A stretch of DNA of 64,000 nucleotides from Thermoanaerobaculia bacterium (lineage in GTDB: Bacteria > Acidobacteriota > Thermoanaerobaculia > UBA5066). Numbering within the stretch: the stretch's first letter is position 1; each line of letters starts with the position of its first letter. The translations under genes were made by a program, and so were the position numbers. Under the pieces are notes generated by a model. That model made no database searches. It saw nothing but the letters and a program-made list of their open reading frames with translations, and had not been told where the DNA came from. The stretch covers positions 96,001 through 160,000 of the forward strand of contig CAWFJJ010000025.1 of assembly GCA_963816185.1 (NCBI GenBank), in the 5' to 3' direction. Shown piece by piece: positions 1-64,000 of the stretch.

Positions 1-2238
1 GGCCGGCGCGAAGGGACCGGACTCGATGAGCCGGAGCACGTCGAAAAGCTCCCGGTCCGACTCGAGGACGTCGCGCGGGTGGTAACCGCGGCGCACGAGG
101 TCCTCCACCTCGCCCGCCGTCAGACCGAAAAGGAAGAAATTCTCCTCGCCGACTGCGTTGCGAATCTCCACGTTCGCGCCGTCGAGCGTGCCGATCGTGA
201 GCGCTCCGTTCATCGCGAACTTCATGTTCCCCGTGCCGGACGCCTCCTTGCCCGCGGTGGAGATCTGCTCCGACAGGTCGGCAGCCGGGTAGATGCGCTG
301 GGCGTTCTTCACGTTGAAGTCGGGAACGAACACGACCGACAGGAGGTCCTTCGCGACCGGGTGCTGCGCGAGCGTCTCTCCGAGCGCGGTGGCCAGGCGG
401 ATGATCAGCTTCGCCATGTGATAAGCGGGCGCCGCCTTGCCGGAGAAGATGAAGGTGCGCGGCGCGATGCCCGCCACGTCTCCGCGAAGGATGCGCTGAT
501 ACAGCCAGACGACGTGCAGCAGGTTGAGCTGCTGCCTCTTGTATTCGTGAATGCGCTTGCACTGTGCGTCGAAGAGGGTGCTGGGGTCCAGGGCGCGGCC
601 CATCGTGTCGTGGACCCACCCCGCCAGGCGTTCCTTGTTGGCCTGCTTCACGACGCGCCAGCGCTCCCGGAACCCGGCGTCCAGGGCGAGGCGTTCCAGA
701 CCGGCGAGGCGGTCGAGATCCGTGAGCCAGCCGTCCCCGATCGCCTCCGTGATGAGAGACGACAGGCGCGGGTTCGCCAGGGCGAGGAACCGCCGTGGGG
801 TGACGCCGTTCGTGACGTTCGTGAAGCGCTCCGGCCACAGATCGGCGAAGTCGTTGAGGACGGTCTCGCGGAGGAGCCGCGAGTGCAGCGCCGCGACGCC
901 GTTCACTTTCTGGCTCGCGACGGTCGCGAGGTTCGCCATCCGCACGCTCTTTGCGCCTTGCTCGTCGACCAGGCTGAGGCGCGAGAGCCGCGCGTCGTCG
1001 CCGGGGAAGCGCGCCCGCACCTCGTCGAGGAAGCGCTGGTTGATCTCGTAGATGATCTCCAGGTGCCGCGGCAGCAGGCTCTGGAAGAGCGGCAGCGGCC
1101 ACGTTTCGAGCGCCTCGGGCAGGAGCGTGTGGTTCGTGTAGCTGAAAGAGCGCGACGTGATGGACCAGGCCTCGTCCCAGCCCAGGCCGTGCTCGTCCAT
1201 GAGGAGGCGCATCAGCTCCGGGATCGCGAGCGTCGGGTGGGTGTCGTTGAGCTGGACCGCGAACTTCTCCGCGAATTTGTCGACGGTGGTGCGCTGGAGG
1301 AGCAGGCGGATGCAGTCCTGCAACGCGCAGGACACGAAGAAGTACTCCTGCTCGAGCCGCAGCTGCTTGCCGGCCGTCGAGGCGTCGTTCGGGTAGACGA
1401 CCTTGGTGATGTTCTCGCTCCGGATCTTCTCGTCGACCGCGCGCCAGTACGCGCCGACCTGGAACGCGTCGAGATCGAACTCCTCGGCGGCGACGGCCGT
1501 CCACAGGCGGAGGAAGTTCGTCGTCACCGTCCGGTAGCCCACGACCGGCGTGTCGTAGGGAACGCCGCGCACGACGCGGGCGGGGATCCACTTCACGCGT
1601 GAGCGGCCGGCGGGGTCCACGACGATCTCGGTGCGCCCGCCGAAGCCGACGGTGTGCTCGATCTCGTACCGGCGCACCTCCCAGGGATTGCCGAGGCGCA
1701 GCCAGCGATCGGTGCGCTCTGCCTGCCATCCGTCCCGGATCTCCTGATCGAAAATGCCGAACTCATAGCGAATGCCGTGGCCGATGGCCGCGAAATCGAG
1801 CGTCGCGAGCGAGTCCATGAAGCAGGCCGCGAGGCGCCCCAGGCCGCCGTTGCCGAGGCCCGGCTCCTCTTCGTGCTCGATGAGCTCGTCGATGTCGAGG
1901 CCGAGAGACTCCATGGCCTTTCGCGCCGGACCCTCGATGCCGAGGTTCAGGAGGTTGTGCCCGAGCTGGGGCCCCATCAGGTACTCCGCGGAGAGATAGA
2001 TGACGGTGCGGGTCTGCTCCTCGAGATAGGTGCGCGCGGAGCGGATCCAGCGGTGCAGGATCCGGTCGCGCACGGCGCGGGCGAGCGCGAGATAGTGATC
2101 GTTTCGTGTCGCGACGCCCGGGAACTTCGCGACCTCGAAGAAGAGCTTCTCGACGAACGATCGGCGGATCGCTCCGGCGTCGAGGCCGAGCACCACGTCG
2201 TCCGCGTTGACGTCTTTCGCCGGGCGGCCAGGGAGCAT
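1..2238 (-). CDS. glgP: glycogen/starch phosphorylase (3' end runs off window)
   Basis: Manual minus-strand translation from ATG 2238: MLPGRPAK...YLSAEYLMG...GLGNGGLGRLAAC...QLNDTHP...TNGVTPRR...KRIHEYKRQ; absent from the ORF track because it is truncated by the edge. Confidence 0.95.
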   Translation of the reverse strand, partial: MLPGRPAKDVNADDVVLGLDAGAIRRSFVEKLFFEVAKFPGVATRNDHYLALARAVRDRILHRWIRSARTYLEEQTRTVIYLSAEYLMGPQLGHNLLNLGIEGPARKAMESLGLDIDELIEHEEEPGLGNGGLGRLAACFMDSLATLDFAAIGHGIRYEFGIFDQEIRDGWQAERTDRWLRLGNPWEVRRYEIEHTVGFGGRTEIVVDPAGRSRVKWIPARVVRGVPYDTPVVGYRTVTTNFLRLWTAVAAEEFDLDAFQVGAYWRAVDEKIRSENITKVVYPNDASTAGKQLRLEQEYFFVSCALQDCIRLLLQRTTVDKFAEKFAVQLNDTHPTLAIPELMRLLMDEHGLGWDEAWSITSRSFSYTNHTLLPEALETWPLPLFQSLLPRHLEIIYEINQRFLDEVRARFPGDDARLSRLSLVDEQGAKSVRMANLATVASQKVNGVAALHSRLLRETVLNDFADLWPERFTNVTNGVTPRRFLALANPRLSSLITEAIGDGWLTDLDRLAGLERLALDAGFRERWRVVKQANKERLAGWVHDTMGRALDPSTLFDAQCKRIHEYKRQQLNLLHVVWLYQRILRGDVAGIAPRTFIFSGKAAPAYHMAKLIIRLATALGETLAQHPVAKDLLSVVFVPDFNVKNAQRIYPAADLSEQISTAGKEASGTGNMKFAMNGALTIGTLDGANVEIRNAVGEENFFLFGLTAGEVEDLVRRGYHPRDVLESDRELFDVLRLIESGPFAPA

Positions 2239-2341
2239 GGCGAATGATAGGACGTCAGATCCGAGCCGGCGGCGGCACCTATGTCCGGTGGGACATCCCG
2301 ACTAGAATCCCCGCTGCCGTCGGACTTAAAGGAGGTCGGCC

Positions 2342-2794
2342 ATGGCGAGAGTCTATTTGACCGGAAACACGACGCAGAAGCTCCTCTACACGGTCGACCA
2401 AGCCGTCGGAGCGGGAGGTGGGAACAGGCGCGACGACGTCCTCCTCGTGCAGCTCTTCCTGAGAGTGCAAACGGAGCCCGGCGGCTCCGAGGCGCCTTAC
2501 CAGCCGCCCGGCCGCAGGCCGCTCGCGATCGACGGAGTCTGTGGAGACGATACGCTTGCCTACATCCGCTTCTATCAAGAAGAGGCTCGGCGCCGGTTTC
2601 CGCAGGCGGCGGCGCCCGACGGGAGGGTGGATCCGATGCGCTCGGGGACGATTTTCGCATCCATCACGCACAAGGAGTACATGATTGCGTCTCTCAACGT
2701 CGGCTACCGAGAGAAAAGGGGAGACATGTACCTCGACATCGGCAAGGACCCCCTCTTTCCGGCGGGTCTGAGGAAGTCGTTCTACATCGGCTAG
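2342..2794 (+). CDS. hypothetical protein with peptidoglycan-binding-like motif
   Basis: AAGGAGG RBS; VGAGGGNRRDDVLLVQ...IDGVCGDDT...IRFYQ resembles a PG_binding_1 three-helix domain. Confidence 0.65.
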   Translation: MARVYLTGNTTQKLLYTVDQAVGAGGGNRRDDVLLVQLFLRVQTEPGGSEAPYQPPGRRPLAIDGVCGDDTLAYIRFYQEEARRRFPQAAAPDGRVDPMRSGTIFASITHKEYMIASLNVGYREKRGDMYLDIGKDPLFPAGLRKSFYIG

Positions 2795-2827
2795 GCTGGG
2801 AAGCGGCGGAGGCCTACCTAGTATCGG

Positions 2828-3577
2828 TCAGAACTTGTAGACGAAGGCCGCGATGAGCGCCGTGTCGGTTTTCTTGAGCGAGGCCGGATTGGGCCTGTTC
2901 TTCGTGTCGACGAGATAGGTGATCTTGAGCTCGGAGGCCTTCGTGATCGAGGCCGCGAGACTCATCTCGAAGTGGTAGAAGGAGTCGGACGTGTGGTTCG
3001 CTTTCCAGAGGCCGGCCGCCTTCTCCGTGAACGTGGCGCTCGGCGAGATCTTCCAGGCGAAGCCCTGCCCGAGGGAGAAAGCCCCGGCATTGGTCGCGGC
3101 GTAGCCGCTGTCGGACTCGAAGGCGCCGCCGACCGAGGCATCCCCCGTGAGCTCGAGGTTCTTCTGCTTGAGGAAGTAGTAGCCGCCGCCCGCCATCGGC
3201 GTGATGAGATAGAGGACGTTCTTGAATTGGTCGCGGAGGTAGCCGACCTGGGCGAAGGCGTAGACGCGGTCGGTGACCGTGTACTCGAGACGAAAGCTCG
3301 CGCCACCCTTGTCCGCCGTGGCCGCGCCGTTGTTTGCGGAGCGAAGGTAAAAGCCATCCGCCCTGAAAAGAACGTGCGTCTTCGGGTCGTAGACGAGATT
3401 GAACCCGAGGTTGAAGGTGCTCGTGTCCGTGTTGCCGGTCGTGAGCGCGAGTCCCGCGCTCAACGAGCCCTGGAGCGGCGGGGGAGGCGGCTCGGGGCAG
3501 GGGCAGGGCTGTGCGAACGCGGGTGCGGCCGCGAGGAGGACGAGGAGCGCCGGGCGGAAGAGCTTCTTGAACGTCAT
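2828..3577 (-). CDS. DUF481/YdiY-family outer-membrane beta-barrel protein
   Basis: Signal peptide MTFKKL..AFA, LTTGNTDT motif, amphipathic strands, C-terminal aromatic YKF. Confidence 0.85.
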   Translation of the reverse strand: MTFKKLFRPALLVLLAAAPAFAQPCPCPEPPPPPLQGSLSAGLALTTGNTDTSTFNLGFNLVYDPKTHVLFRADGFYLRSANNGAATADKGGASFRLEYTVTDRVYAFAQVGYLRDQFKNVLYLITPMAGGGYYFLKQKNLELTGDASVGGAFESDSGYAATNAGAFSLGQGFAWKISPSATFTEKAAGLWKANHTSDSFYHFEMSLAASITKASELKITYLVDTKNRPNPASLKKTDTALIAAFVYKF

Positions 3578-3622
3578 CGGGTCTTGAACCTCCGCAGAAG
3601 ATTTGTTTCGCCGGAATGGCAA

Positions 3623-4030
3623 CTATTTCTTGAGCAGGTCCCGGATCTCGGTGAGGAGCTGCTGATCTTTCGTAGGTCCGGGCGGGACGGGTGCGGGAGC
3701 TTCTCCCTTGAGGCGGTTCGCCTGCTTCACGATGAGGAAGATCGCGAAGCCCACGATCAGAAAGTCGATGATCGCGTTGAAAAAGATGCCGTAATTTATG
3801 GTCGGGAGACCCGCCGCCTTTGCCGCCGCGAGCGTGTCGGCCGGTTTTCCGGACAGGTTGACGAACAGGTTGGAGAAGTCGACTTTTCCCAGAACCAGGC
3901 CGATGGGCGGCATGAGGACGTCGTTCGTGAAAGACGAGACGACTTTTCCGAACGCGGCCCCGATGATGATCCCGACGGCCAGATCGAGGACGTTGCCCTT
4001 GCTGATGAACTCCCTGAATTCCTTGAACAT
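3623..4030 (-). CDS. mscL: large-conductance mechanosensitive channel
   Basis: [28 protein letters not shown]...LLTEIRDLL. Confidence 0.97.
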
Positions 4031-4093
4031 GAGTACTCCTGTCATGAACCGGAATGGCTTCCCCGGATCCATCGCAAAATATACGAGGCGCCC

Positions 4094-4495
4094 ATGAACG
4101 CAAGTGCGATGCCGGTGAACGCGCGCGCGTACACGCTCGTTTACGACGGAGACTGCCGGTTCTGCGTCCGGTCGGCGAATCTCATTACCTCGTGGGACCG
4201 CGACGGCGCGATCGAGCTCGTCCCGCTCCAGCGCGGCGGCCTCGGCGAGCGATTCCCGTGGATCCCGGAGGGCGCCTACCGCGAGGCCATGCAGCTCGTC
4301 GGCCCCGGGAACGAGACGTGGAGCGGCGCCGCCGCGGCCGAGCGCCTCGCGAAAATCCTGCCGGGCGGGCGCCCGCTGGGATGCCTTTTCGCACTGCCTT
4401 TCGCGCGGCCGGTCGCCGACCGGGTCTACCGCCTCGTCGCGCGCAACCGGTCCCGGCTCGGCTGCGGCACACACTGCGCGCGGCCGAGGCGATGA
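4094..4495 (+). CDS. DCC1-like (DUF393) thiol-disulfide oxidoreductase
   Basis: YDGDCRFC motif and C-terminal YRLVARNR. Confidence 0.88.
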
Positions 4496-4498
4496 TCG

Positions 4499-5176
4499 TC
4501 ATTCCGGGAGGATGACCTCCGTCCGGCGGTTCAGGGCGCGCCCCTCGGCCGTGGCGTTCGAGGCGACCTCGAACTGCTTGCCGAACCCCTGCGTCTTGAT
4601 GCGCGCGCCATCCACCTTCTGGTTCACGAGGAAATTCCGCACGGCCTCGGCGCGCTGGAGCGAGAGCTTGTCGTTCAAGGCATCGCTGCCCGTCGAGTCC
4701 GTGTAGCCGCAGACGTAGACGGCGGCCTTGGGGAAGTACTGGTTCAGGATCTCGGCCTGCGTCGCGAGCACGGGGAGCGCGTCCGGCTTTAGGTCGGACT
4801 TGCCCGAATCGAAGCAGACCTTCTCGGCGTATTCGAAGACGAGGACTTTCGTCAGGCCGAGCTTCTGCGCGACGGGCGAGATGCCCCCCTTGCCCAGGCG
4901 GAAGATGACCTGAGCCTGATCGGGCGAGACGATGCGGATGCGCTTTTCGACGACCTCGAGGTCGGCGCTCGACGCGGTGATCGACGAGACGTCCTCGAAC
5001 GTATTCACGTTCAGTGATTTCGGCGTCTCGCCGATGACCTTCCCCTTGTAGGAGACCGTCGCTTTCTCGGGCTCGGAAAGGACGTCGACCGCCATTTTCA
5101 TCTGAACGCCGTGCGTGCAGCCCGCGAACAGCGCGGCGAAGGCGATCGGGATACCGAGACGGATGGATTTCGTCAT
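4499..5176 (-). CDS. OmpA-family lipoprotein with N-terminal PEGA-like domain
   Basis: Lipobox LFAGC; SEPEKATV..GETP; GYTDSTGSDALNDKLSLQRA; NRRTE. Confidence 0.9.
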   Translation of the reverse strand: MTKSIRLGIPIAFAALFAGCTHGVQMKMAVDVLSEPEKATVSYKGKVIGETPKSLNVNTFEDVSSITASSADLEVVEKRIRIVSPDQAQVIFRLGKGGISPVAQKLGLTKVLVFEYAEKVCFDSGKSDLKPDALPVLATQAEILNQYFPKAAVYVCGYTDSTGSDALNDKLSLQRAEAVRNFLVNQKVDGARIKTQGFGKQFEVASNATAEGRALNRRTEVILPE

Positions 5177-5231
5177 GTTCAGCCTCCCTCGTCCGACGAC
5201 GGCGGAATCTATCCGACCGGATCGGGCGCCG

Positions 5232-6983
5232 TCAAAAGCGAATCGCGAGGCCGAAGCGGCCTTCGATGGGCTGGCCCTGTTCGTCCCGCGCCGGACGGAA
5301 CCGGTACTTCGAGAGGGCCTCGAGCGCGAGCGCGTCGCACGCCGGGGAGACGGGCGAGATGACGTGGCGGCTCTTCAGGCTGCCGTCCTCTCCGATGACG
5401 ACCGAGATTCCGACGACCTGGCCGCCGCATTCGCGCTCCTGTGCGGGAGACAGGGCGGTCCTGACTTCCTCCTCGACGTCCGGCCTCGTCACGGCGTGGC
5501 GCGGGACGGGCGGGGGCGCGGCGGTCGGGACTGGCGCACGAGCGGGTCCGCGGATTGGAGCTTCGTGCGCGATACGGACCCGCGCAGGGGCGGTCGGCGC
5601 CGCGCTGGGAAGGGGCGTGGGCACCGTCAGCAGGGCCTCGGGCGGCGGCGCTTGCGCGCGGGTGGGAGCCGCGGTCCGGACGGGCGAGGGAGCCACCGCT
5701 GGGATGGCGGGCCTCGCCTCGGGAACGACAATCGCTGACCTCTCGCGCGTCAGGAAGTAAGCGCCCGCCGCGAGGGCTGCGAGGATCAGGACGCCCGCGC
5801 CGACCGCCGGCCAGAGCCACACGGGTCGCCGCCGCGCGGGAGCGGGAGGCACTGGAGTCGGAGCCGCCGGAATCGAAGGTGCCGGAACCGGAGGCGCCGG
5901 CACCGGCTCCCCCAGAATCGAAGCGATCGCCGCAAGAGTCGCCCGGGACGGCGGCGTGGCCGAAGCGGGGGACCGGGCGAAAGTCGGCTGTGTCGGGGCC
6001 CTCTCTTCCGGAGGCTCGGGCCACGCCTCCGGAGCGGGTCGTACGAGCGGCGGGGCGGGGACGGGCGCCACGGTTGGAGCCGTGGGGGAGACGATCGCGG
6101 CACGCTCGGCGGAGGGGCGCGAGCGCGTCGTCTTCGGGTGGACCTCCGCGAGAAAAGTTTCGAGGTCCTCGCGCATCTCGGCAGCCGACGCATAGCGTTC
6201 TTCCCGATTGCGCGCCAGCGAGCGGTGAACGATGCGTTCGAGTTCGGGGTGAACGTCCGCGCGCCGGCCGGAGAGCGGCGGCGCGTCCTCGGTCAGGCGC
6301 CGCGCGAGGGCCGACATGTTCTCCGTGCGGAAAGGGATGGTTCCCGTGAGCATCTGGTACAGCGTGACGCCGAGCGAGTAGACGTCGGTGCGCCCGTCGA
6401 GCGGCTGGCCCCGGAGCTGCTCGGGCGAAAGGTAGGCAGGCGAGCCGAGGATGAATCCCGTCTGGGTCTTCACGAGGTTGTCGCCCGTCTTCGCGATGCC
6501 GAAGTCCATGAGGAACGGCCGCCCGCGCTTGTCGAGGAGGACGTTGTCGGGCTTGATGTCGCGGTGGATGATCCCGCGCGCGTGGCTGTATTCGAGCGCG
6601 TCCAGAAGCGGAATCACGATCCTCGCGGCGGCTCCCTCGTCGAAGGAGCCCCGGCTCCCGAGCTCGCCCGTGAGCGTCCCCCCTTCCACGAATTGCATCG
6701 AGTACCAGAGCGTGCCCTCGACGTGCCCGAAGTCGTAGATCTTCACGATGCTCGGGTGCTCGAGCGACGCCGCGACGCGCGCCTCCTGGCGGAAACGCTT
6801 CGCGAACTCGGAGTCCTCCACGTGCGTTTCGAGGAGAACTTTCAGGGCCTCGAACCGCTGCAGGCTCGCGCTCCGGACCTGGTACACGGACGCGAACCCG
6901 CCGCGTCCTAGGAAACCGAGAAACTCGTAGCGGCCGGCGAGAAGCTTCTCGACCGCCCGGCCGCGGCCGTCCACGGGCTGCAC
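5232..6983 (-). CDS. Hanks-type Ser/Thr kinase with TM helix and C-terminal TonB-like domain
   Basis: LGRGGFASVY, ALK, HRDIKPDN, DFG, YLSPE; Pro-rich linkers; TM; C-terminal ...ALEALSKYRFRPARDEQGQPI. Confidence 0.92.
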   Translation of the reverse strand: MQPVDGRGRAVEKLLAGRYEFLGFLGRGGFASVYQVRSASLQRFEALKVLLETHVEDSEFAKRFRQEARVAASLEHPSIVKIYDFGHVEGTLWYSMQFVEGGTLTGELGSRGSFDEGAAARIVIPLLDALEYSHARGIIHRDIKPDNVLLDKRGRPFLMDFGIAKTGDNLVKTQTGFILGSPAYLSPEQLRGQPLDGRTDVYSLGVTLYQMLTGTIPFRTENMSALARRLTEDAPPLSGRRADVHPELERIVHRSLARNREERYASAAEMREDLETFLAEVHPKTTRSRPSAERAAIVSPTAPTVAPVPAPPLVRPAPEAWPEPPEERAPTQPTFARSPASATPPSRATLAAIASILGEPVPAPPVPAPSIPAAPTPVPPAPARRRPVWLWPAVGAGVLILAALAAGAYFLTRERSAIVVPEARPAIPAVAPSPVRTAAPTRAQAPPPEALLTVPTPLPSAAPTAPARVRIAHEAPIRGPARAPVPTAAPPPVPRHAVTRPDVEEEVRTALSPAQERECGGQVVGISVVIGEDGSLKSRHVISPVSPACDALALEALSKYRFRPARDEQGQPIEGRFGLAIRF

Positions 6984-7024
6984 GCCGCATGGTAACGCCT
7001 GAACGGCGGCCGGCGGCTGGGCTC

Positions 7025-7303
7025 TCAGGCGGGCCGGGGCTTACGGAAGCGCGAGAGGTCGACGACGCCGGCGAGCGGTGCGCGCCCGTTGCGTCGTTTT
7101 CCGAAGAACGACGTCGACTCGCGCCGGATGAGGATCGTCACGGCGGCCGCGAGGATCCAGGGCACGAGCATGAAAAGGCCGACGAGAGGCCAGATGTTCG
7201 GATCCTTCGGGGAGGCCGAGGCCGCGCACGCGGGGCACGCGATCGCCCCGCGCCCGAGGAGCACGAGACCTGCGAGGAGGGCGGCGCGAACGGTCGTCTT
7301 CAT
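7025..7303 (-). CDS. small membrane protein with CxxC, last gene of cox operon
   Basis: MKTTVR..., ACPAC after signal-like segment, one TM helix; 8 nt from cox IV. Confidence 0.6.
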   Translation of the reverse strand: MKTTVRAALLAGLVLLGRGAIACPACAASASPKDPNIWPLVGLFMLVPWILAAAVTILIRRESTSFFGKRRNGRAPLAGVVDLSRFRKPRPA

Positions 7304-7310
7304 GCCGGCC

Positions 7311-7667
7311 TCAGTGATGGACCCACGGCACGGGCACGCCCCGCAGGAGGTTGAACGCATCGAGCAAGAGGAAGACGGCGTAGGAGCCCGCGAGCGGAAG
7401 GGGCAGGAACGCGAGCCACAGGAGCGAGCGCTTTTCGTACTTCAGGTGCATGTAGTAGAGGCCCACGAACGAGGCCTTCGACAGCGCGAGCGCAATCATG
7501 ACGGCCGAGATGATCCGCTTGTCGATCTTCGAGTAGGACACCGCGACCTCGACGATCGTGAGGACGAGGAGCACCCAGAAGATCCGGAAGTAGTCGCGCC
7601 GGTGGTCGGGGGCCCGCTGGACGCCCGCGTCCGCCGCGTGAGGGACCGAGGAGGCATGCTCGCTCAT
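7311..7667 (-). CDS. cytochrome c oxidase subunit IV (caa3-type)
   Basis: YFRIFWVLLVLTIVEV...KASFVGLYYMHLKYE. Confidence 0.88.
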   Translation of the reverse strand: MSEHASSVPHAADAGVQRAPDHRRDYFRIFWVLLVLTIVEVAVSYSKIDKRIISAVMIALALSKASFVGLYYMHLKYEKRSLLWLAFLPLPLAGSYAVFLLLDAFNLLRGVPVPWVHH

Positions 7668-7678
7668 GTCGTTCTCTT

Positions 7679-8293
7679 TCAGGGAATGAGGTAGACGAGG
7701 GTGAAGACGAGGATCCAGATGAGGTCGACGAAGTGCCAGAAGAGGCCCGTGATCTCGACGAAATTGGCGCCGTTCTCGAGGTGCTTGCCCCGCGAGACCC
7801 CGAACGCGGTGATCAGCAGGTAGCACACGCCCGTGAAGACGTGCGCTCCGTGGAAGCTCGTGATGACGTAGAAAGTGGCCGGGAAGTTGCCGGACGGAAG
7901 CGTGAAGCCCTCGTGGATGAGGTGCCGGTATTCGTAGACCTGCCCGCACAGAAAGAAGACGCCGCCGGACGCGGTGGCGAGCAGCCAGCGGACCGCCTGC
8001 TTCACGTTCCGGTGCTGGGCCGCGTCGAGCCCGAGCACCATCGTGAGGCTGCTCACGATGAGCACGAAGGTCATGACCGCCGTGAAGGGAATTCCGAGGA
8101 CGGTCGTGGGCGTGGGCCATTGCTTATTGCCCGCGCGGAGGATTCCGTAGGCGAGGAGCAGCCCGCCGAACGTCATCGCGTCCGTGACGAGGAAGATCCA
8201 CATGCCGACCTTCCCCGTCGTCGCCGGGCCGAACGTGGGCGTCGTCAGGGGAGCCGCAGCGGGGGCGTACGAGGCCTCAGGGCGAGAGCTCAT
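7679..8293 (-). CDS. heme-copper oxidase subunit III (CoxP-like)
   Basis: GKVGMWIFLVTDAMTFGG; FYVITSFHGAHV; FWHFVDLIW. Confidence 0.93.
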   Translation of the reverse strand: MSSRPEASYAPAAAPLTTPTFGPATTGKVGMWIFLVTDAMTFGGLLLAYGILRAGNKQWPTPTTVLGIPFTAVMTFVLIVSSLTMVLGLDAAQHRNVKQAVRWLLATASGGVFFLCGQVYEYRHLIHEGFTLPSGNFPATFYVITSFHGAHVFTGVCYLLITAFGVSRGKHLENGANFVEITGLFWHFVDLIWILVFTLVYLIP

Positions 8294-8842
8294 TCAGAGT
8301 CCTTCCATGTTCACGAGGAGTCCGGTGTCGCGCATCATCAGGTCGATCTCGTCGGGGGACGGCGCGCCGAGCCGCCGCATCCGACCGCGCGCGTCGAGGA
8401 GCAGAAGCCGTCCCGCGAGGGTGCCGCCCTCCGGCGCTCGAAGCGCCTTCAGCGTAGCGGCCTCGAGGGGCTTGACGTCGCCGCCCGCGAGAGTCCAGCG
8501 CCACGCGCCCGCCCCGGCGCCTTTCGCGAGGGCGGCGAGCGTCGGGCTGGCCGGGGAAGACCGCGTCGTGTCGACGAAGCTGACGAGGTGAACCGCTTCG
8601 CCCGTGTTCCGAACGCGCCGCTGGAGCTTCGCGAGCGGCGACCCGCCTTCCGCGAGCGCGGCGGCCGTCGTGAATTCGGCGACGACGAGGTGCCCGCGGA
8701 GGTCCGTCTCGTGAACGGGCTTGCCGCCCTGGTCGACGAGCGCGAAGGCCGGGAACGAGCCGAGAACGGGCGGCGCGGGCGGCAGCGCTCGCCGGACCGA
8801 CCGCACGAGCGGCAGCGCGAACGCGGCCGCAACGAACAGCAC
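8294..8842 (-). CDS. SCO/SenC-like protein, degenerate (no CxxxC); start uncertain
   Basis: FALVDQGGKPV..DLRG, LVSF, WTLAGG, LLLLDARGRMR thioredoxin-fold pattern; in cox operon. Confidence 0.7.
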   Translation of the reverse strand: MLFVAAAFALPLVRSVRRALPPAPPVLGSFPAFALVDQGGKPVHETDLRGHLVVAEFTTAAALAEGGSPLAKLQRRVRNTGEAVHLVSFVDTTRSSPASPTLAALAKGAGAGAWRWTLAGGDVKPLEAATLKALRAPEGGTLAGRLLLLDARGRMRRLGAPSPDEIDLMMRDTGLLVNMEGL

Positions 8843-8914
8843 CCAGAACAGCTTGCTCCCCGTGACGCGCGCCGCGACGTCGCTGAAGAATGAAAGACGA
8901 AGAAGAAGAGGATG

Positions 8915-9136
8915 AATTCTTAGAAAGAGAAGAAGGGGAGGAAGAGGAGAATTCTTTCTTATATGCGGCGGCTGCTGATGCAGCCGCCGATAGTTGAAAA
9001 TCTTCTTCCCGAATGGCCGATGTCAAGGGCGCGCTTCGCGCGCCGCGCAGCGGTCGCGGACCCTTGACATCGGTCATTCGGGAAATATCCGGTCTTAGCA
9101 AGATCTTCTTGTCTCCTGTCCTTCTTTCTAAGAATT
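8915..9136. mobile_element. MITE/REP-like nested palindromic element
   Basis: 14-bp perfect inverted ends (8915-8928 / 9123-9136), 24-bp internal inverted repeat (9006-9029 / 9061-9084, 1 mismatch), 10-bp hairpin 8966-8989; AT-rich relative to the flanks. Confidence 0.6.
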
Positions 9137-10119
9137 TAATTCGTCTTGATCTCCGCTGTGGTGACGGGAGCCGCGGCGGCCGCGGCCGCCGCGATGAGGC
9201 GCTCGCGCCGCGCGTCGGCTTCGGGAGTCCCCTTGATGTCGATCAGGGACCTCACGTAGTACGCCATCGCCCAGATGTCGTCGTCGGGCAGCGCGCCTTT
9301 CCACGTGGGCATGGCCGTGCCGCCGATGCCGCAGGCGATCGTGCGGTAGATGTCCTCGAGCGTCTCGCCGGAACGCACGTGGTCGCGCGTGAAGTCCGGC
9401 GGCATGAGCTTGTAGCCGTAGTCGCTGTCCTTCATCTGGGCGTGATAAGCGTCCGGGCGGAGGATCGCCTCGCGGTGGGACAGTGCGAGGCTCGCGGCGT
9501 TGATCGTCTCTTTCGTCTCGTACGCGGGGTGGCATGAGAGGCACTGCGCCAGTCCGTGGTAGACCATCATCCCGCGCGTGACGGCCTCGTCCCGGCGCTC
9601 TTTCCCCCACGGATCGGGGCCGGGCACGATCGGCTCGCCGGGCTTCTTGTCTGCCCACTTCGGCGAGAGCGTCTTGATGTACTGGATGATGTCCATGAGC
9701 TCGCGCTCGGGGACGTCGTTCCAGGGGAGCATCGCGCTGCCGTGGAGCCCCTTCTGGATGATGCGCATGAAGTCTTCGTCGTTCGGAAGCTCGCCGCTCG
9801 CCACCGCCCCGAATTTGAACTCGCCCTGTGTGAAGTTGCGCGGCGGCGGGCGAAGGCCGATCGAGGCGGGCCCTTTCCCGTCGCCATTCACGCCGTGGCA
9901 GGCGGAGCAATACGTCAGGAAGAGATACTTGCCGTTGTTCAGGCGGCGCGCCGAGACCTTCTTCCCGCCGAGGACCATCGATTTTCTGAAGGTTTTGCCG
10001 GGTCCCGAGCAGCCGGTCCCGCCCCCCGCCAGGGCGGCCACCAGCAATGCCGCAGTCGACGCCGCCGCGATCGTCCTCGACGCCGCGACTCCGTCGACTT
10101 TCCTTCGTCCGACCTTCAT
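9136..10119 (-). CDS. diheme c-type cytochrome
   Basis: CSACH and CLSCH heme motifs, each followed by a G(S/T)AM(L/P)xW axial-Met segment. Confidence 0.92.
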   Translation of the reverse strand: MKVGRRKVDGVAASRTIAAASTAALLVAALAGGGTGCSGPGKTFRKSMVLGGKKVSARRLNNGKYLFLTYCSACHGVNGDGKGPASIGLRPPPRNFTQGEFKFGAVASGELPNDEDFMRIIQKGLHGSAMLPWNDVPERELMDIIQYIKTLSPKWADKKPGEPIVPGPDPWGKERRDEAVTRGMMVYHGLAQCLSCHPAYETKETINAASLALSHREAILRPDAYHAQMKDSDYGYKLMPPDFTRDHVRSGETLEDIYRTIACGIGGTAMPTWKGALPDDDIWAMAYYVRSLIDIKGTPEADARRERLIAAAAAAAAPVTTAEIKTN

Positions 10120-10146
10120 AAGAATCTTCTCTTCACTTTCTTCTTT

Positions 10147-10740
10147 CTAGAGCAGATAGACCGTGACGAACATGACGACCCAGACGGCGTCGACGAAGTG
10201 CCAGAACATTGCCGAGAGACGCACGGTGCTCGCCCGGCCCGAGGCCAGGCGCCCCGAGAACGCGCCCGGCAGGAGGACGGCCAGAGCCACCAGGCCCGCG
10301 AGGACGTGGACCGCGTGGAAGACCGTGAGAGAGTAGAAGATCGAACCGTACGTGCCCGAGTCGATCCGGAATCCGGAGCGCCAGAGCGGGACCCACACGG
10401 CGAGCTGCAGCGCGAGGAACAGGCTTCCGAGCGCGAGCGTCCCGAGGAGCGCGCGCCGGAGCGTCCCCGGGTTTTCCTCCGCCTCGGGACGGACGCCGAG
10501 ACGGAGGACGGCGCTCGACGCGAGAAGGACGAGCGTGTTCAGGAAGGGCAGCGCCTTCGGGAGCGGTTGGAGGCCGTCCGGCGGCCAGGCCGGCGCCCGG
10601 AGCCGCAGGACCGCATACGCGAAGAAGAGCGCGACGAAGAGCATCGTCCACGAGGCGAGCGCCATCACCATTCCGACGAACGAGGTTCGCCGGGACTCTT
10701 CGGGCACCGGAAAGCGCGTGACGGACACCGCGGTGCTCAT
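10147..10740 (-). CDS. heme-copper oxidase subunit III (CoxO-like)
   Basis: GMVMALASWTMLF; YGSIFYSLTVFHAVHV; FWHFVDAVW. Confidence 0.92.
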   Translation of the reverse strand: MSTAVSVTRFPVPEESRRTSFVGMVMALASWTMLFVALFFAYAVLRLRAPAWPPDGLQPLPKALPFLNTLVLLASSAVLRLGVRPEAEENPGTLRRALLGTLALGSLFLALQLAVWVPLWRSGFRIDSGTYGSIFYSLTVFHAVHVLAGLVALAVLLPGAFSGRLASGRASTVRLSAMFWHFVDAVWVVMFVTVYLL

Positions 10741-12551
10741 CAATTGCCGACGGCACCCAGGGCGACGGGCTCGTCGCCGATCGGCTCGTCCTGCGCGAGC
10801 CAGTCCTTGCCTGCCACCGCCGGGTTATTGAACTCGTGCGGCCCGTGGAGAACGACGGGAATCTCGTCGTAGTTGTGGTGCGGCGGCGGCGAGGGGATCG
10901 TCCACTCGAGCGTACCGACCTCCCACGGGTTCTCCGTCGCTTTCTTTCCGGAAATGAGGCTCGACAGGAAGTTGCCGACGAAGAGGAACTGCGAGGCGCC
11001 CAGGAGAAGCGCCGCGCGGGTCATCCACAAGTTGACCGGGTGAAGGTGCTTGAGGAAATCGTAGGCCTCGTAGTTGTACAGGCGGCGCTGCATGCCACCG
11101 TAGCCCACCACGAGCATTCCGCAGAAGATGACCGTGATCGGGACGATCGTGAGCCAGAAGTGCCACTTGCCGAGCGTTTCGTTCATCATCTTCCCGAACA
11201 TTTTCGGGAACCAGAAGTAGATCGCCGCGAAGGCGCCGAGCAACACGGAGGCCGCCATCGTGAGGTGGAAGTGCCCGACCACGAAGTACGAGTCGTGCAG
11301 GTAGATGTCCGACGAGATCGCGCCGAGGTGGAGGCCCGTGAGGCCGCCGAGGCCGAACACGAAGACGACGCCGAGCGCGAACAGCATCGGCGTCGCGAAG
11401 CGGATCGAGCCGCGCCACATCGTCCCGAGCCAGTTCAGGAAGAACACGGCCGACGGAATCGAGATGAGCATCGTGAGCGTCATGAAGCCTTGCGAGAGGA
11501 GCGGGCTCATGCCGACGACGAACATGTGGTGCCCGTAGACGGCCATCGAGAGGAGCGTGATGACGCTCATGGAGAGAGCCGTCGCCTTGTAGCCGAACGC
11601 GGGCTTTCGCGAGAAGAATGACAGGAGGTCCGAGACGATGCCCCAGGCGGGCAGGATGAGGATGTAGACCTCGGGGTGGCCGAAGATCCAGAAGAGGTGC
11701 TGATAGAGCACCGGGTCGCCTCCGCCCTTCGTGATCGCGGCGCCGGCGAGGAAGAAGTGGCTCCCGAAGACGCGGTCGAGAAAGAGGAGGAGGACGCCCG
11801 CGGCGAGGACCGGCACGAAGAGGGCGTTCAGGATGGCGGTAAGCCAGATGCCCCACACGGAGAGCGGCATCTGGAAGTAGCCCATGCCCGGCGCCCTCAG
11901 GCGCACGACCGTCGTGATGTAGTTGACCGCGCCCATGATCGACGCGCTCCCGGTGAAGAAGATGCCGAGGATCCAGAGCGTCTGACCGTGGCCGGGGGAG
12001 CCCACGAGAGTCGAGAGCGTCGGATACGACTGCCAGCCTCCGGCCGCGGCGCCCATCGGGACGAAGAACGAGACGATCATGCAGGAGCCCGCGACGACGT
12101 TCGTCCAGAACGACATCAGGTTCAACGTCGGGAACGCCATGTCGCGCGCGCCGATCATGAGCGGAATCAGGAGGTTCCCGAACGCGCCGATGAGGATCGG
12201 CGTGATCGCGAAGAAGATCATGAGCGTCCCGTGCATCGTGAAGAACGACGCATAGGACTGCGGGGGCATGACGCCGCCGCTCTGGGGCCACAGGAGCTGG
12301 CCGAGGACGGGGAACGGCGTGCCGGGATAGGCGATCTGCCAGCGGATCATCATCGCCATGGTCCCGCCCACGACGAGGAAGAAGAGGCCGTACCACAGGA
12401 ACTGCTTCGCGATGACCTTGTGGTCCGTCGAGAAGACGTATCTCCTGAGGAACGAGGTCGGCTCCGGGTGGATGTGCTGCTCCGCCCGGAATTCGGGCCC
12501 GACGTGAAGGTGCCGGACGGCGGCCGGTTTGCTCATCGTTGCGTCGCCCAT
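10740..12551 (-). CDS. ctaD: cytochrome c oxidase subunit I (type A1)
   Basis: FSTDHK, TMHG, WIFGHPEVY, GHHMF, HFH; start at 12551 or 12537 avoids overlap with subunit II. Confidence 0.96.
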   Translation of the reverse strand: MGDATMSKPAAVRHLHVGPEFRAEQHIHPEPTSFLRRYVFSTDHKVIAKQFLWYGLFFLVVGGTMAMMIRWQIAYPGTPFPVLGQLLWPQSGGVMPPQSYASFFTMHGTLMIFFAITPILIGAFGNLLIPLMIGARDMAFPTLNLMSFWTNVVAGSCMIVSFFVPMGAAAGGWQSYPTLSTLVGSPGHGQTLWILGIFFTGSASIMGAVNYITTVVRLRAPGMGYFQMPLSVWGIWLTAILNALFVPVLAAGVLLLFLDRVFGSHFFLAGAAITKGGGDPVLYQHLFWIFGHPEVYILILPAWGIVSDLLSFFSRKPAFGYKATALSMSVITLLSMAVYGHHMFVVGMSPLLSQGFMTLTMLISIPSAVFFLNWLGTMWRGSIRFATPMLFALGVVFVFGLGGLTGLHLGAISSDIYLHDSYFVVGHFHLTMAASVLLGAFAAIYFWFPKMFGKMMNETLGKWHFWLTIVPITVIFCGMLVVGYGGMQRRLYNYEAYDFLKHLHPVNLWMTRAALLLGASQFLFVGNFLSSLISGKKATENPWEVGTLEWTIPSPPPHHNYDEIPVVLHGPHEFNNPAVAGKDWLAQDEPIGDEPVALGAVGN

Positions 12552-12553
12552 CT

Positions 12554-13306
12554 CTACTGCACCCACTCCCATCCCCACAGTTGTTCCTTATCAGCCGGGT
12601 CGAACCGGCGCTGCGCGTCGCCCACGGCCTCCTTCATCCAGCGCTCGAAGTCTGCCTCGGGTTGGGCGATGAGATCGCCCTTCATCTTGTAATGGGCCCA
12701 GCCGCACATCTGCGAGCACGCGATCTCGAAGTTGCCCGGCTTCAGGGCCTGGAACCACGTGCGCGTCACGTAGCCGGGGTTCGCGTCCTGCTTCAGGCGG
12801 AAGTTCGGGATGTAGAAGCTGTGAATGACGTCCTTCGCCTTGAGGTTCAGCATCACGGGCCGTCCGACGGGTATCCGCATCTCGTTCAGCGTGACGACGT
12901 CGTCCGGCGTGTTGAAGACGCCGTCGGGCCCGGCGTAGCGGATGTTCCACGCCCACTGCTGCGGCATCACCTCGATCCTGAGGGTGTCGGGCGAAGTGGG
13001 CCAGTTGTACGTGTACTCCTTCACGTCGATCTGCGAGACCCTCACGAGATTCATGTCGATCGTGACGAAGACGAGGGCGGCCAGGATGCCCGTGACGGCG
13101 AAGCTCTTGCGGTCCGTTCCGTGGGTATAGAGCGCCTTGCCCCCCGGCCGTGCCCGGTACTTCCACGCCGAGTACACGAGCGCGAACGCGACGAGCGCAA
13201 ACGCGATGACGCACAGGAGCGTCGTGTACCAGAAGAGGGCTTCCGCCCGCCAGCCGTCCCGCGAGACGTCGACGGTCGTCAGCCAGGGTAAGGGCCAGTG
13301 GTGCAT
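12554..13306 (-). CDS. ctaC: cytochrome c oxidase subunit II
   Basis: QQWAW, DVIHSF, CuA motif CSQMCGWAHYKM. Confidence 0.95.
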   Translation of the reverse strand: MHHWPLPWLTTVDVSRDGWRAEALFWYTTLLCVIAFALVAFALVYSAWKYRARPGGKALYTHGTDRKSFAVTGILAALVFVTIDMNLVRVSQIDVKEYTYNWPTSPDTLRIEVMPQQWAWNIRYAGPDGVFNTPDDVVTLNEMRIPVGRPVMLNLKAKDVIHSFYIPNFRLKQDANPGYVTRTWFQALKPGNFEIACSQMCGWAHYKMKGDLIAQPEADFERWMKEAVGDAQRRFDPADKEQLWGWEWVQ

Positions 13307-13328
13307 TTCGTCCCCTCGCTGGGGCGTA

Positions 13329-13401
13329 ACTATAAGGGAACAGAGTCTCAGTTCAAGTCGCCTGCGTCTCGTTCTAGAATCCGGACAGAGTCTCAATTCA
13401 A
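13329..13401. promoter_or_regulatory. divergent sigma70-like promoters with a 17-bp direct-repeat operator
   Basis: Minus: TTGAAC-N16-TATAGT toward cox; plus: TTCAAG-N17-TAGAAT; repeat ACAGAGTCTCA(G/A)TTCAA at 13340-13356 and 13385-13401. Confidence 0.55.
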
Positions 13402-13416
13402 ACAGGAGGCGAGACG

Positions 13417-13641
13417 ATGAGCGACGAGACGAATCACAAGGGCCACAGGGCGGTGCTGATCTTCCTCTTCGCGCTTCTCGCCTACGCGGCGCTGCCTGTC
13501 TTCGGCGTCGGGTTCTACCGGAACGGCTCGGGCCAGGTCTTCTTCACGCTCTGGTACCTGATCGGCTTCATGATCATCGCGTTCTTCCTGATGCACGAGC
13601 TCATCACGCCGCTGCCGCCGAAGGACACGGGCCGGGGATAG
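13417..13641 (+). CDS. small two-TM membrane protein
   Basis: AGGAGG RBS, two hydrophobic helices, host-like codon usage. Confidence 0.75.
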   Translation: MSDETNHKGHRAVLIFLFALLAYAALPVFGVGFYRNGSGQVFFTLWYLIGFMIIAFFLMHELITPLPPKDTGRG

Positions 13642-13661
13642 CGGCGCCAGGCGAGGGCGCG

Positions 13662-13961
13662 TCAACGAGCGCGGGGCCTTCTTCCATAACGATCGATGTC
13701 GTCGTGCTTGACGATGTCGACGAAGTAAACGGTCCCGCCTTCGACGTGGAAGATGATTCGATCGCCACTGCTGATTCGCGCTTCGAGGTAATACTTCTCC
13801 GGTTGGATCGGCTTGATCCTCAGGCCGGGCGAAGATTCCTGCTTGATGAGCGACATGGCCGCCTCGTCGCAGGACCGCCGCCTCTCCACGGTGAGCTCGG
13901 CGTATCTCTCCTGCCACCGAAGGGACCATTCGGTTCGAAGGAAGAGCTGCCGGTGGGCCAT
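13662..13961 (-). CDS. RelE/ParE-superfamily toxin
   Basis: PGLRIKPI..YLEARISSGDRIIF..VDIVKHD; overlaps the antitoxin stop. Confidence 0.7.
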   Translation of the reverse strand: MAHRQLFLRTEWSLRWQERYAELTVERRRSCDEAAMSLIKQESSPGLRIKPIQPEKYYLEARISSGDRIIFHVEGGTVYFVDIVKHDDIDRYGRRPRAR

Positions 13962-14278
13962 CAGAGGCGGCCCTTACGGCCCTTCCGTCGCCTCTTGAGG
14001 TTGTCGAGAAACGCCTGCGCTTCCTCGGGGGTTTCCGTTCTCGTCGAGCGGCCCTCGGCAAACTCCCGTTCTGCCTGCGCGATTCGGGCCTGCATCTCGG
14101 GGTGGTAGAACCAGAGCTGGTCCTTCGGCACGAGAGCGGCCGGGATGAGTTCGTACGTTCCGCGCTCGGTCCGCTCCAGGATGATGAAGTCACCTGCCTG
14201 GACACCGAGGGCCGTGCGGACATCTTCGGGCAAAGTCGCCCGTCCCTTCTTGTCCAGCGTGACGAATGCCGAGCTCAT
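13961..14278 (-). CDS. AbrB/MazE/SpoVT-family antitoxin
   Basis: LDKKGRATLPEDVRTALGVQAGD; DQLWFYHPEMQARIAQAE. Confidence 0.88.
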   Translation of the reverse strand: MSSAFVTLDKKGRATLPEDVRTALGVQAGDFIILERTERGTYELIPAALVPKDQLWFYHPEMQARIAQAEREFAEGRSTRTETPEEAQAFLDNLKRRRKGRKGRL

Positions 14279-14322
14279 TTGAGGCCTTCAGGGCCCTCAG
14301 GCCCACAGTGGGACTATACCAC

Positions 14323-17300
14323 TCAGTCGAACCGCACGCTGACGAGCTTCGACACTCCCGGCTCTTCCTGCGTCACGCCGTAGAGGGCCTGAGCGGTCTC
14401 CATCGTCCTCTTGTTGTGCGTGATGAGGACGAACTGCGTCTCCTCGGACAGCTCCACGAGGAGGGACGTGAAGCGGTCGATGTTCGCCTCGTCGAGCGGA
14501 GCGTCGACCTCGTCGAGGATGCAGAACGGCGAGGGCTTGTACTTGAAGATCGCGACGAGGAGCGCGATCGCCGTGAGCGCCTTCTCGCCGCCCGAGAGGA
14601 GGCCGATCGTCTGGTTCCGCTTGCCCGGCGGCTGCGCCATGATCTCGAGGCCCGAGTCCAGGGGGTCCCCCTCGTCGAGGAGATGCATCGAGGCGGTCCC
14701 CCCGTGGAAGAGGCGCTGAAAGACCTGGCCGAACCCGAAGTTGACGGCGGCGAAGGCCTCCTGGAAGCGCTCCGACGAAGTCGCATTGATCGTCCGGATG
14801 GTCTCGAGAATCTGCGCGAGCGATGCGTCGAGGTCGGCCTTCTGGGCCGAAAGCTCCTGGAGCCGTTTGCTCTCGACCTGGTATTCCTCGAGCGCCGCGC
14901 CATTGACGGGGCCGAGCCGCTCGAGCGCGAGGGAACGGGAGATGACGTCCTCGGAGAGCGCGGCCTCGAGCGCGTCAGGAGCGAGGGCTTCCTGCTCCTC
15001 GGTCCTCTCGAAGGCGGGTAGCTCGCCCGGCAGGCAGCCGAACTCGGTCCGGCACTGCTCGACGAGGTGATCCTGGTCGGCCTTGTGGCGCTCGAGGGCG
15101 AGCTCGGCCTCGAAGCGAGCTCGCCGCACGACGTCGAGGGCCTCGCGCGCGGCCGCGGCCTGCGCCTCGGCGACGGCGCGTGCCTCGCGCCGTGACGTCG
15201 CTGCCTCGTCGGTCTCGGTGCGACGCCGGTCGGCCTCGGCGGCGGCGATCGCGGCCGCCCCCTGTGCCGCCCGCGCGGTTTCTCCGGCTGCGAGGGCCTG
15301 TACGCGCCGGCGTCCGATCTCGACGAGCGCATCGGCCATCTCGGCGACACGGCGCGCCGCGTCGCGGGCGCGCTCCTCGGCCGCCGCGGAGGTATCGGCG
15401 AGGGAGCGGGAGCGCTCGATGAGGACGTCGCGCCCGTTGCGCGCGGCGGCATCGGCCTCGGCGGCCGTGAGCCGCGCGGTACGCGCGGCGTCGAGGGCCG
15501 TTTCCAGCTCCGAGAGCGTGCGTTCCACGGTCGCCATCTCCGATTGCCGCTGCGCCGCGAGGTGCGCTGCCTCGACCCGGCTCTCTCCGGCCTTCGCGAG
15601 GTCCTGGCGAAGCGCACCGCCCTCGTCGGCGAGGACGCGCAGCTCCTGAACGGCACGCTCTTCTTCCGTGTGCGCGGCCACGCTCCTTGCCTCGGCTTCG
15701 GAATGCGCGCGCTCGGCGGCGCCTTTGGCGGCGAGAGCGGCGTCGAGCGTCGCGGCGAACGTTCCGACCCGCTCGGCGAGAGATCCGATGTCGGCATCCG
15801 TCGACGCCAGGCTCGCCACGACGCGTGTCCTTTCCGCGGCGAGATCCACGAGGTCGCGCCGGACCGTAAAGAGGCCCTCTCCGGGGACCTCCGTGCCGGC
15901 GGCTTCGACCACCGCGCCACGAACGACGACGCCGTCCTTCGTCACGAGCGTGCGCTCGGGGTGCAGCGCCGCGAGCGCAAGCGCGTCGTCCACGTTCGCG
16001 ACCACGACGGCGTCGGGCAGCGCGGACGTCGGTGCTCCCGCGGATTTCGCGGTGAGGAGCTCGCGCGCGATCCCGAGAACCCGCGGATCCTTCGGCTTCA
16101 GAGGGAACGGAGTCTCTGGAAGCGGGTGGACGAAGCGCGCCGCGCCGAGCCTTTTCTCACGCACGGAGGCGAGGGCGGCGTCGAGCGCGGCGCGGGTCTC
16201 GAGGACGGGCGCCTCGAGGGCGGACCCGAGGGCGGCATCCAGGGCTTTTTCGAAGCCGGGCGCGGCGTCGAAGTGGTCGGCGAGGACCCCCTTCGGCGAG
16301 ATTCTCGCGGCCTCGAGCGCGCGGCGCGCGGACTCGCCGCCGCCCTCGCGCGCGGCGAGCGTCGTCTCGAGCGCGGCGGCACGGACGTCCACGGCATGGA
16401 GCGCCGAGACATGGGCTTCGCGTACGGCTTTGAGCGTCGCGAGCTGGTCCTCGGCGGCCCGCCGGCCGTGGCTGGCGTCCTCGAGATGCCGTCGCGACGC
16501 GTCGAGGCCGGAAGAGGCAGCGGCGAGAAGCGCACCGGCTTCGGCAGAGGCCGTCCGGCGCTCGTCCACGAACGATGCGGCCCGCGCCTGGCGCTCGTCG
16601 AGCTTGGCGAGCGCGAAGGCGAGACGGTCGACGAGCAGGGCGGCATCGCGCTCGCGGTTCGTCGCCTCGGCAGAGCGAGCCCCGGCGGTCAGAAGGTCGC
16701 GCCGCGACCCCTCCCGGCGCGCCGCCACCTCGGCTTCGCGGGCCGATACCGCTGCCAGCGCGCCGGCCGCAGTCGCGGCGGCCGCGGCAGCCTCGGTGAG
16801 CGCCGCTTCCGCCTCTTCGCGGGCCGTTACGGTTCGGCCGGCCTCCTCGACGAAACGGCTGTAGTCGGATTCCGATTCCCGGCGCTGCGCCTCGAGCAGC
16901 TCCTGGCGAGCGGCCGTTTCCTCGGCCTCGCGCGCAGCCGCCGCGACGGCGGCCTCGGCGGCCAGGAGGTTCTCTCTCGCGCTCGCGAGCGCGTCGCCCG
17001 CCTCGCGGATTGCGCGCTCGTCCTCGTCGGCGACGCGGCGCGCTTCCGTGACCTCGGCCTCGAGCCGGGCGAGGTCCGCGAGCGATACGGCCTCGGCGTC
17101 GGTCGCCGCCTCGAGGGCCGACCGGCCAGAGGCGAATCCGGCTTCCAGGCGGTCGGCGCGCAGACTGGCGAGCTTCTTCTTCTGCCCCGAGAGGAGATCG
17201 GCCTGCTCTTTCCAACGCGCGGCGCGCGACGCTTGTCGTTTCAACGAAGCGCACGTGCGCTCGATCTCCGAGACGATGTCCGTGAGGCGCAGGAGATTTC

Positions 17301-17862
17301 CGCGCGTCTCCTCGAGCTTCACCTCGGCCTGGCGCTTGCGGATCTTGTATTTCGAGACGCCTGCGGCCTCCTCGATGAGACGGCGGCGATCCTGCGGCTT
17401 CGTCGAGAGGATCAAGTCGATCTTCTGCTGTTCGATGATCGAATACGCGCGCACGCCGAGACCGGTGCCGAGGAGGATCTCCTGCACGTCCTTGAGGCGC
17501 GACCTCTTTCCGTTGAGGATGTAGTCGCTCTCGCCGTCGCGCGTGACGCGCCGCGTGATCACGACTTCGCCGCCCGTCTCGGCCCACTGCTCACCGGTGC
17601 GCGACTCGAGCGTGAGAGCGACCTCCGCCATGCCGAGCGGTCGCCGGCGCGCGGCTCCGTTGAAGATGACGTCCTCCATCGTCGTGCCGCGCAGGCTCTT
17701 CGCCGATTGCTCGCCGAGGACCCATTGGACGGCATCGCAGATGTTGGATTTGCCGGACCCGTTCGGACCGACGATCGCCGTGATGCGCGTCGGAAGGGTG
17801 ACGGAGGTGCGATCCACGAAGGACTTGAAGCCCTGGATTTCGAGTCTCTTCAGTCGGAACAT
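14323..17862 (-). CDS. smc: chromosome segregation protein SMC
   Basis: LEIQGFKSF, GPNGSGKSN, coiled coils and hinge, LSGGE, ILDEVDAPLD. Confidence 0.97.
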   Translation of the reverse strand: MFRLKRLEIQGFKSFVDRTSVTLPTRITAIVGPNGSGKSNICDAVQWVLGEQSAKSLRGTTMEDVIFNGAARRRPLGMAEVALTLESRTGEQWAETGGEVVITRRVTRDGESDYILNGKRSRLKDVQEILLGTGLGVRAYSIIEQQKIDLILSTKPQDRRRLIEEAAGVSKYKIRKRQAEVKLEETRGNLLRLTDIVSEIERTCASLKRQASRAARWKEQADLLSGQKKKLASLRADRLEAGFASGRSALEAATDAEAVSLADLARLEAEVTEARRVADEDERAIREAGDALASARENLLAAEAAVAAAAREAEETAARQELLEAQRRESESDYSRFVEEAGRTVTAREEAEAALTEAAAAAATAAGALAAVSAREAEVAARREGSRRDLLTAGARSAEATNRERDAALLVDRLAFALAKLDERQARAASFVDERRTASAEAGALLAAASSGLDASRRHLEDASHGRRAAEDQLATLKAVREAHVSALHAVDVRAAALETTLAAREGGGESARRALEAARISPKGVLADHFDAAPGFEKALDAALGSALEAPVLETRAALDAALASVREKRLGAARFVHPLPETPFPLKPKDPRVLGIARELLTAKSAGAPTSALPDAVVVANVDDALALAALHPERTLVTKDGVVVRGAVVEAAGTEVPGEGLFTVRRDLVDLAAERTRVVASLASTDADIGSLAERVGTFAATLDAALAAKGAAERAHSEAEARSVAAHTEEERAVQELRVLADEGGALRQDLAKAGESRVEAAHLAAQRQSEMATVERTLSELETALDAARTARLTAAEADAAARNGRDVLIERSRSLADTSAAAEERARDAARRVAEMADALVEIGRRRVQALAAGETARAAQGAAAIAAAEADRRRTETDEAATSRREARAVAEAQAAAAREALDVVRRARFEAELALERHKADQDHLVEQCRTEFGCLPGELPAFERTEEQEALAPDALEAALSEDVISRSLALERLGPVNGAALEEYQVESKRLQELSAQKADLDASLAQILETIRTINATSSERFQEAFAAVNFGFGQVFQRLFHGGTASMHLLDEGDPLDSGLEIMAQPPGKRNQTIGLLSGGEKALTAIALLVAIFKYKPSPFCILDEVDAPLDEANIDRFTSLLVELSEETQFVLITHNKRTMETAQALYGVTQEEPGVSKLVSVRFD

Positions 17863-17881
17863 CAGGCCAAAGAGCCTACCA

Positions 17882-18868
17882 CTACATTTTGAGGTGTCGC
17901 CGGCCCGGAGACTCAACCGGCTGGGGTTTCACGGCAGATCGCGGCGCCGCATCGAGGGCCTTCAGAAGCCCCGACCGCGACCCGACGCCGAGCTTCGAGA
18001 AGACGTGCTTGAGGTGATCCTTGACCGTCCACTCGGTGATGAAGAGGCGGCGCGCGATTTCCGCGTTGCGAAGTCCTTCGAGCACCGCGCCCACGACGTC
18101 GGCCTCGCGGCCCGAGACGCCGCGCGTCGCAAGTCTTTCCCGCACGTCCTCGAGGGAGAGCGCCGACTGGACCTTCAGCGTGAGAACCGCAACGTCGTCC
18201 TCCTCCTCGTCGGCGAAGCGCGCGACCGAGGCTTCGAGCGCCCGGCCGTCCGCGAGGACGGCGCACCACTTTTCGCCTGCGGCGGCGCCCGCCCCGAGGC
18301 GTGCGATCCAGGTCGCGAGCGTAGTCTCGCGCCCGTCTCTCGGGACGACGACGACCGGGCTGCGGGCCGAGAGCAGCGATGCGGCGGCGTGGTTCGCGTA
18401 GAGCACGGAGCCCGACGGCCGCACGAGAAGGATCGGCGTGGACGCGGCCTCGGCCGCGCTCTCCAGCCGCCGCCGGGCCGCCGCGTGGATCTCGGCGGCG
18501 GCCGCGCTCTCGAGGAGCTGGGCGAGAAGCGGGCGGAAGACCTCGAAGCGTAGAACCTCCGGCTCCGTCCACGGCCTCCGTGGCCCGCGCAACAGCGTGA
18601 GCGTCCCTCGAAGAAGGCCCGCAAGGTGAAATTCCACCGCGAGGGGCTCCGCCGGCGTGGGATACCGCCTGACCGGGCGTACGGTGCCCGCGGTGAAGAC
18701 GCGGCTGCGGAGCGCCCGCCAGCGGAAGCGCTGGCCGGAAGGCTCGAAGAGATACTCCATCTCGACCGAATCCGGATCGAGGACCGAACGCACGGTGCCG
18801 ACGATTCGTGTCAGCGCCGTCGCGTGGCGCCCCCGGAAGGGCGGCCCGTCGAGCGGGGAAACCGGCAT
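17882..18868 (-). CDS. LuxR-type HTH regulator with GAF/PAS-like N-terminal domains
   Basis: SGREADV..GLRNAEIARRLFITEWTVKDHLKHVFSKLG; VLYANHAA PAS-like segment; start approximate. Confidence 0.82.
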   Translation of the reverse strand: MPVSPLDGPPFRGRHATALTRIVGTVRSVLDPDSVEMEYLFEPSGQRFRWRALRSRVFTAGTVRPVRRYPTPAEPLAVEFHLAGLLRGTLTLLRGPRRPWTEPEVLRFEVFRPLLAQLLESAAAAEIHAAARRRLESAAEAASTPILLVRPSGSVLYANHAAASLLSARSPVVVVPRDGRETTLATWIARLGAGAAAGEKWCAVLADGRALEASVARFADEEEDDVAVLTLKVQSALSLEDVRERLATRGVSGREADVVGAVLEGLRNAEIARRLFITEWTVKDHLKHVFSKLGVGSRSGLLKALDAAPRSAVKPQPVESPGRRHLKM

Positions 18869-19022
18869 GTGTGGCCCTCGGCCCTCCCGCTGAATTCTAT
18901 GCGCCCTGCGGCCGGCGGCCGCCGTTCGTTCAATTTGTGACGACGATGGGCGGACACCCCCGGGCCGTGGTAGGCTCGCGTCTGTACAGGAAACCGTCTC
19001 CCAACGGCGGAGGATCCGTTTC

Positions 19023-20939
19023 ATGTTGAGCTTTGAAGTCCGCAAAACGGGCGGCGAATCGGAAGTTCGCAAGGTCCATCGGGATGTCATTCACATTGGC
19101 GCTTCGACGGGCAATGATCTCGTTGTGCGCGCTCGTGGCGTGCTCGGGAGGCACGCCCGGATCTCCGTGGCGGGAGAGGAGCTGCGGCTCGAGGTGCTCG
19201 GGAGCGCGCCGGGCTCCGACGTGACCTTGAACGGCTCGATCGTCAAGACCGCCGCACTCGCCGCGGGGGACCGGATCGCCATCGGCGAGGCCACGATCAC
19301 GCTCCTCAACGGCCCGGCCCCGAATCCGAACCGGATCGCGGCTCCTCCGCCTCGCGGACGCGACGCTCTCTCCCTCGCGACGGCGGCGCTCTCGCCCCTC
19401 CCGCCGGCTCCTGCCCCTTCTCCGGCAAACGCGCCGGCCGCGGTCGCGGTACGGGCAGCCACGGTACCGGGCGGACGCGTCGCCGCGGCTCCGATCGAAG
19501 TGCCGAACCGGGCGGAGGAGCGGTCTCCGAGAGATCCCTGGCCAGGATTCTTCGAGCGACTCCATCGGCCGGTCCCCTTCGAAGAGCTGCTTCAGGAAGT
19601 CACGGCCTACATCGCGTCGGTCACGCCCGTGCACAGCCTCGCGTTCGTGTCCCTGCTCCCTCCGAACGAAGGGGAGGCGATCGCAGCGCTCTGGAAGGGA
19701 ACGCTTCCGCGCCTCTCGGCCAGAAGCCTCGCGGAGGCGCGCGAGAAAGGCGGGTCGTGGGAGATCTTCGAATCGGGCTCCCGGCTCCGCCTGTTCCCCG
19801 TTCCGCGGCCGGGGGGCGAGAGCGTCGGCCTCCTGCTCGTTCCCTCCGAGACCGTCTCCGATCCGGCGCTCCTCGATTTCGTCGCGCATGCGGCGGCCGT
19901 CGTCGGCTTTGTGCACGGCGAGAGGAGCGAGGCGGCCTTCGGCGAACGCGGCGCCTCGCAACCTCCCCCTCCGTTCGCGGTCCCGCTGGAGGATCCGCTC
20001 GCGCTCCTCGTCGGCGGCTCTCTGCCGCTGTCGAATCTCAAGGCGTCGCTGTCGCGCGTGGCGGCGGCGCGCGCGCCGATTCTCCTCGTGGGGGACGTCG
20101 GCAGCGGAAAGACGCTCGTGGCCGAAACGCTCCACGCTCTCTCGCCACGGCGCTCACGCCCGCTCGTGCGCGTCTCGGCAACCGCCGCGAGCCCCCAGGC
20201 TCTCGAGGAAGATCTCCTCGGGGCTCCTGCCGCGGGCGACCGCCGGCGCCGTCCGGGCCGGCTCTTCGAGGCGGATGGAGGCACTCTTCTCGTCGAAGAA
20301 GTGGGCGACCTGCCTTCCCCGACGCAGGCGCTGCTCTTCCGCCTTCTCGAAGCCCGCGAGGTGACGGCTCCGGGCGGACGGACCGTACCGGTCGACGTGC
20401 GCGTGATCGGCACGACCTCGCGGCCTCTCACGCGTGCGGTCGAGGACGGCGCCTTCCGCGACGATCTCTACTTCCGGCTCTCGGCTCTCACGCTGCGGCT
20501 GCCGCCGCTGAAGGATCGCAAGGAAGACATCCCGGCTCTCCTCGATGCGCTCGCGGCACGGCATGGCGGCCCGGCGGCGGAGCACTTCGACGTCGAGGCG
20601 ATGAACGCGCTTCTCAACTATCAGTATCCCGGCAACGTGCGCGAGCTCGAGAACGAGGTGCGTCGTCTCGCGGCTCAGGTCGGGCCCGGCGCCATCACGC
20701 TCGCGGACCTCGACCAGAAGTTCTCGGGCGAGCACGTCGAGCTCGCGCTCAAGGAAAGCGACGACCTCAAGGAGATCGTCGAGAAGGTCGAGCGCCAGGT
20801 CATCGAGCGCGTCATGCGCAAGGTACGCGGGAACCAGTCTCTCGGCGCACGGCTGTTGAACATCTCGCGGGGCAGTCTCATCGCGAAGATGAAGGAGTAC
20901 GACATAAAGGACTTCCGGTACCTCAAGCGCGGAGACTAG
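19023..20939 (+). CDS. FHA-like + AAA+ (sigma54-activator-like) + Fis HTH regulator
   Basis: GDVGSGKT, FRDDLYFRL, YPGNVRELEN, GNQSLGARLLNISR; lacks GAFTGA. Confidence 0.88.
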   Translation: MLSFEVRKTGGESEVRKVHRDVIHIGASTGNDLVVRARGVLGRHARISVAGEELRLEVLGSAPGSDVTLNGSIVKTAALAAGDRIAIGEATITLLNGPAPNPNRIAAPPPRGRDALSLATAALSPLPPAPAPSPANAPAAVAVRAATVPGGRVAAAPIEVPNRAEERSPRDPWPGFFERLHRPVPFEELLQEVTAYIASVTPVHSLAFVSLLPPNEGEAIAALWKGTLPRLSARSLAEAREKGGSWEIFESGSRLRLFPVPRPGGESVGLLLVPSETVSDPALLDFVAHAAAVVGFVHGERSEAAFGERGASQPPPPFAVPLEDPLALLVGGSLPLSNLKASLSRVAAARAPILLVGDVGSGKTLVAETLHALSPRRSRPLVRVSATAASPQALEEDLLGAPAAGDRRRRPGRLFEADGGTLLVEEVGDLPSPTQALLFRLLEAREVTAPGGRTVPVDVRVIGTTSRPLTRAVEDGAFRDDLYFRLSALTLRLPPLKDRKEDIPALLDALAARHGGPAAEHFDVEAMNALLNYQYPGNVRELENEVRRLAAQVGPGAITLADLDQKFSGEHVELALKESDDLKEIVEKVERQVIERVMRKVRGNQSLGARLLNISRGSLIAKMKEYDIKDFRYLKRGD

Positions 20940-21123
20940 ACGCGCTCGTCGCGGGAGCGCTTCCTCTCGAATTGGTCCGTGTCGCCCTGCTCTTCAGGAA
21001 ATGCTCGAAGTCCGAGCGCACGACGCGCGATGAACCAGGAGAGAGTTGACTTTCGTTCGTTGCACGATAGGCTCAGCCCCTCAAGGCGAGCGACAAGAGC
21101 GAACAAGCGAGTTTGGAGGCTGT

Positions 21124-24100
21124 ATGGTCCGCACCTTCGGCCCGTTGCTCTCGTGGTCTTCGTGGCCGTGGTCGTTGCTCTCCTCCTTCCGACGGCCGCG
21201 GCGACCGCCCAGGCCTCAGATCCAGTCATCGGCAAACCTGTCTCACCTGTCGTTTCTCCTCCGCTCCGCGAGATTCCGCCGATTCAAACGACACGGGACC
21301 CTGGCAAGCCCCGGGACGCCAAGCGGCTCCCGTTCCGAGGAGCTCTACCGGGTGCCGCCCCGGCCCGGCAGGCGGACGGGGCGCTCCAGCTGGCCCCGGG
21401 AGTAAGCCAGCCGAACACAACGGGCATCAACTTCCAAGGCCTGGCTGCAAACGGCTCCGCCCCGCCCGATTCCGACGGCAAGGTCGGCCCGAATCATTTC
21501 GTCGAGTGGATCAACACCAACTTCGCCATTTACGACAAGGCCGGGACCCTTCTCTACGGGCCGGCCGCGGGCAACACTCTCTTCACGAGCATGGGCGGAG
21601 CGTGCGCGGCCTTCAACGACGGCGACCCCGTCGCCCAGTACGACACGCTGGCCGACCGGTGGATCCTCACCCAGTTCGTCGTCGGCGCTCCGGCTCCGGC
21701 CTTCTCCCATCAGTGCGTGGCCGTGTCGAAGACCGGGGATCCGCTCGGGGCTTACTACCTCTACGACTTCCCGACCGACGCAACCAACTTCGTGGACTAC
21801 CCGAAGTGGACGACCTGGACCGACGCGTACTACATGACGGCCCACCTTTTCAATGCGGCGGGCACGGTCTTTCTAGGGGCGCCGCTTTACTCCTTCGACC
21901 GCGCGAGCATGCTGGCGGGGCTCCCGGCCGCCTTCCAGTCGGTGAACCTCGAACCGATTGGAGGCATATTCGGCGAACTCGTGGCCGATCTCGACGGCCT
22001 TACGCCGCCGCCACCCGGCTCGCCCGCCTACGTCTTCGCTCCCGCCTCGCCGGAATTCGATGGAACGGCCACGCCGGGTCTCCACTTCTGGACCGTGGCC
22101 TCGACCTGGGGCGGCTCGCCGACGATGACCGTGACCGCGAAACCCGACATCACGACCGCTGCGTTCAACACGAATCTCTGCGGGTTCAGCCCCAACTGCA
22201 TTCCCCAGCTCGGAACGACAACGACCCTCGACTCCATTACCGGCCGGCTCATGTTCCGGGCCGTCTATCGCACCGTCGGCGGCATCGAGTCGATTCTCCT
22301 GTCCCACACCGTCAATGCGCTCGTTCCACCGGCAAACCAGGCGGCAGTCCGGTGGTACGAGATCCGGACTCCGGGGACGACCCCGACCGTCTTCCAGCAG
22401 GGAACCTACGCCCCTACCACGGCGAATCGCTGGGTCTCGAGCATCGCCATGGACGAGGGAGGCAACATCGCGCTCGGCTACAGCATTTCTGACGCCACGA
22501 TGTTTCCCTCGATCAACGTCACCGGCCGCCTTACCTCCGACCCTCTGGGCACTCTGGGCAGCGAGATCAGCATGTTCGCCGGCCTCGGGAGCCAAACGGG
22601 CGGCCTCAACCGGTGGGGCGACTACACCCTGATGTCCGTCGACCCCCGCGACGGGTGTTCGTTCTGGTACATCAACCAGTACCAGCCTGCGAGCGGGTCG
22701 TTCAACTGGGCGACGCGCATCGCGTCGTTCCGCTTTCCCGCCTGCGTGGCGCCCCTACGCGGGACGATCACCGGCTTCGTGAACGATGGGCTCGGAAACC
22801 CGATCGCGAACGCCGTAGTTGACGTCGACGCCGGGTTCTCGGGAGCCACGGACGCGACCGGCCGCTACACCATCGTTCTCCCGCCCGGCTCCTACAACGT
22901 GATTGCCACCGATCCGGCTTCCAGCTGCACGCCGTCGGCTTCCTTCCCGGCAACGGTCACGAACGGCGCGACGACCACCCAGAACTTCGCCCTGACGGGA
23001 GCCGCGAGCCTCGCGGTCAAGAGCACATTCATCGACGACAGTTCGGGAAACGGCAACGGCATCATCAACCGCGACGAGTGCTTCAAACTCAACGTCGATC
23101 TCACGAACGCCGGATGTTCCGGCGCGAGCGGGACTCGGCCTCCGTCACGACGTCGACGCCGGGCGTCGAGATCCTCGGCGGCACATCCTCCTACCCGAAC
23201 ATCGCCCGCGCCGCCGACGCGTTCGGCGCGACGCCCTTCTCCTTGGCCACGACGGCGGCTTTCGTCTGCGGCACCGACATCGCCCTGACGCTGACGGTCA
23301 CCTCGTCGGCCGGCAGCCAGATTTCGGCGCTGACCCTCCCGACCTGCACGGCCACGGCGCCGCTCGTCATCAACAGCAGCGTGCCGATCACGAACCCTGA
23401 CGAGGCGGGCCGGCTCGGGCGAAACGGAATTCGCAACCTGCGCCGGCAAGGCCTGCCTCGGGGACTTCGCCGCCGGAGCCGCCCGGAAGTACGACGCGCA
23501 GACCATTTTGAATGCGGCGCCGACGAGCCGCTGCATCACGATCACGGCGACCACGTCCGGCTGCAGCGGGACTGGAGCGCAGATCACGCCGGCAGCCTAC
23601 AGTCCGACGTTCAACCCAGCCAACCTCTGCACGAACTACATCGGAGACGGCGGTGGCAGCCCAACACCGGGCCCCGTGACGTTCAGCGTGGATCTTCCGG
23701 CGGGTCAGCCCCTCGTTGTCGTAATGCAGGCCGCCAACGGCACCCCGACTTTCACCGGCTGCGGCTCGTATACCCTCAGTATCACCGGCCTCATCGACGA
23801 CTCCGATGGCGGGCGGCCCGTGGCGACGGCCTCGGGCGGCGGCACGATCTGTCTCGGTGGTCCGTCGGCCTGACGGGCTCCGGCGGCACGTCCTGCGTCT
23901 GGACGCCGACAACCGGTCTCGACAACCCGAACAGCTGCACGCCTGTGGCGTCTCCGACGGTGACGACCGCGTACTCGGTTGTCGTCGCGAACGCGAGCGG
24001 CTGTGTCAGCGACGCGAGCGCGCCTGCAACTGTCACGGTCAACCCGACCCCGGCCTCCCCCGTCCTCACGGCTCCTGCAACGGTGGGCGCGGGATCGCCG

Positions 24101-24717
24101 AACCGGATCGCAAGCACTCCGGCAATCGTCGGAGCCACCGCGTGGGGTTGATCGGCGGAGCTGTTTACGCCTGGACGATCACGAACGGGACGATCACGGG
24201 AGGCCAGGGGACGAACCAGATCACGTTCACCGCCGGAACAGCGGGTACGCCGCTCACGCTCAGCGTGAACGCCACCGTCGGGCTCTGTCCTTTCGGCGGC
24301 GGAAACGCAACCCTCACCGTGGCACCGGCGGGCTCCGCGGTTCAGTTCTACACCCTGCCGCCCTGCCGCGTCGTCGATACGCGGAACCCGAACGGGCCGC
24401 TCGGCGGTCCTGCGCTCGCGCCTTCGGGCTCGGTTCGCAGGTTCATGCTCACGGGTACGTGCGGGATTCCGGCGGGGGCGACGTCCATCTCCGCGAACGT
24501 GACAGTCGTGAGCCCCTCCGCCAGCGGATTCCTTGCGATCTATCGGGGCGACGGAGCGCTCACGGGAACGAGCGTGATCAGCTTCGACGCGGGGAGGACC
24601 CGTGCGAACAACGCCATCCTGGGGCTCGCGCTCGATGGCTCGGGCACGGTCAACGTGAGCAACTCCGCCGCAGGGACAGTGGATTTCCTGCTGGACGTGA
24701 ACGGCTACTTCCAGTAG
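21124..24717 (+). pseudogene. large secreted multidomain protein interrupted by about 5 frameshifts (pseudogene or indel errors)
   Basis: GGAGG+ATG 21124; PPDSDGKVGPNH, NRWGDY, carboxypeptidase-regulatory-like and Ig-like segments, C-terminal FYTLPPCRVVDTR...DVNGYFQ; coding frame changes at about 21135, 23133, 23432, 23862, 24146. Confidence 0.75.
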
Positions 24718-24758
24718 TCGCGGCGTCGAGACGGCCGGAGTCCCGCTAGACTCCGGCC

Positions 24759-26141
24759 GTGTCCGATCTCGACGCCCGGTCTTTCCGGCGCTCCCTGACC
24801 CTCGTCCTCGCGGTTCTCGGCTTCCTGACGGCAGGGGCGGTGGTGCTGTTCGGGCACCTCCTCTTCAAGTCGCTTTCGAGGGACGTCGTCAACGATGCGA
24901 TTCTCCACACGAAGCTCGACGCGGAACGGCTCGCGCGCGGTATCGCCGAGCGCACGTCGGGCGACCCTTTCGTCCTGAAGCTCAAGCAGACGGAGATCGA
25001 CCGGCTCGTCACGACGGGTCTCTCGGAGCGCCAGATCCTCACGGAGGTCGAGGTTCTCGACAGCGCGAAAAAGGAGGTCCTCTACGCGTACCACGGCACG
25101 CTCACCGTGCCCGACCGCAAGGGCCAGCCGGGCGCCGAGGGACCGAAGGTTCTCGACGTGAAGCCGGCGGAGCCCGGCACGACCGCGCGCAGCTACAGCC
25201 TCGAGGCGCCCGAGCCCGATCCCTACGACCTGGAAGTGCCCGTCGGCGACTTCGCGGTGCTGCGCTTCGGCGTGTCGCGGCGCGTCCTGGCCGAGCGCGT
25301 CGAGAAGCTCCGTCGCGAGCTCTACCTGCGGACGGCCGCGGCGGCCGTCGTGTCGCTCTTGGGGATTCTCGCGGCGTCCGCGGCGGTGATCCTCCTTTAT
25401 CGCCGCACGCGGCGCGTGGAGGAGGCGCGCCTCGAGGCCGAGCGGCGCGCCGAGCTCGGCGAGGTCGCGGCGGGCCTGGCGCACGAAATCCGGAATCCCC
25501 TGAACGCGATGGGCCTCAACCTCGAGCTCCTCGAGGAGAAGCTCGTGCACCCGGCCCCGGCCCGGAGCGTAGGCGCGTCCACCGCCTCGGCTACCGAGCT
25601 CGCTCAGGCCGCGCGCGTGGAGACGAGCCGGCTCGCGCGGCTGCTCACGGACTTCCTCTCGTACGCGCGGCCGTCGCCGCTGAGCCCCGTTCCCGCCGAC
25701 CTGAACGAGGCTGCACGCGAGGCGGTTTCGTTCCTGGAGCCCGAAGCCTGCCGGCGCCATATCCGGCTGACGTTCCTGCCTCAGGAGGGGGCCGCTCCCG
25801 CGCTCCTCGACCCCGGGCGCGTCCGCCAGGTGGTCCTCAACCTCGTCGGCAACGCGCTCGACGCCGTGGAGGCGGAGGGAGCCGCGGCGCGCGAGGTGGA
25901 GGTGCGCGTCGAGGATGCCGGAAAGTTCTGGCGCCTCACGATCACGGACCACGGGCCCGGCGTACCGCCCGCGAAGACGGCCGACATCTTCAAGCTCTTC
26001 GTGTCCACGAAACCCGCGGGCACGGGCCTTGGTCTCCCGATCGCGGATCGGATCGTGCGTGCCCACGGCGGGACGTTGACGCTCTTCTCGTCGCCCGGCG
26101 AGCCGACCCGGGCCGTGGCGACGTTCCCGAAGGGGCGCTGA
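24759..26141 (+). CDS. membrane sensor histidine kinase
   Basis: Two TMs, AHEIRNPL, NLVGNA, DHGPG, GTGLGL. Confidence 0.93.
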   Translation: MSDLDARSFRRSLTLVLAVLGFLTAGAVVLFGHLLFKSLSRDVVNDAILHTKLDAERLARGIAERTSGDPFVLKLKQTEIDRLVTTGLSERQILTEVEVLDSAKKEVLYAYHGTLTVPDRKGQPGAEGPKVLDVKPAEPGTTARSYSLEAPEPDPYDLEVPVGDFAVLRFGVSRRVLAERVEKLRRELYLRTAAAAVVSLLGILAASAAVILLYRRTRRVEEARLEAERRAELGEVAAGLAHEIRNPLNAMGLNLELLEEKLVHPAPARSVGASTASATELAQAARVETSRLARLLTDFLSYARPSPLSPVPADLNEAAREAVSFLEPEACRRHIRLTFLPQEGAAPALLDPGRVRQVVLNLVGNALDAVEAEGAAAREVEVRVEDAGKFWRLTITDHGPGVPPAKTADIFKLFVSTKPAGTGLGLPIADRIVRAHGGTLTLFSSPGEPTRAVATFPKGR

Positions 26142-26144
26142 GGA

Positions 26145-26612
26145 TCAGGGCGGCGGAAGAATTTTTCTCGGATCCGGATCCGCCTCGCCGCACTGAAACG
26201 CGAGGACGCGCCTGACGAGCGTCTTCACCGGCATGGGGAGCGTCAGGAGGAGCTCGCCCTCGGGGTTCAGGATCACCTGCTCCGTCGTACCGGTCGCGAG
26301 CAGGATTCGTTCAGGCAGGCGGCGGATCTCGTACGACATCGCGAGCTTCGCCGTCTCGGACGGCGCGAGCACGGCGGAGACCTCGAGCCGGTCATCCAGC
26401 TTCGCGGACCGCTTGACGTTCAGCTCGACTCTCGTGATCGGCACTTTGTAGCCGTGGGCGAGCGCCTCGGCGGGCGTCAGCCCGAACGCCGCGCAGAGAG
26501 CGTTGCGCGCCACCTCGAAGTACTGGACGTAGTGGCCGTGCCAGACGACGCCGTACGAGTCCACCTCGGGAAAGCGGACTTCGAAGGAGGTCGTGAACGC
26601 ACGCGTCGTCAT
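26145..26612 (-). CDS. acyl-CoA/ACP thioesterase (4HBT/YbgC family)
   Basis: VRFPEVDSYGVVWHGHYVQYFEVAR. Confidence 0.9.
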   Translation of the reverse strand: MTTRAFTTSFEVRFPEVDSYGVVWHGHYVQYFEVARNALCAAFGLTPAEALAHGYKVPITRVELNVKRSAKLDDRLEVSAVLAPSETAKLAMSYEIRRLPERILLATGTTEQVILNPEGELLLTLPMPVKTLVRRVLAFQCGEADPDPRKILPPP

Positions 26613-27712
26613 GGCGCCGTGAGGACCGCCGCGAGGACGTTGCCGCCGGCGCCGAAGGCGTCGATCAGAATCGCGCCGAGGGAAGGATCGGCGCGCAGCT
26701 CGGCCGCCGCGAGGGCGATCTGGATCGCTCCGATCGCGGGGTTCTCGCCGAGGCTTTCCTTCACGGCCGAAAGGCGCGGCTGTTTCGCGCCGAAGACGTC
26801 CGAGAGCGCGGCAGTCTCGGCCTCGTCCGTGAAAGGCGATCCGTTCCGCGAGAGGTGGACGAGGCCGATCGCGGAAGGAGCCAGGCCTGCCTCGTCGAGG
26901 GCGTCCCGTATCGCGGCGGCCAGGAAGGCCGGGTCCGCGCGCCGCTTCTGGGGCGAGAGAGCCGCGCCGCGCGACGCGAGCCCCGCGATCCGCGCGTCGA
27001 TCCGGGCTCCGCGGGCTCGGGCCTCCGCTTCGTCCTCGACCAGGACCACCGCCGCGCCCTCGCCGAGAATGAACCCGGGGCGCCGCTGAGTGCGCGTGGC
27101 ACGCACGCTCTCGTATGCGCGGTGGTACACGAGGTTCCACTCATCGGCCGCACCCACGATGAGGGCATCGGAACGTCCGTCCGCAAGCAGCATCCGGGCG
27201 TAGAACAGCGCGTTCAAGGCGGCCGGATCCTTCTGGGTGATCGTCACGTTCGGGCCTTTGATGCCGACCTCGATCGCGGCCTGCGAGGCCGGCGCGTTCG
27301 CAACAGTGTTCGGGAAGAGAAACGGCGACGCGGCGTCGGGCGATTCGACCGCCATCTGCCGTTCGAACTCGACGAGCGGGCCGACGCCGGCCGAGCCGGT
27401 GCCGAGGAGAATGCCCGTCCTCTCTTCGCGGCCCGCCACCGTGTAGAGCGAGTCGGCCAGAAGCTGCCTCACCGCGACGACGGCGTACTGGCTGCCGCGA
27501 TCGAGGCGGCGGGCCTTGCTCTTCGGGAGCTCCGGCTCCGTCGTGAACGCGCCGATTCGCGCCGCCGGAGAGCGGTCGGTGGCGGGCGGCGCGCCGTCGT
27601 CCTCGATCGGCCCCACCGCGGAGCGTCCGGCGGCGAGCGCCGCGCGCGTCTCGGCGAGCGTCCGGCCGAGCGCCGTCACTGCGGCCTCTCCGGTGATGAC
27701 AGGCGCACGCAT
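26609..27712 (-). CDS. non-catalytic ketosynthase-like protein (chain-length-factor-like)
   Basis: KS fold (SPFLFPNTVAN, GPNVT, GEGAAVVLVE) but TQKDPAA replaces TACxSS and GEN replaces GH. Confidence 0.85.
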   Translation of the reverse strand: MRAPVITGEAAVTALGRTLAETRAALAAGRSAVGPIEDDGAPPATDRSPAARIGAFTTEPELPKSKARRLDRGSQYAVVAVRQLLADSLYTVAGREERTGILLGTGSAGVGPLVEFERQMAVESPDAASPFLFPNTVANAPASQAAIEVGIKGPNVTITQKDPAALNALFYARMLLADGRSDALIVGAADEWNLVYHRAYESVRATRTQRRPGFILGEGAAVVLVEDEAEARARGARIDARIAGLASRGAALSPQKRRADPAFLAAAIRDALDEAGLAPSAIGLVHLSRNGSPFTDEAETAALSDVFGAKQPRLSAVKESLGENPAIGAIQIALAAAELRADPSLGAILIDAFGAGGNVLAAVLTAP

Positions 27713-27839
27713 CGAGGGGATCGTACACGCGAGATGGGCTTCTCTTCGCCATTCATACCGCAGCTGTTGACACCGCGTCTCTGCCGCGACAAGGTGGCGC
27801 GACGGAAGCGTCCCCTAGAAAGCGGAAAAGGAGATTCCC

Positions 27840-28280
27840 ATGAAGCGCGTATTCTCAAGTCTCTCGATCGTCGTCTGTCTTCTCGTCGTGTCCGGCTGGA
27901 CACCGGCGGCCGTGGCCCAGGAGGCGAAGTCCTCCCGGGCGCTCGTCGCAACCTACCAGGTTGCGACCGGCAAGCACCTCGATTTCCTGAAGTGGATGGC
28001 GCGTGCGGAAGCGGTCGCAAAGGAGGCCGGAGGGCCGGCCACCCAGTGGTACATGCACGAGAACGGCGCCAGCTGGGACTTCGTCTCGATCACTCCCCAG
28101 CTCGACGCTGCGAAGCAGGCGGAGGTGGACAAGAAGATCGAGACTCTCTCGAAGCAGAAGGGGATCGCGACGGGGCTCAAGGCTTCGTTCGAGTTCCGGC
28201 AGTACATGGGAACGCACACCGACACGTTCGCGCACGGTCCGATGACGGCGTCCGAGCTCGTGAAGGCGGCCGAAAAGTAA
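27840..28280 (+). CDS. secreted hypothetical protein
   Basis: AAGGAG RBS, signal peptide ending AVA-Q, host-like codon usage. Confidence 0.8.
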   Translation: MKRVFSSLSIVVCLLVVSGWTPAAVAQEAKSSRALVATYQVATGKHLDFLKWMARAEAVAKEAGGPATQWYMHENGASWDFVSITPQLDAAKQAEVDKKIETLSKQKGIATGLKASFEFRQYMGTHTDTFAHGPMTASELVKAAEK

Positions 28281-28283
28281 GAA

Positions 28284-29507
28284 CTAGGCCCGCGCCGCGA
28301 ACGCTCCGAACGCGACGACCGTCGAGTTGCCGCCGAATGCGAACGAGTTCGAGAGCGCGATCTTCACGCGCGCTTCTCGAGCCGCGTTCGGGACGATGTC
28401 GAGATCGCACTCGGGATCCGGCTCCTCCCAGTGGATCGTGGGCGGCACGAGGCCCGTCTCGATCGTGCGGACGGTCGCGACCGCCTCGATGGCGCCTGCC
28501 GAGCACAGGCAGTGGCCGAGCATCGACTTGATCGACGAGACGGGGATCTCCCGCGCGCGCCCCCCGAGCGCCCGCTTGATCGCCGCCGTCTCGGCCGAGT
28601 CGTTCTGCGGCGTGGCCGTTCCATGCGCGTTGACGTAGTCGACGTCTCCCGGGTTCAGACCCGACGCCACGAGACAGGCGCTCATCGTGCGCGCTCCCGC
28701 TTCACCGGTCGGCTCGGGCTGCGTCATGTGGTGGGCGTCGGAGGTGACACCGTAGCCGAGGAAGCGGGCCCGGATACGGGCTCGGCGGCGGTGCGCATGG
28801 CCTTCTTCCTCGAAGACGAGAAGGCCCGCCGCTTCCCCGATCGAGAGCCCTTTGCGGCGCAGATCGAACGGGCGGCAGGGCTCGGGGTCGACCGAGCGGA
28901 GCGCGTTGAAGCCGCCGTGGGTGAGTCTCGCGAACGTGTCGGCGCCGCCCGTCACGACGACTTCGCAGAAGCCGTGGCGGATGAGGTCGGCGGCGTAGCC
29001 GAGCGCGGTGGCCGAGGACGAGCACGCGGTCGTGATCGTCGAGCGCGGCCCGAGGAGGCCCCAGCGTTCGGCGATGCGGTCGGTCGTCTGGTCGGGCGGG
29101 TGGTTGAGGACCTGCGTGGGACGCGCGCGGCGAGGCCCTTTCGCGAGGAGGTCCCGGAAGTAGTTCTCGCTGTCGAGCAGGCCGGACACACCGGCTCCGA
29201 GGACGACACCGATCGACGAAGGGTCCTCGCGATCGAGATCGAGTCCGGAGTCGGCAAGGGCCTCGGCCGCCGCCGTGAGGCCGATGACGTCCGTGCGCGA
29301 GAGGCGGCGTCTCAGGGCGGGGTCGAAGCCCTCGGGCAGCACCTTGATCTCGGCCGCGAGCTTCGTGCGAAAGGCCGACGCGTCGAAGAGCGTGATGGGG
29401 CCGATGCCGCACCGCCCGGCGACGAGCCCTTCCCAGGTCGATGCGAGGTCGTTCCCGAGAGAGGTCACGGCCCCGAGGCCCGTCACGACGACGCGGCGCT
29501 TGTCCAT
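28284..29507 (-). CDS. fabF: beta-ketoacyl-ACP synthase II family
   Basis: TACSSS, NAHGTAT, KSMLGH, NSFAFGG. Confidence 0.9.
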   Translation of the reverse strand: MDKRRVVVTGLGAVTSLGNDLASTWEGLVAGRCGIGPITLFDASAFRTKLAAEIKVLPEGFDPALRRRLSRTDVIGLTAAAEALADSGLDLDREDPSSIGVVLGAGVSGLLDSENYFRDLLAKGPRRARPTQVLNHPPDQTTDRIAERWGLLGPRSTITTACSSSATALGYAADLIRHGFCEVVVTGGADTFARLTHGGFNALRSVDPEPCRPFDLRRKGLSIGEAAGLLVFEEEGHAHRRRARIRARFLGYGVTSDAHHMTQPEPTGEAGARTMSACLVASGLNPGDVDYVNAHGTATPQNDSAETAAIKRALGGRAREIPVSSIKSMLGHCLCSAGAIEAVATVRTIETGLVPPTIHWEEPDPECDLDIVPNAAREARVKIALSNSFAFGGNSTVVAFGAFAARA

Positions 29508-29596
29508 CCTAGGGATCTTACTGAGTCGCGGATCTCTTTGGATTCGGTCGGCCGCGTCGGCCGGCCGGCGGCGGACGCCCTTGTTAGGATCGGCTC

Positions 29597-31420
29597 ATGA
29601 AGTCATTCCGCCCGGTTGTCCTGTTCCTCGTGTCCGTCTCCTTCGCCGCCTCCGCCGCCTCCGCCGCCGCCCAGCCGGCGCCGCCCCCGACCGTCGCCGA
29701 AGCGGAGGCGTTCCTGACGAGCGCCGAGCAGCGCCTGCTGCAGCTCGCCGTGGAGGCGGGGCGCGCGGACTGGGTGAAGGTCAACTTCATCACCGAGGAC
29801 ACCGAGCTCCTCGCGGCGAAGGCAGACGAGCGCGCGATCAACGCGGCCGTCGAGCTGGCCAAGCAGTCCGTGCGGTTCGACAAGCTCGCGCTCCCGGAGA
29901 CTCTCGCACGGAAGATGCGGCTCCTGAAGAACGCCCTCACGCTCGCGACTCCCTCGGACCCGCAGGAAAGCGAGCAGCTGACGCGCATCGCCTCGTCGAT
30001 GGAAGGCATGTACGGCAAGGGCAAGTACTGCCGGCCGGGCAAGGACGGGAAAGAAGAATGCCGCAACCTCGGTGACCTCGAGAAGGTCCTTGCGACGAGC
30101 CGTGACTACGACGAGCTCCTCGACGCCTGGACGGGCTGGCACGCCATCTCGCGCCCGATGCGAAAGGACTTCGTCACGTACGTCGCGCTCGCGAACAAGG
30201 GTGCCCGGGAGCTGGGTTTCGCCGACACCGGCGCCATGTGGCGGTCCAAGTACGACATGCCGCCGGACGCCTTCGCGGCCGAGCTGGATCGCCTGTGGGA
30301 GCAGGTCAGGCCGCTCTACCTGTCGCTCCATGCATACGTGCGCGCGAAGCTGCGCGAGAAATACGGCGAGAGGGTCCCGGCGAGCGGCCCCATTCCCGCG
30401 CACCTCCTCGGCAACATGTGGGCGCAGGAGTGGGGAAACATCTATCCGCTCGTGGCGCCGGCCGGCGCCGATCCCGGATACGACCTCACGCGGATCCTCA
30501 AGGACCGCAAGACGAACGACCAGCAGATGGTGAAGTACGGCGAGGGTTTCTTCACGTCCCTCGGATTCGCGCCGCTGCCCGAGACGTTCTGGAAGCGGTC
30601 GTTGTTCGTGAAGCCCCGCGACCGCGACGTCGTCTGTCACGCGAGCGCGTGGGACATCGACCTCGTGAACGACGTGCGCATCAAGATGTGCATCGACATC
30701 ACGGCCGAGGACTTCAACACCATCCACCACGAGCTCGGCCACAACTTTTACCAGCGCGCCTACGATGCCCAGCCGTTCCTTTTCCGCGACAGCGCCAACG
30801 ACGGCTTCCACGAGGCCGTCGGCGACACGATCGCGCTCTCCGTCACGCCGGAATACCTCGTGAAGCTCGGCCTCCTGGACAAGGCGCCGGACGCGTCGAA
30901 GGACATCGGCCTGCTCCTCGACAAGGCGCTCGAGAAGATCGCGTTCCTGCCGTTCGGGCTCGTGATCGACCAGTGGCGCTGGAAGGTCTTCTCGGGCCAG
31001 ATCCCGCCGGAGAAGTACAACGAGGCGTGGTGGGAACTCCGGAAGAAATACCAGGGGATCGCACCTCCCGTGACGCGGAGCGAGGGGGACTTCGATCCCG
31101 GCGCGAAGTACCACGTGGCCGGCAACGTCCCCTACATGCGCTACTTTCTGGCGGACATCCTCCAGTTCCAGTTCCACCGCGCCCTTGCGGGGATCGCCGG
31201 ATGCAAGGGTCCCCTCAACCGCTGTTCGATCTACTCGAACAAGGAAGCCGGAAGCCGCCTGAACGCGATGCTGTCGATGGGCGCGAGCCGCCCCTGGCCG
31301 GAAGCTCTCGCCTCCCTGACCGGAGAGAAGCAGATGGACGCGACCGCGATCCGCGAATATTTCGCGCCGCTTCAGAAGTGGCTGGACGAGCAGAACAAGG
31401 GAAAGCCGGTCGGGTGGTAG
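29597..31420 (+). CDS. M2 family peptidyl-dipeptidase (ACE-like)
   Basis: Signal peptide, HLLGNMWAQ, CHASAW, HHELGH, FHEAVGD, FDPGAKYH. Confidence 0.96.
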   Translation: MKSFRPVVLFLVSVSFAASAASAAAQPAPPPTVAEAEAFLTSAEQRLLQLAVEAGRADWVKVNFITEDTELLAAKADERAINAAVELAKQSVRFDKLALPETLARKMRLLKNALTLATPSDPQESEQLTRIASSMEGMYGKGKYCRPGKDGKEECRNLGDLEKVLATSRDYDELLDAWTGWHAISRPMRKDFVTYVALANKGARELGFADTGAMWRSKYDMPPDAFAAELDRLWEQVRPLYLSLHAYVRAKLREKYGERVPASGPIPAHLLGNMWAQEWGNIYPLVAPAGADPGYDLTRILKDRKTNDQQMVKYGEGFFTSLGFAPLPETFWKRSLFVKPRDRDVVCHASAWDIDLVNDVRIKMCIDITAEDFNTIHHELGHNFYQRAYDAQPFLFRDSANDGFHEAVGDTIALSVTPEYLVKLGLLDKAPDASKDIGLLLDKALEKIAFLPFGLVIDQWRWKVFSGQIPPEKYNEAWWELRKKYQGIAPPVTRSEGDFDPGAKYHVAGNVPYMRYFLADILQFQFHRALAGIAGCKGPLNRCSIYSNKEAGSRLNAMLSMGASRPWPEALASLTGEKQMDATAIREYFAPLQKWLDEQNKGKPVGW

Positions 31421-31424
31421 GGCA

Positions 31425-31853
31425 ATGACGGACCGGGTCGACTGGCACCGCTACTTCATGAACATCGCGCGCGAGGTCGCGAGCCGGGCGACGTGCCCGC
31501 GGAAGCACGTCGGAGCGGTGATCGTGCGCGACAGGAGGCTCCTGTCTACGGGCTACAACGGCTCGCTCCGCGGCCTTCCGCACTGTGACGAGGTGGGCTG
31601 CCTCATGGAGGACGGCCACTGCATCGCGACGGTCCACGCCGAGGCAAACGCGATCCTTCAGGCCGCGATGAACGGCGTCCGCATCGAGGGGGGCGAGATC
31701 TACACGACAGCCTCGCCCTGCTGGAACTGCTTCAAGCTCATCGCGAACGCAGGACTCGTTGCGGTCTACTTCGGCGAGTTCTACCGCGAGCCGCGCATCC
31801 ACGATTACGCCGACCGCGTGGGCATCCTGCTCGTCGACCTGTCGACGCGTTAA
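31425..31853 (+). CDS. dCMP deaminase family protein
   Basis: TGYNG, HAEANA, SPCWNC. Confidence 0.92.
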   Translation: MTDRVDWHRYFMNIAREVASRATCPRKHVGAVIVRDRRLLSTGYNGSLRGLPHCDEVGCLMEDGHCIATVHAEANAILQAAMNGVRIEGGEIYTTASPCWNCFKLIANAGLVAVYFGEFYREPRIHDYADRVGILLVDLSTR

Positions 31854-32545
31854 ACGAGCGCCTTCGCTGGTTTCGTGCGGGATGCGAGGTAGTCGTCGAT
31901 GAGCCGGCTCGCGTTTTGCGGAAGGCGGAAGAAGCGGGCACCGAAGCCGGAGTTCGGGCCTTCAGCGCGCCGCACGACGATGACCTCGCCCGTTACGGTC
32001 TTGCCGGATTGGTCGTGGGGAAGCCGGAAGCTGATCTCGAGGCGCGCACCGACGGGCTGAGGTTCGCTCGTCGCGGTGAAGAATCCCGACGAGGAGATAT
32101 CGGTGACGCGGCCCTCGGTCGGGTGTCCGTCGCGCCAGATCGCGACAGGCGCCTCGACTTTCACGCGCGGCGCGGCGCGCTCGAGAAGGGTCACGAGCCG
32201 TCGGACTTCGGCGAGCACTTCTTCGGGTGCGGCGCTTCCTGGGAAGACGTGGCCCGCCCCCGCGTTCCGGGCTACTTCGGCGCGGTCCGGCGGCGCCAGG
32301 ACGAGAAGCGGGACGTCTCGCGCGGCCGGAGCGGCGCGCACCGCCCGGACGGTCTCGAGGGCACCCTCGGGATCCAGCTCGAGGTCGACGATGACGAGGG
32401 AAGGACGGTGGGCGGCGACGGCGCGCACGGTCTCCTCCGCGGTGGCGACATCCAGGAGCTTCCAGTCGCTTCGCCGGAGCCAGGTCGGCCCCTCGGGGAG
32501 GCGTCTCCGCGCGCCTTCGAGAAGAAGAATCGTCGGCATGAGCAA
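31850..32545 (-). CDS. receiver-like + PilZ domain protein
   Basis: LVIVDL receiver core; RAAPR and DISSSG PilZ motifs. Confidence 0.85.
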   Translation of the reverse strand: MLMPTILLLEGARRRLPEGPTWLRRSDWKLLDVATAEETVRAVAAHRPSLVIVDLELDPEGALETVRAVRAAPAARDVPLLVLAPPDRAEVARNAGAGHVFPGSAAPEEVLAEVRRLVTLLERAAPRVKVEAPVAIWRDGHPTEGRVTDISSSGFFTATSEPQPVGARLEISFRLPHDQSGKTVTGEVIVVRRAEGPNSGFGARFFRLPQNASRLIDDYLASRTKPAKALV

Positions 32546-32582
32546 ATTCGAGAGCGAGTCTCTCTTGCGAGTGTACCCGTTT

Positions 32583-34460
32583 TCACCAGGTCAGATTGAA
32601 GCCGCCGGCGAACGTGCGCCGCGGCAGGGGGACCGAGGCGACCTCCTCGTACCGGACGTTGCCGAGATTCTCGCCGTCCACGAAGAACTCGAGGATGCGC
32701 CCCTGGAAGGCCTGCCACGAGAGGCGCCCCGACAGGAGCCAGACGCCGTCCGCAAGACTCGGGCGGGAGAAGTACGACAGGCGCGAGGTGACCGAGAGTG
32801 CGAGCGGAAGGGCGATGCCCGCGAGGAGGTCCCACTTCGCGTGGAGCGGGTCGAGCACGTACTTGCCCTCCGTCGCTCCGTCGGCCGCCGCCGACAGGCT
32901 CGCAAGATCGACGAACGTGTACGCGGCCTGGACACGAAGCTGCGTCAGAAAGCCGGGCCGCCCCCGGGTCCAGTCGGCTGACGCCTCGACGCCGTCCGTC
33001 ACGACGTCCCGCACGTTCCGCGCGCGCCAGGGCTCGTCGGAGGACGTGCGCACGAAGTCGATCAAGTCAGTCGCGTGCCGGTGAAAGTAAGCGGCATCGA
33101 ATGTGGCCGCTCCGAGCGTGAGGGCGGCTCCGGCCTCGACGTGCCATGCCTTCTCGGGCCTCAGGTTCGCGTTGCCGACGTTCTGCGGGTCGACGTAATA
33201 GAGCTCCGTGAACGACGGGATACGGAAGCTCGACCCGAACGACGTGCGAAGGGTGATGGGTGCGGCGACGTCCCAGGCGACCCCCGCGTACGGGGAAAGG
33301 CGCGAGCCGAAACCCTGGTAGTCATCGGCGCGCAGGCCCGCGTGCACGCCGGCCGTCGAGGACGCGGCCGGGTCCCAGGCGCGCGCGAACTCGGCGAAGA
33401 GCGCGCCGTGATCGCGGCCATGGTTCCCGAGGTTTGTGGACGAGATCGACTCGCGCCCCGCTTCCACGCCGAACGCGAACGAGCCGCCGAGGAGCGCATG
33501 GCGCGCGGCCGTGCGCAGGACGGAGGTGACCGTGTCGTGGAGGTTCTCGTAGAACGACGGGTCGCTCCGATCGAGGACGAAGTCGTCGTGGTGCGCGCGC
33601 ACGGACGCCGAGGGCGTCAGCGTCCAGCCGCCGAGAGCGAGCGTCGAGGAGAGCCCCGCGGTGCGCGTGCGCGTCGACTCCTGCTGGTTCGGAAAGGCCG
33701 TTCCGTAGAACGCGTAGGCGCCGAAGTTCCGGTTCGCATAGCCGAGGCCCAGCGTCACGGGTCCAGCGCCCGTGTTCCAGCGGCCGGAAACGCGCAGGAG
33801 GCCGGAGGCGGACTCCGTGTCGTCGCGGAAACCGGAGTTCTCGGTCCGGTGCCAGTCGACCGCCGCCGAAAAAGCCTCGCTCATGCGGACCGCGGCGCGG
33901 GCGCCGCCCGTGTCGAGAGAGTTGCTGCCGTGGGCATAGCGGGTCTCGATCTCCATGTTCGATCGCCCGAGGTCTGCTCCGCGCGTCACGATGTTCACGA
34001 CCCCGCCGACCGCGTTCGAGCCCCACAGCGCGGAACCGCCGCCCGCGAGGACCTCGATCCGCTCGACGGCGCCGAGGGGCACGTCGAAATCGGCGGAGAG
34101 GTGGCCGCTCTGGGCATCGGTCATGGGCTGGCCGTCCACGAGGAGAAGCGTGCCGTTGAAGTCCGAGCCCCGGATCCCGACGTCGGCCTGCGTCCCGTCG
34201 AGGCCACGCCTCCTGACGTCGAGCCCGAGAATCGTCTGGAGCACGTCGGGAAGCGTGCGGACTCCCGGCATCGCGGCGATCTCCTCCCGAGTCACGATCC
34301 GGACGGTGGCGGAAGCGGGCGGGACGTCGAGGCGCGTCGCGACGACCGCCACCTCCTGCTTGACGCGTTCAGGGGAGCCCTCCTCCGGGGGCGCCTCTTG
34401 ACCGAAAAGCGGTCGCGAAACGAGCGCCGCGGCGAGCGCAACGCCGGCGACGATTCTCAT
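32583..34460 (-). CDS. TonB-dependent receptor (BtuB-like)
   Basis: VVATR TonB box, IRG, LVDG, ERIEVL..SALWG..AVGGVVNI, NLRPE, C-terminal W. Confidence 0.93.
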   Translation of the reverse strand: MRIVAGVALAAALVSRPLFGQEAPPEEGSPERVKQEVAVVATRLDVPPASATVRIVTREEIAAMPGVRTLPDVLQTILGLDVRRRGLDGTQADVGIRGSDFNGTLLLVDGQPMTDAQSGHLSADFDVPLGAVERIEVLAGGGSALWGSNAVGGVVNIVTRGADLGRSNMEIETRYAHGSNSLDTGGARAAVRMSEAFSAAVDWHRTENSGFRDDTESASGLLRVSGRWNTGAGPVTLGLGYANRNFGAYAFYGTAFPNQQESTRTRTAGLSSTLALGGWTLTPSASVRAHHDDFVLDRSDPSFYENLHDTVTSVLRTAARHALLGGSFAFGVEAGRESISSTNLGNHGRDHGALFAEFARAWDPAASSTAGVHAGLRADDYQGFGSRLSPYAGVAWDVAAPITLRTSFGSSFRIPSFTELYYVDPQNVGNANLRPEKAWHVEAGAALTLGAATFDAAYFHRHATDLIDFVRTSSDEPWRARNVRDVVTDGVEASADWTRGRPGFLTQLRVQAAYTFVDLASLSAAADGATEGKYVLDPLHAKWDLLAGIALPLALSVTSRLSYFSRPSLADGVWLLSGRLSWQAFQGRILEFFVDGENLGNVRYEEVASVPLPRRTFAGGFNLTW

Positions 34461-34504
34461 GGGCGGGAGGATAGCGGATGACTCCGGGGTTAAAGTGGGG
34501 ACGG

Positions 34505-35647
34505 ATGGATACCCTCACTCACGGCCTGGCCGGAGCCCTCCTCGCCCGCGCTCTGCCATCCACGGGGGACGAAACGCTCGACCGCACGCTCGCGCGGCGC
34601 GAGGCCTGGGTCGGCTTCGTGGCGGCGATGTTCCCGGACCTGGACGTCTTCGTGTCGCCGTTCTCCGCCGAGTTCTACATCACGCAGCACCGCGCGTTCA
34701 CCCACTCGTTCGTGACTCTTCCGATATGGGTCGTCCTCCTCACGGCGGTCGCCTCGATCCGTCTCTCGCCTGCGCTCGGCCCCCCCGGCACGCCCGGCCG
34801 GCGCACGGCGGTCCGGCGCCTGGGCGTCGTCGTCGCGCTCGCTCTCGCCTCGCACATTCTTCTCGACTGGATCACGTCGTGGGGCACGATGTTCCTGTCA
34901 CCGATTTCGTCGGCGCGCTTCGCGCTCGACTGGACTTTCATCCTGGACGCGGCCCTGACCGGGCTGCTGGTCCTCGGCCTCGTAGGGGTCCGCGCCGTCT
35001 CGAGGCGCTCGTTCCCGCGATCGCGAGTCGCGGCACGTGCGGGTCTCGTCGCGGTGACCCTCTATGTCGGTTTCTGTGGCATCCGCCATGGAGAGGCCGT
35101 GCGGCTCGGCGAGGCGCTCGCGCCCCGAGCCACGGAGCGCGCCGCGATTCCCCAGCCGGGATCTCCGGATCGATGGCTCCTCCTTTCGGACGACGGGCCC
35201 ACCGTGACCGCGACGTTCGTGGATCTCGGCAAGCGGGGCCGGGAGCTCGCGCGGCCTAAGGAAGCCGACGTGCTCGCGCGCACGGGATTTCGCGGTGGTG
35301 CCCTGAACCTCTTCCGCAATCTCGCGGGCGTCTACCGGTCGCGCGACGATCTCGCGCCGCGAGTCATCGAGAAGGCGAACGGTCCGTTCGCGAGGCTCAC
35401 GCTCGAGAACGGCATCGCCGGCGTGTTCGGCCGCTTCGCGCGATTCCCCGCCGCGCGCGAGAAGGTGCGGGGCGAATCCGTGGAGGTCCTGCTTCGGGAC
35501 GTGCGCTTCGGCTACCTGTCGAAGGAAGTCGACCCGTTCACGTACATCGTCCGGTATTCCCTCGGAGGCCGGGTTCTGTCCGCGGGATTCCCGTCGTCGC
35601 GCTGGAGCCACGAGGCCGCGCCGCGCGCCGTCGGCGCCGCGCACTAG
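34505..35647 (+). CDS. YdjM/DUF457-like membrane metal-dependent hydrolase
   Basis: MDTLTH, PDLD, HRAFTHS, SHILLD, GT. Confidence 0.9.
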   Translation: MDTLTHGLAGALLARALPSTGDETLDRTLARREAWVGFVAAMFPDLDVFVSPFSAEFYITQHRAFTHSFVTLPIWVVLLTAVASIRLSPALGPPGTPGRRTAVRRLGVVVALALASHILLDWITSWGTMFLSPISSARFALDWTFILDAALTGLLVLGLVGVRAVSRRSFPRSRVAARAGLVAVTLYVGFCGIRHGEAVRLGEALAPRATERAAIPQPGSPDRWLLLSDDGPTVTATFVDLGKRGRELARPKEADVLARTGFRGGALNLFRNLAGVYRSRDDLAPRVIEKANGPFARLTLENGIAGVFGRFARFPAAREKVRGESVEVLLRDVRFGYLSKEVDPFTYIVRYSLGGRVLSAGFPSSRWSHEAAPRAVGAAH

Positions 35648-35666
35648 GAGGCCATTCCTGGCCCGC

Positions 35667-36428
35667 ATGCCGGTTCTCTTCGTCGGCCACGGCTCGCCGA
35701 TGAACGCAATCGAGGACAACGAGTGGAGCCGCGGGTTTTCGTCCCTCGCGCCGCTCGTGCCATCGCCCGTCGCGATCCTTGCGGTGTCGGCGCACTGGGA
35801 ATCGGACGGCACGTTCACGACCCTGGACGACCCGCCGGCTACGATCCACGACTTCGGCGGGTTCCCGCCTGAGCTCTACGCGATGCGCTATCCGGCTCCC
35901 GGTGACCCTGCTCTCGCCGCGCACGCCGCCGGCCTCACGGGCGGCTCGCCGGCGGACGGCCGCGGCCTCGACCACGGGACGTGGTCCGTCCTCCACCCGA
36001 TGTTCCCGGCCGCGAACGTGCCCGTCGTTCAGCTCTCGTTGGACGTCCGGGCGACGGCCGGCGAGCACCTCGCGCGCGGCCGCGCGCTCGCGCCGCTTCG
36101 CGACGAGGGCGTGCTTCTCCTCGCGAGCGGGAACCTGACTCACGACCTGAGAGATGCCTTCTCACGCATGCGCCGCGGCGATCCCACGACGCCCGACTGG
36201 GCCGCGCGCTTCGATACGGACGTCGCGCGGGCGCTCGAGACGCGCGACGACGCATGGCTCGTCCATGCCCTCGAGACGCCCGACGGCCGCCGCGCGCACC
36301 CGACGGCGGAGCACTGGCTCCCGATCCTCTACGCCGCCGGCGCCGCGAACGCGCGCGACAGGGTGAGTTTTCCGATCACGGGGTTCGACCTCGGATCGCT
36401 CTCGATGCGGGCGGTGTTGTTCGGGTGA
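35667..36428 (+). CDS. ygiD: 4,5-DOPA extradiol dioxygenase
   Basis: MPVLFVGHGSPM, SAHW, GLDHG, AHPTAEH. Confidence 0.92.
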   Translation: MPVLFVGHGSPMNAIEDNEWSRGFSSLAPLVPSPVAILAVSAHWESDGTFTTLDDPPATIHDFGGFPPELYAMRYPAPGDPALAAHAAGLTGGSPADGRGLDHGTWSVLHPMFPAANVPVVQLSLDVRATAGEHLARGRALAPLRDEGVLLLASGNLTHDLRDAFSRMRRGDPTTPDWAARFDTDVARALETRDDAWLVHALETPDGRRAHPTAEHWLPILYAAGAANARDRVSFPITGFDLGSLSMRAVLFG

Positions 36429-36446
36429 GCCCGCGCCTTCAAGCTG

Positions 36447-37046
36447 CTACGCCGCCCCGTGGACCGCGATCTCGACCTTCGGCGGGTGCTCGAGAACGCG
36501 GGCCTCGACGTCGAGGAGCTCCTCGAGCCGTTTCGTTGCCGCCTCTTCGCCCGCGTGGGCGATCGCGAGGTCGAGGTAAATCGGGCCGTGCCTCTTCTCG
36601 GCCTCGGCGAGCTCCTCGTAGAGCTTCGCGAGGCGCGCGTCTCTCAGGTGGCCGAGAAGGCGCTCGAACCTCTCGCAGCTGCGCGCCTCGATGAGCGCGG
36701 CGACGAGCAGGAGGTCCAGGCCTTTCTCGGGCTCGCGCTCCTTCCGGCACGCGGCGCGGAGCTCGGCCACGTAGAAATTGCGCCGCGTCGTGAGCATCGG
36801 CGCGCCGAGTCGGCGCGCTTCGCGCGAGACCTTGCGGAAATGGCGCAGCTCCTCGGCCGCGAGCGCCGAAAGCCGGTCGACGAGAGCCGGGCTCCGCGGG
36901 TACGTTCCGACGAGCGAAAGAGCCTGCACCGAAGCCTGCAGCTCGCAGACGGCGTGATCGGCGACGAGTGCGGGCAGGTTCTCCACGGCCGTGACGCGCG
37001 CCGCCCACGACTCGGGAGTCCTCGACCTCAGGCGGATCGGAATCAC
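36447..37046 (-). CDS. miaE: tRNA-(ms2io6A)-hydroxylase MiaE-like diiron protein
   Basis: DHAVCE, EELRHF, ALIEARSCERF, EKRH; GTG start overlaps upstream stop. Confidence 0.85.
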   Translation of the reverse strand: MIPIRLRSRTPESWAARVTAVENLPALVADHAVCELQASVQALSLVGTYPRSPALVDRLSALAAEELRHFRKVSREARRLGAPMLTTRRNFYVAELRAACRKEREPEKGLDLLLVAALIEARSCERFERLLGHLRDARLAKLYEELAEAEKRHGPIYLDLAIAHAGEEAATKRLEELLDVEARVLEHPPKVEIAVHGAA

Positions 37047-38089
37047 AGAACGGGCGCGGAGGCGGAGTCCGAGGAGGCGTGGAGCGTGGCTGCCGCCGGA
37101 GCCGGGGATGACGCTCCTGTTTCCTTCGAACGCCTGAGATAAGCGGAAGCCGCGCCGAGGTGCCCCGCACGCGTCAGGATCCGGAGCACGACCACGAGCT
37201 GCTGGCCGGCGAAGATCAGAAAGAAATCGCCGGTCTGCCTGCCGTCCCAGACGGGGCCGAGGAACAGCCACACGAGGAGAGGCAAGACGCCGAGAGCGCC
37301 GAAAAGAACCTCGAGCGCCAGCGTGCGGACGGGCCGCCCGAGGACGAACCCGAGGCCGCGCATCAGGGCGGTCAGGGGGTTCGGGACTCCCTGACCCAGG
37401 GCCGCCCGCGCGTAGAGGACGACGAGCCGGATGTATCCCGCCACGAGCAGGAATGCGCCGAGCCGGAGAAGGAGGAGCCCGGTCGCCTCCCACTCGTAGC
37501 GCAGCTCGTCGGTCTCGTAGAGCGTGCCCGCCGCCGCGTAGACGAAGCGGTATGCGGCCAGGATGCCGGCGAGCGAAAGCGCTCCGAGGAGGACGGACGG
37601 GACCGCAAAACGTGCGGCGTCCGCCCCGAACGCTGCGAGGCTCGTGCGCTCGCGCTCGGCGCCGAAACGCCCGGCAAGACCGCCGGAGAAGAGGGCCGCC
37701 AGAAACGCCGTGAGCGCGCCAAAGCCCACGGCCGAGCCCGAAAGCCCGGACGTGCGGAAGAAACCCGAGAGGGGCGTCGGCCGCCCCGAAGCGCGTCGCT
37801 CCTGGCGTTCGCCCGTCACGGCCTCGTCCCATTTCGAGAGATCGCCGAGGACGTCGGGGCGCGTGCGCGAAAAAGACGCGAAGAAAGCGTGGAGGTCCGC
37901 GTTGCCGGCGGCGAGCCGCTCGGCCCACGGGCTCTTGTCGAGCGTCTGCCGGAGCGCGGACGTCAGCGGGTGCGTGAAGGCGAAGGCGAGCGCCGCATTC
38001 AGGACGAGGAAGAGAAGGAGCGACTTCCACGTCTCGAGGGCCGAGGCGAGACCGCGTGTCGCGAGGACGAGGACGGAATCGCGCCTCAT
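37043..38089 (-). CDS. multi-pass membrane protein
   Basis: About 6 hydrophobic helices; ATGA overlap with the M1 peptidase. Confidence 0.75.
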   Translation of the reverse strand: MRRDSVLVLATRGLASALETWKSLLLFLVLNAALAFAFTHPLTSALRQTLDKSPWAERLAAGNADLHAFFASFSRTRPDVLGDLSKWDEAVTGERQERRASGRPTPLSGFFRTSGLSGSAVGFGALTAFLAALFSGGLAGRFGAERERTSLAAFGADAARFAVPSVLLGALSLAGILAAYRFVYAAAGTLYETDELRYEWEATGLLLLRLGAFLLVAGYIRLVVLYARAALGQGVPNPLTALMRGLGFVLGRPVRTLALEVLFGALGVLPLLVWLFLGPVWDGRQTGDFFLIFAGQQLVVVLRILTRAGHLGAASAYLRRSKETGASSPAPAAATLHASSDSASAPVL

Positions 38090-40107
38090 GCAACCCCCGC
38101 GAACCCCAGCATCGCAAAAAGCTCGAGGACGTTCTGCGCCCAGAAGCGCAGGCGAGCGGTCCAGCGGCGCGACGCGGCGGGCGCTTCCTCCGTGAGGCGT
38201 CCATTGTTGAGCGGGTTGGAATCGAGTAGGCACTTGCCGTCCGGATCGATCTCCACAGACAGGAGCTTCGGGCCCGTGGCGCGGTAGCGGATCCAGCGCG
38301 AGTCTGAGATCCACGGGCGGCGAACCCGCGTGCCGTCGGCGAAGCGCAGCTCGACGTCGACCGGCCACGACGCCTCGCCGAGCCGCTGGGCCACGGCGAT
38401 CGATTCCCAGCCGCCTGCATCGTCCTTCGGAATCACGAGCTTCCGCGCGTCGCCTTCGCCCGTATACCCCGTCAGAGGCCGCGCGCGGCGTGTGGAGGCC
38501 GACGTCACGGCGTAATCGACGGAACCCGCCGTGCTCCAGATCCCCGCGATCGCGCCGGCCGCCGCCTCGCCCGCGACCTCGCGAACGACCGCCAGAAAGT
38601 CCGCCGACGTCGGATGCCTGAAGGCCCAGCGGGTCGCGTACGTCTTCATGACATTCGTCCATGTCTTTTCGCCGAACGTGCGCTCGGCGGAGGCGAGGAG
38701 GAGGGCCGTGCGGCTGTAGGCGTTGACGCGCACGGCGTCGCCGTCGAGCTGGCGGAAGGACGGCACGTCCATCGCGTCCGACCGCGAAGCCTGGGCCCAG
38801 CGGCCGTAGCGCTCGCTCATCGCGAGCAGGGGCGGCACGGGCACGGAGGGGAACGCGACGGGGAGACCGAAAAAGCGCACGACGAGTGACGGGGCGCCGA
38901 ACGCGGCCATCTCCGTCCGGGCGGTCGCGTAGGTGTTGAAGCCCTCGTCGAGAGGCGCCTCCTCGAACTCGTTCGAGGCGAGCATTCCGTAGAAGACCTG
39001 ATGGCCGAACTCGTGAATCGTGACGCCTTCGGGCGAATGCGCGGCCGCGGGCGCGAGCCAGCGGGCGCCGCCCACGAAGAGCGTCGGGTACTCCATCCCC
39101 TCTGTGTGGCTGCCCCACGGCGGGTCCACGACAGTGACCAGCGGATAGGGATAGGGGACGTACCACGTGCCGTAATCCATGAGGGCGGCCTTGACGGCCT
39201 TGAGGTACCGGTCCCGCACGCGGCGGTGGTCGGGCTGCAGGAGGAGGAGGATGTCGACGTTGGGAAGGCCCGGCGCGCTGAACGTGTCGCGCACGACCTC
39301 GAAGCGCGGACAGGCCGTGAACGCGAAATCGTGCACGTCTTCCGCCGTGAAGCGCACGCGTACGAGGTCGCCCGGAATTTCGGTCTCCTCCTTGAGGACG
39401 CCCGTCGCGCCGACCCGGCCCTTGACGGCCTTCGGCAGCGTGAGCGTCACGTCGTAGTCGCCAAAGTCTGCGAAGAACTCGGTTGCGGCGTGAAACTGGT
39501 GCGCGTTCCATCCCTCGTCGGTGGCGACGCCCAGCTTCGGAAACCACTGCGCGCCGAGAAGGTAGTCGTCCTTCCAGCCCGTGCGCGCCACGGCGCGCGG
39601 AAACCGTCCCTCCCAGTCCACGCGGAAAGTGACCATCTCGCCGGGGCCGACCGGCCGCGGCAGCGCGACCGAGACGAGCGTCCGGTCTTCGGGATTGCCG
39701 TCGTCCGGAGAGAGGTACTGCAGCGACGGCGTCAGGTCGGTGCCGTCCTCGAGGGCGATGCGGTGGATCTCGGAAAAGCCCCACCGGCCCGCCTCCAGCC
39801 TGCGCACACCCCGATCGTTCCTTCCGCCGCCGCGCGTCTGCTCGGTGAGCCATGTGGAGCGGTCGTTCTTCCACGCGTTCAGGTAGAGGTGGAGCCGGAG
39901 GTCTTCGAACGAGAACTTCGTGCGGTTCGTGAAGCGCACGGTTTCCCTGCCTGTGATGGCGTGATCGGCATTGACCTGAGCCTCGATCGTGTAGGAGGCG
40001 ACCGGGGGAACGCGCGGACCACCTTCGGCGCGGGCCGATGCGAGGATCGCGACCGTCGCGAGGAGAGCGGAGGGGAGAGGCTTCCTCCGCGGGCGCAGGC
40101 TCGTCAC
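38086..40107 (-). CDS. M1 family metallopeptidase (secreted)
   Basis: GMEYP, HEFGH-x18-E; start uncertain (GTG 40107 or ATG 40164). Confidence 0.9.
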   Translation of the reverse strand: MTSLRPRRKPLPSALLATVAILASARAEGGPRVPPVASYTIEAQVNADHAITGRETVRFTNRTKFSFEDLRLHLYLNAWKNDRSTWLTEQTRGGGRNDRGVRRLEAGRWGFSEIHRIALEDGTDLTPSLQYLSPDDGNPEDRTLVSVALPRPVGPGEMVTFRVDWEGRFPRAVARTGWKDDYLLGAQWFPKLGVATDEGWNAHQFHAATEFFADFGDYDVTLTLPKAVKGRVGATGVLKEETEIPGDLVRVRFTAEDVHDFAFTACPRFEVVRDTFSAPGLPNVDILLLLQPDHRRVRDRYLKAVKAALMDYGTWYVPYPYPLVTVVDPPWGSHTEGMEYPTLFVGGARWLAPAAAHSPEGVTIHEFGHQVFYGMLASNEFEEAPLDEGFNTYATARTEMAAFGAPSLVVRFFGLPVAFPSVPVPPLLAMSERYGRWAQASRSDAMDVPSFRQLDGDAVRVNAYSRTALLLASAERTFGEKTWTNVMKTYATRWAFRHPTSADFLAVVREVAGEAAAGAIAGIWSTAGSVDYAVTSASTRRARPLTGYTGEGDARKLVIPKDDAGGWESIAVAQRLGEASWPVDVELRFADGTRVRRPWISDSRWIRYRATGPKLLSVEIDPDGKCLLDSNPLNNGRLTEEAPAASRRWTARLRFWAQNVLELFAMLGFAGVA

Positions 40108-40122
40108 GAGCGCGGATGCTAG

Positions 40123-43829
<3,707 letters not shown>

Positions 43830-43869
43830 GCGTATCGTCGAGGTTATCCTTCGCGGGACAGGAGGGTCG

Positions 43870-44085
43870 ATGGACATTCCGATGAAGGTCTACGTGACCT
43901 GCCCGCTCGCGGAGCTCAAACAGGTGCCCGGGATGCTCATCTCCGTCTCGCCGCACGGCTTCTACGAGATCAACCTGAACTACGGCTCGAACACGCACCT
44001 CATCCTGGTGCCGATCGAGGGGACCACGCTGACCGCGCAGGAGCCCGTCCTCAGCCCGGCGCCGAGCTTCGAGGTCGAGCGCTGA
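43870..44085 (+). CDS. small hypothetical protein
   Basis: AGGAGG RBS, host-like codon usage, 71 aa. Confidence 0.75.
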   Translation: MDIPMKVYVTCPLAELKQVPGMLISVSPHGFYEINLNYGSNTHLILVPIEGTTLTAQEPVLSPAPSFEVER

Positions 44086-45778
44086 CCGCGGCGAGGAGCA
44101 CGAGCCCGAGCAATCCGATGAGAAGGCCGTCGCGGACTCCGGGCGGGCGGTACGAGAAGGCGACTCGATGCGTGCCTGCAGGAAGCCGCACCCCGCGAAA
44201 GCAGACATCTGCGCGGAGCACGAGATCCGTCACTCCGTCGACCGTGACCTCCCACCCTCTCGAATAGGCGTCGAAGAAGACGAGAACGGATTTTGACGCG
44301 GTGCGCGTCAGAAACGTGACCCGCGAGGGCCTCCTCTCGACGAGCGTCACCGAAGTCGTGTCGGGCGCCTCGGAAGCGGTCCACGCCGGTCCCTCCTCGA
44401 GGATCGCGGTCCGCGACGGATCGAACGAAGGGCTCAGAAGGAGGCCGAGGGCGCGCTCCGAAGGGACGACTACCGTTTGGCGGACGAGGATCGCCCGCGG
44501 GAAAGGCTCCGGCGTCCGAACGACACGCGCTTCGGGAATCGGCGGCGCCTCCGTGTCCTCGTCGAAGTCCCCGGCCCCGCGGAGAACGATCCGGGACGCC
44601 CCCGCGAGCTGCGCGATTCGAAGGCCGCGGCTCTCGATCGCCTCCTCGGTCCGCGCGAGCGGAGGACCCGCCCCCTGGACCGACTCGAGCGAGAAGCGGC
44701 CGCCGGCGGCGTTGGCGAGCTCGTCGTATTTCCGAATCACGGTGACCCGTTCCGAGTCGGGCAGGAGGTGAACGGGCGCGGGAAGGCCGAAGGACCAGAA
44801 GCGGCGCGGAAAGCCCAGCGGATCGGGCGGGATTCGGGCCAGGTGCCGGGCGAGGAGAGGCCGCGCGCGATACGTTTGTTCGGGCACCGTCGGCGCGGCC
44901 CGCACGGTATGGGCGCCTAGGTCCACGGTAAGGAGCGCCACGGCGCCCCAGGCGAGAGCCCGGCCGCGCCGGAGCGAGGCCTCGAGCGCGGACAGGGCCA
45001 GCGCGGATCCGAAGGCAAGCGCGAGGCCGAAGCAGGACAGAAAACGGACGGGCGCGCGGAACCCTCGGAGCAGAGGCCACGAGGAGAAGAACCGGTAGGG
45101 ACCCGCATCGCCGAAGGCGAACGCGAAGCCGACCAGCGCGGCGGCGGAAAGGGCGAGGAAGAAGGGACGCGGGAACCCCGACGTGCGGCGGAAGAAAAGG
45201 GCGATGCCGACGAGAAAGAGCACGTCGGTGGCGATGCCCGGATAGCTCGCCGGCTCGGGCCAGCGCGAGAGACCATCGACGGGCAGCAAGACCTGGTCGA
45301 GCTCGGCGACCGGCATGGCCCCTACGTTTCGGGCGTCGAGCGGAAGGCCGCCGAATCGGGACGTCTCCGGAAAAGCGAGGGCCGTCGGGAGCAAGGACGG
45401 AGCGCCGAGAGCGGCCGCCAGAGCGGTTGCGACCCCGAGCTCGGCGAGGAATCGACGCCGGTTGCGCGCCTCCCAGAACAGCGCGGCGGCGCACGCCAGG
45501 AGAGTCGGAGCCGCTCCGAGAAGGCTGTGGGGGCGCGCCGCGAGAAGAGCGAGACCGCCCGACGCGGCGGTGAGCACGATCCCCGCACGATACCGTTCGG
45601 CGGCGATGAGGGCAATGCCGAGGAGGAGGAAGGGGAGAAGCGCCACGACGGCCACCGCGTTCGGCCAGATCACGCTTTGAAGAGTCCGAGCCGAGAGCCG
45701 CGAGGACGGCCGCGAAGAAGAAGGACGCGCGGAGGACCTCTCCGGCTCCCGATGCGGAACGCGGGATCCGCGGGGCAA
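44051..45778 (-). CDS. YfhO-like membrane protein, possibly 5'-truncated
   Basis: FRAPVRF, GW-x-VDG, GTHRVAFSYRP plus terminal TM; odd N-terminus. Confidence 0.7.
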   Translation of the reverse strand: MPRGSRVPHREPERSSARPSSSRPSSRLSARTLQSVIWPNAVAVVALLPFLLLGIALIAAERYRAGIVLTAASGGLALLAARPHSLLGAAPTLLACAAALFWEARNRRRFLAELGVATALAAALGAPSLLPTALAFPETSRFGGLPLDARNVGAMPVAELDQVLLPVDGLSRWPEPASYPGIATDVLFLVGIALFFRRTSGFPRPFFLALSAAALVGFAFAFGDAGPYRFFSSWPLLRGFRAPVRFLSCFGLALAFGSALALSALEASLRRGRALAWGAVALLTVDLGAHTVRAAPTVPEQTYRARPLLARHLARIPPDPLGFPRRFWSFGLPAPVHLLPDSERVTVIRKYDELANAAGGRFSLESVQGAGPPLARTEEAIESRGLRIAQLAGASRIVLRGAGDFDEDTEAPPIPEARVVRTPEPFPRAILVRQTVVVPSERALGLLLSPSFDPSRTAILEEGPAWTASEAPDTTSVTLVERRPSRVTFLTRTASKSVLVFFDAYSRGWEVTVDGVTDLVLRADVCFRGVRLPAGTHRVAFSYRPPGVRDGLLIGLLGLVLLAAVSARPRSSAPG

Positions 45779-45787
45779 CAGGCGCGC

Positions 45788-48034
45788 TCAGGACGCCGCG
45801 TCCACGTCGCGCTCGCCTCCCTCGAACGCCTCGGCGCCGCGCCTCTCGAACGCCTCCATCGCCTTCAGCACGCGGCGGCGCGCGTCCTCCACGAAAACGG
45901 CTTGCGAGTCCACGGGCGTCTCGCCCGCGGCGGGCCTGAGGCGCTCGTAGGTTCCGTCTCCGTTCAGGCGGCGCGCGCGCACGTTGTCCTTCAGCATCGT
46001 GTCGAGCACGTCGACGACCTGCTGCGCAAGCGCGGGCTCCTCCACGGGAAAAGCCGTCTCGACTCGGCGGAAGAAGTTGCGCGGCATCCAGTCGGCCGAG
46101 GAGAGCCAGACCTTGCGGTCGCCGCCGTTCTCGAAGACGAAAGCCCGGCTGTGCTCGAGAAACCGGCCTACGATGGAGCGCACGCGAATCGTCTCCGAGA
46201 CGCCCGGAATGCCGGGCTTCAGGCAGCAGATGCCGCGGACGAGGAGATCGACGCTCACGCCGGCTTGCGAGGCCTCGTACAGCGCCGCGATGACGGGCGG
46301 ATCGACGAGCGCGTTCATCTTCGCCCGGATGCCCGACGGGCGGCCGGCGCGCGCGTGGGCCGTCTCCCGCGCGATCCACTCGAGGGCGGTGCGGTGCATA
46401 TCCTTGGGCGCCGCCACGAGACGCGCATAGCTCGTCTTCCCGGCGAAGCCCGTCAGCGCGTTGAAGAGGCGCGTCGCATCCTCGCCGAAATCCGGGCGGC
46501 AGGTCATGAGGCCGAAATCCGTGTAGATGCGCGCCGTCGTCTCGTTGTAGTTGCCGGTGCCGAGGTGCACGTAGCGCCGGATCTCATCCTTCTCGCGGCG
46601 GACGACGAGCGCGACCTTGCAGTGCGTCTTCAGGCCGACGACGCCGTAGACGACGTGGACACCCGCCTCCTCGAGCGACTTGGCCCACTCGATGTTCTTC
46701 TCCTCGTCGAAGCGCGCCTTCAGCTCCACGAGGACCGCGACCTGCTTGCCGTTCTCGGCCGCGCGGATGAGCGCGGGGAGTATCGCCGAATCCGCGTTCG
46801 TGCGGTACAGGGTCATCTTGATCGCGAGCGTCTTCGAGTCAGTGGACGCGCGCTCGATCATCTCGACGACGGGCGAAAACGAGTCGTACGGGTGGTGGAG
46901 GAGGATGTCGCCCGCGCGGATCGCCCCGAAGACCGAGGTGTCGGGCTGGTTGAAGACGGCGGGCACGGAAGGCGAGAAGGGCGGGTCCTTCAGCTCGCGC
47001 CGGTCGAGACGCGTGAGCGACATGAGGTCGCCGGCGCCGAGCGGCCCGTCCAGCTCGTAGACCTCGTTCTCGGTGATTTCGAGCTGCTTCTGGAGGAGCT
47101 TTCGCACGCGCTTGGGCGTCTTCGGGGCGACCTCGAGGCGCACGACCGCGCCGAAGCGGCGACGCCTCACCTCCTGCTCGATCGTGGCGAGAAGGTCGGA
47201 GGCTTCGTCCTCCTGGATCTCGATGTCGGCGTCGCGCGTCACGCGAAACAGGTGCGAGGAGACGATCTCGAGACCGGAAAACAGCTCCGCGAGGTTCGCC
47301 TGGATGAGCGACTCGAGAAGCAGGTACTCGGCTTTCTCGGGCTTGACCTTCTTTTTGCCCTCGATGAGCTCGCGGAGCGGGAGGAGGCGCGGCATGGCCT
47401 GGGGCACCTTGACGCGCGCGAACTTCGTCTCGCCCGTCTCGGCGTTCTTCACCTCGACCGCGAGGTTCAAAGAGAGATTCGAGAGGAACGGGAACGGATG
47501 CCCGGGATCCACGGCGAGCGGCGTGAGGACCGGGAGGACGTTGCGACGGAAATGCGCGCTCGCCACCTCCCTCTGCGCATCGGTAAGGTCCGCCCAGGTC
47601 AGGATCGAGATGCCGGCGGCCGCGAGCTTCGGCAGGAGATCGTTTACGAGGCAGGAAATCTGCCTCGCTTCCATTCCCTGGACCGCGACGCGCACGCGCG
47701 CGAGGGCGTCGGCCGGCAGCAGGCCGTCGTCCGACGGCTCGACGATCTCCGAGGAGAGCTTGTCGAGGAGACCCGAGACGCGAATCATGAAGAACTCGTC
47801 GAGGTTCGTCTCACTGATCGCGAGGAACTTCAGGCGTTCCAGGAGCGGCCAGCGCTCGTCGTGAGCCTCCTCGATCACGCGCTCGTTGAAGGCGAGCCAG
47901 GAAAGCTCCCGGTTCAGCAGCGGGGGCGCGGGCGAAGGCTCGGCTGCCGGCGCGGGCTCCGGCGGGACCAGCTCGTCCTGCACGAGCTGGAGCGGGCGCC
48001 TTTTCCTGGGTCTCAGTTCGTCGCGGCGAAACAT
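45788..48034 (-). CDS. ppk1: polyphosphate kinase 1
   Basis: NRELSWLAFNERV, NLDEFFMIR, HHPYDSF, KTHCK, GTGNYN, EHSR, SADWMPRN. Confidence 0.97.
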   Translation of the reverse strand: MFRRDELRPRKRRPLQLVQDELVPPEPAPAAEPSPAPPLLNRELSWLAFNERVIEEAHDERWPLLERLKFLAISETNLDEFFMIRVSGLLDKLSSEIVEPSDDGLLPADALARVRVAVQGMEARQISCLVNDLLPKLAAAGISILTWADLTDAQREVASAHFRRNVLPVLTPLAVDPGHPFPFLSNLSLNLAVEVKNAETGETKFARVKVPQAMPRLLPLRELIEGKKKVKPEKAEYLLLESLIQANLAELFSGLEIVSSHLFRVTRDADIEIQEDEASDLLATIEQEVRRRRFGAVVRLEVAPKTPKRVRKLLQKQLEITENEVYELDGPLGAGDLMSLTRLDRRELKDPPFSPSVPAVFNQPDTSVFGAIRAGDILLHHPYDSFSPVVEMIERASTDSKTLAIKMTLYRTNADSAILPALIRAAENGKQVAVLVELKARFDEEKNIEWAKSLEEAGVHVVYGVVGLKTHCKVALVVRREKDEIRRYVHLGTGNYNETTARIYTDFGLMTCRPDFGEDATRLFNALTGFAGKTSYARLVAAPKDMHRTALEWIARETAHARAGRPSGIRAKMNALVDPPVIAALYEASQAGVSVDLLVRGICCLKPGIPGVSETIRVRSIVGRFLEHSRAFVFENGGDRKVWLSSADWMPRNFFRRVETAFPVEEPALAQQVVDVLDTMLKDNVRARRLNGDGTYERLRPAAGETPVDSQAVFVEDARRRVLKAMEAFERRGAEAFEGGERDVDAAS

Positions 48035-48104
48035 GGCTGCTCCGGGGGGCCGAGAGAATACCGCGGCCGGGGTTCGCGTGCGCGCGGGCCGGCCTTTCAT
48101 GTCG

Positions 48105-48143
48105 CTTTATCTATTTGATATTAAACGACTTAATAAACTTTAT
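48105..48143 (-). promoter_or_regulatory. AT-rich promoter/operator upstream of ppk1
   Basis: Very AT-rich island in GC-rich DNA with imperfect GTTTA(T/A)T direct repeat. Confidence 0.4.
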
Positions 48144-49414
48144 GGGCGCGGTCGGTGCTCCGGGCGGAGGAGATCGAGGGCCGTTTTGACCGGCGTGAAC
48201 GTTTCCTTCGGCACCTCGACGAAGACCGTTTCCCAGAACGCCATCGCGCCGTTCCACAGGCCCGGCCGCTCGAGAGCGAACAGCGTCCGCCCCTCGTGCG
48301 TCTTCTTCGCGATGAAGACGGCGCGTTCGTCCACGAAACGTGAGAGGTCGAACGGTCGGCCGAACCCGTCGCGCAGCGAGCAGGCGAGGTCCACGGGGTT
48401 GAAATGCGTCGCCGCGCTCCAGATCGCCGCCTGAGAGGGATTCGCGAGATCCACCTGAGCCGACTCCACGATCTGGCGTGTTTCTCTTCCGGGCGCCTTG
48501 ACCCAGAACGGTCCGCCGCCGGGCTCTGCCTCGTTGCGGACGACGCCGCAAACGCGGAGCGGTCGGTCCCGGGGGCTCGTACGCTCGATGCGCACGAGAA
48601 GGCCGCTGAGGAGCCGCTTCCACAGGAGGGTCGGCGCGCGGAGGTCGTCGGGCACGACGTTGTCTATGTTCTTCACGAGAACGACATCGCCTCCCGACTC
48701 CGCGAGATTCTTCAGGAGAGCGCCGTGCCCTCCCGGCCGGAAGAGAAGGCGCCCCTCCGAGTCCCGGAACAGGCGGCTCTCTTCGTCGATCGCGACGGTG
48801 TCGGTGGAAGGCGCCTGCTCCGAGTACCGGACCTCGAATCGCGCCCCCGTTTCCCGTTCCAGGCAGGGCCGCGCCTTCTCGAGGACGGCCTCGAAGGCGC
48901 CGCGGTGCCCGGGCGGGACGGTGACGTGGATGCGGCAGACGTCCGCGGCGTCCCGCACCGTGCCGGCCGCTTCGACGAGGTGCTCCTCGAACGGCGTCCG
49001 GAAGACCCCGCCGTACCGATGGAACGGAAGAAGCCCCTTCGGGAGGGCCGCGAGCACCGGAAGATCGCCGGCGTCGAACGCGAAGGTCGACGCGTTCTCG
49101 CAAAAGCGGCGTACGTCGGGGTGATCGGGACCCCCGGACCTCAGGAACTCGAACATGCGGCTCGCGGCTCCGGACGCGGGCACGAATTTCGAGAGCCGGC
49201 TCGCACGCGCCGCCTCGTCGGCGAGCGCGAGCAGCTCGGCATGTTCGCCCTCGTCGATCCGCAGGACGCCGTCGCCGGCCGTGCAGGGGCGCAGGAGCTT
49301 CACGGCGGGCGGCGGGTCACGGAGAAGTGCCGCCTGCCGTTCCACCTCCGAAACCGTCAGGCCCTGCGCCTCGATCCGGGCGCGGTCCTCGGAGGAGAAA
49401 TCGTCCGCTTTCAT
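48140..49414 (-). CDS. DUF4301 family protein
   Basis: KFVPASGAASRMF, LFRPGGHGAL, KNIDNV, THFNPVD, ERPGLWNGAMA. Confidence 0.92.
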   Translation of the reverse strand: MKADDFSSEDRARIEAQGLTVSEVERQAALLRDPPPAVKLLRPCTAGDGVLRIDEGEHAELLALADEAARASRLSKFVPASGAASRMFEFLRSGGPDHPDVRRFCENASTFAFDAGDLPVLAALPKGLLPFHRYGGVFRTPFEEHLVEAAGTVRDAADVCRIHVTVPPGHRGAFEAVLEKARPCLERETGARFEVRYSEQAPSTDTVAIDEESRLFRDSEGRLLFRPGGHGALLKNLAESGGDVVLVKNIDNVVPDDLRAPTLLWKRLLSGLLVRIERTSPRDRPLRVCGVVRNEAEPGGGPFWVKAPGRETRQIVESAQVDLANPSQAAIWSAATHFNPVDLACSLRDGFGRPFDLSRFVDERAVFIAKKTHEGRTLFALERPGLWNGAMAFWETVFVEVPKETFTPVKTALDLLRPEHRPRP

Positions 49415-49424
49415 TCGCGCGCGA

Positions 49425-50321
49425 TCAGCCCTGTGCGGCCTTCCACGCGGCGTAGTACGTCTCGACCTCGTCCTCGAAACCGCCGTGCGCGGGCTGCCAG
49501 CCGAGGCGCGCGACGGCCTTCCGTGACTCCACGTGCTGGTCGAGCGCGAGGGCGTCGGCGAAGCCGCCCATCTTCTTGCGGGCGTCTTCGACCGGGATCC
49601 AGCGAATCTCGCCCTCGAACCCGGCGGCACGCGCGGCGGCCGTCACGAGACGGCGAACGGGCGCGCGGGAGCGGTCGGTCACGTTGAAGATCTCACCGGA
49701 GAGCCCGCTCGCGGCGGCGCGCAGGTACGCGTCGGCGCAGTCGTCCGCGTGCACGGTCGCCCAGCGGTTGTGGCCGTCGCCCACGGCCTCGATCGCCCCG
49801 GCCGCGGCTCCGGCGAACCAGGTCGCGGTAAGGCTCCCGCCGTAACCGTACACGCAGCCGGGGCGCATGACGATCCCTTTGATGCCTGCCGCCGAGAGGA
49901 CGCGCTTCTCGGTCTCCACGCGCGGCATGCTCATCGGGAGCGGCGCGAGAGGCGTCGTCTCGTCGGCGACGCCGCCGTCGGTCGAGCCGTAAACCCAGAC
50001 TCCGCTCGTGTAGAGGAGAGCCTTCGGAGCGGCGCCCCGATTTGCGAGCGCGAGGAGGGCCTCGACGGCGGCGCGGTCGGCGGCCCAAGAATCGCCCTTG
50101 TAATCGAACGCCGCGTGGACGAGAACGGCGGCGTCCTCCGCGCCCTTCCACGAGCCCGGATCCTGCAGCGATCCGATGACGGGCCGGATCTCGTGCCGGT
50201 CGAGGCGGTCGGCGCCTTCCTTCGAGCGCGTCAGCCCCCGGACGTGGTGGCCGGCGCGCCGAAAAGCGTGTGCGATCCTGAATCCGACGTGGCCGGTGGC
50301 TCCGGTGACGAAGACTTTCAT
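49425..50321 (-). CDS. NAD-dependent epimerase/dehydratase family
   Basis: [24 protein letters not shown]. Confidence 0.92.
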
Positions 50322-50353
50322 GGCGGCAGATTATCCTTCAGGCGGGAGGCGGT

Positions 50354-50767
50354 TTGAGCGGGAACAGGGACGAGTCAGCGGAAACGCTCGCCGCGATCGC
50401 GAGAGGCATCGGAATCCCCGCGGCGCGGCGGCACATCTTCCTGTGCTGCGACCAGACGAAGCCGAACTGCTCCGAGCGGGACCGCTCGAACGCGGCGTGG
50501 GATTTCCTGAAGGCGCGTCTGAAGGAGCTCGGCCTCTCGACGAGCGGCCGGGTGCAGCGGAACAAGGCGAACTGCCTCAGGATCTGCACCGGCGGCCCCA
50601 TCGCCGTCGTCTATCCCGAGGGGGTTTGGTACCGCGCGTGCGACCCGCCCGTTCTCGAGCGGATCATCCAGGAGCACCTCATCGGCGGGCGGCCCGTCGA
50701 GGAGTATGCGTTCGTGACGCGCGCGCTGACGGGGGGAGAGGAGCCGGAGGGAACGGAAGAGGCGTGA
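50354..50767 (+). CDS. thioredoxin-like [2Fe-2S] ferredoxin
   Basis: HIFLC...[21 protein letters not shown]. Confidence 0.92.
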
Positions 50768-50769
50768 CG

Positions 50770-50802
50770 CTACTTCGCAGGCACGAACTTCAGCGTGCCG
50801 TT
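50770..50802 (-). repeat. relic duplicate of the msrB 3' end
   Basis: Encodes NGTLKFVPAK* versus msr[12 protein letters not shown]. Confidence 0.75.
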
Positions 50803-50821
50803 TTTCGCGCTGTCGCGTGAG

Positions 50822-51358
50822 TCATTTCGCCGGGACAAACTTCATGGCAGTCCCGTTCATGCAGTAGCGCAGGCCCGTCGGCTTCGGGCCGTCGTCGAAG
50901 ACGTGGCCGAGGTGGGCGTCGCAGCGCCGGCACATCACCTCCGTGCGCACGGAGAAGAAGCTCCGGTCCTCCGCCGTCTTCACGGAATTCGGCGTGAGCG
51001 GCTGCCAGAAGCTCGGCCAGCCTGTGCCCGAGTCGAACTTCGTGTCCGAGCTGAAGAGGGGCAGGTCGCAGCACACGCACAGATACGTGCCCTTCGCGTG
51101 GTTGTCCCAGTTCGGGCCCGTGAACGCGCGCTCGGTGCCCTTCTTGCGCGTCACGTAATACTGCTCGGGCGTGAGGAGCTTTTTCCACTCGGCATCCGTC
51201 TTCACGATGCGGTCGGGGAGGCGATCGGGGGCGGCGTCGGGCATCGCGGATCCTTTCTGGGCGGGGCTCTTCTCGGGACCGGCCGAGCCGATCGCGGCGA
51301 GAACGCCCGCGCCCGCGAGGACGGGGAGGGTCAGGGCGAGGAAATCACGTCGTCTCAT
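50822..51358 (-). CDS. msrB: peptide-methionine (R)-S-oxide reductase with Tat signal
   Basis: MRRRDFL Tat motif; [28 protein letters not shown]. Confidence 0.95.
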
Positions 51359-51396
51359 GGTCACCTGACACCTACGAAATGCTCTTTGGGCCTGGA

Positions 51397-52824
51397 TTAT
51401 TCCCTTCCGACCTCGCGCGCCGCCGCGCGGAGATCGTCGAGGGCCATGTGGATGCGGTCCCTGTGCGTCCGGAAATTGAGGATGCACATGCGGAGCGCGA
51501 AGACGTCGCCGAGAAGAGTGCCCGTCAGGAGCACCCTTTGCCGGGCGTTGACGCGCGCCATCAGCTCCCGGTTCACCCGGTTCGCCTCGTCCACGGACGC
51601 GCCCGGGGGCGAGAGGCGGAACGCGAAGAGCGAGAGCTCGGGTTCCGCGACGATCGTCACGTCCGGGATCGAGCGGACCGCGTCGGCCGCCTCTTGCGCG
51701 AGGTCGAGCTTCTCGTCGAGAGCCTTCCGGAATGCCGCGAGGCCGCAGAGCTCGACGGCGAGCCAGACCTCGAGCCCGCGGAAATTGCGCGAGAGCTCCG
51801 GGGAGATCTCGCAGAAGTCCACCGAGTCCGGGTCGACCTGCATTCCGGGCATGTAGTGAGCCGAAACGCTGTGCGAGCGGCGGAGCGCCGCGGGGTCCTT
51901 CACGAGGAGGCTGCCCGTGCCGTAAGGCATGAAGAGGCCCTTGTGCGGGTCGAGGACGATCGAGTCGGAGCGGGCGAGGCCTTTCATGACGGCACGGCCA
52001 CGCTCGGTCAGCGCGAAGAACCCGCCGTACGCCGCGTCCGTGTGCAGCCAGAGATCTTCCCGCCCGGCGAAATCGGCGAGCGCGTCGAGGTCGTCGACGG
52101 CGCCCGTGTTCGTCGTGCCCGCGCTCGCGGCGACGAGGAAAGGCGTGAAGCCCCGGGCGCGGTCCTCGGCGACCTGCCTGGCGACGGCGTCGAGCCGGAA
52201 TCGGAAAGCGCGATCCGAGGGGATCTCGCGCACGTTCGCGGCGGGGAAGCCCGCGAGGAGCGCGGCCTTGCGGATGCAGTGATGGCCCTGGTCGGAGACG
52301 TAGAGCGTGCCTTTGAGGAAATCCTCGGGCAGCTTCTCGTGCCGGGCGGCGACGATCGCCGAGAAGTTCGCGAGAGACCCGCCGGACGTCAGGAACCCGC
52401 CGGCGCTCTCGGGATAGCCGACGGCTCGCGCGAACCAGCGGACCACGTTCGTCTCGAGCTGGACGAGCGCGGGCGCCGGCGCAAAGACGCCCACGTAGCG
52501 GTTCACGCCGGCCGAGATCAGGTCCGCCACGGCCGCGTACGGCTGTCCGCCTCCGGGGATGTACGCGAGGAAGCCCGGCCCCGCGTTGTTGAAGCTCGCG
52601 GGGATCGCCTTCTCGAAGAGCAAGTCGAGAAGAGGTCCCGGCGGCTTTCCCTCCTCCGGCGCCTCCCGTTCGATCAGCGTGCGCGCGAGAGCGGAGGCTC
52701 CGGCGGATCCGTCGGCGGGCTGGCCGGGGAGCGAGCCGATGTGCGCGACGACGCGCCGGACGGCCTCGTCGAGGAGCCGGCGGAGCTCCGCTTCCGAGGG
52801 CTCGAGGGGCAGTTCCGCGCTCAC
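51397..52824 (-). CDS. PLP-dependent group II amino-acid decarboxylase
   Basis: [29 protein letters not shown]. Confidence 0.9.
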
Positions 52825-54146
52825 GATCCGAGGCTCTCGCGCAGGGCGTCGGCCAGGTCCCTCGCGACCGAGTCGACGAGGGCGGCGTCCGCTCCTTCCA
52901 CCATGACGCGGGCGAGGGCCTCGGTGCCGGAATACCGGAGGAGGAGCCGGCCGTTGCCGGCGAGGCGCTCCTCGGCGATGCGGCGCCTCGCCGCAAATCC
53001 GGGGATCGCTTCGAACGGCGTCTTCTCGCGGACCCTGACGTTCCGGAGGACCTGCGGCGTGTGGATGAAGCGCGGCTGCGCTGAGAGCGGGCGGCCCGAC
53101 GCCGCCACGAGGGTCGCGATGTGAAGACCCGTGAGCGTGCCGTCGCCCGTCGTCGTGAGGTCCGCGCGGATGAGATGGCCGGACGGCTCGCCTCCGAGAG
53201 GCACGCCCGACTTCTCCATCTCCTCCACGACGTACCGGTCGCCGACGGCCGCGCGGATGAGGCGGACGCCCCGCTCCCTGAGGACCTGCTCCAATCCCCA
53301 GTTGGACATGACGGTTCCGACGACGGCCTCGGGTTTCCGGCCTTCGCGCTCCAGCTCGAGCGTCCAGAGATAGAGAACGTCGTCGCCGTCGAGGAGCGTT
53401 CCCGCGTCGTCGGCGATGATGATCCGGTCCGCGTCGCCGTCGAGCGCGATGCCGAGGTCGGCGTGCTCGGAGAGGACGGCGTCACGCATCCCCTCGGGGT
53501 GCAGAGCGCCGCAGCCCTCGTTGATGTTCCGGCCGTCCGGTGCGACGTTTCGCGCGACGACCTCGGCGCCTGCGGACCCGAACGCGGCGGGCGCGACCTC
53601 GAAGGCCGCGCCGTGCGCCGCGTCGATCACGACTTTCAGGCCGTCCAGCCGGTGGGGAAGGCTCCGCACGAGATGCGCGACGTATTCCGCTCCGAGCAGG
53701 AGGTCGCGGTGGACTTCGGTTGGCGGCGAGGTGACCGACGCCGCGATGCGGCGCTCGATGTCGATCTCCACGGCATCGGGCAGCTTGCGGCCTTCAGCCG
53801 AGAAAATCTTGATTCCGTTGTCGTTCCAGGGATTGTGCGAGGCCGAGACGACGACACCCGCGTCTGCGTCCGTGAGAGACACGAGATAGGCCACGGCGGG
53901 CGTGGGAACGACGCCCGCGAAGCGCGTCCGGCCCCCGGCTGCCGCGATGCCGCCCGCGAGGGCCCGCACGATCTCGGGCGAGGACGCACGCGTGTCGCAG
54001 CCGACCACGACCGAGATGGGCGGCCCCATTTCGGCATCTACGAGCGCCGCGACGAGCGCGGCGCCGACCCGGGACACGGTTTTGTCGTCGAGGGGTGGCG
54101 ACCCCGCCTCGCCGCGGATCCCGTCCGTGCCAAAAAGTGTGCGCAT
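52821..54146 (-). CDS. glmM: phosphoglucosamine mutase
   Basis: [27 protein letters not shown]. Confidence 0.95.
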
Positions 54147-54159
54147 TTCCCGCGCGATC

Positions 54160-55044
54160 TTACGTGAGTGCGGCCCGACCCGCTCGGCCGAGCACCGCGA
54201 GAAACCGAACGGTCTCGTCGACATCGTGGACGCGGACGAGGACGGGGCGGGCCCTGGAGGCGGCAGCCGCGACGGCGACCGCCGCGAGAGACTCCGGCAG
54301 GCGGTCGTTCGCGGGTCTGTCCGCGATCGCCCCGAGGAACGCTTTGCGCGAGGCCCCGACCACGAGCGGGACGCCGGGCGGCGCGAGGCGATCCAGAGCG
54401 CCGAGGAGGGCGAAGTTCTGCTCGGGCGTCTTGCCGAATCCGAAACCGGGGTCGAGAAGAATTCTTTGCTCGGAAATACCGGAGGAGATCGCACGGGCAC
54501 GGGCCTTCCCGAGATCCTGCGCCACCTCGAGGGTGACGTTCTGGAAAGAAGATTCTTCGAAGGTGGTCTGGGGGGTTCCGCGGCAGTGATTCAGGATGAC
54601 GGCGGCGCGCGCCAAGGCGATCACAGAGAGCATTTCCTCGGACGCGTCGAGCCCCGTGACGATGTTGACGACGTCCGCCCCCGCATCGAGTGCCGCACGC
54701 GCTACGGAGGCGCGCCGTGTGTCGACGGAGAGGAGAAGAGACGGGAGATTTCTTCGTAGGGAAGAGAGGACGGGGAGGACGCGGCCCTCTTCCTCATTCG
54801 CAGAAATCTCTCTCGCGCCCTCTCCGTATGCGCTGCCCCTGGGGCGCGTGCTCTCTCCTCCGATGTCCAGGATCGCGGCGCCCAGCTCCGCGTACCGCGC
54901 GCCTTCTTCCACGGCCGCTTCCGCGCTCGGGAACCGCCCGCCGTCGCTGAACGAGTCGGGGGTGACGTTCAGGATCGCCATGACGCCCGGGAGAGGGCCG
55001 AAGGTCAGAGTCCTCCCCTGAGCCAGGGGAATCGCAACGCTCAC
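54160..55044 (-). CDS. folP: dihydropteroate synthase
   Basis: NVTPDSFSDGG, GGESTRP, DPGFGFGK, SRK, RVHDV. Confidence 0.96.
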   Translation of the reverse strand: MSVAIPLAQGRTLTFGPLPGVMAILNVTPDSFSDGGRFPSAEAAVEEGARYAELGAAILDIGGESTRPRGSAYGEGAREISANEEEGRVLPVLSSLRRNLPSLLLSVDTRRASVARAALDAGADVVNIVTGLDASEEMLSVIALARAAVILNHCRGTPQTTFEESSFQNVTLEVAQDLGKARARAISSGISEQRILLDPGFGFGKTPEQNFALLGALDRLAPPGVPLVVGASRKAFLGAIADRPANDRLPESLAAVAVAAAASRARPVLVRVHDVDETVRFLAVLGRAGRAALT

Positions 55045-55082
55045 CGCGCGATTATGTCCGGCCCGTGGAATACACTCGCCGC

Positions 55083-56000
55083 ATGCGGATCGCGGTGCTC
55101 GGGGCAGGCGGGGTCGGGGGCTATTACGGCGGGATTCTCGCGCGCGCCGGCCACGCAGTCGCGCTGCTGGCCCGGAGCGCCCATCTGGACGCGCTGAAAG
55201 CCCGCGGTCTCGAAATCAGGACTCCGGAAGGGCGATTCACCGTCGCGGTCGAGGCCTCCGACGACCCGAGGACGTTCGGAGAGTGCGACGTCGCGATCGT
55301 GGCTGTGAAGACCTACTCGCTCCCTGAAGTCGCGCCGGCGGCGCGCCTTCTCGCTTCTACCGGCGCCGCGATCCTGCCGCTCCTGAACGGCGTTGAAGCG
55401 ATGGACCGGCTCGTCGAGAGCGGCGTGCCTGAGAGTCAGGTCCTTGGTGGCCTGACGCAGGTCAGCGTCCTCAGAGTCGCCCCGGGGATCGTCGAGCGGA
55501 AGAGTCCCTTCCAGAAGGTAACGGTCGGCGAGCGATCGGGCGAACCGTCCGAGCGAGTTCGCCGGATCGTGGAGGCGCTTCAACAGGCCGGCGCCGAGGC
55601 GCGCGTCTCCGAGGACATTCAGGCCGACCTGTGGCGGAAATTCGCGTTCATCACTTCCACGGCGGCGGCCTGCGGGCTGGCGCGCGCGCCCATCGGAGCG
55701 GTGCGCGACGCTCCTTACGGCAGGCTCCTCCTCGAGCGGGCCGTGAACGAGGTGCTGGCCGTGGCCCGCGCCCGCGGACTGCGGCTCGCCGACGACGAGG
55801 CTTCCAAGATCCTCTCCTTCATCGACTCCGTAGGTCCGGCCATCAAGCCCAGCTTCCTCGTCGATCTGGAAAGAGGCGGCCCCACGGAGCTCGACGACCT
55901 CAGCGGAGCCGTCTCACGGCTCGGGCGCGAGGCCGGCGTCGAGACGCCCGTGCACGACACGGCCACGGCGGCTCTTTCGGCTGCCGCAAAAGGCCGCTGA
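55083..56000 (+). CDS. panE: 2-dehydropantoate 2-reductase
   Basis: GAGGVGG, LLNG, WRKF, SFLVD..TE. Confidence 0.9.
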   Translation: MRIAVLGAGGVGGYYGGILARAGHAVALLARSAHLDALKARGLEIRTPEGRFTVAVEASDDPRTFGECDVAIVAVKTYSLPEVAPAARLLASTGAAILPLLNGVEAMDRLVESGVPESQVLGGLTQVSVLRVAPGIVERKSPFQKVTVGERSGEPSERVRRIVEALQQAGAEARVSEDIQADLWRKFAFITSTAAACGLARAPIGAVRDAPYGRLLLERAVNEVLAVARARGLRLADDEASKILSFIDSVGPAIKPSFLVDLERGGPTELDDLSGAVSRLGREAGVETPVHDTATAALSAAAKGR

Positions 56001-56014
56001 GCACGCCTCTCGCG

Positions 56015-56931
56015 TCACACCGCCTGGATCGGGTTTCTCAGGACGCCGATGCCTTCGATCTCCGACTCGAGCACGTCCCCGGGCTTGAGATATTCCGGCG
56101 GCTTTCGGGCGTGTCCGATGCCCGGCGGCGTGCCCGTCGCGAGGATGTCCCCGGGCTCGAGCGTCAGGCCGAGAGAGAGCTCCGCGAGGAGGCGCGGCAC
56201 CTTGAAATACATCCGGCTCGTGTTGCCGTCCTGCTTCAGGACGCCGTTGACGCGCGAGACGAGGCGCTTGGAAGACCAGTCGAAGCCGTCGCGCGTCACG
56301 ATCCAGGGCCCCATCGGCGCATGCCCGTCCAGGCTCTTGCCCTTCCACCACTGGCCGCCGTGCTTCTTCTGCTGGATGTCGCGGGCGGTCGTGTCGTTGA
56401 GGACGCAGAACCCGAAGACATGGTCCATCGCTTCTTCCTCGGAGAGGTTCTTCCCGCGCCGGCCGACGATGACCGCGAGCTCGACCTCCCAGTCGATCGC
56501 CGTCGACACGCGCGGATCGTAGGGAATCGGGTCGTACGGGCCGTTGACGGCGTTCGTCCCTTTCGTGAAGAAGACGGGATGCTCGGGAAGCGTCTGGCCC
56601 GAGTCCCTCAGCGACTTGCCTTCCTCGAAGTGCTCGGCGTAGTTCCATCCGACGCAGTGGACGTTCCGGCGTGGGACGGGAATCGGCGCCGCGAGATGTA
56701 CGTCGCTCGACGCGCGGCCCGCCGGTCCGCGGAGCCGTCGACGAGTGACTGAACCTCTGCGAGAGATTCCTCCCCGGCCGCGATCAGCGAAAGCATGTCG
56801 ACCGGATCGAACGACAAGGGGACGTTCTTCCGGCTCGCTTCCGCTCCGAGATCGATGACGTGGCCTCCGGGGGAGAGCGCGCCGACGCGGATTCCATTTC
56901 CGGGAGATGGAATGAAGCTGAAGAGTCTCAT
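56015..56931 (-). pseudogene. fumarylacetoacetate hydrolase family protein with one frameshift near 56715
   Basis: N-terminus MRLFSF...; after the frame change, CVGWNYAEH, FFTK, DWEVEL, NDTTARD, TGTPPG. Confidence 0.8.
56870..56931 (-). repeat. 62-bp direct repeat copy A (5' end of FAH gene)
   Basis: 59/62 identical to 57592-57653. Confidence 0.9.
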
Positions 56932-57278
56932 GGCATCAGCATCCCACGAACCCACCTCACGAGCGTGAAGAGGGCGCCCGCGACATACAACGCCCCGAAA
57001 ATCGTCTTGTTGTGGCGGGCCAGCAACTCGGGGAGGTAGATGTCGAAGTTGGCGCGGCGCTCGTGGGTGTAGCGCGCCGCGACGTCGGTGAGGGGGCACC
57101 GCCACGCGTTGACGAGGAGCACGAGGACCTCGAGAGCGACTAGCGCGATCAGGAAAGCGGCCCGCCCGTACTCGGAGCGGGCAGCCTCGACCGGGATCCC
57201 GAGAATGCAGGCGACGAAGAAAGCCCAGACGACGGTGTGGATCGTCTTGATCGTTCTGAGCGGCGCCGGAGCCGACAT
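56928..57278 (-). CDS. small membrane protein
   Basis: IKTIHT, WRCPLT..RY, NFDIYLP; three TMs. Confidence 0.8.
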   Translation of the reverse strand: MSAPAPLRTIKTIHTVVWAFFVACILGIPVEAARSEYGRAAFLIALVALEVLVLLVNAWRCPLTDVAARYTHERRANFDIYLPELLARHNKTIFGALYVAGALFTLVRWVRGMLMP

Positions 57279-57288
57279 GTGAGCCGAT

Positions 57289-57582
57289 CTACGGAGCTCC
57301 TTCCACGATGCGGATCTCGCGCTCGGCGGCGTCCTTCAGCACGGCGACCGCAGCCTGATAGGCCGGGCTCTCGTACGTCGCGATCGCCTGCGCGACGCTG
57401 TCGAACTCGATCACGACCGTCCGTTGATTTGTGCCGCCCTCGTACGTCCGGGCCGCGATTCCCCGTGCGAGGAACCGGCCTCCTCCCGCCTCGATGGCGG
57501 GGAGCCCGAGCTTCGCGTACTGGTCGAGACGGGCGAGATCGGAGACGGAGCGGTACGACGCGATCCAGTATCCCTTCCCCAT
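57289..57582 (-). CDS. DUF1330 family protein
   Basis: MGKGYWI..GGRFLARG..VVIEFDS..AYQAA. Confidence 0.9.
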   Translation of the reverse strand: MGKGYWIASYRSVSDLARLDQYAKLGLPAIEAGGGRFLARGIAARTYEGGTNQRTVVIEFDSVAQAIATYESPAYQAAVAVLKDAAEREIRIVEGAP

Positions 57583-57591
57583 CGGAGCCTC

Positions 57592-57653
57592 GGGGAGAGC
57601 GCGCCGACGCGGATTCCATTTCCAGGAGATGGAATAAAGCTGAAGAGTCGCAT
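57592..57653 (-). repeat. 62-bp direct repeat copy B (orphan 5' end of FAH gene)
   Basis: Encodes MRLFSFIPSPGNGIRVGALSP, then diverges. Confidence 0.9.
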
Positions 57654-57729
57654 CACGACCTATCATCTCGCAGTTGAAAAGAGAGTTGGCCCCGGTGTGA
57701 GCTCGCGCGCGGGAAGCTCTTGTGGGCTC

Positions 57730-58710
57730 CTACGCGAACATCGCGTCGCCGAGGCGTTTGAGCATCGGGACACCGCGGATCTCCGTCTCGTACAGCGGCA
57801 CGATGGCGCGGACGCTGCCGTCGAACTTCTGCCAGACGGTTTTCATGTGCTCGTCCTGCATGGCGACACGGTTCTTCACAAAGTCGGCCGCTTCGGCGCC
57901 GACGGAGGCCTTGTCGATCAGCATGTTGACGAGGACGCCGCCCACGGGGATGCCGAAATCGTGGAACCACTGGATGAAGCGGGTGATGACGGCGATCGGC
58001 AGCGCCTCGGGCAGCGTCACGAAGAAAAACGAGGTCTTCTGGGGGTCTGTGAGAAGCACGCGGCCGTGCTCCATCCGGTCGCGGAAGGAGAGGAGGTACG
58101 TCATCAGCGGGTCCTCCTCCTTCTTCTTCGTGAAGGAGAGCAGCTCGCGGAGGGTCTTCGCCTCTTCGCGGCTCTTGAGCATCTTGTTGACCCAGAGAGA
58201 GTAGACCTTGGACATACCGAGCAGGCGCCGGGCGTTGGCGGTGGGCGCGGTATCGAAGACGTAGACGTCGTACTCGTCCTTGAACATGAGGTCGATCATG
58301 TTCTCGAACATCGCCGACTCCTCGAAGGCGGGGTTCATGGTCGCCGACTCCACGAAGTCCTCGGCCTTCGTCGAGATGTCGGCGAACTTGAGGAACCATT
58401 TGATCTTCTCGCGGATCTCGACCTTCGAGCGCTCGATCGTCTCCTTCGTCTCGATCTCGTACGCCCACAGGTTCGGAGCGCCGTCGACCGGCGTGTGCTT
58501 TCCGAGCACGTTCTGGCCCAGGAGGCTCGAGAGACTGTGGACGGGGTTCGTCGAGGCCAGCATCGTCCGGCGCCCGAGCTGCGCGTTGTGGAGGGCGGTG
58601 GCGGCCGCGAAGACTGTCTTGCCGACGCCCCCCTTGCCGCCGAAGAAGATGTACTTCAGGCCGGCGTGGTCCTTGATGTAGGCGCTCATGGAGGTCTGGA
58701 TCTCAGGCAT
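57730..58710 (-). CDS. ArsA/Get3/TRC40-family ATPase, paralog 2
   Basis: GGKGGVGKT, STNPVHSL, DTAPTAN; no Cys; start 58710 (alternatives 58725, 58689). Confidence 0.92.
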   Translation of the reverse strand: MPEIQTSMSAYIKDHAGLKYIFFGGKGGVGKTVFAAATALHNAQLGRRTMLASTNPVHSLSSLLGQNVLGKHTPVDGAPNLWAYEIETKETIERSKVEIREKIKWFLKFADISTKAEDFVESATMNPAFEESAMFENMIDLMFKDEYDVYVFDTAPTANARRLLGMSKVYSLWVNKMLKSREEAKTLRELLSFTKKKEEDPLMTYLLSFRDRMEHGRVLLTDPQKTSFFFVTLPEALPIAVITRFIQWFHDFGIPVGGVLVNMLIDKASVGAEAADFVKNRVAMQDEHMKTVWQKFDGSVRAIVPLYETEIRGVPMLKRLGDAMFA

Positions 58711-58734
58711 GGCGGTTCTCTCCACGTCCCGGCT

Positions 58735-59721
58735 TCAGCCGAGCTTTCCGTTGCCGTACATGATCCCGGCGAGCTTCTCGATCATCCCGAGGCCCGTCAC
58801 GTCGCGCTCGAGCTCCGGGACGTAGGCGAGGACGTCTTTTCCGAACGTCGTCCTGATGTGTCCGAGGTACTTGTCCTGCATCTGGATCCGGTTGCGCAGA
58901 TAGTCGGGGATGTTCTGGTCGATCAGCTCGTGGGGGATGACGCGGTTGACGACGTAGCCGCCGATCGGGACGTCGAACTGGGCGAAGAGCTTCGCGGCTT
59001 TTTCCGTGTCCACGATGATCATGTCCTCCGGCGTCACGACGAAGAAGAACGCCGTCTTGTCCTTGTCCGTGAGGATCTTGGAGGACGCGTTGATCCGCCC
59101 CTTGATGTAGACGAGCTCGTTCAGGATCGCGTCCTGCTCGGTCTCCTTCTCGCGCTTGAGGCGGCTGACCATCTCCTCGTACTCGCGCATGTCCTCGCGC
59201 AGCTTCGTCACCTTGTTGATCCACTCGTCGTAGACCTTCGCCATCGAGAGGTAGTAGAGCGCGTGACCGAGCGGGACGAGATCGTAGATGTAGTAGTCGT
59301 AGTTCTCCTGGACGACGACGTCCACCACGGCGTCGAAGATCGCGCTCTCCTCCATGGCCGGCTCGGCGCTCGCGGCCTGGATGTAGCTTTCGATCTCCTC
59401 GGGCACCTTCTCGAGACCGTACATGTCCCGGATCTTCTTGCGGATCTCCTCCTGGTAGGCCTTGATGTGGCTGTCGGCGTCGATCTCCTGCGCCCACAGG
59501 TTCTCCATGATCTTCACCGGGCCCTTGCCGAAGATATCCCTCTGGAAGATGTCGGTGAGCGAGGCCTGGGGGTCGACGGAGAAGACGAGAACCTTCTTGC
59601 CCTGCTTCGCGAGCCAGTAGGCCGTCGCGGCCGAGAACGTCGTCTTTCCCAGGCCGCCCTTGCCGCCGAACATGATGTACCGGCGGCCCGGGTTCTGCTC
59701 GAACACCTCTTTCATCCCCAT
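58735..59721 (-). CDS. ArsA/Get3/TRC40-family ATPase, paralog 1
   Basis: GGKGGLGKT, SVDPQASL, DLVPLGH; no Cys. Confidence 0.92.
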   Translation of the reverse strand: MGMKEVFEQNPGRRYIMFGGKGGLGKTTFSAATAYWLAKQGKKVLVFSVDPQASLTDIFQRDIFGKGPVKIMENLWAQEIDADSHIKAYQEEIRKKIRDMYGLEKVPEEIESYIQAASAEPAMEESAIFDAVVDVVVQENYDYYIYDLVPLGHALYYLSMAKVYDEWINKVTKLREDMREYEEMVSRLKREKETEQDAILNELVYIKGRINASSKILTDKDKTAFFFVVTPEDMIIVDTEKAAKLFAQFDVPIGGYVVNRVIPHELIDQNIPDYLRNRIQMQDKYLGHIRTTFGKDVLAYVPELERDVTGLGMIEKLAGIMYGNGKLG

Positions 59722-59763
59722 GGTGCGTTCTCCTCTTTCTCGACGATCTTTTTCCCGGAGACC

Positions 59764-60051
59764 TCAGAACATCGCGTCGGAAACGTCCTTCTCCCGAAGC
59801 ATCCGGCGCTTCCACGTCGCGATCTGCGGGACGACGTGCGGAAGGAGTCGGAGGCTGTAGTACGGCGGGAGAATGGGGATCCCGAGCAGGTCTCCCATCG
59901 TGATGAGGATGAACAGGTGCTCCATGGAGGCCCGCGTCCGGAGAGCCGCGCGGCTCATGTCGTGCGCGGACATACCGTAAATGGTTTCCTTGAAACCGTG
60001 CCAGAGTCCCTTGAGGCCTCCCGGCCTGACGTATTTCTTCTTCTCGGACAC
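59764..60051 (-). CDS. small ArsA-associated hydrophobic protein, paralog B
   Basis: GAGGAG RBS; RASMEHLFILITMGDLLGIPILPPYYSLRLLP. Confidence 0.85.
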   Translation of the reverse strand: MSEKKKYVRPGGLKGLWHGFKETIYGMSAHDMSRAALRTRASMEHLFILITMGDLLGIPILPPYYSLRLLPHVVPQIATWKRRMLREKDVSDAMF

Positions 60052-60166
60052 CGTCTCCTCCTCTCGCCGCCCGGGCGCGATTCCGGGCCCGTTCCAAGGT
60101 TAGAGCCCCCGGCGCTCCGGGACGCGATGCAGATGCACTAATGAGATTTCGAGGAGATTCGGCCCG

Positions 60167-60218
60167 AAAAACGGCGAGCGCGCGCTCGAGGTGCCCGTGG
60201 CCCCCGAAGCGCGCGCTC
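60167..60218 (-). terminator. rho-independent terminator after the YXWGXW gene
   Basis: GAGCGCGCGCT...AGCGCGCGCTC stem followed by a T5 tract on the minus strand. Confidence 0.6.
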
Positions 60219-60253
60219 TGGTTTCAGCTCGACGCGGATTCCAGTGCTTCTCT

Positions 60254-60679
60254 CTACTTCTCCTTCACCTTCACCTTTTCCTTGACGATGACCTTTCTCC
60301 CGTTCTCCAACGTGATCACCTTCTGGGTGGTCCAGTGTCCGGGAACGTACTCGACACCGCGATCGACACGCGTGTACTCGGGCGCGACCCAGCGGACTTC
60401 CGCGGCCGGCGGAGCCGCCCAGCGCCCGGTGACCCAGACCCAGCCGGTGGGTCGATGGTCCCAGTAGCCTGCGATCCAGACGTAGCTCGGCGCGGGACGC
60501 GTGCTCTCGACGACCGCCTCCTCGACGGGCGGCGGCGGCTGCTCCTTGACGACCGTGACGGTCACCTCGTCAGGGATCGGCGGTGGCGGCGGCATCGGAA
60601 TCTGGGCCGTCGCGATTCCGGCGCCCAGCATGAGAGCGACACCCAGAGTCGGACCCAAGATGTTCTTACGACACATCAT
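60254..60679 (-). CDS. secreted YXWGXW-repeat protein
   Basis: Signal peptide, Pro-rich segment, YVWIAGYW / WVWVTGRW / YVPGHW repeats. Confidence 0.88.
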   Translation of the reverse strand: MMCRKNILGPTLGVALMLGAGIATAQIPMPPPPPIPDEVTVTVVKEQPPPPVEEAVVESTRPAPSYVWIAGYWDHRPTGWVWVTGRWAAPPAAEVRWVAPEYTRVDRGVEYVPGHWTTQKVITLENGRKVIVKEKVKVKEK

Positions 60680-60718
60680 GCTCTCCTTTCGGGGGTTCCG
60701 GACCCCGCGGAGGAGACC

Positions 60719-60733
60719 GCAATCACGATGCCA
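60719..60733 (-). promoter_or_regulatory. sigma54 (-24/-12) promoter
   Basis: TGGCATCGTGATTGC (GG-N10-GC) about 40 nt upstream of the YXWGXW start. Confidence 0.65.
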
Positions 60734-60808
60734 GGTGCCGTTGGCTCTTCTTCAAAAAAGGCCGATTCGCGTAAAGAATGCGCCGACCGACAACCATGAA
60801 CCGTGCCT

Positions 60809-61090
60809 TCAAACCCCGTGCAGATGCTGTTCGTGGCTGTCGCCGAACTGCCGCTCGCGCAGCGTGCGCCTCTTCCAGGTCTGAAGGCTGCCGGTGACGT
60901 ACGGGAGGAGGCGCAGGGCGTAATAGGGCGGCATCACCGGCACGCCGAGCATGTCGCCGAACGTGATGAGCATGAAGAGCGATTCCATCGACGCGCGGAT
61001 CTCGAGCGCCTGCTGCGCGTGCTCGTAGCCGAACATCCCGTAGAGGAATTCCCGGAACGCTTTTCCCCGGCCGCCGCGCGTTTCCACCAC
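60809..61090 (-). CDS. small ArsA-associated hydrophobic protein, paralog A
   Basis: GGAGGAG RBS; RASMESLFMLITFGDMLGVPVMPPYYALRLLP; paralog of 59764-60051. Confidence 0.85.
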   Translation of the reverse strand: MVETRGGRGKAFREFLYGMFGYEHAQQALEIRASMESLFMLITFGDMLGVPVMPPYYALRLLPYVTGSLQTWKRRTLRERQFGDSHEQHLHGV

Positions 61091-61197
61091 GTCTCTCCTC
61101 CGCGCCGAGTGTATACACAGGTCCAGTGAGGCTCCCTCACCTCATCACGGCCGTTAGTTATCGAACTGCAGGACCATTTCAATACAGGATTCTTGCG

Positions 61198-63645
61198 ATG
61201 CGGCTCTTAGGGTCTTCGCGTCGTGCCGGGCTTTCTGCTCTCGTCGCCGCGCTCTGCGCCGCCGCCGCGCCTGCCTTCGCGGGCGTGTGGTTCTGGCCTG
61301 TACCTGCGCCCCCGGACGCACTCGTGATCTCCAGTGCGGCGTTGTCGCTGACATCGAGCGGGCTCAATTTGAACATTCCGTACGGCCTCTTCGCGGTCCC
61401 GGGGCGCGGCATGTTTCACCTGGGATTAAGGCAATACGTGCCTGCGCCATGCGCGGACGCGCAGATAGTCGATATCCTCGACTATCAAACGCTCGCCGCC
61501 TGGACCAGCTGCGGCCTCTTGACCCTGTCTGGGCCAGCCGCCAAACCAGCGGGGCCCGGCCTGCCTGTCGGGGCGCAGGTTACGAGCATGCTGAATGGCC
61601 TCGTCGGGACCTCCAACGCGGGCGTCTACTCCTTTGGGTCGCTCGGAAGCGTTCTCACACCATCGAGCGACGGGCTCCCGGCAAACGCGCCGATCCGAAG
61701 CCTGGGTTTCGCGGCAGGGCGAACGTACGTTTCTCTTTCCGGCGGAGGTCTTTACGACAGAATTTCCGGCGGTCTGTGGAAAGACGCCTCCAACGGACTC
61801 CCGGCCGATGAGACGGTAAACGCCATCGGAGGGGCCCCGAGTACGTTCGCCGCAGTTGACGCGCACGGCATCTGGCGACGGATGGGGTACGGAAACTGGC
61901 AGCCCGATTCCGACGGCGCGAACTCTGCTGTGGTGACCTCTTTCGCAGGCTCATTCGCTGCCGCCCGAACCGCAGGAGTCCTGCGCCACGTGGACGGCGC
62001 GTGGATGCCCGAGACATCGGGACTTCCACCGGGCACGGACGCGCGCGTGATCGCCGCGGGCACAAGCGGCAGCCCGTTCTTTTTTGGCGAGAATTTGTTC
62101 TTCGGCACGGGAGGGCAGGGACTCTTCGAGGCGATCGCAACCCCGATGCAACGCGTCCTGCCCGCTCTCGTGGACACGGTCGGTGCAACCGGACAGCAGT
62201 TCCGAACGGAAATCACGATCGGGAATCTCGGTCCTTACGATTCCGTGGATCTATTGGTTTCTCGTCCCCCCGGCCTCACGACCCTACACATTCCGTTACG
62301 CACGGAGCTGAGGGCGCCCGACGCTGTTTCGTGGCTGCGCTCGACGGGACTGGATATCCCCGCGAGTGCCGCGGTGACCAGCCTGACGATCCCTCTTTTG
62401 GGTGGGTACGGAGATGTTCCATCTGGGAGATACATATTCGCCCGCATCTACACGACCGATGCGTCCGGGGGGACGTACGGCGTGATGCTCGAGGCGCCGA
62501 CGGATATCGATGCGGCGGAAGAGGAGGCGAGCGTCTACGGCCTGAGAAGCGCGGCAGGGGTCGAGCGCTCGAACCTCGCCGTATTTCACGTGTCGACCCT
62601 TCGCGGCTCCGACCCGATCACGCTTTCGGTCCAGGTGTTCGCGGCGGACGGAACCCCCGCACCGAACGTCCTCACCCGAACGCTTGCGCCCGGCGAATTC
62701 TTCCAGTGGAACGACGTGCTTCTCCTCGCGGGTCTGCCGCAGGGGTCGTCGGGCTACGCGCGGATCTCAAGGGTCGCGGGCATCGGCGCGTGGACCGGCT
62801 ACGGCGTCATCAACGACGCCGCGACTTCGGACGGCGCTGTGCTTCCGCTCTACCGGCCGGGAGGCCTCGCCGCGGCGCGGCGCCTGCTCGTGCCGGTCGT
62901 CCTCGACACGTACGGCGCGGCCGGGTCGCATTACACGACCGAGCTGACGCTCGCGAACGATTCGGCGCGGCCGTCGACGGCCTCGCTCCTCTATCACGCC
63001 GCTCCGGGCTACGGCGCTCCGCTCGCCGCGCCTGCCGTGTCGCTTCCCGTCGGCGCCGGGCGACAGGTCACACTCCCGGACGTCGTCGCGTTCCTGCGGG
63101 CGCATGGAGTGGCGATCCCGGATCCGCTGGCGGCGGGCTCTCAGGCCGGGACTCTCGAGATCGTCTTTCAAGGCCTCGACGGCGACGACGCGGCGAGAAC
63201 GGTCGCGCTCGCGCGCACGACGACGCCGAACCCGAATCGTGACACGGGAGGCCGCTTCGGCGTCTCGTATTCCGCGATCGCGTGGGGAGGCGGGGCGCGG
63301 CAGACGGCGCTGGTTCCCGCGCTGTCGCAGGACGCGGCGAGCCGCTCGAACCTCGCCGTCGTCAACGCCGGCGGCGGCTCCGAAGGCCCTATCACGCTCT
63401 CCGTCCAGCTCCGGGATGCGGACTCGGGCAGCGACGTGGGAAGCCCGCTCACCGTTTCCCTGAATCCCGGCGAGTGGTTCCAGTGGGACCGGGTGATCGA
63501 GCGCGCCGGCGCCGCGACCTCGAAGGCGATCGCGACCGTTACGCGCATTGCCGGAGACGACACGTTCTTCGCATACGGCGTCGTGAACGACGCGAAGACG
63601 TCCGACGGCAGCTTCATCCGGATGATCCGGCTCGACCCGGAGTAA
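61198..63645 (+). CDS. large secreted protein: propeller-like N-terminus plus duplicated beta-sandwich module
   Basis: Signal peptide; repeated S(D/N)GLP; twice P(A/V)(L/V)(V/L)DT.G...RSNLAV...YGV(I/V)NDA.TSDG. Confidence 0.8.
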   Translation: MRLLGSSRRAGLSALVAALCAAAAPAFAGVWFWPVPAPPDALVISSAALSLTSSGLNLNIPYGLFAVPGRGMFHLGLRQYVPAPCADAQIVDILDYQTLAAWTSCGLLTLSGPAAKPAGPGLPVGAQVTSMLNGLVGTSNAGVYSFGSLGSVLTPSSDGLPANAPIRSLGFAAGRTYVSLSGGGLYDRISGGLWKDASNGLPADETVNAIGGAPSTFAAVDAHGIWRRMGYGNWQPDSDGANSAVVTSFAGSFAAARTAGVLRHVDGAWMPETSGLPPGTDARVIAAGTSGSPFFFGENLFFGTGGQGLFEAIATPMQRVLPALVDTVGATGQQFRTEITIGNLGPYDSVDLLVSRPPGLTTLHIPLRTELRAPDAVSWLRSTGLDIPASAAVTSLTIPLLGGYGDVPSGRYIFARIYTTDASGGTYGVMLEAPTDIDAAEEEASVYGLRSAAGVERSNLAVFHVSTLRGSDPITLSVQVFAADGTPAPNVLTRTLAPGEFFQWNDVLLLAGLPQGSSGYARISRVAGIGAWTGYGVINDAATSDGAVLPLYRPGGLAAARRLLVPVVLDTYGAAGSHYTTELTLANDSARPSTASLLYHAAPGYGAPLAAPAVSLPVGAGRQVTLPDVVAFLRAHGVAIPDPLAAGSQAGTLEIVFQGLDGDDAARTVALARTTTPNPNRDTGGRFGVSYSAIAWGGGARQTALVPALSQDAASRSNLAVVNAGGGSEGPITLSVQLRDADSGSDVGSPLTVSLNPGEWFQWDRVIERAGAATSKAIATVTRIAGDDTFFAYGVVNDAKTSDGSFIRMIRLDPE

Positions 63646-63728
63646 GCCGCCGGCACGTTCGAGACGCTCTGCTATCGTCTCCGCCCGGCGAGGCGATCGC
63701 CGGGAGGTCCCACCTGTCCACTCCGCTC

Positions 63729-64000
63729 ATGTTCCTGGTCGCGATCGTCATGGTGTGGTTCGCGGCCGGGAGCATCTGGAACGTGCGGAAGGGGAAGGCC
63801 ACGATCCGCTGGATGCAGGGAGGGCTTCATCTCCTCTGCGAAAGGACGACGGTCCGATGGCTCGGGACGACGGCGGTCGAGCTCGCCCTGGTGAAGCCTA
63901 AAGCCCCGTTCGAGGGGGTAACGCTCGTGATCTTCCTCGAGCCGCGGGACGTCCCGTGGCTCTGGGGGTTCTCGAGGAGCCGGGGGCGCCGCGACGCGCT
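63729..64000 (+). CDS. membrane-anchored hypothetical protein (runs off window)
   Basis: MFLVAIVMVWFAAGSIWNVRKG...RWLGTT...LEPRDVPWLW; GGAGG at 63703, possible CTG start 63714. Confidence 0.75.
   Translation, partial: MFLVAIVMVWFAAGSIWNVRKGKATIRWMQGGLHLLCERTTVRWLGTTAVELALVKPKAPFEGVTLVIFLEPRDVPWLWGFSRSRGRRDA

Follow-up and report, generated by a model that had tools for sequence, protein, structure and literature searches.

What do two adjacent ATPases of the ArsA/Get3 family do beside two small hydrophobic proteins, when the source names of their homologues (e.g., "arsenite-transporting ATPase") point to a metalloid pump? The genes lie on the reverse strand toward the end of the window, i.e., the whole stretch of 64,000 nucleotides of contig C25 that was analyzed. 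ATPase A (328 aa) is encoded at 58735–59721 and ATPase B at 57730–58710; the longest open reading frame of the latter (57730–58725, 331 aa) begins with a GTG at 58725, but orthologues and gene callers prefer the Met start at 58710, which gives 326 aa. On the same strand follow small2 (59764–60051, 95 aa) and small1 (60809–61090, 93 aa). A sequence-only reading of this DNA had described tandem single-domain ATPases without Cys and with complementary motif defects, together with two paralogous proteins of 93–95 aa, and this description was borne out. Both ATPases match PF02374 (ArsA_ATPase; E 8e-64 and 3e-74) and TIGR00345, the GET3/ArsA/TRC40 subfamily model (206 and 235 bits, cut-off 135), they share 34% identity across 323 aa, and Cys is absent from all four proteins.

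It is scarcely credible, in spite of the source names and the PF02374 match, that the pair represents a true ArsA, the ATPase of an arsenite/antimonite pump. Each protein is a single domain of ~330 aa instead of a fused A1-A2 polypeptide, both lack Cys, and the scores of 103–107 bits to the TIGR04291 equivalog model, against a cut-off of 650, contradict membership. Searches of the genome, which is 94.9% complete, found neither ArsB (PF02040) nor ArsD (PF06953), and no ars gene was seen among the neighboring open reading frames. Linkage to ars genes, which would have spoken against the sequence-only reading, is thus not seen here, and acr3 is present only on another contig (C5). Moreover, the available text of a survey of 26 clusters of cstA with arsA homologues reports ars genes in none of them and a small protein, CstX, in 24 (Castillo and Saier, 2010; PMC2963123).

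A six-gene cassette and its local interruptions

The locus is almost certainly a copy of a conserved six-gene cassette, with the order cstA, a divergent gene for a 207-aa protein, small1, small2, ATPase A, and ATPase B, that is locally interrupted by two unrelated genes. The 207-aa gene begins on the forward strand within the window (5′ part at 63729–64000) and runs past it to window position 64352 (159729–160352 of C25). The permease gene cstA (PF02554, E 1e-101; 658 aa) is wholly outside the window, just beyond its end and 3.3 kb upstream, at the equivalent of 64349–66325 on the reverse strand (C25:160349–162325). Among 201 genomes of the phylum, the two small genes adjoin A and B in eight, this genome included, and in each of the seven other paired loci cstA comes immediately upstream in the same orientation. 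A wider sample comprised the best 80 loci out of at least 600 matches in a scan of species-representative genomes and covered at least seven phyla (Acidobacteriota, Alpha-, Beta-, and Gammaproteobacteria, Chloroflexota, Myxococcota, Actinomycetota, and Binatia); since the loci were selected by their likeness to small2, all are of the paired type by construction. Within this sample, cstA is upstream in 62 of the 66 loci with at least 3.3 kb of upstream sequence, the 207-aa gene is present in 63 of 66 with enough flank, all 76 loci that leave room for a second small gene have one, and both ATPases are encoded in 67 of 67. These counts agree with the remark in the sequence-only reading that such small proteins occur between cstA and arsA-like genes, as well as with its expectation that they co-occur with the ATPase pair. 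The cassette around the four genes, and the earlier publication of the cstA grouping (PMC2963123), had escaped that reading.

One of the two inserted genes, at 60254–60679 on the reverse strand, encodes a 141-aa WXXGXW-repeat protein (PF12779, E 5e-6) with an N-terminal hydrophobic, signal-like segment. This fifth, unrelated gene between small1 and small2 lies inside the region of the earlier reading, which did not flag it. It had no match in any of the 95 loci fetched, where small1 and small2 are adjacent, and a contig of a relative from an RNA library joins position 60076 to 60808, skipping the 731 bases of this gene region. The other insertion (61126–63645, forward strand) codes for a protein of 839 aa whose N-terminus is signal-like and which has no Pfam or NCBIfam match and no counterpart at the other loci compared. 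It separates small1 from the 207-aa gene, and at other loci these two are direct divergent neighbors. Third-position GC is 0.85–0.95, on par with neighboring genes, so that the region's reduced total GC (0.62) reflects Lys/Glu-rich proteins and not foreign DNA. Relatives of all four ATPase and small-protein genes were found on RNA-library contigs from four soil or paddy runs (three studies), including contigs that span the B–A and A–small2 junctions, although such contigs prove neither transcription nor a single transcript.

Within the phylum, genes for the ATPase and small protein are sporadic (16 of 201 genomes). Besides the paired loci, there are eight single-type relatives, each with one canonical ATPase and one small protein that ends in Cys-Cys (8/8). 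Only three of these eight adjoin cstA, so the ATPase/small-protein pair is not strictly bound to CstA. One single-type pair is flanked by the gene of a P1B-type heavy-metal ATPase (HMA domains) on one side and an outer-membrane efflux gene on the other; in two cases a DinB_2 gene comes next, whose family also matches a mycothiol-S-transferase model. The other cstA paralogues of this genome, on contigs C21 and C27, have no such partner genes nearby.

Complementary active sites of the ATPases

The two ATPases deviate from the family at different positions. ATPase B has an intact deviant Walker A motif (GGKGGVGKT), but its switch I, STNPVHS, carries Asn in place of the catalytic Asp, and Ala-Asn replaces Gly-His in its switch II, FDTAPTANARRLL. 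The Asp-to-Asn change at the same switch I position of yeast Get3 (D57N) abolishes hydrolysis. ATPase A (P-loop GGKGGLGKT) retains the Asp in switch I, SVDPQAS. In its switch II, YDLVPLGHALYYL, the Walker B Asp, the Pro, and Gly-His are preserved, but Leu-Val and Leu replace Thr-Ala and Thr. Because switch II of A thus departs from the canonical sequence, catalysis at this site may itself not be entirely normal.

Conservation of the Asn and DLVP substitutions in orthologues had been set beforehand as a test of the sequence-only reading, and they are essentially invariant. In the 80-locus sample, switch I of A is SVDPQAS in 76 of 77 orthologues and its switch II YDLVPLGHALYYL in 75 of 76; for B, the P-loop (73/73), STNPVHS (73/73), and FDTAPTANARRLL (71/71) do not vary. 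Judged from this near-invariance in the alignments, the active-site deviations are not decay. The P-loop of A is more variable (GGKGGLGKT in 54, GGGGGVGKT in 19, GGAGGVGKT in one, and other in two of 76 loci), and the signature Lys, which in deviant-Walker-A ATPases works across the dimer interface, is missing from A in 20 of the 76 loci and never from B. Since the variants sampled all belong to a single clade of Proteobacteria, this loss is probably a single retained event, and the count is therefore weak as statistics. In the phylogenetic tree, A and B are each set apart by a branch with strong support (SH-aLRT 100 and 99), with long stems (3.68 and 2.57) and short tips (median 0.083), a pattern consistent with a single ancient duplication and tight constraint thereafter.

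The best solved relatives of A are 3ug6 and 3zq6, which we take to be Get3 of M. jannaschii and M. thermautotrophicus (E 2e-62 and 2e-60; 214 and 208 bits; full length), and the structures nearest to B are likewise archaeal Get3 proteins. In the alignment, A has PDYL at the CDFC position of 3ug6, and its lid after switch II appears four residues shorter and more charged than that of archaeal Get3; the lid region of B appears shorter still. The Get3 likeness and the subfamily membership might suggest a bacterial GET pathway that targets tail-anchored proteins in general and serves many clients, the small proteins being either clients or co-chaperones, and bacterial homologues that resemble archaeal Get3 without CxxC are noted in the available part of a review (PMC6593721). 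We regard this as very improbable because the genes are tightly linked to one permease gene, their sporadic distribution in the phylum is unlike that of housekeeping genes, and the small proteins carry their hydrophobic stretch internally, where it is no C-terminal anchor.

The small proteins and the membrane-anchored sixth protein

The proteins small1 and small2 are 55% identical across 74 aa and belong to PF25952, named DUF7990 in the Atlas and precomputed on 120 of the 120 homologues listed. Their matches to the NCBIfam model NF041419 (cory-CC-star) are weak but specific (39.3 bits for small1 and 34.6 for small2, both under the cut-off of 80), and both lack the terminal Cys-Cys. Each has one hydrophobic stretch, as the sequence-only reading had noted; it is real but appears borderline as a membrane helix (best 19-residue Kyte-Doolittle mean of 1.40 in small1 and 1.61 in small2) and is followed by a charged 30-residue helix. 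The more conserved paralogue is small2, with 70–99% identity in the 80 loci from many phyla, a core of ...SMEHLFILITMGDLLGIPILPPYYSLRLLP..VP.I.TWKRRMLREKD, and a conserved C-terminus, D.SDAMF. Across 32 aligned orthologues of small1, mean column identity is 68%, with a conserved C-terminal tail, ..RERE.GD.HE.HLHG[VLI], in which H86, L90, and G92 are conserved at ≥90%. The small proteins are modeled as hairpins with a hydrophobic tip; the AF2 monomer of small2 is a two-helix hairpin (H14-56 and H63-94; pLDDT 73.9, pTM 0.37).

The tails could bind a metal or thiol-reactive ligand, which the ATPase would pass to or from a transporter in the manner of ArsD and ArsA. The Cys-Cys end of the single-type relatives, the feature behind the cory-CC-star name, their occurrence beside heavy-metal ATPase and efflux genes in one case and DinB_2 in two, and the His-rich end of small1 (DSHEQHLHGV) are consistent with such a hand-over. 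Nevertheless, we consider it improbable, as the paired-type proteins here are entirely without Cys, H86 is the one His of the small1 tail conserved at ≥90%, the small2 tail is acidic and contains neither His nor Cys, the ATPases lack the metalloid cysteines of ArsA, and the paired cassette includes no metal-handling gene.

In the 207-aa protein, a membrane helix at the N-terminus (Kyte-Doolittle 1.99) precedes an alpha/beta domain, which the Arg/Lys residues after the helix place in the cytoplasm. No Pfam or NCBIfam family matched the protein, and PF07946 (CCDC47) was not matched at E 0.01 or better, although a language-model lead pointed to PF07946 (score 0.80, rank 22). Its AF2 model (pLDDT 93.8, pTM 0.88) resembles the transmembrane and globular domains of eukaryotic CCDC47: Foldseek returned E 3e-7 and 3e-6, and VIA-align gave Z 16.4 to 7tut_4 (203 of 207 residues aligned at 2.9 Å) and 14.7 to the fungal 9i78_4, followed by 9.1 to TtfA and 7.1 to the next chain. 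We infer that the 7tut_4 and 9i78_4 chains are CCDC47 from their residue ranges and the text of PMC12572126; CCDC47 is a subunit of the PAT intramembrane chaperone in the multipass translocon of the ER. As in the 207-aa model, a single N-terminal membrane helix of CCDC47 leads into a cytoplasmic domain with this alpha/beta fold, and the layout of mycobacterial TtfA, which the title of its PDB entry calls a trehalose monomycolate transport factor, is also alike. [quoted passage not shown]

Possible roles: driving, gating, or building a permease

Our leading proposal, to which we give slightly less than an even chance, is that A and B pair asymmetrically, one site being catalytic and the other degenerate, and that this heterodimer drives or gates the CstA permease. 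The site of A would be catalytic, using its own switch I Asp in cis and the signature Lys of B in trans; the site of B would bind ATP and hydrolyze it poorly or not at all, given the Asn for Asp, and the trans Lys of A would be dispensable. The hairpin proteins and the membrane-anchored 207-aa protein would tether the ATPase to the cytoplasmic face of CstA, where ATP binding and hydrolysis may drive or gate transport, by analogy with ArsA acting on ArsB. An obligate heterodimer with the small proteins as adaptors or substrates was also the inference of the sequence-only reading. The substrate is not arsenite and, judged by family, more likely pyruvate or peptide-like. Energization is weakened, however, by the NCBIfam model closest to CstA, a pyruvate/proton symporter, since this transporter type needs no ATPase.

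The main rival is a dedicated biogenesis or holdase machine that captures, inserts, or assembles CstA, or the small proteins, and does not power transport. We judge this unlikely, though clearly ahead of the hand-over scheme. The Get3 kinship of A and B and the CCDC47-like sixth gene indicate biogenesis as much as energization; the full-length alignment to archaeal Get3, the model match and language-model pointer to CCDC47, and the hydrophobic tips of the modeled hairpins all fit such a machine. On the other hand, the lid after switch II seems, from sequence, to differ from that of Get3 in length and, in A, in charge, the cstA paralogues on C21 and C27 do without these partners, and a common fold is no proof of common function.

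It has been proposed before that the ATPase energizes CstA with CstX as linker (Castillo and Saier, 2010; Int J Microbiol 2010:187373; PMC2963123), and no later experimental test of this proposal was found in the literature. The cstA-cstX-arsA-homologue grouping having been published in 2010, the present finding is less new than first thought. According to the available text, those clusters share with this locus the CstA-family permease, a ~90-aa protein in between, single-domain ArsA homologues of ~330 aa, and the lack of ars genes; co-evolving trees were reported, and Asn was noted as the sole replacement for the Asp of SxD. Cluster 15 (Pyrobaculum arsenaticum and Symbiobacterium thermophilum) is especially close in layout, and in P. 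arsenaticum a pair of neighboring ArsA homologues (31% identical) is accompanied by a pair of CstX paralogues, the two-plus-two arrangement seen here. By size, position, and layout only, CstX may be DUF7990 and CstY (~210 aa, one TMS) may be the 207-aa protein. The text available places CstY in only five archaea, whereas here the 207-aa, one-helix protein is a divergently encoded, near-constant bacterial member; its description of the clusters does not include complementary motif changes, a missing signature Lys, or a CCDC47-like fold. The present copy also differs in its two inserted genes.

The ArsA-ArsB pump, an ATPase of the same family seated on a secondary-type permease, serves as a working analogy for the mechanism. 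Its two non-identical nucleotide-binding halves are fused in ArsA and would correspond to the two polypeptides here, which differ in having additional small and anchored partners and no metalloid-binding cysteines, ArsB, ArsD, or ars operon. Archaeal Get3 (3ug6 and 3zq6) is the best full-length sequence match and, like eukaryotic Get3/TRC40, falls under the same subfamily model, TIGR00345. However, Get3 is a homodimer, and the aligned archaeal chains have canonical STDPAHS and DTAPTGH motifs, with CDFC in 3ug6; the present proteins have no Cys, show complementary motif changes in two paralogues, and are encoded by genes fixed beside a permease. In Mycobacterium tuberculosis, two different Get3/ArsA-like chains, BagA and BagB (Rv3679/Rv3680; 6bs3), occur in the same PDB entries and, according to the available part of a secondary paper, protect against glycerol and nitric oxide toxicity. 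Distant as they are (44–56 bits, where the NCBIfam cut-offs are 400 and 521; PDB E 3e-9 to 6e-6), BagA and BagB set a precedent for a bacterial heterodimer of the Get3/ArsA family with a role other than arsenic resistance.

Gene content and local interruption of the cassette

Five ORFs lie on the minus strand of 57730-61090. With increasing coordinate, they encode ATPase B (57730-58725 as an ORF, with a Met start at 58710 giving 326 aa according to orthologues and gene callers), ATPase A (58735-59721; 328 aa), the small protein small2 (59764-60051; 95 aa), a WXXGXW-repeat protein (60254-60679; 141 aa, PF12779), and the small protein small1 (60809-61090; 93 aa). The sequence-only reading had reported two single-domain ATPases free of Cys and two small paralogues, and this is confirmed at the ORF level, with a Cys count of zero in A, B, small1, and small2. 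Beyond small1, an inserted gene for an 839-aa protein occupies 61126-63645 on the plus strand and is followed by a gene for a 207-aa protein (63729-64352, on the opposite strand to small1), which is cut by the window edge. The gene cstA (658 aa; PF02554, E 1e-101) is encoded on the same strand as small1 at G000:C25:160349-162325, in the whole-genome numbering of this contig, and its span starts 349 bases beyond the window end and 3.3 kb upstream of small1. The cassette consists of cstA, the divergent 207-aa gene, small1, small2, A, and B. All six ORFs are intact. A third-position GC of 0.85-0.95 indicates native codon usage. Downstream of B are genes for a DUF1330 protein (57289-57666, minus strand) and a 116-aa hydrophobic protein (56928-57278, minus strand), and neither gene recurs next to the cassette at other loci. 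A scan of 57200-61400 detected no promoter-like sites and four terminator-like sites against 3.4 expected, which is uninformative. Four genes end in TGA, TGA, TGA, and TAG, and a read-through check of these stop codons found nothing notable downstream. The frame of small2 stays open past its TGA for 13 codons into the start of A (59722-59766), probably by coincidence.

The small genes of relatives stand side by side, and small1 has the 207-aa gene as its divergent neighbour. In this copy, the WXXGXW gene splits the small pair, and the 839-aa gene splits small1 from the 207-aa gene and cstA. The WXXGXW protein has a signal-like N-terminus and a Pro-rich stretch, and its gene is absent from all fetched relatives. 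The 839-aa protein also has a signal-like N-terminus, as well as an apparent internal duplication with similar C-terminal blocks ending GVINDAATSDGA and GVVNDAKTSDGS, and it has no Pfam or NCBIfam match. Insertions of ~1.7-2.4 kb were also found in the cassettes of two other loci (L083, 5442-7890, and L100, 7288-9014; small2/A and A/B junctions), so that an interrupted gene order is not unique to this window.

In RNA libraries of three studies (four runs, soil or paddy), contigs were found with relatives of B, A, small2, and small1, 90-99% identical, and they span the B-A and A-small2 junctions. These contigs are compatible with co-transcription, with the reservation that strand, transcript ends, and level are not readable from contigs and that DNA carry-over is possible. 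One contig joins 60076 to 60808, omitting 731 bases of the insert, which indicates a close relative in that soil without the WXXGXW gene. No RNA-library contig was found over 60262-60745, and apart from the joining contig there is no evidence either way.

The grouping of cstA with such genes is already in print. Castillo and Saier (2010; PMC2963123) described 26 clusters of cstA and ArsA homologues, 24 of them with a protein of ~90 aa named CstX and five archaeal ones with a one-helix protein of ~210 aa named CstY, and the clusters as presented there contain no ars genes. Their Cluster 15 is made up of adjacent ArsA pairs from Pyrobaculum arsenaticum and Symbiobacterium thermophilum, and the P. 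arsenaticum pair is 31% identical and accompanied by two paralogous CstX proteins (PMC2963123). The present locus has the same components: cstA, although the 839-aa gene intervenes; small1 and small2 between cstA and the ATPases, equated with CstX by size and position; and single-domain ArsA homologues of 328 and 326 aa (~330 aa in the published module) without ars genes. It is a new, locally interrupted copy of a known cassette. In a literature search, CstX appeared alongside CstA only in the 2010 paper, and DUF7990, PF25952, and cory-CC-star returned nothing relevant, so the grouping is published yet apparently unexplored at the bench.

The ATPase pair and its distribution

Both ATPases match PF02374 (E 8e-64 for B and 3e-74 for A) and pass the GET3/ArsA/TRC40 subfamily model TIGR00345 (206 bits for B and 235.4 for A; cut-off 135). 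Their closest solved relatives, to which they align end to end, are the archaeal Get3 structures 3ug6 and 3zq6, and A and B are 34% identical to each other. The genome also encodes a third, more distant ArsA-like protein (G000:C29:144087-144938; 28% identical to A, open frame of 430 aa) and two further cstA genes (G000:C27:4401-6110 and G000:C21:77432-79069), one of the classical full-length type. No DUF7990 or ArsA-like neighbours were detected at these two cstA genes.

Databases label these ATPases as arsenite pumps, and the non-permease parts of the cassette are of only putative function. Against the ArsA equivalog model TIGR04291, the two ATPases score 103.1 and 106.8 bits, far from the cut-off of 650, and they are single domains, whereas ArsA consists of two fused homologous halves (~580 aa in total). 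The metalloid-binding cysteines given for E. coli ArsA (C113, C172, and C422; PMC2963123) have no counterpart in A or B. As the sequence-only reading had noticed, no ars genes accompany the cassette: none is present among the neighbouring ORFs, ArsB and ArsD were not found in the genome, and acr3 is located on a separate contig (C5). Arsenite pumping, which also fits poorly with the fixed permease linkage described below, is barely conceivable as the function. The cut-offs of the models for BagA and BagB were likewise not reached (44.5 and 55.7 bits for NF053622, cut-off 400; 44.0 and 37.6 bits for NF053621, cut-off 521).

The pair also differs from Get3. The Get3-type CxxC zinc site lies at the dimer interface and is not universal in the family; there is no CxxC here, and PDYL in A aligns to CDFC of 3ug6. 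The subunits of the Get3 homodimer carry both the switch I Asp and DTAPTGH, and neither A nor B has both. Switch II reads DLVPLGH in A, and B has Asn in switch I, exactly as read from the sequence beforehand, and switch II of B is DTAPTAN; these substitutions are invariant in orthologues. Among the matches covering each motif in a wider survey, A has SVDPQAS at switch I in 76 of 77 and YDLVPLGHALYYL at switch II in 75 of 76, so that its DLVP substitution is conserved. For B, the P-loop is unchanged in 73/73, switch I is STNPVHS in 73/73, preserving the Asn, and switch II is FDTAPTANARRLL in 71/71. The deviant motifs are also identical within the phylum sample (6/6 for A and 6/6 for B, this window included), and the ATPases of relatives with only one small gene and one ATPase have canonical STDPAH and DTAP(T/S)GH in all seven that cover the motifs. 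In single-domain homologues, the SxD Asp is described as replaceable by N alone (PMC2963123).

A and B each retain a GK[ST] P-loop, a Walker B Asp, and the conserved C-terminal Asn, and on these grounds nucleotide binding is expected of both. A keeps the switch I Asp and the switch II Gly-His, and B is without the Gly-His. The Asp-to-Asn change D57N in yeast Get3, at the position of the switch I Asn of B, is reported to block hydrolysis. With this Asn and without Gly-His, hydrolysis at the site in B would be poor or absent. In deviant Walker A motifs, the first Lys contacts the nucleotide of the partner across the dimer. This signature Lys is invariant in B (73/73) and absent from A in 20/76 loci, which, for the rows placed in a tree, are confined to one proteobacterial clade, so that the loss was probably a single event. 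The invariant Lys of B would serve the site of A, and the Lys of A, lost in some loci, would have served the site of B. Loss from A only is the pattern expected if the B site no longer hydrolyses ATP. In a quick tree, a branch of good support (100 and 99) separates A from B, and the stems are long and the tips very short, a shape that fits one old duplication followed by tight constraint on both and would also fit an obligate A/B heterodimer.

The small protein was identified in 16 of 201 sampled genomes of the phylum. Eight of these, including the present genome, have the paired type, in which two adjacent small genes are followed by A and B, and the other eight have the single type, with one small gene followed by one ATPase. 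Based on a Pfam CstA search of ten genomes of the phylum sample and tblastn with the CstA of this genome, cstA is located directly upstream on the same strand in 7/7 of the other paired loci. Of the eight single-type loci, three have a neighbouring cstA, and two of these three have two flanking cstA genes. For the wider survey, an alignment of small2 (8 closer rows) was scanned over one genome per species, giving at least 600 matching stretches, and the best 80 loci were analysed; selection by likeness to small2 makes every one of them paired-type by construction. They belong to Acidobacteriota, Alpha-, Beta-, and Gammaproteobacteria, Chloroflexota, Myxococcota, Actinomycetota, and Binatia, with 70-99% identity to small2. 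Among loci with sufficient flanking DNA, cstA was present in 62/66, the second small gene in 76/76, A plus B in 67/67, and the 207-aa gene in 63/66, so the small proteins do co-occur with the ATPase pair, as anticipated. Bacteria of many phyla from soil, peat, and groundwater commonly carry the cassette. General targeting of tail-anchored proteins, a role known from the Get3 side of the family, fits poorly with this fixed linkage to one permease and is highly improbable. Across phyla, the core proteins of the cassette share 70-99% identity, constraint strong enough to suggest a machine with tightly interlocked parts.

The small proteins and the 207-aa protein

The small proteins are 55% identical to each other. 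A Pfam profile search with a model set lacking PF25952 assigned no family to either, and 4569 relatives were found at E 0.001 or better in a large protein database. PF25952 was precomputed on 120/120 among the matches listed, including a 95-aa protein with 99% identity over its full length. In the Atlas, PF25952 is DUF7990, and clusters at a score of 0.96-0.97 are DUF7990 in 97-100% of their members; an exhaustive search of representatives at 50% identity found 384 clusters. In eight Anaerolineales/Chloroflexota loci (L094, L095, L099, L100, L109, L113, L121, and L123), the gene 3' of B encodes a DUF7990 protein again, the third paralogue of the locus, with 54-65% identity to small2. ORFs of 286, 575, and 631 aa in some loci were rejected as small-protein fusions because their N-terminal portions resemble neighbouring genes read antisense or in the wrong frame, in high-GC DNA.

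Both proteins remain below the cut-off of 80 bits for cory-CC-star (NF041419; 34.6 bits for small2 and 39.3 for small1), a family with a C-terminal Cys-Cys followed by the stop, judging from its name alone, whereas small1 ends in HLHGV and small2 in DAMF. The conserved tails are D.SDAMF in small2 and ..H.HLHG[VLI] in small1, the latter with a single His conserved at 90% or more. A Cys-Cys terminus occurs in 8/8 of the single-type small proteins. Three single-type pairs are located away from cstA (L037 on G133:C2, L038 on G188:C2, and L044 on G168:C30), one between genes for an HMA-domain heavy-metal P-type ATPase and an outer-membrane efflux protein and two with a DinB_2 family gene downstream. 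These termini and neighbours would suit hand-over of a ligand to the ATPase, as from ArsD to ArsA, but with paired-type proteins that have no Cys such a role is improbable here.

Modelled by AF2 with moderate confidence (pLDDT 73.9, pTM 0.37), small2 forms a two-helix hairpin (helices 14-56 and 63-94) that carries the hydrophobic segment and the invariant G..G.P..PPYY turn at its tip. By hydropathy, small1 (1.40) and small2 (1.61) are borderline cases for a membrane helix. In predictions of a complex of A, B, two ATP, and small2, small2 scored 0.35, 0.23, and 0.31 around a mark of 0.32, and controls scored 0.00, 0.00, and 0.02; under the rule of the method, such scores weigh neither way on binding. 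Duplication of the small protein along with the ATPase points to a ratio of one small protein to each ATPase subunit.

The gap between cstA and small1, ~750 bp, is constant in relatives, and its opposite strand encodes the conserved protein of ~207 aa. Searches with this protein gave no NCBIfam family and, up to E 0.01, no Pfam family, and its Atlas neighbours are unnamed. A profile search against PDB sequences gave TolQ as the sole match (E 0.0012, 21.9 bits), which is probably due to chance. The AF2 model of the 207-aa protein is of very high confidence (pLDDT 93.8, pTM 0.88) and has a membrane helix at the N-terminus and, after it, an alpha/beta domain, for which the positive-inside rule predicts a cytoplasmic location. 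In a structure search, chain 7tut_4 (Z 16.4, 203/207 residues aligned, rmsd 2.9 A) and chain 9i78_4 (Z 14.7, residues 81-366), both from ribosome-translocon complexes, were far above TtfA (6t84; Z 9.1) and the remaining rows (7.1 or less), and Foldseek agrees (E 3e-7 and 3e-6). PMC12572126 gives SEC61 and CCDC47 as common to 9I78 and 7TUT and residues 76-370 of fungal CCDC47 as a TMD plus globular domain, and on this basis we infer that both matched chains represent CCDC47. The model of the 207-aa protein has the fold of these chains, a single TMD followed by a globular domain. An independent, weak Atlas lead also points to CCDC47 (PF07946; score 0.80, rank 22), although the protein does not match the PF07946 sequence model at E 0.01 or better. 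It stops at residue 207, where the globular domain closes with its last helix, and lacks the latch helices found at the C-terminus of CCDC47.

The likenesses to Get3 and CCDC47 favour a biogenesis or holdase role, which we nevertheless regard as rather unlikely. The missing latch helices speak against it, and so may the lid region. The client groove of Get3/TRC40 is hydrophobic, with a Met-rich lid (the TRC40 insert). Judged from sequence alignment only, A is four residues short of 3ug6 in the lid region and carries more charge there, and in B the region is even shorter.

Candidate function and comparison with known systems

The 2010 proposal was that CstA is energised by the ATPase, with CstX as the linker (PMC2963123). 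By analogy, the cassette may encode an asymmetric ATPase held at the CstA permease, where it would drive or gate transport, a reading that we put forward tentatively, as somewhat less than probable. The small proteins and the anchored 207-aa protein would hold the ATPase at the permease, and ATP turnover at the single active site would drive or gate transport, as in ArsA-ArsB. The sequence-only reading had proposed an obligate heterodimer with one active and one regulatory site and with the small proteins as adaptors or substrates, an interpretation that seems largely right and yet incomplete.

A more specific and unlikely possibility is that the cassette is a self-contained biogenesis device, in which a Get3-like heterodimer, a CCDC47-like anchor, and hairpin adaptors would insert, assemble, or quality-control one multi-pass permease. 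Bacteria would then own working relatives of parts of the GET pathway and the PAT complex, in one operon-sized unit spread by horizontal transfer. Any biogenesis function would offer a simple bacterial system for Get3-like and CCDC47-like proteins. If, instead, the ATPase energises the CstA permease, the cassette would be the second case, after ArsAB, of a Get3/ArsA ATPase making a secondary carrier ATP-dependent, and it would do so with a built-in degenerate nucleotide site, like that present in many heterodimeric ABC transporters.
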